Part shown: positions 1 to 64,000 of the stretch, one piece after another
Layout: each line of letters opens with the position of its first letter
Position numbering within the stretch: the first letter of the stretch is position 1
Source of the DNA: Zygnema circumcarinatum SAG 698-1b
Lineage: Eukaryota > Plantae > Zygnematophyceae
Assembly: GCA_037447605.1 (NCBI GenBank)
Contig: CM074804.1
Location: 620,001 to 684,000 of the forward strand
DNA length: 64,000 nt
Direction of reading: 5' to 3'
Translations under genes and position numbers: made by a program
Notes under the pieces: generated by a model
The model's database searches: none
What the model was told of the DNA's origin: nothing
Seen by the model: the letters and a program-made list of their open reading frames with translations, nothing else

Positions 1-600
1 TGGCAGGACCTTTGCTAAGAATTGGAAGAGAAGGCTTTGCATTCAGAATATAGCTGTATAGTTAGCGTTACCAGTGCTCGATGGAAAATGCAGGAATGTG
101 AGAGCAGTGCGACTCTCTGGTTCAGGTAAGTGTAGAGCCTCCTCCGAGTCGTCTGGAATGGGTACATGGCAGATTATTTTTACTGCTATGCGCAGCTCTG
201 AGGCATAAGCGGAGGAAAGATAAGGCATTAACAATCATGAAGCAGGAACTCAGTCTTTACTTTTGTCTTCGAAGTTAACAACCACTGTGCAAAAAAAGCT
301 CATTTTTAGTTTCGAACAAGTTTCGTGTTTGCCTTCAAACGCGCATGGTGAAGTTTGCAGTGACTGTATAAGCTTGAGAAATTCCTGACATGCAAAAATG
401 GCAGAAAGCTTGCTGATCGCTTTTGAAAAAGAAAGCAAATAACCTTGGCATAATTCGTTTACCTGAGGAAAGGGTGAAATCTTATCCAATGTTTCCTGTC
501 GCTTCATAAGTTGGAAGTGATAGTGATACTGTTGTAAAGGGATGACTCAGTTTTGTCTTTGCTGGAGGAATGTTTCTATCCAAATAATGTTAAAATGCAG

Positions 601-1606
601 GTGCGATTTTCCGCATGCAGGGCATAGTAGTGCCTGGGCGTGGTGATTCAGAAGATCTCTTCCTGGATGATGGCAGTGGACTGATTCAATTTCTTCTGAA
701 TCCGAAGTTCAAACGTCCTGAAACAGGTACTTGCTTCACACCTGCTCATTTTCTGAGACATTTAGGATTTGGGCCTGCAATATGCATAATGAACATGCAT
801 ACAAGTTTGGATGGACAAGCGTGGAAGTTGGTAATCTGCCTTTTGAACATGATTGGTGAAAGGTAGCCTGCATCACTCTCGCATCAGAGTATGTACGTCT
901 AAGCAAATGCATTGCAAGGTAAAAGGAGCTCAAAGGTCTAGGCCATCCAGGAGGTCTCAATTTACACAAATCCTTGACGATTCCGATGGTCTTGCTGTAC
1001 TCGTTGTTCACTAGAGTGCCTTATTGTGACTCCAGCTGCAGTTGTGGTTTCACTGAAGCTTGTGTGTTACTGGTTGACTCAGGAGCATACATACTTGTTA
1101 TGGGCCCTGTTCTTGTCAAGCCTGAGCATCCGCCCGTCATCAGGGTAGGCTTCACATTCGCCACAAGTGAAAACCTGTTCAGATGTCCACTTTGCACTGC
1201 TCTTTATGATGATATATTGTCTCATGGTCTGCTCCTCTGGAAGGCGCAAAACCCATCCAGTGGCCTCACCTAGCCACTTGCCGCTCAAGAAACTTCACTC
1301 TTTTGTTTTTAGGTCTTCTCTGGTGCTTTCCCTAATTTTCAGGTGTCTGTAAATTGGTGATCATGGTAAGGGCTTCACTATTGAATACCAAGATCTGAGT
1401 TCAAGTCGTCTCTTATCGAGCAGGTTAACCGCTTGCAGTCGCTCAATGGCTGCTGACTTTTTGCTTTGACTCTGCATTCTTGTCAGCAGGTCCACAAGCT
1501 AGTTGACTTATCAGCCAGCCCTTCACGCGAGCCTCTGTGGTACTTGGAAGTGCTCGATGCCCATCAACAGTTATATGATTCACAACTTCCACAACCGCTG
1601 CTTTGA
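601..1606 (+). CDS. RMI2: RecQ-mediated genome instability protein 2-like (OB fold), 3' exons; 5' end uncertain
   Basis: Phase-consistent GT-AG exons 601(or 621)-726, 1083-1144, 1490-1606 give QGIVV..LFLDDGSGLIQF..GAYILVMG..VIR|VHKLVDLSASPSREPLWYLEVLDAHQQLY*, matching plant RMI2 motifs (LQGVLV, LDDGTG, GMYVMVVG, VHKMVDLS, WYLEVMDAY). Candidate upstream exons 94-125 and 246-347 are less certain; the start may lie before the window. Confidence 0.85.
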
Positions 1607-1645
1607 CAGCATTGAGGCATCATTTGTTTGTTTTTTGGACTTAAA

Positions 1646-1719
1646 GAAATCACATCTCTCCCTCCCTGCCTCTCTCCATCTAGAGAAATCACATCTCTCC
1701 CTCCCTGCCTCTCTCCATC
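1646..1719. repeat. Short tandem duplication (about 39-bp period) in the RMI2 3' region
   Basis: agaaatcacatctctccctccctgcctctctccatct occurs twice in tandem. Confidence 0.85.
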
Positions 1720-2342
1720 TCTTTCACACATAAATGCGCGCCCACATATTGCTTTTTGCATGACCAGGCTGAGCTTGAAGGCCTGCTTTCTGCCTTGAAT
1801 TCAAGATGGCATTCCTTGGCGATCACTAAACTCTCTCAATCTCTCTCTCGCTATCGCTCTCATGTTTGTTTACATGAATCAGAAACGTTATCCCATACCC
1901 TTGCACGTATCTCAATCGCCCGAAATAGTCATTAGGAATGGAACAAGCCAGCAGGACTTCACACCCACAAACTGCAAAAACGACTTTATGCGATAGAGCT
2001 GAAAGCTCTTTAAGTCGAAAAAAGAAAAACAACTTTTTCAAGTTGAACAAGAGCGATAGTTATCGATGTCGAGTTTCCTCGACACTCGAAGCTCCTGGAA
2101 TGTGTTCCATATTTCCGTTTAACAGCTATCTGTTGTACGGTCGTTCCGTGAAACTAAATTTGATCGCTAACTGCCGATCTATGCCAGCGATTCGCCAACC
2201 CTAAAATGCTGCTCGTCTCCTTCCCGCAGCGATTCCCTCTGCTTCTGTGAGGGGCCGTGTGGCGCCCTCAGGAGTTTCCCCCCAGGAAGTGAGCTTGGCG
2301 AGAGAGAAGCGGTGGGCCGGGAAGGGGACGCGCTTCTCCGGC

Positions 2343-3335
2343 ATGGCCTTCATTTTGGAGTGGACGGAGCACTTCATTCGGCAGCACATGGAGGATCCGC
2401 GGGAGAGATACGACAAATGGGTGGAGCATGTGCGAGTACGTTTCTGCTCCCATTCTTTAGGGCAAGGAAGCATTTGTAGATAAAGGTAATAAATTTCATT
2501 AGCGATGGAGTGCAGTCAGGGGAAGTTCTGTATGCTCAAGTAGGAGAATGTCACCGTGATGTGCACGGGAATGTCATGGCGTGGACTACCTAGCATGTTA
2601 TCAGTACCGTACCTTGAAGCCTACTGTGAGGTAAATGCTCGAGTGTAATGATAGCGATAGCCTTGCTGGTGTTAGGGCTGGCTTCCATCCCTCAGTTCTG
2701 TTCTGTTGAATGACGCAATGCAGAAGTAAATGCAGGAAAACCGCATAGTTATTTATTTTCGAAAGGATTGTTTATCGATGTAGTGTAGATGGAAACTCGG
2801 ATCAGGACGAAAGCCAGCCCTAATTCAGCATTTTCCTTAAGTCTGTGTATATCTACGGTTTTCAAATTGTCGTGGAACCAGTTATAAGATTACTCTCGTT
2901 AGGTAACGTAAAAAAGCAAGCACGTCATTTTATTCCCATGCGCCCTCGGTTATCAAAGCTAAAGCCCTCCGCCTTTGATTGGTATGTATACCGCGAGACA
3001 GCAGTTGAAGAAGGCTCATGGATAACTCGTTAAGATTATGAAGCAAGAACTGATGTTTACAGTTGACCCTCAGGTGCCTGATACCAGTGTGTTGAGACTC
3101 TTAGAATGAGACGATGAGAATGAGAATGAGGCAGAGTTGTTTCTCTCACATCTTGCAGACCACAGGAGAGAAGGCGACGAAGCTGAAGGAGACGTGGGCG
3201 CAGCCTACCAAGGCCTACGGATATTGGAACTCAGATAAGAATAATGCCAAGTACCTTCTCGACCTTCGCTTCAGTAGCATGCTTGGTCGGCAGAATCCTT
3301 GGGACACTGCGGAACGCAGCCAAAGAAAGGAATGA
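2343..3335 (+). CDS. Plant-specific mitochondrial complex I subunit P1-like (11-kDa subunit), 89 aa
   Basis: join(2343..2435,3159..3335): MAFILEWTEHFIRQHMEDPRERYDKWVEHVR|TTGEKATKLKETWAQPTKAYGYWNSDKNNAKY..GRQNPWD. Aligns without gaps to the remembered plant motif MEDPRERD..FREH...K..K.KEMW..P.RPYGFW..GRRDPYD. Confidence 0.8.
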
Positions 3336-4735
3336 TTCGAACTTTTCACTTGGCTATTCGGTTCAAAGCCCCTTCACGCAGCCACAGAAGTAACTACCAC
3401 AATTAGGAAACTGTACTATCCAACCAATGAAAGACTGTATTTCTTTAGGTACACGAAACGTGATCAGAATTGAAAATTAGTCTGAAATGATTGACAAGCA
3501 ATGCTATGTCGATGCTGGTGTAATCCGTCTCCTCTCCTATATTGCCAGCTTGCATCAGATTTGGATGCCTATCTGCTTGAGGTTGGATGACGCCTTTCGT
3601 GGATGAAGAGAAAGGCGTTGGAGTTGGAGGCTCTGATCCAAATTTGAATCCGCTTAAACTAAGGGATGACTGCCCATCATGTTTGACTTGTGTGAGGAAA
3701 AGGTTACTGTTTTACAGAGGTTAAGGGGTAGATGATCAAATGCTGTTCCGCGCATCAGGGAGCACTTCAGGCCAAGTACGGCCTTGTACAAAAATGCTTG
3801 TGGGGGTGACGGAACAAGCGGAATAAGTACTTACCATCTGTGCTAAGCAAATTTATACAAATCTGCAGGGTATTCCTGTCTTTCACGACACATACACGTC
3901 TAGAACCTGTACATGAACAAACACCAATGGAAACCAGCCGGTCACACACCTGAGCTATAAAAGCGAAGGAAGGGTTATGAGCGAAACTCTGTTTCTAATG
4001 CAAACTTCTTCCGTGAAGTCTGCCTCGAGCCCTCTACTAACAACACGCCTCTAAATGCAGCCTCAAGAAGGTCGCCAATGTGGGCCACATCTCCCTGAGG
4101 GAGTGACGGCTTGCCATGGCCATGGCCCATCATTGCCCATGAAGGGTGGAAGCGAGGCAAGGAGGCAAACGTAAACGTTTGCATTGTAAGGACGGAGCAG
4201 CAACATTGTACCTTCCATACATACCTTGGGGGGCCTTTGGGCCCTCCCTAGGGCCCTCGCATGTGTGAACAAGCCCTTGCCCCCCTAGCGAGCGGCACAC
4301 GTGTGAACGCGGAGCCGCTGCATCCGACGTGCTCATGCGACAGCCATATCACTCTCCGCCAATCAGCGTCCCTCGCCCTACGTGTAAAGTGCCAGCGTGG
4401 CAGCACCGTCGCCATCGTATGGCTGCCACGTGGCCGCCCCAAGCCTTTGCGGATAGCTGCCTCATTCCCTTTCTTCGGTCCTTTTTCTCGCTCGCCTCTC
4501 TCGCACCCCTCTATCGGACCTGTCTGTCTGCTCTCTCTCTCTCTCTGTCTCTTTCTCTTTCTCTGTCGCAGTCTCTATGTATATGCATTTTCCAGTCCCG
4601 CAATGTTGTGAGGCAGCACTTTACTGATGTGGTAGCCCCCTGGAGAGGTGCGGGGGCAGGTTCGGCAATTGAGTGCACTCAGCCTGACGGCGGTTTGCCC
4701 TAACCTCGCAATTTTTGACAAAATTCTTGTCTTGG

Positions 4736-7700
4736 ATGTCCATGAGCATGCCAGCTATCGGCAGCGCCAGTGCTCCCTACTTTCTTGCAACTGCACCCGA
4801 CAATCCGTTGCAGAAAAGCACTTCAGGAAATATTAAGTGGTCAGGGAGAAGCAGATTGACTGCTCCGAACCCTAGCACTGAGCAAATGACTTGCCTACAA
4901 TTTAAATATCGCTGCTTATTGTCAATTTCCCCTGTGAATGCACCGGCACAGCCAACGGCAGCAGCTGTTGGATTTAATTTGGAAACAGTGGAATTGACTG
5001 TAGTGCCACATTCAGGCAGAAAAGGCAGAGGATTTGGACAAATTCACCCAGACCGGGTTTCTCGTCAAGTTTGTACTGCAGCAGGGGCAGGTCGAAGGAG
5101 GCTCAGCAGAAGCACGTGTGAATTGCTTTGGGGAAACTTTACTGGAGGCTCTTCAAGTGAATTCGAAAGTCGCAAGAGTTCCAGCACCCGGCCTGTTCTA
5201 TTGACAGAGGGGAAAGGGGATGGGCTGCTCTGGGCTTCGAAATGCAGCAACAGCTCTGCCCACGATTGCGAAAGTAGAGACCAGATGGAAGGAAACATTC
5301 CCAGAATTGGTTTGCAGCAAATTTTCGGGCAACTGCAGGACGGTTGCTGCTCACCAGCAGGCCGGGTAGCAATGAATTCACTCTCAGCCAATGGGGTCAC
5401 CGGAACGCCTAGAATTTGCTCCGTTCCTGCAGAAGTGGCAGCAGCAGAGGGCCTCCGAGGACATCAAGAATTCACCAGCCGAGTGCCGCCAAGTGAAGCA
5501 GCTCAGTCTTCTGCAGCTGCAATTGGAGATGCTGACGGTATTTCAGGAGAAGGTGTTTGCTTAGATGCGGAGGATAGGCTAGCGCAACCAGGCACTTCCC
5601 TTGAGGAGGAGTCTGGCCAGAGAAGTTTAGGTCAGCTGCGAAATCGGATAGTGTTTGGGACACTTATTGGGTTAGGAGCAGGGTGGGCTATTGTGGCGGG
5701 TGGCTGGTGGTTCACATCCATGATGGCGTTGATCACATTACTCGGAACTTGGGAGTATTTCGGCTTGGTAGAGGGCAAGGCTGTCCTTGCCAATGAAGCT
5801 CCTCCGCCGTTATTGGCCGTGCAGGCCTGCTGTGCGATGTCCTGCGGAATGCCTCTAATGACAATGTAAGGTTTGCTCAATCACGACTTCATTTTTTGTG
5901 TATAGATGGTTACGGGCGGTCCAAGTGGAGGACAATATGTTCAATTAGTGAGGAATGCGGCAGGAGAGTGTAGGGAGGAAGGTTCCCTGGTCAATTGTCA
6001 ATTTAAATGTGAGTTTTGGTCATGTCAATTTATGGGAGAAGGCAGCTTTTCGGAAGGAGTTGTCCTTTCACAATTCAGTGGGGAGGTTTTGAGAAGGTCA
6101 TGCGCTGCAATCGTGAATTGGTATGAATATTGAATACAGCGATGATAGAGTTGGTCTCTTGTCAAATGTGAGTCTGGTCATAGCCAAATTGAGAGAAGTT
6201 AAACGTAAGGAGTTTCTCTCAATTATCCAAAGTCAGGCAGGCGCAATGCCGGGCAGTAAAGGCTCTTCACTTCAACCTCAGGAGGAGGTCAAGCTTGTCA
6301 ATTACAGCAAAGGAGTCGTAGTGACTGCCGCTGAAAGAAATGGCAATTGCCAGGAAATGACGGAGTGTCAACAAGGGGGCCGGGGGCGGGACCAAAGGCT
6401 GGGAGATATACCATTGCTAGCAACATCAGAAGCGGGTTTTCTTGCTAGAAGTGAAAGATTTCAATTGTAAAAATCTTTATAATGGACATTCTTTATGTCT
6501 TTCCTAAGCTCTGCTCGATGTGATGTACAATTCAGGTACTTTGGAGGGAGGATAGGATGGGCAGTTGCTTCTGCTTTAGTTCTGCTAGTGGCTGTCGTGC
6601 TGCTACAGCCCACCAGATTGCGAAGAAGTCAAGGCACCAGCCTCCTATTTGGCCTTTTTTACTGCGGCTACCTTCCTGCATTCTGGATTAAGGTAAGCCC
6701 TCGAAATTCCTTTGGACAAAATTCTTCACTGTGACTTTGTTGTATCGTTTCCTGCGTAGGAATGCACATCTCTTTTCCTATGGGCAGGGTATAAAAATCG
6801 TAGAGGTTATACGCATTTGACAATACGAGATGCTCTCAGTCTCTAAAAGCTGACGAGATAGAGCAACAGACAAGGTGCATCCTAGTCTCATTATCGATCG
6901 TACACAGTGATTTTCTTCTTTTCACTGTTCCTATCGGGTCGATCTCTCAGTCTTTTCAAACCTTCTGGTCGTTGGGAGGGGTCCGCAGTTAAGGTGCGGC
7001 TTGCCAGCCTCTTTCCCATCTCCAACTGTTGCAACTTCTTTTGCTCAAGCGTGGCCAGCCTTTCTTGGAGGGCCTTCGTGCTGGAGTGTGGGAATGGTGG
7101 CAACCTTTTTAGCATTCTCCACCATAATAGCAGCCGATACTGGAGCATACCTTGGTGGAAAAACGTTCGGTCGCACAAAGCTGATTGGTAGGCTGACGCC
7201 TTTGCAAACCCTAAAGTCAAGAAACGTCAATACTTTCAAGAAACTGATGCTAGTTGGGCTCCTAGTGGTCTTCAGGGGCACACTCAAATTCTCCTTTAGC
7301 TGAACAGGAGTGTTCCATGTCTTCAGTCTTCGTTTTGCAATGCCTTTGTAAACAAAAGCTGGGAGTTTTAATGTGTGAGGGAGAGCTCGAGCAAAGACGC
7401 TACTTATTGTGGTTGTAATAATATGTCAGTAAAGTGACAGTTCTACGTCAATCAAAAACCCTCACAGAGCTATCCTATTTTGTGCACACTGTTCCTTCAG
7501 ATATAAGTCCCAAGAAAACGCGAGAAGGGGCAGCAGCAGGCTTGGCCTCAGCTGTGCTTGTTGCTGTCGTTCTCTCGAGGGCCTTCCGCTTCCCATCCTC
7601 CATCTTCAGGTCTGCATACATTTACACACAATTCAACCTCAATGGCAAGCGTTCTGATGAATGCTTTTCCTTGATTTTTGGTTAAAAGTTTCTTACTGCT

Positions 7701-8134
7701 GTTTCTTCCTTTCTTTGTTTCTTATTGCTGTGTTTATAAGCACTGCAACTGTACGGAACTGATGCTTGACCATGTAGGTGCTCCGAGTTGCTTGGAGAGC
7801 TTTGTGATGTTGACTTTTGACAGCTTGTGAAAGGCTGCAAACGAGAATGAACCCTTGCATGCTTGCAAGTCGGTGAAACCCTAAACATACTAAACATACC
7901 CTCTGAATGCTTGAACTGGATGGCAGTGCTGCGACCATGGCGGTGCTCATCTTCATGGCTTCTTTGTTTGGTGATTTATCGGAATCTATGATGAAGAGAG
8001 ACGCTGGAGTGAAGGACTCCGGCAGGTTGATTCCAGGACATGGTGGAATATTGGATAGAGTAGACAGCTATATCTTTACCGGAGCCCTTGTTTATTCGTT
8101 TCTCAAGATAGGCTTACCCCTTTTTGGATTTTAG
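4736..8134 (+). CDS. CDS4: Phosphatidate cytidylyltransferase (CDP-DAG synthase), plastid CDS4/5 type, about 600 aa
   Basis: join(4736..5865,6536..6692,6989..7187,7501..7609,7927..8134) is in frame. Contains QLRNRIVFG, IIAADTGAYLGGKTFGRTKL.DISPKKTREG and GDLSESMMKRDAGVKDSGRLIPGHGGILDRVDSY (CTP_transf_1 signature). The ATG choice is uncertain. Confidence 0.93.
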
Positions 8135-8195
8135 GTTTAAAATTTCCAAAGTTTAGCTATTGTGCTTTGCTGTTCCGCGCTTGGCAAAGGACCGA

Positions 8196-9121
8196 AGAAG
8201 AAGGAGAACGGGAAAAGCATGTGCTGTGAAGGGCCGTCACCTTATCTGTTGAAGGCTTTAAGTGACTCAACAATGAAAGTCTGCTTTCTCTATTCCGCTG
8301 ACTAATGACTACAACGGTGTGTATGCAATTTCAAGTTTTTGTTGGCTTCCAGCAAAACGAGGCAATGTGAAACCAGTCTTGCAGTAGCTGGACATGGACA
8401 AACCCCGCTTGGGAAACCACGAGATGTGCCACTTTCAAAGACGAGCCTTCCATCGACAGGAACACAAAACAGACGTGGCGTGACATCACTGGCCGTGTAG
8501 TACACGTGACATGCCGGCATTGGCCGTGATGTACACGTGGCATGTCGTCATTGGAGGGTGCTTGACAAGTAGTTCGCAGTCCAAGCGCGTCCCCTTGAAA
8601 GGATGTGTTTTTGTCAGCAAAAACACTTTTGTCACCACGTGGCGAGTCCGTACAGGACCCACAGCCACGTGGCGTTTTTTGGAAGGGAGCGGCCCCTGTT
8701 CGGCGTCGCCTGGCTCTGCAAACGCTTGGGCGCGCGAAAAAATTGAACCCGCCCCGAGCGCGCTCGTTTCCGCGCCAAAAGGATATATTTGCCCTGCAAG
8801 GCGCTGCTGCTGCTGTTGCTGCTGCTGCGAGGGAAGCGGGCGAGGGCGAGGGCGAGGGAGGCTGTCTCAAAGCCTGCAAGCACCGAAGGCGCAGAGCAGG
8901 AATTATTTTTATCTATTCGTAAACTTCTTTTGAAGAGCTCCAGAAAGACGTCGCCATGTATGCTCGTTCCCTCGCTTGAGCTTCCAGATTTTTTTTCTTT
9001 CTGCCGCTGGTTTGAAATCTCTGTTGAGGATTCCCTCATTTGCAGAAGGTGAAAAAACTTGCTGATTTCCCTTTCTCTCGCGTTTTTGTTTGCAGGTCTC
9101 AAGCAGTAGTAAGTGCCTCCC
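8196..9121 (+). repeat. Copy 1 of the triplicated DMC1 upstream unit (promoter, exon 1, intron 1, start of exon 2)
   Basis: Colinear and highly similar to about 13163-14121; homology ends at ...gtagtaagt(g/t)cctccc (9121 vs 14121). Confidence 0.95.
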
Positions 9122-9543
9122 AAATAGATCTGGATAAGGCACAGAAGGAGAACCAGGAATTAAAGACCAAGCTCTCGGAGATGGAGAGAGCGAAGGAGAG
9201 TGAAAAGGAGGCACTAGCAAGTCAGGAAACCAGAACTCTTGAAGGCAGGATCAGCAAGTTGGAAGGACTTTGGAGGAACGAGACTGCGCTGAAACAGAAC
9301 GCGGAGGAAATGCTGAAAGAGCGGGAACTGGAGTCGCGACGGATCCAAGAGAGTCTTCAAAAAGAGGTGGAGAGGGAAAAAAAAACATCAACGGAATTGG
9401 TCCGTTATCTTGAGATAATCTTGGCAAGAGATATCGAGCAAACCGTGCGGAATGCCTGTTTGGAAAGGAAGCTGGAAGCGCAGACTGGGGAAATGCGTCT
9501 CTTGGAAGAGCGACTTCGAACCATAAACGACAGACTGGCATGA
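8956..9543 (+). CDS. Chimeric coiled-coil protein (149 aa) starting with the DMC1 N-terminus MSQAVVSAS
   Basis: join(8956..8957,9096..9543): AT|gtatgc...ttgcag|G TCT CAA GCA GTA.. then an open, E/K/L/R-rich ORF (DLDKAQKENQELKTKLSEMERAKESEKE...LLEERLRTINDRLA*). Expression is not demonstrated. Confidence 0.6.
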
Positions 9544-10252
9544 GGAGGTTGGTTCAACAAGTGGTGAAAGCCAAGGAATCGTGCAAAGTTATGGAGGCCG
9601 AGTCTCTCGTCTTCTTTGTCTGAGAATTTAACTCTCATAGGAGTGCCGTCCAACCCCCTTATAGCTGTCTAGGGATCCCGTGTTCGGTTTGGTCCAGGAA
9701 CTGAATTCGTGGAATCATTACAGAAATCGTTGTTTTTGTTCATCTTTGTTCGTTTCTGCGGTCGACGTGAAATCCTGAGTGATGTTTCCGATTTTAAGGT
9801 TTTTAGCTGCTCGTCACCGTTTCAATCTGTCGCACTTGTATTGTTTTCTTATTTGGCGGTGCAGGTGAAACGAACAAAGGACGAGACGCGTGTACAAGAA
9901 AACCCAAACCTTTGGTGTTCTTGGAATGCACAAGCTAAGGCGTTAAGTGAAGATACTCAGCAACTGGACGACAATGCATTTCTGTAGTATAGTATAACGA
10001 GAAGAGGGAGGAAGGGAGAGGAAGTGGGAGTGTAGCACATGCTGCAGGGAACGTAGCAAATTGTACCATGAGGGTTTTGGTCACAGGTCATCATTTCTTG
10101 TAAAAAGTAAGTGAGTCTCGGCAGTGCAAATTCACAATCTTTGTTTCTTTGGGCAGCAAAGACCCTTATCAGATTCTTCATAGTGCGTGTACATTGGTCA
10201 ATTTTTGGAAAGTGTTGTTCTGGATCATCTCTCTGCCTCTTTCTGCCTCTCT

Positions 10253-10608
10253 CTGACTGCTGACAGGTCTTAACAACTTGGATAAGTTTGAAGAAGGAGA
10301 ACAGAAAAAGCATGTGCTGTGAAGGGCCCTCACCTTATCTGTTTAAGGCTTAAAGTGACTCAACAATGACAGTCTGCATTCTCTATTCTGCTGACGAATG
10401 ACTACAACGGTATGAAATTTCAGGTTTTTGTTGGCTTCTAGCAAAACCAGGCAATGTAAAACCAGTCTTGCAGTAGATAAACATGGACAGGCCCAGCCTG
10501 GAAAACCACTAAGAGCCGCTATCACATACGAGCCCTCCGACAGGAACACAAAACACACGTGGCGTGACGTCATTGATCGCGCTGTACATGTGGCATGACG
10601 TAATTGGC
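10253..10608 (+). repeat. Copy 2 of the DMC1 upstream unit (distal promoter only)
   Basis: ctga..gctgacaggtct.aacaacttggataa.tttgaaga..catgtgctgtgaagggcc...aaacacacgtggcgtga matches about 13129-13520 and, from the gaagaaggagaac block onward, about 8196-8552. Confidence 0.92.
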
Positions 10609-10615
10609 CATCATC

Positions 10616-10850
10616 AGGGGCATGGATGGCCGTCCGATGCGAGAAGGGAAACCGTACGATTGCCGCTGGATTCGAGGGCTGCCACCCGCGACCGTCAGAT
10701 GCGGGCCCTTCCAGTTTACCGTATACGGGACAGCACGCGAGGCAATTTTACGATATACCGCCAAAGAGTCGACGAGAAACCAACCGCAGGTCGAACCATT
10801 CATTGGATCAGCAGGCACATTCAACCAATGGTTGGTTCAACCTCAATGCA
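10616..10850 (+). mobile_element. Dispersed non-coding repeat family A, partial copy (probable non-autonomous TE fragment)
   Basis: Similar to the reverse complement of 43870-44106 and to 57116-57255 (shared gaccgtcagatgcgg.cc.ttccagtttaccgta, gagaaaccaaccgc.ggtc.aaccattcattggatc.gcaggcacattcaaccaatg). No terminal hallmarks identified. Confidence 0.7.
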
Positions 10851-10912
10851 GATTCGGAAACCACGAAGACCCGCCTGCCCGGCCCCGGGCCCAAAGGGCC
10901 CCTCCCTCCCTC

Positions 10913-13114
10913 CGTTTTTGTCTGCAGGTCTCAAGCAGGAGTCACCGCCCAGGGAATCAATGCTGGAGATGGCAAGAAATTTTGCGATGCTGAAATTATC
11001 ACCTGGAATGAAACACTTATGCGAAAAAAGAAGGTGAAGAAACGCTCATGCTTGACCGCTTGCAATTTCAAGAATAATTCTACATTACAGTCGAGAACTG
11101 GTGCAGTCCACCTTATTAAATGCATAGCCTGGCCGCCAGCAGAATCTATTTTCTTTGTGTTGGAAGCGAACTCAGTAGTGAATACAGAACTGGCTTAGAA
11201 TTGATGTGTTTGCGTTTTATGTGCTCTACTCGCTAACGTGAAAGGGATGTCGGAGGCGAAGGTTCACATAATCTCGGAGGGTCTTACAAAGATTTTTGTT
11301 AGCGACTTCAATACCAATACCTATCTCTTATATTATGCAATGTTCTGCTGTTTCTCGAGAGTAAACTTGAAGATAATGTCATCAATTCTTTTTGTAATCT
11401 CAGGAAGAGGCAAGAGCGAATACGCATTGTAATAAGATCGCTGCAAAGTATACCAATGCTTCTCAGAATATTGTTATTTTCCTCTCCAGAGGTAAATTGA
11501 GTTTTTTAAAATTTATTGAAATCCTTTTTTTTTTCTTGCAGTTTGATCTTTTTGACGTGAGTTGTTATGTCTTTTGCAGAATGATGGACACATCATAGGA
11601 AATGAAGCTCTTAACAAATTATGTTTCCAGCATACCGTATTTTTAGTTACAGCCATGCTTTCATCGGTTAACACTGATTTTTTTTATTGTCGAGCATGCT
11701 CGCATTTGCTGAAGAAATTCACAACTCAATTCAGATTATTCTTGCGTAATACAACAACCGTATCTTAGAAATCTTGTAGCTCGTGCTTCAATCAGAGCTT
11801 GCATTGAAAAATTAATGTGTTTTGCTTATTCTCCTTTTGCTTTCCTGCAGCGAAAATCTGGCTTTTTGATAGGCTCTGGCAAGGTGCCGGCGAAGGAGGA
11901 GGAGTTGTCGGCAAGGGGAGGAGGGAGAGGAGGAGGGAGAGGAGGAGGGAGGGGGAGGAGTGGAGGTCGAGGAAGAGGTAGAAGTGCAAAGAGAGGAACA
12001 GCAAAAGTCGTGGAAGCAGAAGCAAAAGCAGAAGGAGAAGAAGAAGAAGGAGCAAAAGCTCCACCAACAACGGAACGGATGCCTGGGAACGGTCTAGCAG
12101 GACGGAGTGAGACTGACGGGAGAAAAGTTGAAACAAATGGCACCAATGCAGCAGAAAAGCATAAAGAGAATCGACATCGGCTGTAAGAAGACGTCGAGGT
12201 TTATCCTCCTACGGTTCCTGGAGACTTGAAAGGGCAATGAACATAAACTTCATGATTACCTCTGAGTTAAATACCGCAGTCACAGGCTTGTGTCCTTCAC
12301 TTAATTATTGACTATCATTGCATCCTAGCATTTTAATTGGATAATGCAGGCCTCCGAAAGGCTCCACGAACAAACAGAATCTGAACTTTGTGAAAAGCTG
12401 TTTGAAAATGGAAGGAGAGAAAGGTACGTGGGAAAATTCTTTAGCGGTAGCCATAAAGCGACCAGGTAAGCTGGAAGAAGATACTTACCGTTGTTTGACG
12501 TCACCCAAAAAGTTTCAAGTTTCCATCAAAATGTTTGTTATATCTCACGAATACTTAGGAACTAGGTTACTGTTGTTGGCGTTTTCATTTCCTAGTTACT
12601 TAGCTTCGTTTGTAATGCTTGCAGAACATGAAAACGTTGCCGATTCATTGCTGAATCAAATGAACTGCGTCCACTATGCATCCAGCTATTGGAGCAGCGT
12701 AACCAGCATGAAGAAGATGTGAAAATGGCAGAGATTTTTAAAAGGGCAGAGATTTCTAAGCTGGTGGAAGCAAAGGAAGCAAGTGATGCGAAGCTTGAGC
12801 AGGTAATTTAAGGTTAGGTCGTTTTTAAGGTTTTACGTTTTAGGTTTTGTTTTACGCTGGACTATTTAATGCTTGATTGTTGCTATGGCTTCTCCACGAC
12901 CAAAGGGCGAAATGGACATGTCCCCTGACATCCTTCATCCTTACAGGCGCACAGAACCATCAAGCTTTTGGAAGACGAGCCTTCGAACGAGCGGGACCGC
13001 ATCAAGCTTATAGAAGCTCAAAAGTTTAGAGACGCTCAGGACTTGCTCGACTGTGCTAGTGCTTTAGAGACAGTGAGAGCCTCTTGTCTAGCGGTACCAT
13101 CTAGCAGCACATAA
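10913..13114 (+). pseudogene. DMC1: Degenerate DMC1 5' duplicate (exon 2 start to exon 6 start) fused to RGG-rich and coiled-coil exons
   Basis: 10913 to about 11860 is homologous to DMC1 14081-15394 with most of exon 2 and intron 2 deleted. Many amino-acid changes ([35 protein letters not shown]); exon-4 acceptor lost; exon 1 absent. Continues as RKSGFLIG..RGGGRGGGR.. and phase-consistent exons 12350-12423, 12625-12802, 12947-13114, with stops at 12184-12186 and 12629-12631. Confidence 0.85.
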
Positions 13115-13385
13115 GGAGTCGATAATGCTGATCGCTGACAGGTCTCAACAACTTGGATAATTTTGAAGAGGGAGAAGGGGAAGTGCATGTTATGTGAAGG
13201 GCTGTCACCTTATCTGTTGAAGGCTTAAAGTGATTCAACAATGAAAGTCTGCTTTCTCTATTCCGCTGACGAATGACTACAACGGTGTGCATGCAATTTC
13301 ACGTTTTTGTTGGCTTCTAGTAAAACGAGGCAATGTGAAACCAGTCTTGCAGTAGATAAACTTGGACACCCCCAAGTTTGGAAAC

Positions 13386-13760
13386 CACGTGGAGCCGCTT
13401 TCACAGACGAGCTTTCCCCATCCAGCAGGAACACAAAACACACGTGGCGTGAAATCATTGGCCACGCAGTACACGTGCCATGCCCGTATTGGCCATGGTG
13501 TACACGTGGCATGTCGTCATTGGAGGGTGCATGACAAATAATTCGCAGTCAAAGCGCGCCCCCTTGAAGAGGAGTGTTTTTGTCAGCAAAAACACTTTTG
13601 TCAACACGTGGCGAGTCCTTACAGGACTCACAACCACGTGGCGTTTTTTCATTGGAAGGGAGCGGCCCCCGTTCGGCGTCGCCTGCCTCAGCAAACGATT
13701 GGGCGCGCGAAAAAATTGAACCCGCCGAGCGCGCTCGTTTCCGCGCCAAAAGGATATATT
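13386..13760 (+). promoter_or_regulatory. DMC1 promoter with six G-boxes (four CACGTGGC/ABRE type), two E2F-consensus sites and a TATA-like element
   Basis: CACGTG at 13386, 13441, 13472, 13503, 13605, 13635. GCGCGAAA at 13705-13712 and GCGCCAAA at 13743-13750 (reverse complements TTTCGCGC and TTTGGCGC fit TTTSSCGS). gatatattt at about 13753. Confidence 0.6.
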
Positions 13761-13773
13761 TGCCCTGCAAGGC

Positions 13774-13807
<34 letters not shown>

Positions 13808-13941
13808 CGAGGGACGCGGGCGAGAGCGAGGGCGAGGGCGAAGGAGGCTGTCTCAGAGCCTGCAAGCACCGAAGGCGCAGAGAAGGAATTATTTTTAGCT
13901 ATTCGTAAACTTCTTTTGAAGAGCTCCAGAAAGACGTCGCC

Positions 13942-16900
13942 ATGTATGCTCGTTCCCTCGCTTGAGCTTCCAGATTTTTTTCTTTCTGCCGCTGGTTTGA
14001 AAGCTCAGGCAGACTTTGGTACTGTTGAGGATTCCCTCATTTGCAGAAGGTGAAAAACCTTTGCTGATATCCCTTTCTCTCGCGTTTGTTTGCAGGTCTC
14101 AAGCAGTAGTAAGTTCCTCCCTGGAGGACCGTCAAGCATCAGATGTTCACGAGTCTGAAGAAGAAGAAGATTCATTTGAATCCATTGACAAACGTAAGTG
14201 GTCCTTCAGGTGCGAGTCAATGTTATTAGACTACGTGGAGTCTTTAAGTTAATTCAAGAAGATGCGTGCCTTTCGTAAGGATACAATCTATACACATCCT
14301 TCACAAGCTCTGCTTTGTGTTACAATTCATTGCGACTGTCCAGGTTGTGAAGTTGTGTGTGATCCTCAATTTTGATGTGCAAAACATGACGTTTCTTGCT
14401 TCTCTCCATTTCAAATCGACCTGCTGCAACCAATTACCTGACCAACGTTTGTTTGCACAGTCACCGCCCAGGGAATAAATGCTGGAGATGTAAAAAAACT
14501 GCAAGATGCTGGCATTTTCACCTGCAATGGCCTACTTATGCGAACAAAGAAGGTGAAGAAACGCTCATGCTTGACCGCTTGCAATTTCAAGAATAATTCT
14601 ACATGATAGTCGACCACTGGTGCAGTCCACCTTATTGAATACATAGCCTGGCCACCAGCAGAATCTATCTTCTTTGTGGTGGAGGCGAACTAACCAGTAG
14701 TGAATACAGAACTGGCTTAGAATTGATGTGTTTGCGTTATATGTGCAGGCACTCTGTAACGTGAAAGGGCTGTCGGAGGCGAAGGTTGACAAAATCGTGG
14801 AGGCGGCTGAGAAGCTTGTGGTAGCAATACCAATACTTGTCTTTTATATTTTGCAATGTTCTGCTGTTTCTCGAGTGAAATCTTGAAGATAATGTCATCA
14901 AGTTCTTATGTTGTCCCCTTTTTTATTTTGTAATCTTAAAACGATGCAAGAGCGAATACGCATTTTTATGGGATAGTTGAATGCTGCTCAGAATATTATT
15001 ATTTTACCCTCCTGAGGCAAATCAAGTTTTTTAAAATTTATTGAAGTACATTTTTTTCCTGCGGTTTGATCTTTTTGACGGGAGTTGCTATGTCTTTTGC
15101 AGAATCTTGGATACATCACAGGAAATGAAGCTCTTAACAAAGTATGTTTCCAGCATACCATATTTTTAGTTACAGCCATGCTTTCATCGGTTAACAGTGA
15201 TTTTTTTATCGTCAAGCATGCACGCATTTGCTGAAAAAAAATCTGAACTCATTTCAGATTATTCTTGCGTGATACTACAACCGTATCTTAGATATCTTGT
15301 ATCTCGTGCTTCAATCAGAGCTTGCCGGTAATTCAGCATTGAAAAATCACTTTGTTTTACCTTTCTCCTTTTGCTTTCCTGCAGCGAAAATCTGTTGTGC
15401 GCATCACAACTGGAAGCCAATCTCTTGACGAGCTCCTTGGCGGTGAGGACATTTTAAATTTGGACATCTATCAGTCAGTATGGATTATCTGTTGGACTTA
15501 CATTCGGCACTTCTTTAAAAAAACACTCACTATTATGTCCCCCCGTTACAATCATGTTATTGCAGGTGGTATCGAAACAATGGCTATTACGGAAGCCTTC
15601 GGGGAGTTCAGGTGATATTCCTCATCCATTAGGCTGAACGAGATATCTCCACTTCGTCGAAATAAAATTGGATATCCTGAGCAGATTGCAAAAGCACGAC
15701 TCACTTTCGTAGGCCAGCTGTGTCAATCGCTAGTGTTTTCTTTCATTTATAGGCTTTGAAAGCATGACAGTCCATGCCATTGAACGTTGTGCAGGACTGG
15801 GAAGACACAAATAGCGCATACTCTATGTGTATCAACCCAGGTACTTTCGGTTACCCAGCGGGCGCATTGTATTCCGCAAGGATCAAAGAGCAGTTGTTTT
15901 AGATGAACTTTACGGATGAAGGGTTAACTTATCATCCCTGATGAGTCCCTGATGAGATCATTTTCTGAATGCAGCTTCCCTTAAGCATGCACGGTGGAAA
16001 TGGGAAGGTAGCCTACATCGACACAGAAGGCACGTTGTATCCTCTCACACAAATGGGATTGTTGGCACCTCCAAACTTAGCAAGAAAACACAAGTTTCAT
16101 GATTCGAACAAGTAACGTCGATGTTTCCTTGACTTGCTTGTTCGACAGTCGACCAGATCGAATCATTCCAATTGCTGAAAGGTTTGGTCTGGATGCCAAC
16201 GCTGTTCTGGACAATGTGAGCAATCCCTTTTCACCACAGAACTGTTGTTCGCATTTTACAAAGGCTTGATTTCCTGGATTTTCTGGCCTTGTAATGCTAT
16301 ATAAGTAAGTAGCTACCTTCACCGCAATGCTTTTCTTGAACATGTAGGGTAAGCATGATGTCCTTCTCTTTCATATGATAATCTGTTTCTTGCCTGCGAA
16401 CCACTCCTGGATGACACATCTTTGTGCTAATTTCAGATCGTATATGCAAGGGCATACACTCATGAGCATCAATACAACCTGCTGGTCGCATTAGCAGCAA
16501 AGATGTCCGAGGAGCCTTTTCGGTTACTGGTAAGACTTTCCATAGTATAACGTTGGGTTTGCGAGGCTCTCGATTAGCCCGCTGTTCGATTAGCACTTTT
16601 CGCGATTGCAGGCATTCTTACGAGATATTAAAGCAGTTGGAGTTACCGTGTGTGCAACAGGTTGTGGATTCCATCACAGCCCTCTTTCGTGTGGACTTCT
16701 CAGGCCGAGGAGAGTTAGCAGAGCGTCAAGTACGTGTGCTAGTGTTGAATTCGTGATCAACGCTGAAAGATTGCAATTGCGTGTGCTTAATCAGAAGAAC
16801 TGATGCGATGCCAACCCATTCTTCATGTGGCTCTCTTCTTTTCTGCATGGAACTGGACTATATGGCAATGAAAAGAACGCACAAATGCATGTGGAAAGTA

Positions 16901-17562
16901 TGTGGAGACTTATGCAAAGTCGCTTTGGTGTCGCTGCAGCAAAAGCTGGCCCAAATGTTGTCCAGGCTCACAAAAATCGCGGAGGAGTTCAACGTTGCTG
17001 TCTACATGACCAACCAAGGTAAGGCATTGACGCGGAAGTCGTTGAAACCCTCGTGGAATGCAAGTCTTCTTAGAGTCTTCTTAGGAAATCGGTGGTGAAA
17101 CCTGCGTTAAATGTATACCTGAAACTATAGCTGGGATGGCCTTAATGTCACTTATTCGACAGGCCGAATAATTGCTCTGCTCTCTTTGCCAACTTTCCAG
17201 TGATTGCCGATCCTGGAGGAGGCACTTTTGTCACGGATCCAAAGAAACCTGCCGGAGGACATGTTCTTGCGCATGCTTCCACAATTCGCCTGATGCTACG
17301 GAAAGGCAAAGGGGAGCAGAGGATCTGTAAAATATACGACTCGCCCAGCCTTCCTGAAGCTGAGACAATATCCTTCTCAATTTCTTTGCAGAGCGATGTT
17401 TGTTGGATACTTGGAGTACTGCTCTTTGCTTGTGTTTATCTTGAGCTCCAATCTGCATTTCTTTGGCCAAGAAGACAAACAAGCACTTCTTTTGAGGTTG
17501 TACTTGACTTTTCACACACCTATCAGATTAGCAACGGAGGCATCATCGACGCAAAGGACTAA
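13942..17562 (+). CDS. DMC1: Meiotic recombinase DMC1, 344 aa, 15 exons
   Basis: join(13942..13943,14096..14193,14461..14552,14749..14820,15103..15141,15385..15442,15566..15611,15795..15840,15975..16036,16149..16215,16437..16529,16661..16729,16940..17018,17201..17367,17518..17562) = 1035 nt, open. Walker A GEFRTGKT, Walker B LLVVDS, and DMC1-type [44 protein letters not shown]. Confidence 0.97.
16037..16148 (+). other. U12-type GT-AG intron in DMC1 (intron 9)
   Basis: 5' site GTATCCTC; branch-site-like TTCCTTGAC close to the AG; no polypyrimidine tract. Splicing restores EGTF|RPDRI. Confidence 0.88.
17368..17517 (+). other. U12-type AT-AC intron in DMC1 (last intron)
   Basis: 5' site ATATCCTT; branch-site-like TACTTGAC about 9 nt before the terminal AC. 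Removal gives EAET|[14 protein letters not shown], the expected DMC1 C-terminus. Confidence 0.92.
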
Positions 17563-18289
17563 ATTTAAGGGACTTGACCACACGCTTTTTTATCAAGACT
17601 GGATTTTCACAATGTTTGAGTATGCCAAATATGACGCCTTACAGCACCAGTTGACGTACAGTACCAACTGTCTCAGTAGCTGGTACTCTTAGTAGGCTGA
17701 GGCCTTGGCTGAGTAAGGTACGGCACTGTCAAGTTGATTAGGTCACCAGGGAACTTCAACACTACAGGCTTTGGGATTATTGGGGTTTTGCTGAAGTGGC
17801 AGGCTGCTTGCATGTCAGAGATGTATATTCAAACACACTCCACTGAGGTGACTTTCGTTTCTGTGCATGGTAATGCTATTTTTTCACGGGTTTTTACTTT
17901 ATTTCTAGGCTAACGGCGGCTAGTTTTGACAGGTAGCTAGATGATGATCTTTTGATGGCAACCATGCGTGTGTCCTTTCGCCTACGATTCGAAGTTAGTC
18001 GGTGAAGAGTTCTGTTCGAGGTGCGTTGAGTTTGTTGTTGAGTTTTGCTTGTATGCTCTGTCTAGACAGCCATAGACCTGTCCTTGGCCTTGCGTCACAT
18101 GAGATGGGTAACCGCGTGGCAGTCAGGAAAAACGTACTGACTTCAGCTGTGTAACCGACTGACTATCTAACAGACTTCTCCCCTTTGCGCACCTCTCCTC
18201 ATCGAAAAGATCTGTCAGAAAGAACAACATGGGAATGAAGGTACCTGTCGGTCATCACCATCTCAATGGGCAGGAGAAAGTGGAGGGGA

Positions 18290-18835
18290 TAGAGGGAGAG
18301 AAAGGGGTCGTCAGAGTCGAATATGGGGGCAGATGGAGATAGCGAGGGAGGGAGAGGGAGGAGGAGACTGGCGGATAGGGACAGATGGAGAGTGACAGGT
18401 CGAGGGAGAGTGAGAGGGTAGGGGCAGGCAGAGGGGAAGAGAGAGAGTGGGCGGGGGGGGGGGGAAGGGAATAGGGGGAATAGGGGCAGCTGAGAGGGAG
18501 AGGCAGGGGAAGAGGGAGTGACAGGAAATACAGGTTGAGAGGGAGAGAGAGGATAGGGGCAAGTGGAGAGGGACAGGAAAAACAGAGGGAGTAGGGGCAG
18601 GTGGAGAGGGAGACAAGGGGAGGGAAACACACGGGATAGGAGCAGGTGTAGAGGGAGGGGGAGACGGGATAGGGGCAGGTGGAGTGGGGGAGCTAGGGAG
18701 GAAGGAGAGGGAAAGGAAGGGCGGTTCAGAAGGCATAGGAGCAGGTGGAGAGGGAGAAATAGAGAGAGAGGGAAAGGTCGAAGGTGAGAGACAGAGGGAG
18801 GGAAGCTAGCGGGAGAGGGAGAGGGTGAGGTGGGG
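18290..18835. repeat. Degenerate purine-rich (G/A) tandem repeat
   Basis: Recurrent units such as ataggggcaggtggagagggag. Almost no pyrimidines on the + strand. Confidence 0.8.
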
Positions 18836-19440
18836 GCAACATCCAATGACTAGTTTAGATTCATAATAACTTCCATCGCCCTCATCCACCCGCCTCCTAT
18901 CACACTTCCAAACAAGACCCAACGCACCAATTGTGTGCGAGGCACACCATAACTTTATTTCTTGGGAGGAGCTCCCAAGAGACTGTGCTGCCATCTAGCC
19001 CTCCCTCCCTCCCTCCCTCCCCACCTCTCTCCCTCCCTCCCTATGTCACCCTAACACTTGCAGGGGCCGGCAGAGAGCGCTATCTGGAGTGTGCATCGGC
19101 AGCACCACTCTCCTCCCGAACTTGTTAGTCCTGTCAGAAACTTCACCTCCTCAACTTGCTTGAGCGGAAGTTCTTTGCACATTTACACCTGGTCGTTGGC
19201 TGGACTTGAGTGGACTGGACGCTGCTCGTTCCGTGGCTTCCCAGATTTGCTGAGGACAAGACGCTGACTAATTTTTCGGCCGGTGCTGTCCCTGGGAAAA
19301 AAATGGTGGACAAATGTGAAGAGAGGCACTCTCCCTGCTGAGCCTCTAAAGCCGAACTCTGCCGTAAGCTGCCTACAAAAAAATTGCGAAGGCTAAGTTA
19401 AAACCACCGCTTAAAGGCTAAGTTAACCCATTTCGACCGG

Positions 19441-22400
19441 TTAAAGGACGGTGGCTGCATATGCCCGCTGCTTGAGAAGCTCTGAGCGTTGACTCTTCTT
19501 CATGGCCTCCACCAGCCACGTGACCCCCTCCCGCACTCCAGACCTGCAGTAGGGTTGAAGGAACGTGCATGGGCATGCAAGGTATGGAGGGAGAGAGGAA
19601 GGAGTCAAGACCAGGAGGTGGTATGGAGAGCGCGGATGGAGACTGCAGGGGGAAAGGCCGAGAGGGAGAGAGCAGAAGGAGAAAGAGAGAGCAATCCTCA
19701 AGCACAAGGGGAGGTTTTAGGGCCGGCTTACCCATCAAAGGCACAGACTTCCTTCACCATGCTCGGTCGCTCACTGAGCTCCTGCAGCTCAAAGTGATGC
19801 CACAGTTCGTTGGCTGTCAGGGCTCCGGGCAGATCCTGCAGCCACGCACACGCCAGGGTATGTGAACACAGCCGCTCACATCTCAGAAAGGAGACAGTCG
19901 AGAGGGTACAGGAGAGTTTCTCATGCACTCTCCCCCTGTTCCTGGGCTGCTGCTTGAATAACCTTCATAATGGAATGAAGCATGACACTACAGCAAGTAA
20001 TAACAATCTCAACACCAAACGACACCGGATTTCGGTTTTGGTTTGCTTGTACAAGACTGCAAGAGAGAATGGACCCTTGCATTCTTGCAAAACCATGGAA
20101 CCCTAAATTCCATTTTTTTTCCGTTTTTCCGTTACCCCTCAGATGAGTTTGGTTATGATACTGTTTAAAAGCATGCAACCAACAGAAGCAGCAATAGCCC
20201 CTCCCTCTGACTCTGCTTCTTCCTCTAACTCCCCTCTCCGTATCCTTCTGCTCTGCCTCGTGCCTCTGCCTCTCCTCTCTCCCACTCCTTCACTCCCTCT
20301 CCCCACTCCCCTCTTTCCCTCCCCCCCCCCCCTTTCCCTCCACGCCGAAGCGCGGCACCAAGCTATCCCCCCTCTCCCGTCGCCCGCTGTCTATGCCGTC
20401 GTCGTCTCTTTTCTATTCTCCTAAACAGTACAACATCATGGTAAGGCTCGACAAAGCCCACCTGTTTGTTTGCGAGAATAAGGATAGGAGCACCAAGAAG
20501 GTCTTCGTGTCTGAGAATTCTCTCTGCAGGCACAAACGCGGATAACACACAACAAAAAGTTTTGACTTCTTATTCTTTCGTAATTTCAGCGGCGCGATTC
20601 AGTCATTCCAAACAAACTTCAAGTACAGGTGGGTTGCTTCAGAATCGCTAAAATACAACTTCGTCTACACAGCCCCATCCGGCGGGAAGACGGCCTTATA
20701 GTCTGAAAATGCTTGTTCCGTCACTTCAAGTTCAGTCTAATAATTTTTCTTCGTGAAATGTCTCCGTCCATATGTTTAGGTCGAACTCTTATTCTTTGGA
20801 ACCCTAAAATCTGTCAAACACTTCCTTTATGCTGACAAAAGAGAACAGAAAATTCCATCAGGCCTGACAACCCAACCGACTCACTGATTCTGTCGTGCCT
20901 TTCCAATAAGAGGAGTCCAAATCGACTGCTTATTGCTACAATTCTGCTTTACACCAAAAAGGTCAATCCATCCACTTAATTTCAACACGGATGAAGCTAA
21001 ACATGCACAGAACACTAAGCTTTGTGTCACCTTCTTGCTGCTGCATTCACCGTAGTTCTTGTAAAGCAATTACATGACAACGTGATCCATGACGTATGGT
21101 GGCTACAAATTCCTTAAAAGCACCTCCGATGAAAGGTAGTGAAAGGAAGTAGATTCCCAACCCAGCAAGAAGCGAACCGGCAAAAATAACGAGGAGCGAG
21201 GACAAAGGAAGCCATATGAAGAGCAGCAGATCGGGAGGAAGGCAGCGGGAGGAAGGGAAAGAGACATATAGTGAGATAGAGATATAGAGGGCGAGAGAGA
21301 AAAAGCGAGGGGGAGCAAGAATGCGACGGTGAAGAGGGTAAACAGAGGAAGAGAAAGGAGAAAGAAAGGGGACAGATAAGAGAGAGAAATGGGGGGAAAT
21401 AGGAATGAGCTTGCATACCGAGTGCCCCTTTAGCATCCTCAAAGCGATTCAAGCCAGCAGCATCCACCACATATAGGACCGCATGCGCTTCCTCATAATA
21501 CTTCTCCCATATTGTTCGCAGCCCCAACTGCAGACGCCACACCCCATGTACGCCAGAGATTTTTCATGAAGGATTTTTCTTTTTTTAACAACAAGGTGGC
21601 TCATAAGACTGCAACTCTCCAGTCTATCCGCTGTCTGTGCTCCAACGCTACGCAGAATAGCATAGCTACGTTGACAACCTTGTGACTCCCTCTTAGGCAG
21701 AAACATACATATAGGAGAGTAGAGTCCTCTTAACTAAGAAAAACAATTAGAGACCACTACTATTGCAGCAGAACAAGGGCTCTAAAACTCCGCGGTACAT
21801 GGTTCAAGCAAAGGTACTTCCACAAAAGACTCGAAAAAATGCATTTGAAACTTGTGGGATGCAATATCAGCCACTAGATAAACAACATTGGCTAACCCCA
21901 ATGAGCTTCTTGTAGATTTACAGCCTTACCTGACCCCCAAGATCCCAGAAGATCAGTTTGGACTTATGTGCCTCCACGCGGCCAATATTAAGTCCCACAG
22001 TCGGAACAATCCGGTCAGGGGGGAGACCTTCGAAATCTGTATAGATGGTCTTCACCCTTTCCAGAAGTGTCTGTAACATTGTACAACAGGAAGACACCAA
22101 ATATTCATTGAAGTTAGTAAATGCATGATAGGAGTGAACAAAGCTACCGATGCAGAAAAGACTCACGATGAAAGTACACAGCTTAAGTGTTCAATGTCAA
22201 ACAGGTAAAGCACTAAAGGTAAGAGGCTAAAGTCAACATTGGTTCACTGACTACGAGGAACAACCTGAGCGACAGACTGCCACAAACATTATACTAAAGG
22301 GAAGCACAAAACAAGGCGGCTGTCCTTCTTTCCTTATTACAACTATAGAGGACAAGCAACAGGAACACCCAAAAAAAACGCCTTTCGGGACTGGTCTGAT

Positions 22401-23091
22401 AGACTTGACAAAATGTCTCACTAAAAAACATAGACTGAAGGCTTGACTTCGGCTGGAAGACGAGATACCCATCTCGTTTGGCCGAAGTTTAATGAAGGCA
22501 ATTTCTACGCACTAATTTAGCTTTCAGGAGGGTCAATTGAAGGCAAGTCAATGAGCGCTGACAGTCAGATACGATGCTTATGTACAACATCGTTCATCAA
22601 GATGCACTGACAGAACGTTCTCATGAAATGTGTAAGAAAAAAAGCGCAAGACCTAAACAAAGCCAAAGCTGCGAGTCATCCAGAGAACTTTACATGAACG
22701 AAGTAAAAATGGAGGCTAAAAAAGAGAAATCGATTTGCATCTATCACGAAGTATAGGATGAGATACAAATTAGGTTTGTCTCGCCTATGCAATCACAGAT
22801 AAGGAAAAGGGAGACAGCCGCCACAACGTGTATGATGAGATACAGATTACGTTTGCTTCCCCTATCCGGCAGCAGATAAGGAAAAGGGAGAAAAAAAATG
22901 AGAAAAGCCGAAGTATGTAGGTGATGATTTCAATCGATCAGAGAAGTGCAGCAGGAGAGAGAGGCAGGCTGAGCTTCCCGCAAAGTGCAGGCCCTTACAG
23001 TCTTCCCGGCCTTGTCGATCCCTAATATCAGTACGTGGAATTCCGCCTTCGAAAACAAGTACCTCCACAAACCGAAGAGTAGAGAAAACAT
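19441..23091 (-). CDS. ARFRP1: ARF-related protein 1 (ARFRP1/Arl3p-type small GTPase), 203 aa
   Basis: complement join(23091..22999,22070..21930,21527..21419,20523..20462,19835..19732,19543..19441) = 612 nt, open. MFSLLFGLWRYLFSK.E, GIDKAGKT, PTVGLNIG, WDLGGQ, ANKQD. Confidence 0.95.
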
Positions 23092-24404
23092 TCTAAGCCT
23101 CTTGATTAACACCCCCCCCCCGGCTTCAGTTCCCCTACAGATCTCCTTTAAAAATCCTGTAAAGAAAAAACCTAGAATATTACAACATCCTCAGACTCTA
23201 ATGCACATCTGCAGCTCGCCATGGCGCCAGCCAGTGGCCTCTGCCACTCCCCTAACTTCACAACCCCCTGCAGCTCTCCGCCATGGCCGACGATAATGCT
23301 GAGGATAATGACGTTGAGGACGAAGATGATGCAGCTGCACTGCCTGATTCCACCCCTGCTAACACATAATCTCCTTCATATAATCTCCCTCCTCTCCAGC
23401 TCCCAAGCGCACCTGCACTCCCACTCCCTCCCTCCCAACTTTAGGGTATCCCGGTATTCTCTCTGGTCTTGTCGTCACCGCTCGCCACCTCCTGTCCGCT
23501 AACAGGTCATGGGACATTAACAGCTGTACGATGACCAGTACGGTAGCCGGGACCGTGCTTTTGGTTACAGTACTGGTACTGTACTCATAAGCGGACGGAT
23601 TCTGTAGGGTCACAGGCAGACCTCTGTTACCTGATGAGAGATGGTTGGCCATGGGGTCGATAGGAGTTTGGTTCCGTACCGTACGAATAAAATACGGACA
23701 GGCGTACACCTGGGCCAGCCAGCACCGTACAGTACGGTTCTAGTAAATTTTGAGGGCGTTTTGCCATTGCGCTTCGGAATTAGTTTGAAATAAGTACTTA
23801 TCATTTAACGTTTATCTGTGATTCGCTGGATGTTGTGTACTCACTCTAATAGACTTTCCTTTCAGAAATGCCAAAACCCAATGGCGGCCGACGGTTCCAT
23901 GGAGCATTTGGGCGTCGTGTGCGACGCGTCACACAGTTCCATGTGCGCGCGTTTTGCCAGCGTGGCTACCACGCTGGCGCTTGGCGAAAGGTGGACTCCG
24001 ATAGAGCGCGTGCCTGTCCAATCGCGCGCCGTCACGTGGCAATAGAGAAGTCCCACGTGCTGTCTGTGCCACGATGGCACCCGCAGATCGAGGTGGCAGC
24101 TTGCATCGAATTGGTTGAGGCCACGTGGCCAGCTCTGATTAGCAGCACGGGCTGCATTTTAAAACGTGGCATCCGATGTGGCGTATTTACGACCGTCCGA
24201 CGAAATGTGTTTTGTACTGTATACAACGACAAACAAATATTGTCTAAAATAAGAGGTCGTATTTGCTAGCTATTGGTTGCTATTTTCTGAAAAAAAAAAA
24301 AAAGCCAATACAATTTAAAACTCTTAAAGCCTCTAACCTTGAATCCTACTTGAACCTTAAACCCTCACTTTGGAAAGGGTTGAACTTTCTTCTTCTGCAC
24401 CTCC

Positions 24405-25035
24405 TTCATTATCGATACGATATATCGTTCGCATCCACGATTATCGATACGATGTGTTGTCCACCTCGACTATTGGCGATACGATATATATTCCACCTTC
24501 TCTATTATCGATACGACATATGGTTCACCTCCTCCAGTATCAAGACGATATATCTTCCACCTTCTCTATTATCGATACGACATATGGTTCACCTCCTCCA
24601 GTATCAAGACGATATATCGTCCACCTCTCTCCTCCAGTATCGATACGATGTATCGTCCACTCTCTCCTCTATCAATACGATATATCGCCCAACTCTCGTC
24701 TACAATATCTAAACGATATATCGTCAACCCATTAAAGATACGATACATCGTCCACTTCTCTCATCCATCATCAATACGATATATCGTCCACCCTCTTCTC
24801 CTGCATCAATACGATATATCTCCCACCTCTCTCCTACAGTATCGATACGATATATCGTTCATCCCTCTCCTCCTGTACTTAATACGATATATCGCCCACC
24901 TCTCGTCGAGAATATCACCGAGATATATCGTTTACCTAGTATCGATTTGATTTATCGCCCACTTCTCTCCTCCAGCATTGATACGATATATACGCTATAT
25001 TGTCCACCTCTCTCGTCCAGTATCGATAAGATATA
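24405..25035. repeat. Degenerate about 32-bp minisatellite built on (T)CGATACGATATATCG plus CCACCTCTCTC
   Basis: More than a dozen variant units; a near-exact 64-bp duplication starts at 24491 and 24555. Confidence 0.88.
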
Positions 25036-25231
25036 TCTTGACCAATAAGGCTAACCACGTTCCAGTACGGCGGTAGTTACACCATCGCGACCTATTCTCA
25101 GGGACCAACCAATAAAGGCGTGCCATGTAGACAATTGGAACACTTGGCGAATTACCATTGGAGGTGCTCAACCGTGTGTCCGTACCCGAGGGAGAAATGC
25201 CTTCACTACGACCGTCGTCCCTCGGCTCGCA

Positions 25232-28200
25232 GTGGAGGCAGCCATGGCGGCAGCACAAGGCGCCATGGCTATGGGCCTCCTCGAAGACAGCCATCCGCGG
25301 CATGTCGTGAAGCTCAGAAGCGCCGCTTTCCTTTCCATTGAAGCTAATCCTTCCCCATCTTTGCATTTTAAAGAGTTTTCAAGAAGGCGGAGGAGCATTC
25401 CTATCAAGGGGTCGCCCTCAAATTTGCCTGCTGGCGGTGCCTGCTTCTGCAGAAGTGGTCCGGGAAGGTCGCATGGATCTCCTGAAGACGCGCCATGGCT
25501 TCTTGGAGCGCCTCGAAGTCTTCGTCGCAGCTTTTTGGCATGGGCCGCCGCTTCTGAGAGGCTTCCAAGTCAGGTGTATGCTGGAGGCTTTGAGACTAAA
25601 GAGTGTGGAGGAGGGGAATGGAAGACCTCGCAGGAACACAGTAGGAATAAGAAGGTGCGCTTGTTCTTGCTGAGCGACTTCTACTCTGTGGCTTGTTTGT
25701 TCACTTGTCGCTTTGGACGGCGCTGCTTTTGCTTACGGATGAATTCGTGATCATTTGCGACTGAATCGTGGCTCCGTAATTTTCTGGCTTCGTTTCGCCT
25801 AGTCTTAGCATACTTTGCTTACTGGACTCCGCTTTTTGAGATGAGTGTTCTGAGTAGTCATCACAAACAGTTTATCTTCAAGGACTTGCGTCTGCAAATG
25901 GAGAAGCTCTATTGTGAGCATTGGTTAGAATTGACTAGCAAGGAGATAACTAGATGAGGTATACAAGTGGAAGTTTACAGGGAAAAACTACAAGACCACC
26001 AAGCCCAAATTCTCAGCAATTTCATCCTTCGGTGGTTGATTGAATTTCTGAACGTATTATGTCACAAGAGCATTTGAGCCCGTTCATTTGTGTGAATGTG
26101 CCTCCGAATAGTGAAGTTAATATTTAGTTGAACTGTTCAAGTTCGAACACTTGTCGCATGTATGGTTATTTTCCCAAAAGCCAGGTTCACGAGACCCGGC
26201 AGGAATAGACAGACCACAAGCATTTCTTTTTGTTTGTCAGCAATAATTGCAACACTTGCTAGGCATCTGTATTTTGGCTCAACGGGGACGCGAACTTCAG
26301 GTCGTCATTACGTGTGAAACTCTTGGTAGTGAAAAGATCTGAATTTGATAATAAATGAAACTGCAGTCGGAGACAAGTCCGATTTACGTTTCCAGATGCC
26401 TATCTTTGGGTGGTTGTGGAAGCATTCATAAGTATGGCAAGTTCTTTCCAATCGTGAAAGCTGCTGGAGTTAACAGAGAGAGCTGGAAAGCTAAAGTCGC
26501 CGAGTCCATTCAACTCTTCCAAGTGTTAGTAAATGTCTCTGCTTATCCTGTTGCCTGAAGTGATGATTGCTTGCATTTCTTGCAGGCTTCAAGGCCCAGT
26601 TTAGAGAACGAGGAGCCAATGCAGAGCAGTTGGACTCGTCGTATGGTTCTTGCGGGGCTTAGTTTGGGAGCAGCTGCTCCACCAGCCCTTGCAGCCTCCA
26701 ACACGGAGCCCTCGTTTGGAACGCAGATAACGCGGACTCTTGGAATAGGAGATGCAGATATATACTACCCAGAGTGAGTTTGTTAACCCGTTTCCCCACA
26801 AAGAGTATGAGCTTGCCTATCTGCACTGGGAGCAGCATAATGAAAGACCTGCCTTCCCATAGTCCGCTCACTACATATCCACTCTGAGTTGTGAGAGTCT
26901 TTTTGTGGGGACCTTATTCAGTTGGGTGTGCGTTTGGGTGCAGTCTGAGGGAGCTCGGATGCTTCTTCATCCTTTGCCTGAATGTGGGTGAGTGCAGGGC
27001 AAAGTCAGTGAGGGATACATTATGAGAGAGGATACTGTCGGACTGCGGTGTTTCTCACCTGCTCCCTAGGGTTTTCACTACTACCAGTGTGCCCCCAATT
27101 GTCTATGGTTCGTTCTATGGTACTGAGAGGGTATAGGCTCCTCCAATATGCTGACTGGTCTGTACGGGAGTGTGGTGCAGTTTTTTTGAGGGCACGTGGG
27201 ATTGCTTTTCTACCCTTATCGCTGTGGACACGCCGCAGGTGAGCTTCAGACCGAATTCATATGGAAAAGAAGAAGAAAATGGAGACAAAGAGGCTCAAGC
27301 TATGGCTAGGTGGAAAGATTCGCGCATGTTTACCGTGCACAGCAACTCAGTGGGAGGTAAGCAGTGGTGTGGGAGCAGGGAGAGGAGATGGCTGATCTCC
27401 GGAGTGTAGATTCTGCTCGCAAGCAGCTCGGATACGCTATGCAATATAAGGCACGTTTCGTGCCCTATAGGGGGCAGATCATTGGAGATCGCCTCTTCAC
27501 TACACGGGTGCGTGGTCATAACCCGGCACTTCTTCTTTTTCGCTCCTTCTTTTCAACTTCCTACTTCCTAATTAGATTCCAATGATGAATACTACGCTTT
27601 TCTTCTCCCTCTCCTCTCTCACCCTTTCCTAGATAACTGGAGTAGGGTTGTACCTGAGTCCTTTGGGAGTGAATTGGGGAAGAATGGCTTTCAGTCACTC
27701 GTGGAATCCACCGTGGGACGTGACATAATTGCTTCAGGCGAGTGGGATCCTGGGAGGCCGAGTCGGCTGAGCCTCACAATTAGAGGCGGTACAAAAGTAA
27801 AGTGTTACTCCTCCGTAACCCAGTCCCCGCTAACTTAATAATCTCCAATACCCTCAAATCGACTGCAATAATTTTTCGCAGTAATGCTACAACTGAAGAG
27901 ACAGCATTGCATGTAAAAAATTGGTTCGTGTGAGAGGGTGCAGTAGTGTGGAAGAAAGGAGGAGAGAAATTTAGTGAGTGTTGAATCGTTACTTGCAAAC
28001 TTTAGGATATTCTCTCTCCTCCCTGCAAGTTGGCGTTTTCTCTTTCAAGCAGAGAATTGCTGTATGACTTTCCCTATGCTTGTTCTGATGGCAAGGCTGG
28101 GGAAACGGCACAGGTGGAGAACCTGGTAACAAAACGTTCTTTTGATATGTCAGCCCCCGGGCAGTTTGATACCTTTGAATACTCCAAGCAGGTGGGGTGA

Positions 28201-29291
28201 TAGTTTCCAATTTGAGACTCCGAAAACCATCCCTTTTTCTCAGTACTTTTTTTAAGAAATTGGTGGCTCTAAAGTCCTTAATCGACAAAACACTTGCACG
28301 TAGGAAATAGTTCTGTTGATAATAAATAAATGAAGAAGAAATGCAAGGTAACTCTTATCTGTTTCTAATAGCAAGCTGACAATCGGCAGAAAAGTACTGT
28401 CATTTGACAGGTGTTTGAGAGCGGACGAGAACTCGATGGACCACCTTCTGTCAAGGTGAATTCATTCCCCCAAAAGCTGTCCTTTTCGCACATAGTTTTC
28501 GTCATGCTTTGCTTATTGGCTCGTTTAGACATAACAATGCGACTTAAGATACTTAGAGAAGCCATCGATATCAGCTTTCTTCTGTCAATACCGGTTCAAA
28601 TCATACACTTCCAAATGTGCAAAACTAGTCCAACTTACTGTATGAGGCTCATTTCAATAGCTACAGCATAATTCGGTTCTTGGTTTCCTCTGCTTTGTCA
28701 TTGGTATTGAGAAAGGCAGTTGAGAGTAGTGGATGTCAATTACAGTGTGGAGAAATGCGCTCAATGATTTGCCTTTCTGTGCTGGGGTGCGCAGGCGAGC
28801 GGCAATTTAACCCGCTACCGATGGGATGCTTCAGCTAAACAGATTAATGAAATTGAGGTATAATCCCATTCCCCTCTTACATTCCTCTTTTTCCTCTTTA
28901 TGTTCCTTCCTTCCTCTCCCTTCCTCCTTGCAGCCTTTCACTTCGATTTCCTCCCACTGCCACTCGTTGCCGGGTCTCCACATGAGACCCACAAACGTTC
29001 CAACCAACCAACCATGTCTTAATGTTGAAATTCAGCAGTACATTATTATTATTATTTTACTTGGCAAAACTTGGTTCTTATTGGCAACTGTCGTGGCCCC
29101 TCCAAGGCAACAAGTCTTTAGACTGTGTTGCATGTATCCTATTGCAGGCGTTCCAGAGGATATCTATGTTTCCTGTGGTTGGCGGAGCAGCAAGCAACAA
29201 GCCCGAGGGGCTCAGTCTTATGGACGTTATGGTCTTGGGAGATAAGCCTGTCACTGTGTACAAGTATGTCGTCAGATTCACTCGAGCCTAA
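25232..29291 (+). CDS. DUF6816-like plastid protein, about 409 aa, with a bipartite (Tat-like) targeting peptide
   Basis: join(25232..25654,26586..26773,27181..27238,27379..27507,27695..27796,28114..28191,28411..28455,28795..28857,29148..29291) is in frame. IYYPDFFEGTWDCFSTL, YKARF..IIGDRLFTT, WDPGRPSRL and DKPVTVYKYVVRF resemble remembered cyanobacterial DUF6816 motifs (YPDWF.GTW.VTSTL, DRPVALYRY). Family assignment is from memory. Confidence 0.7.
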
Positions 29292-29899
29292 TGGGCGGTT
29301 TGAGGGATGGAAACAACCAGCACTCAGCAGAGGCCTCTGCATGTCTTAAAGGTGACCAGATTAAATTTGACCAGAATTTATTGAGCTGTTTGCATGTGAC
29401 TGGATTTTAGTCCTTTGTCTGAAAGGTGACCAGAACCTTATTCATATGTCGAATGGGCAATCAGGCGAGAGGTAACAAAAATTTTGTCCGGTGAGACAAG
29501 AATTTTTAAGCAATGTCGAAGCTGATCTCTATTTGGGTCATCTCTCTTCAGAATGACCAAGTCTTAGTCGTCCGTTTTGCGAGGTGAGCTATTTTGGTCA
29601 ATCGTCTTCATTGAGGATTTTATTGTTTGGTGATAAATTTCATCTATAGATTTGATGTAGGAACTAAGTACTTAGGTCAGAACAGTATCCATCTGTGACA
29701 CTGTACAGAATCTGATTCATTTTAGGAAAGAACGGTACAGATTCGTATACACTTTAGGAAAGAACGGTCCATCGCGTTTCTTAGAATTGGAGAAATTTCA
29801 AGCAATTTCAAATGTTGCAAAACCGCCCACATGGAAACATCAATTTTCCAAGTGATAAGCAGTGAATGTCCCCCAATGTCGGGTCTAAGTCCTTTGAAG

Positions 29900-30115
29900 A
29901 ATGACACGATTTCACCGACTCGATTTCACCCACCCGATTCCACCCAGTCTATTCCAACCACACGATTCCACCTACCCACTTCTACCGTCGATTCCACTCA
30001 TCCGATTCTTGATCCCATCCATCCTAATCCACCCGCCCGTTTACCATCTACCCATCCCGTCCATCCGTCTACCCATTCCACCCACCTTATTCCAACCATT
30101 TCCCACCGCTTCTCG
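29900..30115. repeat. Degenerate C-rich short-unit repeat (cacccgattcc / ccatcc)
   Basis: Repeated gattccac, cacccg and ccatcc motifs in the convergent intergenic region. Confidence 0.6.
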
Positions 30116-30685
30116 CAAAATGGCACACGCTAGTCTGTACAGAGTTTCAGGACCTTTCCCAACCTCGCTAGTTTTTTAGGGGACTCTCATTGCAGGAGTT
30201 GAGCTTCAAACCTTTGTGCTGTGCTTGACGGATGACGAAACCGCCACAAAAGGCACTTAGTCAGAATGATCCCATGGCAAAAGATCCTGAAAGAAGAGGA
30301 GGGAAGAGGGAAGAAGAGAGTAGAAGGAGAAAGGACAGGAGGGAGAGGGAGAGAACAACTGTACTGGTGTCCAGGGCCCTGCAGCTTCGTCTCTTCAGAC
30401 AAAAAACTGTGGGCATAAAGACACAGACCGGGCCGGAAAACTGCCAGAGATCAGACGCGCAAACTTTCTATACACTATTCACAGGCCATCAAGAGATACA
30501 ACACAAAGTCTGTGGAAAAAATGGCATTCCCAGCAAGATTACAAGCGCTCCAAATGAGCTCCCAACAGTGTGGAGAGGACCTCTCCCACACTTTGGTATG
30601 CGTCGATTGTGTCAACGAGTGACCCCTGACCAAAAAAAAGTGCCTGACAGCACCTTCCCCCGGAGGGTGTTTCGCTCATGGAGGC

Positions 30686-33455
30686 TTAATAAATGCGGAT
30701 GGGCTTGCCCATAGTGGTCTTCAGCCACAAGCTCTTCACCTGCATAGCCATGGCAAGTAAAGACGTCCCGTTAACTTCACCTCCCAGCCATAGTCAATTG
30801 CATGGAAATAGCGTACTCTCCGCCGTTTCAAGTCACCGAGCAAAACTCCATGGAAACAACAAAAATGTTCTCCGTTTATTTATGTCGATTATGCTAACTC
30901 CTCTTCTAGTCAGGTATGAAGATTGGCCCAACAATAGCTATGAACAGGACGAATAAGATATCGACTGAACCTGAACTCCAAAACAGCCCAACCTACACAA
31001 CACGTCCTACAGTCTGTAACACACACAATGTACCATGCAAGTATTCCAAAGAATAAAGTGTAACAAAGGCTCAAACAAAAGTATGGACTACGAACAAGGT
31101 TTTGCACACAGCTTCCTGGAGGTGAATGAGGCAAATGCTTACATTTTGCCAGTTCTTCTTCAGCAAAGAGACGAGGAAGTTGACTGAAAGCTGCACATTC
31201 TGGAACACCTGCTTCTCCTCCATTTCGCAGTTGCCCACAGCAACACCCATGCACAGCACTTTCTTCAGCTGGAACTTCACCATCGCCCTTGTCTCGTTAA
31301 CCTGCACCGCAAAACTCCGAAGGAGCTCAGTTTAGCATCGAGATATCACCACCTGACAAACTGGGAACTAGCACCATTCTGCTCTTGTCATGAAAGACAT
31401 CCACCATGGCAAACAGAGATGCGTACTATAATGATGAGGCCAGTTACCAAAGAAGCCATACATTTACTTCAGACTTTGCGAAGTCAGTCTGCTAGATCTT
31501 AAAGACTTGCCTTTGACTCCAAGGTCTCATTGTGCGTCACAAGTGTCGGGAATTTTCCCGCCTTGTTCAAACCGGGTCCAAGAAGACGTGGAATCTGCTT
31601 GATGATAGCCTCTGAAGCAAGAAACGCATGGTACTTCTTTGAAAGCTTCTTCACCAGCTTCTTGTTCTTGTTCATCTTCTTCAGGGACTCCACGCCCATG
31701 CAGTCAAGAGACATCTTCTCAGCCTGGAAATCCCTCAGTCAAGCAGAAAAAGACCCACCGCTCAGTCAACTTGTCGTCGCTTCAATGACGACACCTGACG
31801 TCATTAGACGAATACACCTATCCCACCACTCGCTGTTCCTGAGCAAAGTGTCTCACAGAGGGCAATGGCGAAACAACATCTCAAAAGTTATGTCACGATG
31901 GTGTAAAGAAACAGTTAGCAGAACTTATCGACTCTATCTCCTTCGAGAATAACTATTGGTACAAGTTACTTGCATCTGTGCGACAGGGAAAAACTCTAGG
32001 GAGGACTGGAGACATTGAGGTTCATTCCAAACGGCCAAATATTCCAGCAGCACAAGCCGCCTGCTGAAGGAGGACGACAAAACACGACATAGAACCTGCA
32101 AAGATGGTCTTTCGTCTTGAATAAAGGAATAGTTTTGTCATCGAAGGGTCTGATGAAGAAGCGTTACCTCTTCGACGTGCTGGGCATCTCCAAGCATGCA
32201 GATTCGGTACTTCGGGCGAGGAATGTGAGGAAGCCTCACAGACCCACTGAAACGCTTGTCCTTCTGCGGGTCATAATTCTTCAGCCCAATTTGAAGCTCA
32301 ATTGTCTCTGTGAACTTTCGGTTCTTCTCCTTGGCATCATTCATGAGATTCGATATAGCCTCGCGCAACACCTCGCTCTGAAGCTTGCTGGATATTCCAA
32401 ACCACACCCGTGAAAGTTAGAATGGTCTACAAATAAAAGAGGGAAAGCACACAATCAAGGCCTAGGACATAGATGAAGCCAAGCGAGAAGCTGTGACTTT
32501 TTAACCCACGAGAAACTGCGTGAGTCAGTCTCCTTCGACCATACCTAAAAAAAATCGAAACATAGGAATACAATTGCTCACAAAGGGCCCGCTAGACAGA
32601 ATTGTACTACAGCCTTACTAAAGCGAAAAATTCTTCAATCATACTGATGTTCAGAATGTGTTCCACTGATGGAGTATCATCAGCTTACCTTATCCTAGAA
32701 ACTGCCTCATCCAAACAGAAAGCTAAACATTTGCTAAAAGGACGTCCGGGGAAAATAGACCTAATTCCTGATGTGGACAAAAAGTCAGGCCCCTTCACAA
32801 GGTAATCGGACTGTCCTGAACTGATCGAAGTCCAAATTTGCACTCGAACCAAACGAAAGCTCTGCTTCCAGTGAGAAAACCTAAGCAGTCATTCTCTTTG
32901 GAAGAAAAAACTTAACAGTGCAAAAACTCCGGCCGATTCAAAACAGCCTCCGAAACAACAGAAAGGTAGCCGAACCACGGGCAAACGGAAAGAAATCCCC
33001 CTCTCCCTCTCCCTCTCCCTCTCCCTCTCCCTCTCCCTCTCCCTCTCCCTCTCCCTCTCCCTCTCCCTCTCCCTCTCCTCTCCCTCTCCCTCTCCCTCTC
33101 CCTCTCCCTCTCCCTCTCCCTCTCCCTCTCCCTCTCCCTCTCCCTCCCTCCCTCCCTCTCCCTCCCTTTCCCTCTCTCCCTCCCTCTCCCTTTCCCTCCC
33201 TCCCCCCCCCTCCCTCTCCCCTCTCCCCCCACCCTCCCCACCCCCCCCCCTCCTTCTCCCTCTCACCCTCCCCTCCAATTCGCAAGCAGAAACCTAACAG
33301 CTTCCACAAACCCTTTGCTCTCGGAAGCAAAAACGCAATCGCATAAGCTAAAGGGCGGCAGAAGGTGCAGATGCAGGTTTGATGCAGGCGACATGCAGCC
33401 GAAAGGGAGCACCCTGCTGCTGCTGCCTGGCCATGGCCATACACACGCACCTCAT
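30686..33455 (-). CDS. RPL10A: 60S ribosomal protein L10a (uL1), 216 aa
   Basis: complement join(33455..33451,32387..32168,31723..31511,31301..31143,30739..30686) = 651 nt. [76 protein letters not shown]. Intron 3 has a GC donor (AAG|GCAAGT). Confidence 0.97.
32996..33275. repeat. (CTCTCC)n microsatellite and C-rich tract in RPL10a intron 1
   Basis: About 150 bp of near-perfect CTCTCC repeats followed by a C/T-rich tract. Confidence 0.95.
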
Positions 33456-33674
33456 CTTGCCGGTCCGCCTCCTCTGTCGCCGCTCAGCGAAGTGCAGAAA
33501 GAGGGCGTCGTTAGCGCCGCCTCTCCTATTTGTACCCCGCGGAGGGAGGGCCGCCCCTGAACCCACTCTTGCAGGGCATCTTCCAATCAAAGCTCGCCAC
33601 GTGGACAATTTTGTATACGTGGCGGATCGTTATTGGTAGGCGCTCGAATGAGGGGTTTGGAAGCGAGCTGTGTT

Positions 33675-33712
33675 TTAGGGTTAGGGTTGGAAGGAAGGAA
33701 ATTTTAGGGTTT
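33675..33712. promoter_or_regulatory. Telo-box elements in the RPL10a/NBS1 bidirectional promoter
   Basis: TTAGGGTTAGGGTT at 33675-33688 and an exact TTAGGGTTT (AAACCCTAA on -) at 33704-33712. Telo-boxes are typical of plant ribosomal-protein promoters. Confidence 0.65.
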
Positions 33713-33999
33713 GCATGAGAGAACTGGGAGGGCTTGGAGGCCAGTAGTTGTGGTGCTGGAAGGAAGGGCCCTTGTGAAGCGTCTGGAGGATAGAAGAGAG
33801 AGAGAGAGAAAGAGACAAGAGAGATTTGTGACTGGAAATGTTCTTGAAGGAGGTTGAAGGAGGCTTCGGTATTGCAGGTTCCAGGACTCGTGTTGCCTGA
33901 CAGAGCTGGGAGCTGGGAAAGCAATTGTTTCCTGGCGGGGCAGCAGAAGAAGGGCATGAGCAAAGCTTGAAGCCATTTTGAGTGTTTTGAGTGCGCGCG

Positions 34000-36900
34000 A
34001 TGGTGTGGGTGTTCGCATCCGATGGGATCGTGGACAGCCGGAGAAATGGTGGGCCCTCGCGTGCCGTCTGTTGCGTCAATGAAGCACTGAAATTTGGCTA
34101 GTTTATCATTATATTGAATCACAGGTCTCTACTTTTATGGGCATATAAGTAAGCAAGCAGTGGTACTATGTTGTCAATCATTGTCTAGCGTCCTGTTAAT
34201 TCTCTTGGTCCTGTTTTATTGTTTTGCTGAAACATCGTGTTTTCACTGAACATAGCATTTCACCTGAAGGCTAAAGATTAGAACCTCTGGGACAGACATT
34301 TTTTACATGTGGGGCTCAGCATAACTCAACTCTGCGTTCGCCTGCAGGACCCAGTATCTATTCCTTTATGAAAGCAGGAACCTACACTATTGGTCGCAAA
34401 GGTGAGTGACTATGAGAATTTCGTTTAATTCACTACCCTTGAAGCTTTCTCCAGGCTGTGTGGCAAACTATCAACACTTGGGAGTCTAGCCATTGTTTGT
34501 TTGTCCTCGTTTCGCACTGATTTCTTAAAATTACTGATATTGTTGGGGCAGAAGTCGCTGTGCTGCTTCAGGAATGTCTTCATAATCTATATCTCATTCA
34601 TGTGCAGACTGCACCGTTGTCATCAACACTGACAAAGCCGTTTCACGGTTACATGCGGAGATCATTCTCGACAGAGCTGTGAAGTTTTCGCCGTCGCAGC
34701 ATGGGACTGAGACCCCTAGGGCGCCTATAAAAGTGAAGGATAAGTCCAAACTCGGGACATTCGTCAATAAAGCTGAGGGAGCTGAGTCGAACTCTGTCCT
34801 TCCTCGTCCTGATGGAGAAACGGCTCTCAAGGATGGAGATGTCGTGAGGTTTGGGACCAGCAAAACAACATTTAGGTCTGTTTCTGCCTCCTATTTAAAT
34901 TTTGAATGTATGGAAATATTTGCAAAGGGTGTTTGATGTCTCAGCCAATGTTCATGCCTGTATTGCTTGTTTTGACTATTAATCAGAACATATTCTTTGC
35001 AGGATTTCGTTCATTCCATTAGTTTTTTGTATACCAAAAGACATGGATGTTGTTGAACGACAGGATATCGAACAGCTTGCAGCCGATTTTGGTAAGCTTT
35101 TATCCTCGAGAAAGGGGCCGGTTACGAACTGAATGGGGATATCATCTTCTCACTCGACCTGATTCACATTTGCCATATTTCAATTATGCCTATTCAGGAC
35201 ATAATGCCTATTTATGCCTATTATGCCTATTTAGAACTGCCTGGCAGTAAACTACTGCAGTTTCCAGTGCGGAAGTCGAAAGAATCGTTTGGAAATCGCA
35301 TGCAAATATGGCTTGTGTTTTCTGTTTGTAATTGTTGCCCTTCTGTCACTGTGTTGTAGGTGTCCATCTTATTGAGGAGTGGTGTTCTGCCTGCACTCAT
35401 CTTCTCATTCGAAACAAAAGCTGCCTCTCACCTCTTCTGGCAACAGCGATAGCATCTGGCAAGCCAGTTTTGACTCTTGAATACCTCTTGGTAAATCTCT
35501 TCCGGTCCATCTCCGTACACCGAATTTCCCAGAGTTTCATGACAGCAGGCTGACCTGGAGAACATGGATTTTACTCGAAAATTAAAGTAATGTGGAAGGG
35601 GGTCTTTGGACCAGCTTTAGCGTAAGCTCCTCTCTGCTCCCTTACACTTGTTTTGGTAAAGGAACAAGGGGTCATCGTTGCCAATTGTTTCATACTCGGA
35701 GCTGATTGGATGCAGTAGTTAAATTTGCTCCCTCTCTCTCTCTCTCAAGTTTCTCCCTTTCAATGCTGCAGGCATTCCGTTCCATCACCTCTCCAGACAC
35801 TCCACTTCCCAGTACTGATCAGTGAGTTTCTTATCCCTGCTAAAAGAAATAAAAGTCTGAGCGATCTTAAGAAAGCGTGCAAGAGTTTTAACTCTTTGGT
35901 GAATGCTCCGCTTTGTTTTAATCATGCATGGAACACACACATACCTTTGAGCCGTCCTTATTCAGTTAGACAGTTAAAGATATGCCCTCGTTAGACTATG
36001 GAATAACGGAATTCTAGGCTTGGAAAGTGGCTTTTGTAAGCATCAATATTCCTCTGATTTTTGTAGGTTCGCACCACAAGTGTTTCTCCATAAACCCTCT
36101 TCGGAGATATCACAAGGAGACAAAGGGGAAGGTCTAGTCACAGTTGCAAGTCTTATCGACAGACATGCAATCTTTCATGGGATCACGTTTTTTGTGACTT
36201 CCTCTATAACTGTAAGAACGCTTATTCTTTTTTTCTCTATGCAACTGTCTGAGAGCGAGAGCCTGAGAATGAGTGGAAGTGTAAATAAGCAAGAACACAT
36301 TCAGGAGAGTGTTTACAACTTTAGTTATTGAGGGCTGCTCTACATAACCAGATCAGGAAACATGTCATAAAAGTTGCAGAGCTTAGAGAGTCTTGGTAGA
36401 ACAAAGTGAAGCCATTGCATCTTCGCCTTTATGGTTGTTTTGAAAGAAGATGGAACCCCTTTATGTAAAGGCAAGAGCCTGCATGTATCACACAATATGG
36501 TGGATTGATATGAAGGTGCATATGAATATGCGTGACCTTTTTCATCATTTTGCATTCAAGCTCGCCTCCTGCTTTCCCTTTCTCTTCTCTCTCTCTTTTT
36601 CCCTCTGTCACATCTCTGCCCCACTCTCTTCCTCTCTATCACCTTGTCCTCCGTCTCTCTTCTGCTTTTCCCTCTTTTAAGTCCCCCTTCCCTCATCCTT
36701 CTCTTCTGTTTCTCTCTCCTTCTCCATGTTCCTTGACCTCTACTTTTCTCTCTCCCAATTCGTTCATCTCCCTTCCTCGTCCTCTCCTCTCGGAGAGATG
36801 TGTTGCGTGCAGTACAGTAAAAGTCTGCCCCCTTTGCTGGAAGCAGCTGGAGGCATGATCATGGATATTGACTCAGCAAGACAGGAGGTATATATGTATG

Positions 36901-39113
36901 GACCTTACCGGCATATTACCTTTACTACCTTCATTATATTATTTGTACCTTTAAGCACCTTTTTCCTTTTTATAGCTACTTTATTACCTTACTGGCAGCG
37001 ATGTTGCACATAGATGTTTTTTGTGATCCCGTTGTGGCTATCAAGGCTTTGTGCAGATTTACCTTCTTCTTCATTATTGGCGAATTGGGAGCCCTATTCT
37101 CTGCTTCTGATCTGTATAAAAACTCTTGGTTGGATAACCTTGTACAGATATGTCATTTTGAATCATGAGAACAAATTCAACAGCTGTTTTAGGATTCGTG
37201 TTGATAAGTACATTCTTCTGTCGCCTTTTTCTGGCAGGAAGTTGAAGCTGATGTTGGGCCGCACAACTTCATCTTTGTTCTCACCGACAAACAGACACTT
37301 CCAAAAGATCTCGAGGGTTCCATGTCCGCTAAGAGTGCAGCTCTGTTCCGTAAGCTTCCACGGACAACAGAACTGAAGCTCATGGAAGCAGTTCTGACAG
37401 GCTGCTTTGACATGGAAACCGCTCTTTTGGCACCGGCTCCAAATGAGGGTAAGACCTTTGTTTGCCCTAAAAGCTTCAGAGGGAATCTTTTTATCTTGTT
37501 CTTTTTTTAAGGGAATCTTCTTTCTATCAAAATTGTGAGTCAATACCAAATACATTTCCTTCAGATAGAGTCGTTAGTCAGGCTTTGATACTCCGTTTCT
37601 TTGCTCGTAGCTGTTCTTTTGGCCTCCAATAATTCCAACCGCTTTTGTCTATTTCCCTGTTTCCCTATGTTTCTGGTAAGGTCGGGTTGCAGGCTGCCCA
37701 GATGAGAAGGTAGCGATGAGTACTTCGACAGATGAAACTATCGATGAGTCAGAGGGAGTGGAGGTAGAAACTGCCACGTCAGCAAGGAAAGGAGAAGCCC
37801 CCGACGTTGTGGGAGGTCCACCGGAGGTGGAAATACAGGCACTAATCTTACTGTTTAATACTCCTTTTGCTTTATCTATGCTGTAGGAGTCTTGATGTGT
37901 TGGCTTTCCGAAGGGTATCCTTCTTCTGCAATGGTTTATAAGGTTTGTTTTCTTGAGCTGCCAAGGAAATAGGCTGAAATGAAACTTTGCTTGCAGGGCT
38001 CGAGATCCTTCTCTCTCCCACATCCCCCAAAGCAAGAAGTAGGAAGTAGAGGAGGAGCTGCTAATTCTAACAGCCAATCTGAAAAATGGGTTCAAAGTCA
38101 GAGAACGGTTGAAATGAAGGCCACAGGCAAAGAGGCAGCAAAAACTGTGAGCACAAACGGACAAGGCAAAATGAACAGCCATTTGGATGGAGGAAAGGAG
38201 AACGGAGCTCATGTATCAGACAGGAGATCAGCTGAGGATGAGTCTTTAACATCCAGTGCAGACATCATTTATGCCAAACTTGTGGTTAGAAATAGGTTTT
38301 CCAGAGAGGCCCAAATGCTCTCCATTGAACGTGGAGCTACTCTTCAGAATATCCCAAACTTCAAACGGTTTCGGAAGGTGAGAAGTAGAAAGAAAGTGGG
38401 TTTTTGCTGAGGTTCGCTGTAATCTAAAGCTTGGATCTTCTGCCTTTCCAAACAGTGGGTTTTTTAACTGTTCATTTGGGAGATAAGGTTCAGCGAGTTG
38501 AATTGTTCAAGCAGTAAAGCCATTTCAGTTGTCAGCCATTCGACTCTTTCGACAGTACAGGTGGCGTGTTCCTTTGAAGGAAAACAAAAGATCAAAAAAC
38601 ACATGTTGGAGTGGAGTTTTCTCTTACTGCTGCCCACTGGGCAAACGGAATGCAGGCTCATCAGTTGGTAGCCTCCGGGAACAGCTATACCTCGCTTGTA
38701 CCCTTTGCAGAGGAGCCGTACAGGTAGAGCCCTTCCCTCTTATGGCCCCTCTCTTATCTCCTTCTTTGAGCTTCGTCTCTGCTGCAACACTGTGTACCAC
38801 ATACCATGGTTTTCGGGTTCTAAAGACTAATTCTAGTGCCACTTATGTAGTACTTAGATTTTCTTCGCCAGGTTCTTTAGGGGTTGGGCTGCGGGTGCTA
38901 AGAATTGTTTAGAGGGTAGTGCAATTTGTGTATGTTGGTGTGCTTAGAGAAGAAAGGATCGATAAGGGATTTCCAATTACTCGAAGTTTAATCCATGGCT
39001 AATGTCTCTGCAGAGAGTCGGACTTGAAGAAAGATGTGGAGGAGTTCATGAAGAGAGAGAAGAAGAGAAAGGAGAGCGAGGCGGCTGCAGATGAGCTCTT
39101 CCATGCAGACAGG
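34000..39113 (+). CDS. NBS1: Nibrin / NBS1 (FHA + BRCT + MRE11-binding motif); terminal exon unresolved
   Basis: Exons include 34000-34048 (MVWVF), 34348-34401 (GTYTIGRK), 34608-34875 (DKAVSRLHAEI, KDKSKLGTFVN, DGDVVRFG), 35003-35091, 35360-35490, about 37238-37449, 37692-37826 (STDETID), 37997-38377 (PNFKRFRK), 38656-38723 (GNSYTSLVPF) and 39014-39113 (EKKRKESEAAADELF). Confidence 0.93.
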
Positions 39114-39267
39114 GTATGGCGTGCACCCTCGTCTCATGCTCGTGCATGTCTTGCAATGGTAACTTCTTAAAAGGGAGGTGGAGCAATCTCTGCATATAGG
39201 CAGTTAAGTGAGTGAAGGAAAGGGCCTATTCAAGCGTATGGTTCTGGTCGTAACCTGGACAGGTCGG

Positions 39268-39864
39268 ATCATTGGATCAGCAACAACCATTGGCCAACCA
39301 CTGTTTGCCATTCTTTTGGTTGGCTGGCCAATGTTTCTTAACCATCGGCAATGGTTGGCAACCATCGGCCATCAATTGTTGCGACCATTGCCAATGGTTG
39401 GTTGGGTCCGTCAAACACTGGTTCGAACCATTGGCAATGGTTGGCAAGCATTCAATCCAATGGTTTGCATCCATTCCAGTGGTTTCTTGGTCCGACCTTT
39501 GGTAAACTTGTGTGGGAATGAACCCGGAGGATCAGATACGCATAGTGGTCTTAGACACCTCTAGACATGCATGCATGATGGGGGCATGCATGTTGTTGCC
39601 TTCATTCTGATTGAGGGTGACATCCTTTGAAAGGTGGCGTTGTCGATCGGTCAGTCAGAAGGATTTTTAGGGTTTCTTGCAACGCTGGACCCCCCTATGA
39701 AACCCTGAACTGTGATATAGCCCTGCATGTGGTTTCGTTTTTCAGCTAAAACGGCAAAAGGCGGTGAGCGGAAACCCACAATCGAGTGCCAAAGGAGCTC
39801 TTCCTATCGCTCCAAGGCCTCCCCGAGGAAGGTAGGCACCTGTCGTGGAAGGCAGTCCTCCCCT

Positions 39865-39896
<32 letters not shown>

Positions 39897-40510
39897 NNNN
39901 NNNNNNCCCCCCCCCCCCCCCCCCCCCCCCCCCCCCACCACTTTGTTTTTGCTCTCGTGGAGTGGGATGAGAGCCCCTGTGAAGGACCTTCCCATTTGGG
40001 TAGGGAGTTGAAGTGTACATTTGGGTAGGGAGTTGAAGTGTTGTACAGTTGGTTTGCTGGTGAGTCTGAGGAGGCTTTAAGAGTAGTTGGCTCGGGAGAA
40101 TGGTGGGAATAGGAGGTCTGGACTTCAGTTTTTCCTTTCCTTTTTAATTTGAGATCAATTTCAGGTTACTGATAAGAGCAAGGATTTTTCCGGGCAGCCT
40201 CTGTTGTTCCAACGTATTGCAATGCAAACAGTACTGTAATCGTTTGGAAAACAATCGAACATCACAAGCTTGGATTGGCTTTGCTTAATGGGACAACGGT
40301 CTCCGAGTCACCACCCCTTAGTTGGCAACAAAACCAAACAGTGCAGATGGCTAGAACTATAAGTTGGCGGAACCAGGGCAACCATTGGCTTCCAACCATT
40401 GCAACGGCAGAAACTGGTTAATCCCAGTGGTTGAATTCTAGCCATTGGTTGGTGAACCAAACCAACTATTGGTTGTTGCTGCAGCCATTGTTTGCCAATT
40501 GCTTGCCAAC
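39268..40510. repeat. Segment with AACCATTGG/CCAATGGTT-rich blocks at both ends (possible degenerate non-autonomous DNA element)
   Basis: Blocks at 39268-39500 and 40370-40510 share inverted similarity (cagcaacaacca / tggttgttgctg). The interior has a poly-C/N gap and a 25-bp tandem duplication at about 39991-40043. Confidence 0.4.
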
Positions 40511-40984
40511 AATGCCGGGACCATAGTTCGCAAATCCACTAGTAAGACCTGTGAAATATTGATGTTCCAGAATCAACAAGCCAAGGGTGTGCCCATGTTA
40601 CTGCGAGTCACATATTGTAACCCTATACAGCCGGTTGACAGTCAAAAAGGTTCGCTGCCAATAAGTGGGGCCAAGCAGAATGTAATTGGTTGGTCGACAT
40701 GATTTTAACAATTTGCGATAAACGTGAACCAAAGATGCTGACTACTGTAGTTTCATACGGTCTATGTGTCAAATGCTCAGTCAGACTTTCATCTCAACTA
40801 AGGTTGGCTTGTACCACTACTCTTGCTTGCAAAGTAGTCGAAGAAGCACCCTTCCATCATAATGGGGGAAAAAAAAAATAACAGGCATCGTACAACCACA
40901 TCACAGTGAGCTTGAAAGTAACCACCAAACGCATTAAAACAAGTGAAAAATAGAAGATCGCAGGGTGACTTAACAAAGGGGCAT

Positions 40985-43286
40985 CTATTCCAACCCATAT
41001 TCTGCAAACTTTTCTCTCAATGTTCGGCTGCCCTTCATGGTCGCTTCAAGATCCTCTCTCAACACTTCAAGCTCCCCAGCATTCTTAGGCTCCACTTGAA
41101 AGGGCAGCCCTATCTCTGCAAGGTCACCCAAAATAGCATCCCTCAAACCAGGTATTCTGGACCCTGCGATTATTCGCAAGACAGGCCCCAAAGTCGAACC
41201 TCTCTGAAGCTTTAAGTCAATCAGCTTCAGCCAACGCAGCAGGGCCATCCTTGCTACGGGCACAGGGAAGGAGTGGATATTGAGATCGTAAGAAGTTTTG
41301 AATTTGAAGCAATAGTGTAGGGGCAACCCCCTCTCCTCTGCCAGAATAAAGAGTCCTAGAGCGACTTTCTTCTGACCTAAGTTCAGAACGGTGTGGAAAA
41401 TATGGAGGAACATCCTCTTTACATGGTCTATGAATCTGACCCTCGAATTGTCCTTCAACATGTTGGTGACCCATTGGTGCAGAGCATACTGAAAAGGGGT
41501 CTCCTCCCATGCCCTTAGGTCAAGCAAGGTCGTAAGGTTCTGGCCCATTTCACTGTCCACAACAGTCAAGACTTTCAGGCATTCCTGTACTTCCTCTGAA
41601 TCTGCAGGTCCCTTCAAGCGTGCTATATGCGCAAGGAGCATGCAGAGACATCTGTGATCAGGATAGCTCCCTTTCCTCCGGAATTTATCCATCAGTTCCA
41701 AGCAATCAGTCCATCTATTCAAGCGGAGAAACTGCTTCATGGCACATGTCAGTACGTTAGATCTAATCCAAGGGGGGATAAAATCAGTCTCGAGAATCTC
41801 GGCGACCGCTTTATCCAATTTGTCGGTATTACCAGTTTTACCATAGAAGCTAAGTCTCACATAAGCAGCGTGCATTATCCATGAGATTCCCGCCTCTTCC
41901 ATTCGCTTAAAGACCTTCTCAAAGTTATCCAAATCATTGACCTGTGTATAGGCTCCAGCCATGTGAACAAAAGTGATATAATTCGGAGGGATACCTGCCG
42001 CTTTCATTTCTTCAAAAGCATTCTCCATCTTTGCAAGCTCTCCCATATCTCCCAGTCGCCCTATCAAGATATTGTAGGTCTTGTCGTTTGGACACAGTCC
42101 AAGCTCTTTCATCCGACTCAGTGCCTCAAACATCTCCTTTGCCCGGCGCGCACTTCCGTAACCTTGTATAAGACCGTGCCACATGAAGTGGTCTGCCTTT
42201 TCGGCAGACGGGAGTTCATTAACGTAATTTTCCGCATCTTGGATCTGATCTTTCAGGAACAACGCCTTCAATAAGGAGGAACGGTGATGCTTGTTTAATT
42301 GAATGCCCTCGCTTTTCATATTAGATAGAATGGCATGCACACGACTGGTCTGATTTGCGCCTACCAGAATTTTCAGTATCAGGCTGTAGTCAAACGCATC
42401 CGGCTGAAACCGGAGCCTTTTGTTCAGTGCAATCCAATTGAAAACCTGGATGGCAGATAGCGAATTCAGTTCAAAAATAAACTGAATGAACAACAACAAC
42501 AACAACATTAGCATAAGCCTTCTTATATGTAGACTGCTTCATCTTTTTTATTTACATTGCATGTGAGGACGAAGGGAGGAAAGGGGGAAAGGATGGGAAA
42601 GAGGCCAGACGAGCGAAGCAGGAACGGAAACGGAGACGAAGGTAAAAATGAAGGCCAGGAAGAGTATGTGCAGAGAGAGGGAGGGGGAGAGGGGAGGAGC
42701 AGGGGGGGAAGGAGAGGGAGAGGGAGAGGGAGGAATTTACATGCTAAGGGAGGGATAGGAAGAGCATTTGATGCTCGCTTACCCACAGCGCAAGGCGCCA
42801 TGCATGCAATCGTGAAGCTCTCATCATTGTTGCCCGCAAATGCTCCTGTTTTATGTGACGTTCCATTTCATTCAGCACTTTCTCACACTCATTCCAGGAT
42901 GTCGAGCCAAGGAGGCCCTTCCAAAGCCGGCCTGCCACATCATTCGATATGATCTTCTTGTCTGTCGACCAATCCCTGAGTTGCCTGCTGTGGCTGCGAG
43001 ATTGCTGCAAGGAGCCACGATGTGTGATGCAACAGAAGCCTGAAACTCCATTTGCATGCTGATATGATGAAAGTGACTCCAGGGGTAATGGCCCAACTAA
43101 ACTGAAACTTTTATTAGCCCACACAACTGACGGTTCCTTGACCCCCAGCCATGGCGCCCAGCCCCCAGAAAGCTGCGGTTGAAGCTCCTCGCTGATCCGT
43201 CGGAAAACAGAGAGGAGTCCTCCATAGCCATGGCGCCTGCATGCCTTCTCCGCCCTGCAAACCCTAAGTATCTCCTTTCCAGCCAT
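40985..43286 (-). CDS. P-class pentatricopeptide repeat protein with a C-terminal SMR-like domain, about 654 aa
   Basis: complement join(43286..42783,42445..40985) is in frame. PPR repeats (PDAFDYSLILKILV, PNDKTYNILIGRLGDMG, PPNYITFVHMAGAY) and an SMR-like end (LNIHSFPVPVARMALLRWL..LRIIAGS..LRDAILGDL). Confidence 0.88.
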
Positions 43287-43869
43287 TGCATGCAAATTCC
43301 ACAATAACCTTCCTACTCGCAGGCACGAGGACATGGAAACGAAAGTTCAACTGTTAGGAACCGACGGTCAAGAATCCTGGCAACAATAGCCTTTAGACAT
43401 CCTCAAATCCTAAATTATCTGGACATATCCGCATGAATTCCTGCAACAGAATCCTTCAATCCTGAGCTATCTGGACGTGCCAAGCCTCTTACATGCAAGC
43501 GGCAGGAATGTTGCGGAGTCCCACACACCTCCGCCAGCTCATTGCGCTGGCCTTCACTCAAAGTTCAGCAAGGAAGCGCTAGCGGCGTGCAGGAACGCGC
43601 CATGGCTGTGCTTCAGCGCTTTGGCCCTTCCCACTCGCATCAGCAGCAAAGGCTTTGTCCTCCGCTGTATCGTTCTTCCTGCGATATACCTCGATCGAAA
43701 TGTGTCGCATATCGTGGGGGAGCCGCAGTGCCTTTCCTTCTGTGCATGACATTATGGAAACAACTTATGTGAGTCATTGTGAGTCTTTCAACATCTTTTC
43801 TCTAACGTGAGTAGAAGCCAAATTCGTTCAGGAAATGAGGTGGGGTTGTCAACGAGGGCCGTGTTCGGG

Positions 43870-44516
43870 TGAAATGTGCCCGCTGATCCAATGAATGGTT
43901 CGACCTGCGGTTGGTTTCTCATCGACTCTTTGGCGGTATATCGTAAAACTGCCGCAAGGAGCGCCATCCCGTATACGGTAAACTGGAACGGGGCCCGCAT
44001 CTGACGGTCGGGTGTGGCAAACCTTCCAATCCAACGGCCAGCCATGCTGCGATCCAACGGCAATCCTACGGTTTCCCTTCCCGCATCGGACGGGCATCCA
44101 CGCCCCTCAAGCCGCATGGGCCACACTATGGCACTGCCATCGCTAATACCATCCCCCATTTCTTTCCTCTTTCCTTGTAAGACATAAACGAGGTACACGA
44201 AAAGAAAATAGAAAAGAAGTGGCATTGATCTCACGATGGCGAGGCCATCAAATGTACATGGACAACATCAGCATGGGGAACCACGAGGAACTGGGCGCAA
44301 AGGACCCAAACCCAAAAGAAAAAAGCTTGGCGCGGAACTAGAGGTATTAGACGTCTTCATAATAAAGTAAAGCGCGCGATGGCAAAGCCATGGAAAATCA
44401 GAAAGGGAACATTGAACTCAAATAAATGGGGTCGTGTGAGGTTGGCAGTTAGAGCGAGTGCTCGGCCAAGAAGCAGCCATGGATGGATGGGAGAGCAGGC
44501 TCAACATGCGGAGTAG
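43870..44516 (-). mobile_element. Longest copy of dispersed repeat family A
   Basis: The reverse complement of 43870-44106 matches 10616-10850 and 57116-57255. The reverse complement of 44446-44516 matches 57045-57115. Confidence 0.7.
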
Positions 44517-44603
44517 CCTCATGGTAGAAGGCCTGCATTGCGCTTATGCGCATATACCATGCAAAATTAAGAAAACCTATTGGCCTTAGGCTGAGGGAGG
44601 GGA

Positions 44604-44892
44604 CAGTTAAGCGTTCGCAGTTGAACGGACTGCCTAGTCCCACAATCCGCTTTTGTACAATCGATACGAAAGATATATCGAATATCTCGAAGCATATTGA
44701 AATCGATATATCATTGTGGGATATATCTACAATATGTCGATCTCGATACGCCCGTCCTAAAATGTTAGTACGTTATGGCCAATTTCAACCAATACTTTCC
44801 CCTTTCCATGTTCCATTACATGCTAATGTGCGAAGCACAGTTAAGCGTTCGCAGTTAAACGACATGCCTAGTTCCTCAATCCACTTTCGTAC
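44604..44892. repeat. About 60-bp direct repeats flanking an ATCGAT/GATATATC-rich segment
   Basis: acagttaagcgttcgcagtt.aacg...tgcctagt.cc.caatcc.cttt.gtaca at about 44604-44662 and 44837-44892. Confidence 0.8.
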
Positions 44893-45309
44893 AGTCGCCG
44901 TAACTGTACGGTCTGCAAGCGCTGACTTTTCTGGTCAAATATCCACACATGCGGCCGCCCGGTACTGTTCAGGCGGTGGCAGGAGCCTGCGGGCTGCAGG
45001 CGGCTGTTGGGGCGGAGTCCTGCTGAGGGAGGGAGGGAGGGAGCCTGGGAGGCCATGGTGGCCGAGCAATGGCGGCCGGGGGGCCGGGTGCCTGCTTGTC
45101 TCAGAGCGTGAATTTGAAGCTCGCGCCTTGGCGGACTGGGCTTGGAAGCTATCCTGACAATGGATAGAAGTAGAGGGCGGGTTCTTGCCGCCAGAGGGCG
45201 GGCTAGGGTTGATGTGGAGGTTTGAAGGTTTGGAAGGAGGCGCAGGGATAGGATTCCGAGGTGGTCGTGGGAAAAGGGGAGATTTTTTGAGCTGTAAGAG
45301 GCTTGGAAG

Positions 45310-48300
45310 ATGGTATTTTTGTATCTCCGGCAGCTCGTGTCAAAAAAGCGGAAACGCTATGTCACCGCGTCACATAATCTGGACCTTAGCTACATTACTG
45401 AGCGCATTATTGCTATGTCTTATCCAGCTGAGAATCTTGAAAGCTTGTACAGAAACCCTATTTGGCAGGTGCAGGACCTTCTGGACCTTAAGCACCTGGA
45501 TCACTACAAGGTTGGTCACCTGAGGCCGTTTTATTTCTTATTTGGAACTTTGCTGAGTAACACCTTCTAGAGATTTTTCAGATTGCATAATAGCGCACAT
45601 CAGCTCCTTCTTTCCCTTTACTCCCCTTTAAACTGGACAGAAGCGGTTAAGTGTGTCATTGGAGAAATGTATTTAATATGACTTGTTTAGGTACAAGAGG
45701 CGCTTCTTGGCCTGAATTAGTTTGGCAGCTGCACGCTAATTTATTTGGTTGCGTCAAGTTGGTACCTTTCTCACGCCCAAGTTCTTTCCTTGTTACTTTG
45801 TCCTGCTGCATAGTGAACAGTGGATCGCCATCCTTGATTCACTCTGTCAAAAGTATGACTGATTTCATCTGGTCAGCAGATTAGCCCGACTCTCTAAGTT
45901 TCTCCAGATTTGTCTAACGGCCAATGGCTTCGTTACATTCTCTCTGCAGGTTTACAATCTGTGTTCTGAGTGTCAATATGCTCCCACTTACTTTGACGGC
46001 CGCATTGAGGTTTTGCCATTTGATGACCATCATGTACCTCCATTGAAGCTCGTGAAACTCTTTTGCGAAAGTGTCCATGCGTGGCTGGAAGCTGATCCCG
46101 ATAACATTGCTGTCGTCCACTGTCGGGTAATTTTGCATCATTCTCATGTTCCTTTACTGCTCCTGTGTTACCTGAGCTGAGAGTTCGAAGGTTGATCTCT
46201 TAATAAGCAAGCAGCATAGAGAGTAGTAGCTAGTTTATTGTTTTGATTTTTTGTCATGATTTTTTTCAGCAAACTCCGATGGTCAACTCTCTTTCTTTCA
46301 ACGGTGCAATGGCAATGCCAATGCTGATGACTTAAGAGACGAAAGCAAAAGGAATGAAAGGGATTTTACCAGTCTGACCTTTGCCTTGGACATACAATGG
46401 CAGGCGGGAAAGGGGCGCACAGGGGTCATGGTGTGTTGTTATTTAGTTTTTACGGGGATGACTCCTGATGAGGCCTTGAATTTCTACAGTGAGAAAAGAA
46501 CGACTAACATGAAAGGAGTAAGTCCTACTAAAAACCTGATTTTTTTTTATTCCGCGATTACAGTCACACATATCAACCCTCATATTGGAAGCATACACGC
46601 AGCCTTGAAGTGGATATTGTTTGTTTATTGGCAGGTGACTATTGCCAGTCAACGGAGATATGTACATTATTGGGGCCGCATCATGGTGCCAGGTGTCAGA
46701 TCTCCAGAGGCCATCATGCTTTCAGATCCAATTCCTCGAGCTTTGCGCCGTATCAGACTGTATGACATGTCTGGAGATTCAGTGGACTTTGTAATTGACA
46801 TTTTAGAAGAGGTAAGCTTTCCGTAAGAGACTTGTATTTGGAGATATGTAAATGATTTGGAAACTGTTGGATGAGACAAATTGCAAAAAAGACCTTCTCT
46901 TTATCTGGCTAGACTATTATTCACCACAGTCGCATTGGTCACTTATATGACACTAGACAGAAATGTTATCATCTAGGGCAAAACCAGGACTCACCCGAAA
47001 GCGGAAAGTTAACACGTACTCTCGTGTGAGTATCCATGGAACGTATAAAGTGGGGTTCTTCAGGAATAGGTTCAAATTATGGAGCATTATTTTACATGAA
47101 GAGAATAAAGGAGGCTTGCATCCTGCAGTGTACAACCACACGAGTGTGGGCTTGGAGGGCTTCTGGGTCTAGCAATTCGACAGCCAGGCAGCTTGTCGTT
47201 GCTAAGTTCTGTCCGTTCACTTGACAGCTCGGCATGCTATTCACTGGTTGAGTACTGAGCATATTCTCGTACTTTTTGAAACATCGTTAGTTATGTGAAA
47301 TTGGCAATTAAAGGGGAGAGTTCGTAGATTTTTTCACCGAGGTTCAGACCAGGGTTCATTGTACCCTTTCGTGACAGCTTTTAATAGGCTCACCATGGTA
47401 ATTTTTGCAGAAAGAAGGTGAAGTGTATGCGCCTCGAAAGGAAGTTGCCCGGGGTCACTGTTCTGTCCCAAAGAAGGGTCTGGGGAAAGGAAATCATGTT
47501 CGATCGTGGTTGACCCGCATTCCCAATTATCGAGATTCAGATGGTGGTCAGCTTGGCCCCCTTGTACAAAGCAACGTTGGAGCGTGGTCTCCAAAGTGGA
47601 TTGTGCAAATGGACACCGAGAAATCGTTCGATCCCAAACGACCATTTTTGAATCATTCGTTTGATCCTCCTCTTCTGGTGAGTTCCGAAAAAATTCTTGT
47701 CAGAAGCACCATTTACTTTTGGGACTTTCTCCTGAAATTCAGCCTTCAGAAGTGACTTTGTTCCTGATTTGAAGCAGCATTCGCCTGTCTGTGCCTGACA
47801 CGGCCTGAGGCATGCTTTGAACTTATTGCTTATGAGATTTCAGCACTACAGTTACTTCTCAGAGATCGATGTTTGGTTGACGTAGAAAACTTGGCCTGCC
47901 AGCTTTCTGGAGATGTCTCTGTCACGTTCCATGACAAGAGTGGGAGTCGGCTCTTCTTTTTTTGGTTCAACACGAACTTTGTCTTAAACGGGTTGCTCAC
48001 CGTAAGTCTCAACTCCTTTTATTAAGGTTTAAGTATTCTATATGTTTCTGCACTTGAAGTAGTGCTTTGGCTGCCCAATAAGGACATCCCCTATCCAAAG
48101 TGTTAATATGTTCACATAAAACAAAGAGGAAATTGTAATGTGGTAGTATTGAAACCCACATAGCACACATAATTTACACACAACAGTACTACAGTTTGAT
48201 AATGCGTGGCCTTTTGCTTGTGGTGGTTGTTGCTGACCAAATAAGCAGCTGAAGCAAGATGAAGTCGACAGAATGGGAAATCGGCTGATGCAGAAGATAG

Positions 48301-48425
48301 GTCCTGATTTCACTGTAGAACTCCTCTTTGGAATGGTTCAGCCCGGCGGAATGAATGGAACCAACGGTTTCGCCAACGGCTACCACAATGATGATAGTGA
48401 TTTTAGTGATACCCTATTTGGCTGA
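45310..48425 (+). CDS. PTEN: PTEN-family phosphatase (plant PTEN1 type), about 403 aa
   Basis: join(45310..45510,45950..46126,46404..46517,46635..46811,47411..47677,47903..48001,48249..48425) is in frame. VSKKRKRY, LDLSYITERIIAMSYPA, FDDHHVP, HCRAGKGRTG, SQRRYVHYW, and C2-domain GDVSVTF..RLFFFWFNTNF. Confidence 0.95.
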
Positions 48426-51071
48426 CAGTTGACGCACTTCATTTCCTCCCTTCTTACTGTGCCGCCAAAAAGCTATTCGGAAATTCCTCTCCCGAAGCTC
48501 AGATATCTAGGGCTATGGCCTCCTGTGCTCTGAGTGATAGATCTGATACATCCTGGAAGTTCAAAGCAGCCATCGCTCGTTGTATTCCTTGTGAAGGATT
48601 CGTACGGAATCCTTGCCCGCTATCATCGCGGTGACTTATGCAGGGCCTGGCTCTTCTGGGATTACGGAACAGAATGTTTTTCATGTTCTTAACTGTTTGA
48701 GTTTACTGCTTCAAGAAGGGGAGGAGGAAAGGGGCGGAAGGGTGAGCTTCCCTTGGAGAACTCGAAGTTCATTGTCGTGGAGAGGGTGATGAGACTTCTG
48801 CGAAGGGTTGTTGAGCGTGTAACATGTGTAAGTTAGTGACATGATTTTTTTACAAAACGTGGGAGGGGATTGCAACAACAAGAGGGTGCAGATTATCATA
48901 GAAACGAAGGAGGCTTTAGACAGATAGGCATTCTGCAGCTTTAAATCGCTTCAAAGGAGGGTATCCTCTCAATGCTGCAGGTCGCTTGCTATATGCAGGC
49001 TGCTCTATAGTTGAACAACAAGACTGACTTTTTTTTTCAATGATCTCATGTTAGCGCTGCTGACTATCAAGGGTAGAATCTGGGGACCTTCGGACTTTCC
49101 CTATGAAATGCCGGACACCGCTGCGATATCGAATAAGTTATTTAGACGGAAGAATTACCAATCGAACGAAGAATGCACAGCATCTCTCCTGACAACAGCA
49201 GACCTTTACGGAAAGGGAGCTCGGAAAGGGTGCTCAAGAGAAGACTTTTCAGTTTACACATTTAGCAGCTAGTTTAAGCACAGTCAGAGTGTTCTAGAGT
49301 TAATGGCACCGATTTTAAGCGCAGAACCCGGAACTTTTCTCAGGCACGTCATCAATGATCATGCAAGAATGGGGCCTCTGAAGGCCGAATTTTAAAATTC
49401 TTGCATAGCACGGGATGGTCCGGCCATAGGGGGTGCTGGCAAGCTGCGAGACAAATAAGGTAGTCTGGATGGAAATGGCGCCTCCATAGAATTGAAGCCA
49501 GCGTTCTTTAGCAGGTGAGCGGAAAAATCCAGATGTGGCCTAAGTGTGCTGCTCGAAGGGTGGTGGAAAGCGTACCAGGGAAGTCATGGGAACTCCAGGT
49601 TCATGGATTGTACCTGTTCATATCCAGAACTCTGCTTGGAGCTTTTCATCGAAGCTCTTTAGTAGGATGCCAATGTTTGGCAATAAGCGCACTGCATTAG
49701 TTTTAGAGGAATTCATTCACTGAAAGAAGCGTGGGAGGTCCTTCTCATTGGATTGGATGGGCTTGATAGTCCGAAAGCCTGTTATCACTTCTACCGGGTT
49801 TAGTCGTCTGCATTTTCTCAACAACTTTTTACCGTCACCCACAACGTTTGGCTCCGGTATGTGTTGCCCCAATTGAGTTGTATGGCCGAAAGTCAAGCTT
49901 ATAGAGGGACTTCAAATGGGGACGAGGGGCCCTGTCTCTCCATATATGGGTGTGCGCCTGCGAAAATGCTCAGGAAAAGAAAACTTTGGTTTCTTGGGAA
50001 TAGTGGTGCCCTCACTACCGAGACATCGAGTTCGCATTCCTTGAACCTCGACCCTTATGGTGGGCTGCTCCTCATTCACTTCCACCTGTGTATCTCCAAA
50101 CATCTAGTGTGCATCTGAGAACAGGCTGCTGTCATTGACGACTGTACTGATATCAGCTGCGAGCCGTCAACTCCTCCCTCTTAGCTGGCAGACGGAAGCA
50201 GGCCAAAATTTTGGTACTATACAACAAAGGTTGCGTAGCAGAGCTGCCAAGAATGGAATCAAATTGTCAGAAAGAGCTAATTTGTTTTGTATGGAGAGGC
50301 TTCACTCGACTCTGCCGAACGGCTGTGGACTGTAACGGAATTGTGGATTCCCTGCCTGCACTTCGTGTTTGAACATTCTTCATATATGCCATGGCATGGT
50401 GGGGTGTCATGGCATGGCATGAATTCTGGATGTGGCGAGGGGTATCTGATCTATTGTTTGAGTGAAAGAATTCGGCTCATCAGAAGGGTTAAGCTGTGTG
50501 AGCCACGCCCCAGTCTCCATTCTAAATACCACCATACATACTGTTTTTTTTAAGAACATCAAAGTCTTCGAAGGATAGCAACATCGCTGTTGCTGTTCGT
50601 TCTTGTGTTTTGCTGCTCTGTAACGTATAGCACAGTCGCATTTATCTGTACCTAGGCTTCCTTTCCTCTTCTATCTCCTTGATTCGAAAGGAGGTGTCCT
50701 GTGGGAACAGCCTAGAAGGTGTGGGAACAGCCTGGAAGGTGAGGCTGAAGAAGGCCCTGGCAGGTCAAGTCAACCTTGGAGCAAGAATGGTCCTCTAAGC
50801 GGTGATTGTTTTGTATGCCAAAACAGCTCGGAGCCACTCCATCGCCTTGTCACAGCCTGCCAACAACTTTTCTAAAAGCAGCGTCCTTAATATGTAGCCA
50901 TGTAAAAGGTACTCAAAGCCATTTCAAAGGTACTCAAACGGCCGACCATAACAAACGCAATGGACCGAGATGCCGAGCCAAAGCGATCACTCTTTAAGAA
51001 AGGCAAGCGGACATCAGGACTGTAGGACTGCCCGAAACAAAAAAAACATTCATCCTTTCATCTTTGTACAT

Positions 51072-52516
51072 TCACAGTTTTCTCTTCTTCGAAATCACAG
51101 CCACGTGCTCAGGACTGCTATCCTTTTCCTTTTCTTTGGACTCTGCATGCTTTGGAGTAACCTCTGCCAAGCCAATGGACGCAAACACAAGTTGCGAAGG
51201 TCTCTCCTCTCCCACTGCCTCTGTGGGAGGGCGCCTACACCTCTCCTGAAGCAATTTGAGGCGGTTATTGCGGTAATGCTGCCATAAGTAAAACTGTTGC
51301 CTATGTGCTAGTTCCTGTCACATAAAAAAAAAAATAACCATCAGGGATATAATAGTAAGGAGAGAGAGACTGGGCTATTCTCAATTAGAGCTAAGAACAC
51401 ATCCTTAGGAAAAGGACAGGTACCTTGTGCGCAGGGTGAGCCATGGCTGCTCGGAAGTTTGCGCTTTGAAGCAGGTCCAGAAAGAAGAGGGCATGGGGGT
51501 ACCTAAAAATAGCCATGAAATCCACAAATCCCCCTTAGCAAAACAGCTTTGTGTTTGGATATTAATACTAGCTTTATGGAGGGAGGTTGAACTACTGTGG
51601 TTGCATCATGTCAGCCTCTCCCCCATTCAATACCCAACTATTAGGAGCAGCGTCTCACATTATGAACTTCACATATCCTGGTTCCTTCCAGTACTGCAAG
51701 TACTCCAAGTAATTTACAAACGCCGGATCATCGAAATAGCGATTTTGAGCAAGGTCTGCATTTGGCCAACCAATACCCTTTACCACATGTGAGCGATTCT
51801 GCACACTCCTCTTGCCACTAGGACCAACAAAACTACAGTCTTTCAATTACTAGCACATACCGTGTAGGCACGGACGAAAACAACGGCTGGTGGAATTTTT
51901 GCAATTATGTAAAGAAAAAGATAAATGCCTTCCCTCGTTCAAATTCTTTAATGATGAATTACCATTCACCTTGTCTGCGTGCTTGAAGTACCAAAGAAGA
52001 TATGAACTGAAAGATGAAACACTGAAGAACATAAACTCGTCGAAGAGGTGCGTTTCTTACAATGTATGTACGTAGGGTTGGCAAGTAGTTGAATAAACTC
52101 CAGCTCCAAAAGAAACCTCCTCCTTCCACCGTCAGTCTCCTTGAAGGTGTTCCCCCTGCGTTATCTCCGATACCTGCCTGCTTTGATAAGTACGACGCTT
52201 CCATAATCATTGGCTCAGAGGATGAACTGCAACAGACCATTATCATCGTGCTTTCCACTTGACTTACATTAAAATGAACAATGTTTGCAGTTGTAAGTTC
52301 TTGTCATTAAACGGCACTTTGACAGTCATGTTGCGTTCATTTAAAGATGATTATCTCAATTTTGGTTTTTTATCTTTGCACTTTGCTAACAAACCTACAC
52401 TAGCGTGCCGTAAAGATCTTAAATATGAAGGTTGCATTTCAGAGCCTTCAATGCGCTTTACGATGCCCTCACTCTTTTTGTGGTGCAGCTGATGCAGCCC
52501 CAACTGGCACCACCAT
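51072..52516 (-). CDS. MED31: Mediator subunit 31 (SOH1), about 185 aa
   Basis: complement join(52516..52473,52155..52061,51755..51659,51502..51424,51314..51072) is in frame. RRRFLLELEFIQLLANPTYIHYLAQNRYFDDPAFVNYLEYLQYWKEPGYVKFIMYPHALFFLDLLQ, ELAHRQQFYLWQHYRNNRLK. The first exon is less certain. Confidence 0.94.
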
Positions 52517-52996
52517 GATCGTCAATGCCAAAACGAACGTTCCAAGTTGTCTCAGAATAAGACCTGACTATGTTCTCGGAAACTGAAAGTCCTCCTTCAA
52601 GCACGTGCCGTTCCTCCTGCACATCCTCCTGTCAGCTGTCCGTGTACAGCTGCCGAACTCACAGCACCAAGAAAAGAAAGAGCGGCATTCCTACAAATTT
52701 CTTCTTCCTTTGATAGTATCAGAACTCAAAGGGCCTCGAACTCAGGCGTGCAGCCTGCCGAGTGCAGAGCCCGCCATGGCTCAGAGCTATGGCAGCCTCC
52801 CCCTCTTCCCCTTTTTACAAGAAAAAAGCCAAACTGGAGGAGGGCCCCAAGTTCTATGTCTCCGTTAGGGGTATTAACTATCGAATTGGCGACCAATACC
52901 TCGATATTCAATATTTTCCCAAATACCGAATTCCTCTCTCCTGAGGGAAGCAGGGCTACTATTGAGCTTCTGGATGTCTCTCAGCTCCAGGCAGCC

Positions 52997-55064
52997 ATGG
53001 TTCTCGTCATAGGGAGCTTTAGCAGAAGCAGCTTAGACGGGGCCTCGCCATGGCTTCCGTCCGCAGTGATCGGTTTAGAGAGCAGGTTGGAGTCTGCAGC
53101 GTGCGGGGAGCGGGCGCGGAGGAGTAGGGAAAGAGGTCTTTCCGCGCGTAGATTGAGCTTCGGCAGGGCTTTAGGAGGTAGTACTGCTTCAATTTTATGG
53201 GGATTAGAGCAGGATTTTAAGGTAAGTCACAATTGAATTCACGTTGGATCTGCTATGTGTAGTTGTAATGTCATTCAGTTTTTTGCTGTATGTAAGGATG
53301 GCGTATGACAATGAAATTGCTACAGTTTAGCCAGTTACAGCTCACTTATGGCGAAGGTGTGGAAGGTGACATTACAGAGGATTGTACATGCATGTTATAC
53401 ACATACATACTACATATGTAAATGCTCGCATACGCATTATACATATTTCTAGCTGCAACAGAATTCTCTAGTACACATTCCCTTCGGGCATGAGGTCTAA
53501 AGGTGCAGTACCGTTCAAATCTAAAGGTCCTGCACGCAGAAGGGTTGAACAAGCCGACTGGCTTTGTGAATAGAAGGATGCAGACAAACAAAAACAACGA
53601 CAGCTACAGCAACACCAGCAAAACTAAAACTGTCTGATTCTTCGCTTCTTTTGCCTGATTAGCATCTCATCCTAACTAGTTTACATTTGCCGATTAGCGC
53701 AACTTTTAATAAATAGCAATTAGTGGGTGCAATGGGAAACACTGGTCTTGCTGCAGAATGGCTCCTGTCTTCTCCACTCCCTATGTTAGTTGGTGAGTGT
53801 TTGCTCGCTAATTGTACGTGAGAAGGCTCTCCGAACAGACTAATTGAAAATGAATCGGTTCTCCTTTTTCTTACAAGCCAATTCAGTGAGGTGCGAAAGG
53901 TCTTTATCATGCCATTGTCTCACATTGAGGTCGATTCTTGCAATATGCTTGTTTCAAACAGATATCTTGGTCTCGGCAATGCGAGGCGGAAAGCTTTGGA
54001 TCCGCCAAATGGCACCCTTCTGTTCGAATAAGCTCGCCTGTCACAAGCTCAATGGAGAAGAGGCGGAGCACCTGGCGGAGTCTGTTACCACAGCCCCTCA
54101 CCTACGGCTCCACCATGGCGGATGTCGATTGTGTGCAGGTACAGGGTTGGAGCAGCCGCCCTATCATAGGTAGGCTGAGGGTTACGCTGACATCGTTGCG
54201 AACTTTTACTCCGTTGCTATCCACTTCATTGAAGTGAAGGAGAGAAGCATAGAGAGGGATACTCAGACGAGAGAGTATGTGGACCTCGCTAAAGAAGTTG
54301 AAGAATGGCATGTTTAAAGCCAATCTTCCTTGTCTAACTCGACGCAGGAAGATGCACATACTAAGTCTCCTAGGCATTGAAGACGCGAACTGTTGCCCCT
54401 TCAATCTGTAGTGCGTGAAATGAAGGGGGAGGATGGTGGCAGCTCAGTGAGTTGTGGGGTAAAACTCTGAAGGAACCGCTGAGGGAGCCGCATAAGATAC
54501 AAACGGCACTACGACATAGCTTTGCGGTGAACTTCTAGCTCTCGTCATTTAAAGTATAAACAGTGTTTTTCGCAGTTTGAAATGATTTAAACTTTTGAAT
54601 TAAAGTTTACAGCTTTGCCAGTGCCATTCATCAGATATTGTGCTTACTTAAACCCTGTTGGGTAGTTGCTGGATTGGAATCATGCTATCGTGTCTATTTG
54701 GCCGCATATAGAATAAAACTCTGTGTTGCATTGTGTGCTTGTGGAGGGCTCGGCTGCAGTTTGTGATCGTGAGAGATGAGTCAGCAGTGAGCTCGTCAGG
54801 GAAACCCGGCCGCGTCGTAGGTGAGTTTTCAAACTCTAAATCTTTCCCTTCCTTTCCCGCTCTCTTCCTATCCCTTTCGTCCTCACTCGTTTTCCCCTAA
54901 CATCAATGTAGCCATTAAATTTTGGAGCTTTCTTTCCATCTAAACAGGGGCCATGGAGGGAGTCGGGGATCGGTGTGGCAGGTGTCGGACGTGCCATTTC
55001 TGACGGTGCTTTCATTGTAAGTGATTTGGGGGAGGGAGGGGGGGGGGGGGGGGGNNNNNNNNNN

Positions 55065-55099
<35 letters not shown>

Positions 55100-56577
55100 A
55101 GAGAGGAGAACGGGGCCAAGCAGCCCCATGCAGGCCTCCTTAGCAAAGGAAATGCTGTAGATGGCTTTGTAAAGGGAGAAAGGAAGTAGTGAGAGGTGAG
55201 AGAGGCGACCCTCTGCGCTTCATGAAGCCTTGGGAACTGAGGGTGGAGAATTCAAAACTCAAAGGAGGGTACTTTAATGATTCCTGAAAGTTAGGGATGA
55301 TGTAGTTTGGTGAAAGTACTTCTTCCCTATGATTCAATAGTCTCTCAGAGGGAAGAATGTTGTTGCTGCTTGCAGGCTACCATATGTGATGTGGCGGTAG
55401 ACCCGGACTACCAGCGACGTGGGATTGGTCGCAAAATAGTTAAACGACTCGTGCAGGTAAGTGGTGGTAGTAAACTGAAGAGCAGCACCCTCCATGAAGA
55501 TAGATACACAACCCTGACGAAACTGCAATCTTTTAAGGTGGTGCGGTGGAAAGTAGTGCTGGAAACAAGAGGAGGTCGGAGGGGATGTGAGGAGGCATGG
55601 CATAGCTTATAGGTCAATCACTCAATGTTGTAATGTTTATGTGGAGGTGACACAGGAGCATGGTTGCTGACTGCTGCCCATTTCTTACATGCAGGATATG
55701 AAGGGGAAAGGCCCCACTGGATTTGCAGCTTTTCCACCTCCCTTAGCCCGCCGGTTTTTTTGGATGATTGGTTTCAGGTATGTTTTGGACTTTTTAATGT
55801 GCGCTTGCATTATGTTAGTGAAGGTCGCTTAGCCCACTATTGGTATGCATGAACTTTTCAGATGATTTTTTCTTTGGATTGGTATTGAATGTGGTCACGA
55901 GAGCTGAAAATTTCAAGAATTGATCACCATTTTAGGAAACATACACAAGTTCAAGTGAATGTTGGATTTCGTTGAAGTTCATGACATGCATCTGAAACCT
56001 TCCCCCCCCCCTCCCTCAACTCTTTCTCTCGTCTCTCCCCTTCTCTCCTCTCTCGCCCCCTCCTCCCGCCCCCCTCGCTTTGCTGAACACTAATCGTTGA
56101 ACTTCCAGATCTTCTAGATCAAAATGATGGAATGCTCTGTAGATCTGTTTCTGTAGACAGTTTCGAGCAATTCGGTGGGAATCCATTGAGATACCCAGTA
56201 ATATGTAAATGGGCATGAACCAATCACAGTTGGCCACGTATGCATTTTGCTTGAGCTGTACCTTCGCAAGTTTCAGGATCTTCTCAATGGATGCCCCCCT
56301 TAACCTGCTAAGAAAAGCTTGCTAATAGAGGGCCTCCTGTTTGCATCGCAGGGCTGATAAGAAATATCGAGTGATGGCATATAAGGGAAAGTATCTGCAG
56401 GAAGTCCAAGAACCGATGAATGAAGCGCTCGAATGGCAACAGGAAAGGACGGACCTTCAAGGAGCGCACTCTCACTTGGAGCACTCCTCCACAAGCAGAC
56501 AAGCTGAGTCTAAGGAGTGCAAGGACTTGGAAGAGTTGAGTAGTGTTAAAAGTCCTCCAGTTGAAGTGCTGCAATAG
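52997..56577 (+). CDS. GNAT-family acetyltransferase (NSI/SNAT-related, probably plastid-targeted)
   Basis: Exons 52997-53221 (tentative), 53962-54138, 54443-54526, 54760-54820, 54982-55016, 55376-55456, 55695-55777, 56352-56577. REPHKIQTALRHS, VVGVGRAISDGAFIATICDVAVDPDYQRRGIGRKIV (acetyl-CoA-binding QRRGIG). Confidence 0.88.
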
Positions 56578-56652
56578 GTCTAGTAGGGAGGTGGAGGAAA
56601 TGGAGGGAGCGAGGGACGAGGGACGAGGGACGAGGGAGATGGGGGAGCGAGA

Positions 56653-57505
56653 GCGGGGAGAGGGAAGGAGGGAGGAGATGGGCGAGGGAGGGGAAGGAGA
56701 GGGAGGGAGAGGAAGGTGAGGGAGGGTGATGGGAGAGGGAGGGTACGAACTCTGTTGTGAGCTGTAGTTAGGAGAACTTGGAGGTCTGGGTCGGGCATCT
56801 ATTAACTGATTGTATATGACAAGGTAGGGAGGGGTGGAAGCGAAGTGGCAGTAGGGGACCCATGTACTGTAATTCGTACTGCTTGTTTACATCTTACATT
56901 TTACAAATAATCGAACTCATTACCCAGTCCCTGCATGCGCAATTCAAGCTTTCGGGCATTAAAAATTTAGGAGCGTCAAACAAACACACCAAGCTGTCCC
57001 ACAAATTAGATTAACAAAATCAAATTTGATTATTTAATTCGAGCCTACTCCGCTTGTTGAGCCTGCTCTCCCATCCATCCATGGCTGCTTCTTGGTCGAG
57101 CACTCGCTCTAACTGGACCGTCAGATGCGGCCCCTTTCCAGTTTACCGTAAACGGGACGGCCCTCCTTGCGGCAGAGTCGATGAGAAACCAACCGCTGGT
57201 CAAACCATTCATTGGATCGGCAGGCACATTCAACCAATGCTTGGTTCAACATCAATTCGAGGGCGGGGAGAGGGAAGGAGGGAGGAGATGGCCGAGGGAG
57301 GGGAAGGAGAGGGAGGGAGAGGAAGGTGAGGGAGGGTGATGGGAGAGGGGGGGTACGAACTCCTTTGTGAGCTGTAGTTAGGAGATCTTGGAGGTCTGGG
57401 TCGGGCATCTATTAACTGATTGTATATGACAAGGTAGGGGGGGGTGGAAGCGAAGTGGCAGCAGGGGACCCATGAACTGTAATTCGTACTGCTTCTTTAC
57501 ATCTT
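56653..57505. repeat. 243-bp direct repeats (56653-56895, 57263-57505) enclosing a captured RCC1-gene fragment and a repeat-A fragment
   Basis: The two copies align end to end with few substitutions. Internal 56904-57002 matches 58064-58163; 57045-57255 matches family A. Confidence 0.9.
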
Positions 57506-57925
57506 TCTTACGTAACTTTTGACTTGACCATCAGAATTGTAACGTACAAATTGTTTGTTTAGGTATTTTTTGTGCGGGATTCATCGGTGATTTCAAAAAG
57601 AAAAAGAAGGGGGACGGAAATTTGTTGTGCATAGGAGACAAGAACATTTCTTCGTTCCAAAAACTTTTTATCGGTCGCATTTCCTTACAGGTTGAGTTTT
57701 TTATTCACCCAGTCATTAACAGAAGACGAAAAACCAATGCTAGTTTTGAGCTGCATCTCCTATAGAGCCTTTATATCAATTTCAAGTCTTCTTATTGTTC
57801 ACATGATATTCGTACTTTGGAGGAAGTACTTCCAGATTTCGCTGTTACTACCTATTCACTAGAAAGCGCGTACTAATTTTGAGTTCAATAAGTGTGGAAT
57901 TTTCTGAGTCCAAATCTGGCACCCC

Positions 57926-58194
57926 CTATTCGGAGGAAATGGCAGGCCCTATAATGGCAGCTGTGTGGTTGAATCCGCATGAAATTTGGAGCACTCGCAG
58001 GAGGGCAGAATTAGGGTTTTCTGAAACACTGCGAAGGGCCCCGTGCTTCACCCATGTGGGCTCCAAATAATCAAACTCATTACCCAGTCCCTGCATGCGC
58101 AATTCAAGCTTTCGGGACATTAAAAATTTAGGAGCGTCAAACAAACACACCAAGCTGTCCCACGAAATAAGTTTAGGGATATTGGTGTAGGGAA

Positions 58195-58234
<40 letters not shown>

Positions 58235-61200
58235 NNNNNNNNNNGTGGAGAGGGAGGAGGGGGGTACTATGAAGTAATAATGTGTAGCGGTAATATGAAG
58301 AAGCTTACCAGCTGCCCCCCACTTGAATATCCTTCAAAGGAGAAGGACCCTTCGGAGCCCCCCCAGCCCCACATGTACAGTTTTCCCGCAGCTGCAGACG
58401 CCCAAAATAGGAGATGTTCGGGTAAATAGGAAGCATCAAGATGATTCATCCATTACATGAATTCTATCCCTGCATAGTGGCGAACTTTGGAAGAGGATAA
58501 ACTCCAACCATACGCTTTCATCGCTTTGCGATCTGGCCTTGGTACTTTGTATGTTCAGAAAAGAATCAATTTCAACTGAACATTAACATCCGACGAAGTG
58601 CCTGTACTGCTTATATTGTTTTTTCTGATGAAGGACCCATCCAGTTCAGTAAAATGAGAATATAGCAATCTTACCAGTGAGAGCTGCAGTGTGCTTCCAT
58701 CCACACGCCACCTGCATCAAGCAAACATTCCAGCAGGAGATGTGATCCAGCTTTCAGATCGGTTTACTTTTGGATGCCCAAAACTTCATAGTTCTAGTTT
58801 CGATAACAATTTTCTTGCTTGTTAATGGCGAATGTTGATGTGCAGCCCCCTACCTGGACAACGGTATGCTCTGCCAGTTCTCCGTTCACCTGAACGGGTT
58901 CTCGGGCATAGTTTGGATGGCCGCTTCTGCAAACCATGGCAACCAAAAGGGAGAAAAAAAACCTAAGAAGCAAACCCCGAGGTTCACACCGTCCACACAT
59001 TTCAAGCACGTAGAGAAATGAAGATGCAAGTTATGGATGAAGAAGAATACTGAAAACCCTAAAGCTATAAATCCGGAGACAGTTTCGGTGAGTTTCCTGC
59101 GGCTGAGAAAACCTCAACTGGAGATAAATCACAAAACCAAAGCAGGCGAAATGTTTTCAGTGCTGGCAGAATTTTAAAGTCAAGTAGAGATAGCAAAAAA
59201 AACATGTCCAGAATTCTCCTTCTGCAAGATGGGAAGCGCACCCAAGGCCGAGGCAGGAGTGGTCATTTGCACCCCACACGCACATATCTCCATTAGCTGC
59301 ACATTCAGCAAAGCCCATCATGAGGCGAGCGAGAGAGAAAGAGAGAGAGACAGAGAGAGAGAGCGAGAGAGAGAGAGCGAGAGAGAGCGAGAGCGAGAGA
59401 GAGAGAGAGAGAGAGAGNNNNNNNNNNGAGAGAGAGAGAGAGAGGGTGGGGGGAGGGGGAGGGGGAAAAGGAACTAGAAGAAAAAGAAACGCAAACAATG
59501 GTAGGACACAACAACCGAACATGGCTTGCACCCTCGTTCACGCAATTAAGAGAATTCATTAGTTTGAAAAGTTCCGCCTCTTGCTGCACCTTCCTACCTG
59601 CTGATTGTTTCCTCCACTTGGTTTAGAATGCTAAGGAAAATCAGGTGCTTACCAAGTGCAACTGCGCTATGGCTGCCCCCACAAGCAACATGCTCCGCTG
59701 CATCCCCCAAACCCTCCACACGCTTGGGCTCATCCTCATCCCTCTCACGACCTGTTCCCTGTTAAGAGATAGACAGAGAAAGAAAGCGAAAGAGAAGTGA
59801 GAAGAGCGAGAGAGAGAGGGAAGAGAAAGTGAGAATTAAGAGGGGAGTAGGAGAAGCGGTGTTCATTGATTTTCTAGTACGCTAAGACTTATCAGATGAT
59901 GGTCTGATAGAATTGACAGCCTTGCTGGTGTAGGTGTTCAGGTTTCAACGTAGAAATACAACTCTGCACTGAATGCAGTCCGCAGGAGAGGAGGGAAGGC
60001 TGACTGCTGCCTGCACTCGTTTCCTCAGTCAGGGTCTACGGAAACTTGCCATGGAAACCGACCCTACATGTTTGACTGAAAGGTGAAAGCAGCTAAGGAG
60101 TGAGGAGGAAAGTGCAGCTCTGCAACGCGAGAAGATGACTACGGCAGTAGCCCTCCCACCACTCTCCGTCCCTCATCTCTCGCTCCCTCTATCCCCTCTC
60201 CATTCCCACTTTGCAGAATAGCGGTTCACTTACTAATTGCCAAAAGCGTCCATAGCCGAAGGTGTGAACACGTCCATATTCTGCACAGGTTGCTCCTCTT
60301 ATTCGCTATTAGTCGGCAAACGGGTTTGAGGGACTTAAAACAGACCCAAATTTTCAATATTCCCAGAATCCCTAAACTCTGAAAAGAAGCTACGGAAAGT
60401 CCAGTGTTGAGCATCCTGTTCCCTCAACAAGATATTCGTGCCTTCCGCTCCCAGATTCTGACAAAACGTAAAAAACTTCAAAATCCATAGTATTCGGAGT
60501 GAATCAAGAGAAATATCTCACCATCAATGGCTGCCGAATGCTGATGTCCCGCTGCTATGTGCCTCATCTGCTTAACAGAACGAGACCACAGAGAGAGAGA
60601 AGAGGGGGGGGGGGGGGTTTCTATTAGAAAACGTCCAGTATGGTAATTGATTTACTGCAGTCATTCTACCTTCAATCTGGACCAAGTTTTTTAAAAGTAA
60701 AAAGGAGAACTTACTTCTCCGATTCCATTCCATACTCTGAGCCGCTTTTTGCAGCACCACCTACTTATTACGGTTCGACTACCTGTCATCACTACCTTCC
60801 TTTCCATTTCCTTTCCCTACATTTACATTGTAATCTTCTCTGCATACCTTTTGGCCGTCAAATGCCTTGACCCTTTGTGGTTTTCTTTCCCTGTTTCAAC
60901 CCTCCAAAAACCAACACTTCAAGCTTAGCATGTGAGAATGCTACTAATGCTTTGATGTCCAACAAACTCCATCGATAGAAACAGCCAAAGGAGGAGCATA
61001 AAACCATCCACATAAAGCAAGGTCCCTTCGATAATCCCTTGTAAACAACCCTTTCTCAAAGAAACAGAGCAGCCCTTACGTGTGCCGTCCTGCTAGCCGC
61101 TGAAATAGCGACATAGAACCAATTCCAAGGCGACCGTTCCGTCGACTGCCCCAACCATACACCTCTCCCTCTTCTGTAGACCTCCATCCAAGCCCGCAAG

Positions 61201-63570
61201 TTTCAGACACGACTGTTATGTGCAGAAGAGAGTATGGAGATGTGACTGGGTGGAGAGACAGAAAGGGAAGGGGTTGGTACAATGCGAGAGGGGAAAGAGA
61301 AAGAGAAAGGGGAGTGCTTAAGAAGGGAGACAGGTCGAGAGGTGAGAGAGTTCAAAGTGCGGAAGGAGAAAGGGCCAGGAGAAAAAGGATGAGGGATGAC
61401 AAAGAAAGTGAAAGAGAGAAAGAGGCAAAGAGGAGGAGCTGCAGGTGGCTTTCTGCAACGTTTGACACATAATTAACTAAACTTTAGTAACCCTTTGCAG
61501 TGTTCCCAGTCAGGGAAGCATAGGACCTCTCAATCAGCTTCTTTATGGCAGAGCAAAATTGATGAATGGCTCACGTGTAAGGGCCAAAGTGTGCTGTGCG
61601 CCAAGCGCCACCTGTCGCAATCTAGCGCCTCCAAGTGTCTCTACCAATCGGGGCTCCCAGACTGACCTGGAAAGACCTGCATCTTTCCCAGCCATTTTTA
61701 GACTACATCGCACTCACTATATTGGAATGTAAGGTGCTCTGAATGTATGCGATGGCGATAGAAGGAAAAGTAAATATTATACAACTCAAAAAAGTAATTC
61801 GATCTCTTTATATTATCTTTCTTTCCGTTTTCCTTTTGTTTGAGGGTGACCACCAAATACCTGATGCCAAACCGAGCTGGTCGTGGCGGTTTGAGCCCCA
61901 CATGTAAAGGTCTCCCTGCTCTGCCATCCCTCCCTTCAAAGAAAGTGAAATCAAGAGACAAAGAGAACAAGATGCGCGAGAAAGAAAAGAACTGAAAAAT
62001 GTCGGACAACTACCAAATTAAAGTAGATGGATTAAACAAAAATAAATCAAAAAGACTCCTTTTCACAGATTTTGCCCATCAGGTGATTGTTTGGCCTAAA
62101 TATACATCAGCAAATACAAAAGATATTCCCCATAAGTCTTTTAAAGCATTGACTTGTGTGGTCAGCTCCCTAAGCCATGCTGACGAAGAGATAGACGATT
62201 GGCAGACAAAGTTCGAATCTATTCGCAAGAAAGTGCAAAATGGTTGCAAAGAATCACCTGAAATACAAGCAGAGTGATAATGACCAGCTGCTACAGCTAT
62301 GGATGGCGGTAAACCTGCCACCTTCACAGGCACCTGCGGAACAACAACAGCACGAGTAGAACATGGCTATTGTCAAAAACATGAAACACTAACAAGAAGA
62401 GTGAATTGGGAAACTTGTTAAAAAGGACCGAAAGTAAATCTGGCAACCATGAAAAGGGTTGACGATCCTAGCGCGACTTTCAAGCTCAGAGGCTCCTCAG
62501 GGTTTTGACAGAATACAATGGGATTGAGAGAGACCAAAGGAAAACGTGGTATCATGTTTCCATTTGGTGATATTCACATGGTGAGCATGGATTGTACCAC
62601 TGCAAAGGGAGTGGAGGGAGGGAGGCCAAGCTGTCCGCAGTCGTTCAGCCCCATTGCATGCACACTCCCATCACCTACTCTGTCAAGCCCCCCAAAACCG
62701 TGAAAACTCGTGAAGGGACCAAGGAAGAGAAACACATTTTGCCCTATGGGTGTTTAGACTCTCAACAGATCAATGAAAAGAGCACTTCACTGCAGCAAAG
62801 AAGAAGACACACTAACAACGATTCGACTAACAACTTAGGCGATATCACAAAATCAAGACAAAGACGAATGAATTGGTAAGAGGTTCTTGCAGTAGTATGC
62901 ATGTGTGTTTTTGTGTACGCATGTGCATACATATACAGAATTTAGGTATGCGTGTGCTGTGGGTTGTGATGTAAAGGTGCTTCAAGAAGTGCATGTTTGA
63001 CCACAAACCAACTCAAAAACATAAACACGTGATTGAGAAAACCTCACCACTAAGAACCAAAGTGTGTGCTCCTCCACATGCAACTTCCAAGGGCTCCCTG
63101 CCGTCAAATTCACTACACACGCTCGGCACTTGGCGCGAAGTTAAGGGCTTCCCCAGGCCTAGCCGTCCAAAATCGCCATTCCCCCAAACCACCATGGATC
63201 GCTTGGATGATTTCTCCTCCCTTTCGCTCTTACTGCAGAAACTCCGAAAGCTCTGCAATCCTCCTCCACCCCCTCCATGCAAGGAAGCACCGGGAATCGT
63301 TTTGAAAATGTCTCCAAGGTGTGCCTTTCTGTTCCATTTTGAAACCATCAAGTAGACATCTAACCCTAACCCTAATTCTGCTCCACCAGATCGTACAGTT
63401 TGACGTCTTGAGCCTGCACACTCGTGCAAGCAGCCATCATGGACAGCTGCTAGCGGTTGCTGCTGCATGTATCCCTTGTGCCACGAGCCCTGCTGCTGCA
63501 TCGTCAGCTGCGCCCTCTGCAGAATTGCGCGAGCTTGCCGCCGCCATGAAGGAGCTATGGCAGCTGCCAT
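57926..63570 (-). CDS. RCC1-repeat protein, RUG3-like (probably mitochondrial)
   Basis: First exon 63570-63048 (WGNGDFGRLGLG, VACGGAHTL). Further RCC1 exons: GLNDCGQLG, VAAGHYHS, WGSRRNGRLG, FGYGRFWQL, VACGGSHS, WGANDHSCLG, VACGWKHT, WGWGGSEGSFSFEGYSSGGQL. Last exon 58090-57926 (GLGNEFDY..QISCGFNHTAAI). Not all internal exon edges were resolved; the RUG3 assignment is from memory. Confidence 0.88.
59329..59445. repeat. (GA)n microsatellite interrupted by a 10-N gap
   Basis: AG repeats flank the Ns at 59418-59427, within an RCC1-gene intron. Confidence 0.9.
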
Positions 63571-64000
63571 TCCCTCTGCTGTTGCAGAGACCTGCCTCCC
63601 TAAAGAGACCTGCTCTCCAACCCTAATGCCACTCGCAAGCTACCGCATGGCCCAGTGCTGTAATCCCACTCCTCATCTATCTACAAGACTTGAATAACCC
63701 AGAACATGAGCTGGCCCTGAGAAAGAGACGTCACATCAGTCATGGCTCTCCGAGCACCTGCACACATCACATATCCCTTTGTTCGGAATTTGGAAAAGTG
63801 AATGTCAGAGTTTATCATCGCGAACATGTGCAGCTTTTCTTCCTCAGGTCCTCCTTTCTGACCTTTGGGCTATTCGTGGTTTCCCAAACCAATAGGGGGT
63901 GTCAGACTTAAAAAATTTCAGTACGCGTGTTCGTAAGTTTGACATCAGAACGAGTACTCCAGTATAATCGCGATCCTCCTGCGGCGGAGTACTTTCGTAA

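Follow-up and report, generated by a model that had tools for sequence, protein, structure and literature searches.

The window, i.e., the whole analysed stretch of 64,000 nucleotides from the streptophyte alga Zygnema circumcarinatum SAG 698-1b (contig CM074804.1), contains a gene of 15 exons for the meiotic recombinase DMC1 at positions 13942-17561 and, 5 kb upstream of it, a genuine chimeric gene structure in which the promoter, leader, split ATG, first intron and first nine codons of DMC1 are followed by an orphan tail. A previous interpretation of the bare DNA (in the following the sequence-only reading) had proposed an in-frame fusion of a DMC1 5′ end with an unrelated coding sequence, and this is borne out by the junction at 9121/9122, by the coding-like character of the tail and by the presence of an intact DMC1 gene. 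The features at the locus are, in window coordinates:

8197-8700, + strand: distal upstream unit of copy 1; 88.5% identity to 13165-13673 (58 mismatches in 502 positions); three modules of a G-box and a CCAAT-type element, and two further G-boxes
8701-8955, + strand: copy 1 proximal promoter with the 5′ leader; identity to the corresponding DMC1 stretch about 96%
8956-8957, + strand: last two bases of exon 1, AT of the split ATG; the donor GTATGC follows; identical in DMC1 (13942-13943)
8958-9095, + strand: intron 1 (138 nt, GTATGC to TTGCAG); 97.8% identity to DMC1 intron 1 (3 mismatches in 135 positions, 4 indel events)
9096-9121, + strand: DMC1-derived start of exon 2 (G of the ATG and the codons for SQAVVSAS); 25 of 26 bases as in 14096-14121
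9122-9543, + strand: unrelated tail of exon 2, predicted to be a long helix or a coiled coil; counted from the codon at 9121 it has 140 codons up to the TGA at 9541-9543
9544-9700, + strand: probable 3′ untranslated region, of presumed extent
about 10250-11870, + strand: copy 2 of the DMC1 unit, in a decayed state; 84% identical to copy 1 and, over the gene body, 86.9% identical to DMC1
13165-14121, + strand: DMC1 source-type copy (copy 3), with promoter, leader, split ATG, intron 1 and the first 26 nt of exon 2, from the alignment and the gene model

DMC1 and the copies of its 5′ region

The gene at 13942-17561 is DMC1 and not RAD51. Each of its eight conserved exons scored higher with the NCBIfam model for DMC1 (TIGR02238) than with the one for RAD51 (TIGR02239), with summed scores of 298 versus 214 bits. 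Its 14 modelled exons form a single stop-free frame and all 13 modelled introns are of the GT-AG type; the last intron was read by eye and has one canonical option (GAT/GTTTGT). A comparison of one exon with solved structures was ambiguous between DMC1 and RAD51, and it was the per-exon NCBIfam scores that decided the assignment. The parent gene is thus kept intact.

Copy 1 is a direct copy of 13165-14121 with a size of 925 bp (8197-9121). Over 965 alignment columns it shows 88.5% identity to the DMC1 5′ region, made up of 846 matches, 72 mismatches and 10 indel events. A CDP-diacylglycerol synthase gene of the CTP_transf_1 family ends at 8134, with its stop codon 62 bp ahead of the start of copy 1; the homology of copy 1 to DMC1 stops exactly at 9121/14121, after ...GCCTCCC. 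Besides the leader, the split start codon and intron 1, the copied unit comprises almost the complete intergenic promoter and, at its 3′ end, 26 nt of exon 2. The sequence-only reading had described this stretch as a close copy of the DMC1 upstream region with four intact G-boxes, both E2F-like sites, the leader and both splice sites, in which the homology ends after MSQAVVS(A/S)S, and all of these elements were found where they had been described. CACGTG occurs four times in copy 1 (8503, 8534, 8636 and 8666), versus six times in the DMC1 copy, and pattern matching located both TTTSSCGC sites of the E2F type at 8732-8739 and 8772-8779, equivalent to 13705-13712 and 13743-13750. The proximal part carries a (GCT)n/(GCGAGG)n microsatellite and, at 8782-8790, the TATA-like sequence GATATATTT, read from the sequence as a putative TATA box, which would precede a likewise putative transcription start.

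The donor AT/GTATGC (exon end at 8957) and the acceptor TTGCAG/G (exon start at 9096) are the same in copy 1 and DMC1, and the leader of copy 1 is free of any upstream ATG. Within the 26 nt of exon 2 the sole change is TCC to GCC, by which a serine is replaced by alanine. As no in-frame ATG was noticed when DMC1 exon 2 was read by eye, and as the open reading frame of copy 1, if followed through the upstream intron sequence, begins with TTG and has no ATG ahead of the tail, the split ATG would be the simplest start for both copy 1 and DMC1.

Copy 2 consists of a distal promoter, a dispersed repeat (10616-10847) and degraded DMC1 exons 2-6. The repeat, further copies of which lie at 43868-44107 (- strand) and 57116-57256 (+ strand), occupies the site at which the proximal promoter, exon 1 and intron 1 would be expected. 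With one acceptor lost and its exons altered in addition, copy 2 is indeed as decayed as had been suggested from the bare DNA.

In the stretch which all three copies share (8197-8527) copy 1 carries 17 private changes, copy 2 carries 24 and copy 3 carries 20. The copies appear to be about equidistant from each other, and such a star-like tree suggests that the duplications took place close in time or in one complex event. A simple tandem duplication was rejected as the flanks of the three copies are mutually unrelated: it predicts that 9122-10249 is homologous to 11871-13125, which is not the case (the latter side was compared from 11967 on).

The divergence between copy 1 and DMC1 is not evenly distributed. 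In the distal 500 nt 11.5% of the positions are mismatched (58/502), versus 3.4% (14/416, i.e., 96.6% identity) in the proximal promoter, leader, intron and exon start together and 2.2% (3/135) in intron 1 alone. Fisher tests gave P = 3e-6 for the distal against the proximal part and P = 4e-4 for the distal part against the intron. We infer from this step that gene conversion later homogenised the proximal part of copy 1 with DMC1. An alternative for the high proximal identity is selection on shared regulatory sequence; yet the intron should not be so constrained, which argues for conversion. The description of the chimera as a young gene has to be qualified accordingly, as the distal part has a K of about 0.12, the copies are equidistant and the high proximal identity looks like a product of later conversion.

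The chimeric reading frame and the origin of its tail

Splicing of 8956-8957 to 9096-9543 would give a coding sequence for 149 amino acids, MSQAVVSAS followed by a tail of 140 residues. No stop codon interrupts the 149 codons, the frame crosses the junction unbroken and the stop codon sits in the last exon. The tail is composed of 20% E, 14% L, 11% R and 9% K, so that the uninterrupted 140-codon continuation rich in E, K, R and L, which the sequence-only reading had noticed, is confirmed. In shuffles of the local sequence that preserve dinucleotides, an open run of at least 140 codons had a probability of only P = 0.001-0.002, and the five remaining frames over the tail contain between one and seven stops each. 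With a codon table trained on DMC1, two exons from the synthase gene upstream of copy 1 and a PPR ORF, the tail scored +0.40 per codon in its own frame. The two other forward frames scored -0.13 and +0.17, the frames of the reverse strand between -0.15 and -0.20, and introns -0.27 +/- 0.08. For E, K, Q, L and R, the tail uses synonymous codons in the manner of the training genes. AlphaFold, run on the single sequence, returned one helix from residue 2 to 147 at a mean pLDDT of 95, which provides the structure prediction that had been suggested for this product. As these three independent measures (open-frame shuffles, codon usage and the AlphaFold helix) agree, the tail is regarded as real coding sequence and not as a chance ORF.

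The proposed heptad-like character of the tail fared less well. Its hydrophobic periodicity gave P = 0.10 at 3.5 residues and P = 0.036 at 3.6 residues, and the clearest heptad signal comes from residues 95-149, in which hydrophobic residues occupy 10 of the 16 a/d positions, against about half elsewhere. As 41% of the residues are charged, the predicted product may be a coiled coil or else a single stable charged helix.

The searches for relatives of the tail yielded no family. A Pfam search returned sub-threshold noise only, a word-indexed search among proteins of 77-245 residues in a library of 5.8 billion yielded no relative, and a protein atlas contained nothing but generic coiled-coil fragments. 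An exhaustive HMMER search of 1.84 billion representative proteins gave a single match, an immunoglobulin-repeat protein in which a 33-residue motif was matched seven times and which was judged to be spurious. A donor locus for 9122-9543, which the sequence-only reading took to exist in the genome, was sought within the window on both the DNA level (blastn) and the protein level (tblastn) and was not found; also 9122-10257 has no second copy in the window.

The first exon of the synthase has only relatives of 62% and 43% identity in the protein collection, and an exact-sequence look-up of the intronless PPR ORF found it not on record. The alga's own proteins thus seem to be absent from the collection, so that the missing self-match of the tail is uninformative on its expression or annotation. 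It is codon usage and ORF length on which the idea of a pre-existing native exon as possible source of the tail is based. As copy 1 begins so closely behind the synthase stop codon, the original 5′ exons of the tail gene are lost or were never at this locus.

Interpretation and competing explanations

The scenario which we prefer, and which as a whole we regard as moderately probable, is that a copy of the DMC1 5′ region was joined in frame to the last coding exon that a native, lineage-specific gene for a coiled-coil protein already had, and that a two-exon gene of 149 codons arose, which is probably transcribed. The three copies of the DMC1 unit would have arisen at about the same time. Gene conversion with DMC1 would then have homogenised copy 1 in its proximal promoter, leader and intron, by which its regulatory and splice signals would have stayed fresh. 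The copied promoter with its E2F sites and G-boxes would drive transcription, and the transcript would be spliced at 8957/9096. The product would comprise nine residues from the variable N-terminus of DMC1, nothing of the recombinase domain and a long helix of 140 residues, i.e., a small charged coiled-coil protein made wherever the DMC1 promoter fires.

It is possible, though not likely, that the locus gives only a functionless transcribed by-product, with the ORF being a not yet decayed remnant of a truncated gene and its protein being under no selection. The sequence-only reading had taken the intact frame next to the decayed copy 2 as a hint at selection, and this hint turned out to be weak. 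A stop codon would result from 5.9% of the possible single-base changes in the tail, and with substitutions alone the frame would survive neutrally with a probability of 0.21-0.65, depending on whether the clock is set by the distal, the whole-unit or the proximal divergence. With promoter-type indel rates added, which are inflated by microsatellites, the probability falls to 0.06-0.09, and it is this low survival at the distal rate that speaks against a mere by-product. The full range of 0.06-0.65 for the 140 codons is nevertheless compatible with neutrality. The retention of four of six G-boxes at 88.5% identity is as expected by chance (P = 0.31). Selection deduced from the kept motifs or from the intact frame was therefore rejected, as neither is significant. 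The decay of the sister copy 2 and the lack of a homolog in the protein searches also fit with a by-product, as does the fact that many chimeras from tandem duplications in Drosophila alter expression with no known function (PMC5460883). On the other hand, the codon usage of the tail is still fully gene-like, and the proximal promoter and splice signals are nearly identical to those of DMC1, although gene conversion explains the latter without any selection. Noting that CACGTG is three times over-represented across the window and forms clusters at other promoters too, we regard the G-box here as a general promoter motif and not as a meiotic signature.

Whether the chimera is transcribed was assessed with eight sequencing runs listed under an RNA filter, in which 87 sampled 31-mers of 8840-9700 were looked up. 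In five runs from two studies, one guessed to be RNA and four of unstated kind, 0.69-0.76 of these words are present; in the other three, which are labelled as RNA and come from a third study on the same species, the share is 0.00. As only 7% of the 31-mers from 8840-9700 recur at other places in the window, the words found in the runs are copy 1 words. The expected shares are 0.67-0.80 for spliced mRNA, 0.87-1.0 for unspliced RNA or DNA and 0.64-0.76 for a transcript that starts inside the intron. The observed shares require words past the stop codon, or else words from the leader or the intron, and they fit with a spliced mRNA that ends around 9620-9700, from which the probable 3′ untranslated region was delimited; the ORFs in 9544-10257 gave no family match. 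The chimera is thus probably transcribed, with shares that are compatible with the predicted splice at 8957/9096 but fall short of proving it. We infer its transcription start, this splicing event and its expression pattern.

According to a further explanation, which we consider improbable, the locus is a silent relic whose predicted mRNA is not made, and the words in the runs stem from DNA or from read-through of a neighbour. The kinds of the runs are indeed only guessed, and the three RNA-labelled runs contain none of the words. DNA, however, should give shares of about 1.0 or scattered ones, and not a nearly equal partial share in five independent runs from two studies; moreover, the contig totals of 36-40 million letters look transcriptome-like, as far as can be judged from their size.

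Similarly improbable appears a different gene model, in which the tail is translated from another start, from an intron-internal transcript or after use of the GTAAGT at 9106-9111, and in which the DMC1 piece is just a 5′ UTR or promoter that does not contribute MSQAVVSAS. The expected shares for a start near 9040 (0.64-0.76) also cover the observed ones, the first in-frame ATG of the tail lies at 9181-9183 and the consensus-like GTAAGT is part of the DMC1-derived 26 nt. The same GTAAGT is present inside DMC1 exon 2, where it is, however, not the main donor, as exon 2 downstream of it continues the frame into the region of the family model; this downstream part presumably matches other DMC1 N-termini. 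The lack of a competing ATG in the leader and the preservation of the split ATG in both copies also speak against such a model.

That the fusion placed under DMC1 control a lineage-specific coiled-coil protein which has become a working meiotic component (for example an axis protein or a recombinase accessory), with recurrent conversion of promoter, leader and intron from DMC1 locking its expression to that of DMC1, is a proposal we rate as quite improbable. Very improbable, finally, is that a mobile or selfish element of the Pack-MULE or Helitron type captured the fragment (the sequence-only reading had considered a selfish element with a meiotic promoter), or that the structure is an assembly artefact. 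Copy 2 does contain an inserted dispersed repeat, but transposon capture was rejected, as inverted repeats of at least 40 nt are absent from 6000-18000, neither the tail nor its flank occurs a second time in the window and no transposon domain or family was matched, and an artefact is at odds with copies that differ by 11-16%, with differing flanks and with copy 1-specific words in five independent runs.

If expressed as predicted, the chimera would be a clean natural case of the capture of a promoter together with a start codon in a streptophyte alga. As almost no donor protein was carried over, any new role would have to result from the time and place of the tail's production. The chimera is also a simple, testable candidate for a lineage-specific gene under a meiotic or cell-cycle promoter. 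The step in identity from 88.5% to about 97% inside the unit suggests a continuing exchange between DMC1 and its partial copy, and this bears on how duplicated regulatory regions remain alike. No report of the locus was found in the literature; DMC1 receives a brief mention in a genome paper on Spirogyra.

Comparison with known chimeric genes and recombinase partners

Classic examples of chimeric genes are jingwei and Sdic from Drosophila. As in Drosophila chimeras, a gene's 5′ regulatory region has been joined at the Zygnema locus, along with the first exon(s), to what would be the 3′ part of another gene, the frame crosses the junction, the parent is kept and expression is expected to follow the captured 5′ end. 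Unlike in Drosophila chimeras from tandem duplications, the three Zygnema copies have unrelated flanks. Further differences are that just nine codons derive from the 5′ parent, so that the protein is essentially the tail, that DMC1 is the only parent found in the searched window and protein libraries, and that part of the Zygnema copy appears to have been homogenised with its parent since. Chimeric genes from partial duplication in Drosophila were surveyed by Rogers, Shao and Thornton 2017 (PMC5460883), and such chimeras shuffle regulatory regions and change expression (PMC5460883). The sequence-only reading had already named promoter capture as a known route to new genes. As the birth of chimeric genes by partial duplication is already well documented, the locus adds a case and not a principle.

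With DMC1 itself the chimera shares the promoter, the leader, the split start codon, the first intron and nine N-terminal residues. Unlike DMC1 and RAD51, it has no recombinase domain, and its tail gave no match to Rad51 or DMC1. The shared N-terminal residues lie outside the TIGR02238 model, and the N-terminal exon gives no family match. Judged by its predicted product, the chimera is not a DMC1 paralog or family member in a functional sense.

Swi5/Sae3, Mei5/Sfr1, Hop2 and Mnd1 are small coiled-coil accessory proteins of meiotic recombinases. The Pfam families Swi5, Mei5, TBPIP and Mnd1 showed no match to the tail at E-values up to 1. By analogy, the predicted product of the chimera nevertheless resembles these accessory proteins in being short, charged and predicted to be helical, and like them it might be expressed together with DMC1.

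Right end and interior of the decayed DMC1 copy

The decayed DMC1 copy (copy 2) extends 10 nt into DMC1 exon 6 and breaks off at 11870. When the DMC1 frame is read onward from this point, it continues into an ORF of ~105 codons that stops at 12186, the product of which would be RGG-rich first and acidic afterwards. The right end of copy 2 is a second in-frame DMC1 junction, and the promoter ahead of it is dead: a dispersed repeat stands where this copy should carry its proximal promoter, exon 1 and intron 1. Copies of the repeat measure about 230-290 bp and share ~80% mutual identity, and the element is probably a small non-autonomous transposon.

11861-12186: ORF spanning the right end of copy 2
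10616-10847: dispersed repeat inside copy 2
43868-44107, (-) strand: further copy of the repeat
57116-57256, (+) strand: further copy of the repeat

Promoter modules and G-boxes

The distal DMC1 promoter comprises three modules in tandem, each about 31-35 nt long and containing one G-box (ACACGTG) and one CCAAT-type box (CATTGG). In the whole window the G-box motif CACGTG was observed 24 times vs 7.8 expected. As one further CACGTG cluster lies upstream of the CDP-diacylglycerol synthase gene, the G-box looks like a common promoter element in the Zygnema circumcarinatum genome.

8473-8560: tandem modules in copy 1, the duplicate of the DMC1 5′ region fused to the coiled-coil ORF
13441-13530: tandem modules in copy 3, upstream of the intact DMC1 gene
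4298-4432: CACGTG cluster
24033-24127: CACGTG cluster

Other genes in the window

The TAA of an orphan gene is located only ~13 nt ahead of the start of the DMC1 upstream unit. The exons of this gene gave no Pfam match, and the exon chain attempted for them was not consistent. Elsewhere, 509 uninterrupted codons encode a pentatricopeptide-repeat product (PPR_2, E = 6e-21), for which an exact-sequence look-up in a public gene collection returned no record.

12350-13113: coiled-coil-like exons of the orphan gene, stop TAA at 13111-13113
40988-42514, (-) strand: pentatricopeptide-repeat ORF

Last intron and 3′ flank of DMC1

Directly 3′ of DMC1 lies a purine-rich block built of GGGAGAGG-type units. 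The last DMC1 intron offers a single canonical donor, GAT|GTTTGT near 17397, the use of which would add six residues (ISLQSD) to the C-terminus.

17364-17530: last DMC1 intron
18200-18850: purine-rich low-complexity block, ~650 bp

A splice keeping the C-terminus collinear would require a non-canonical intron; apart from ISLQSD, the C-terminus is collinear with other DMC1 proteins.
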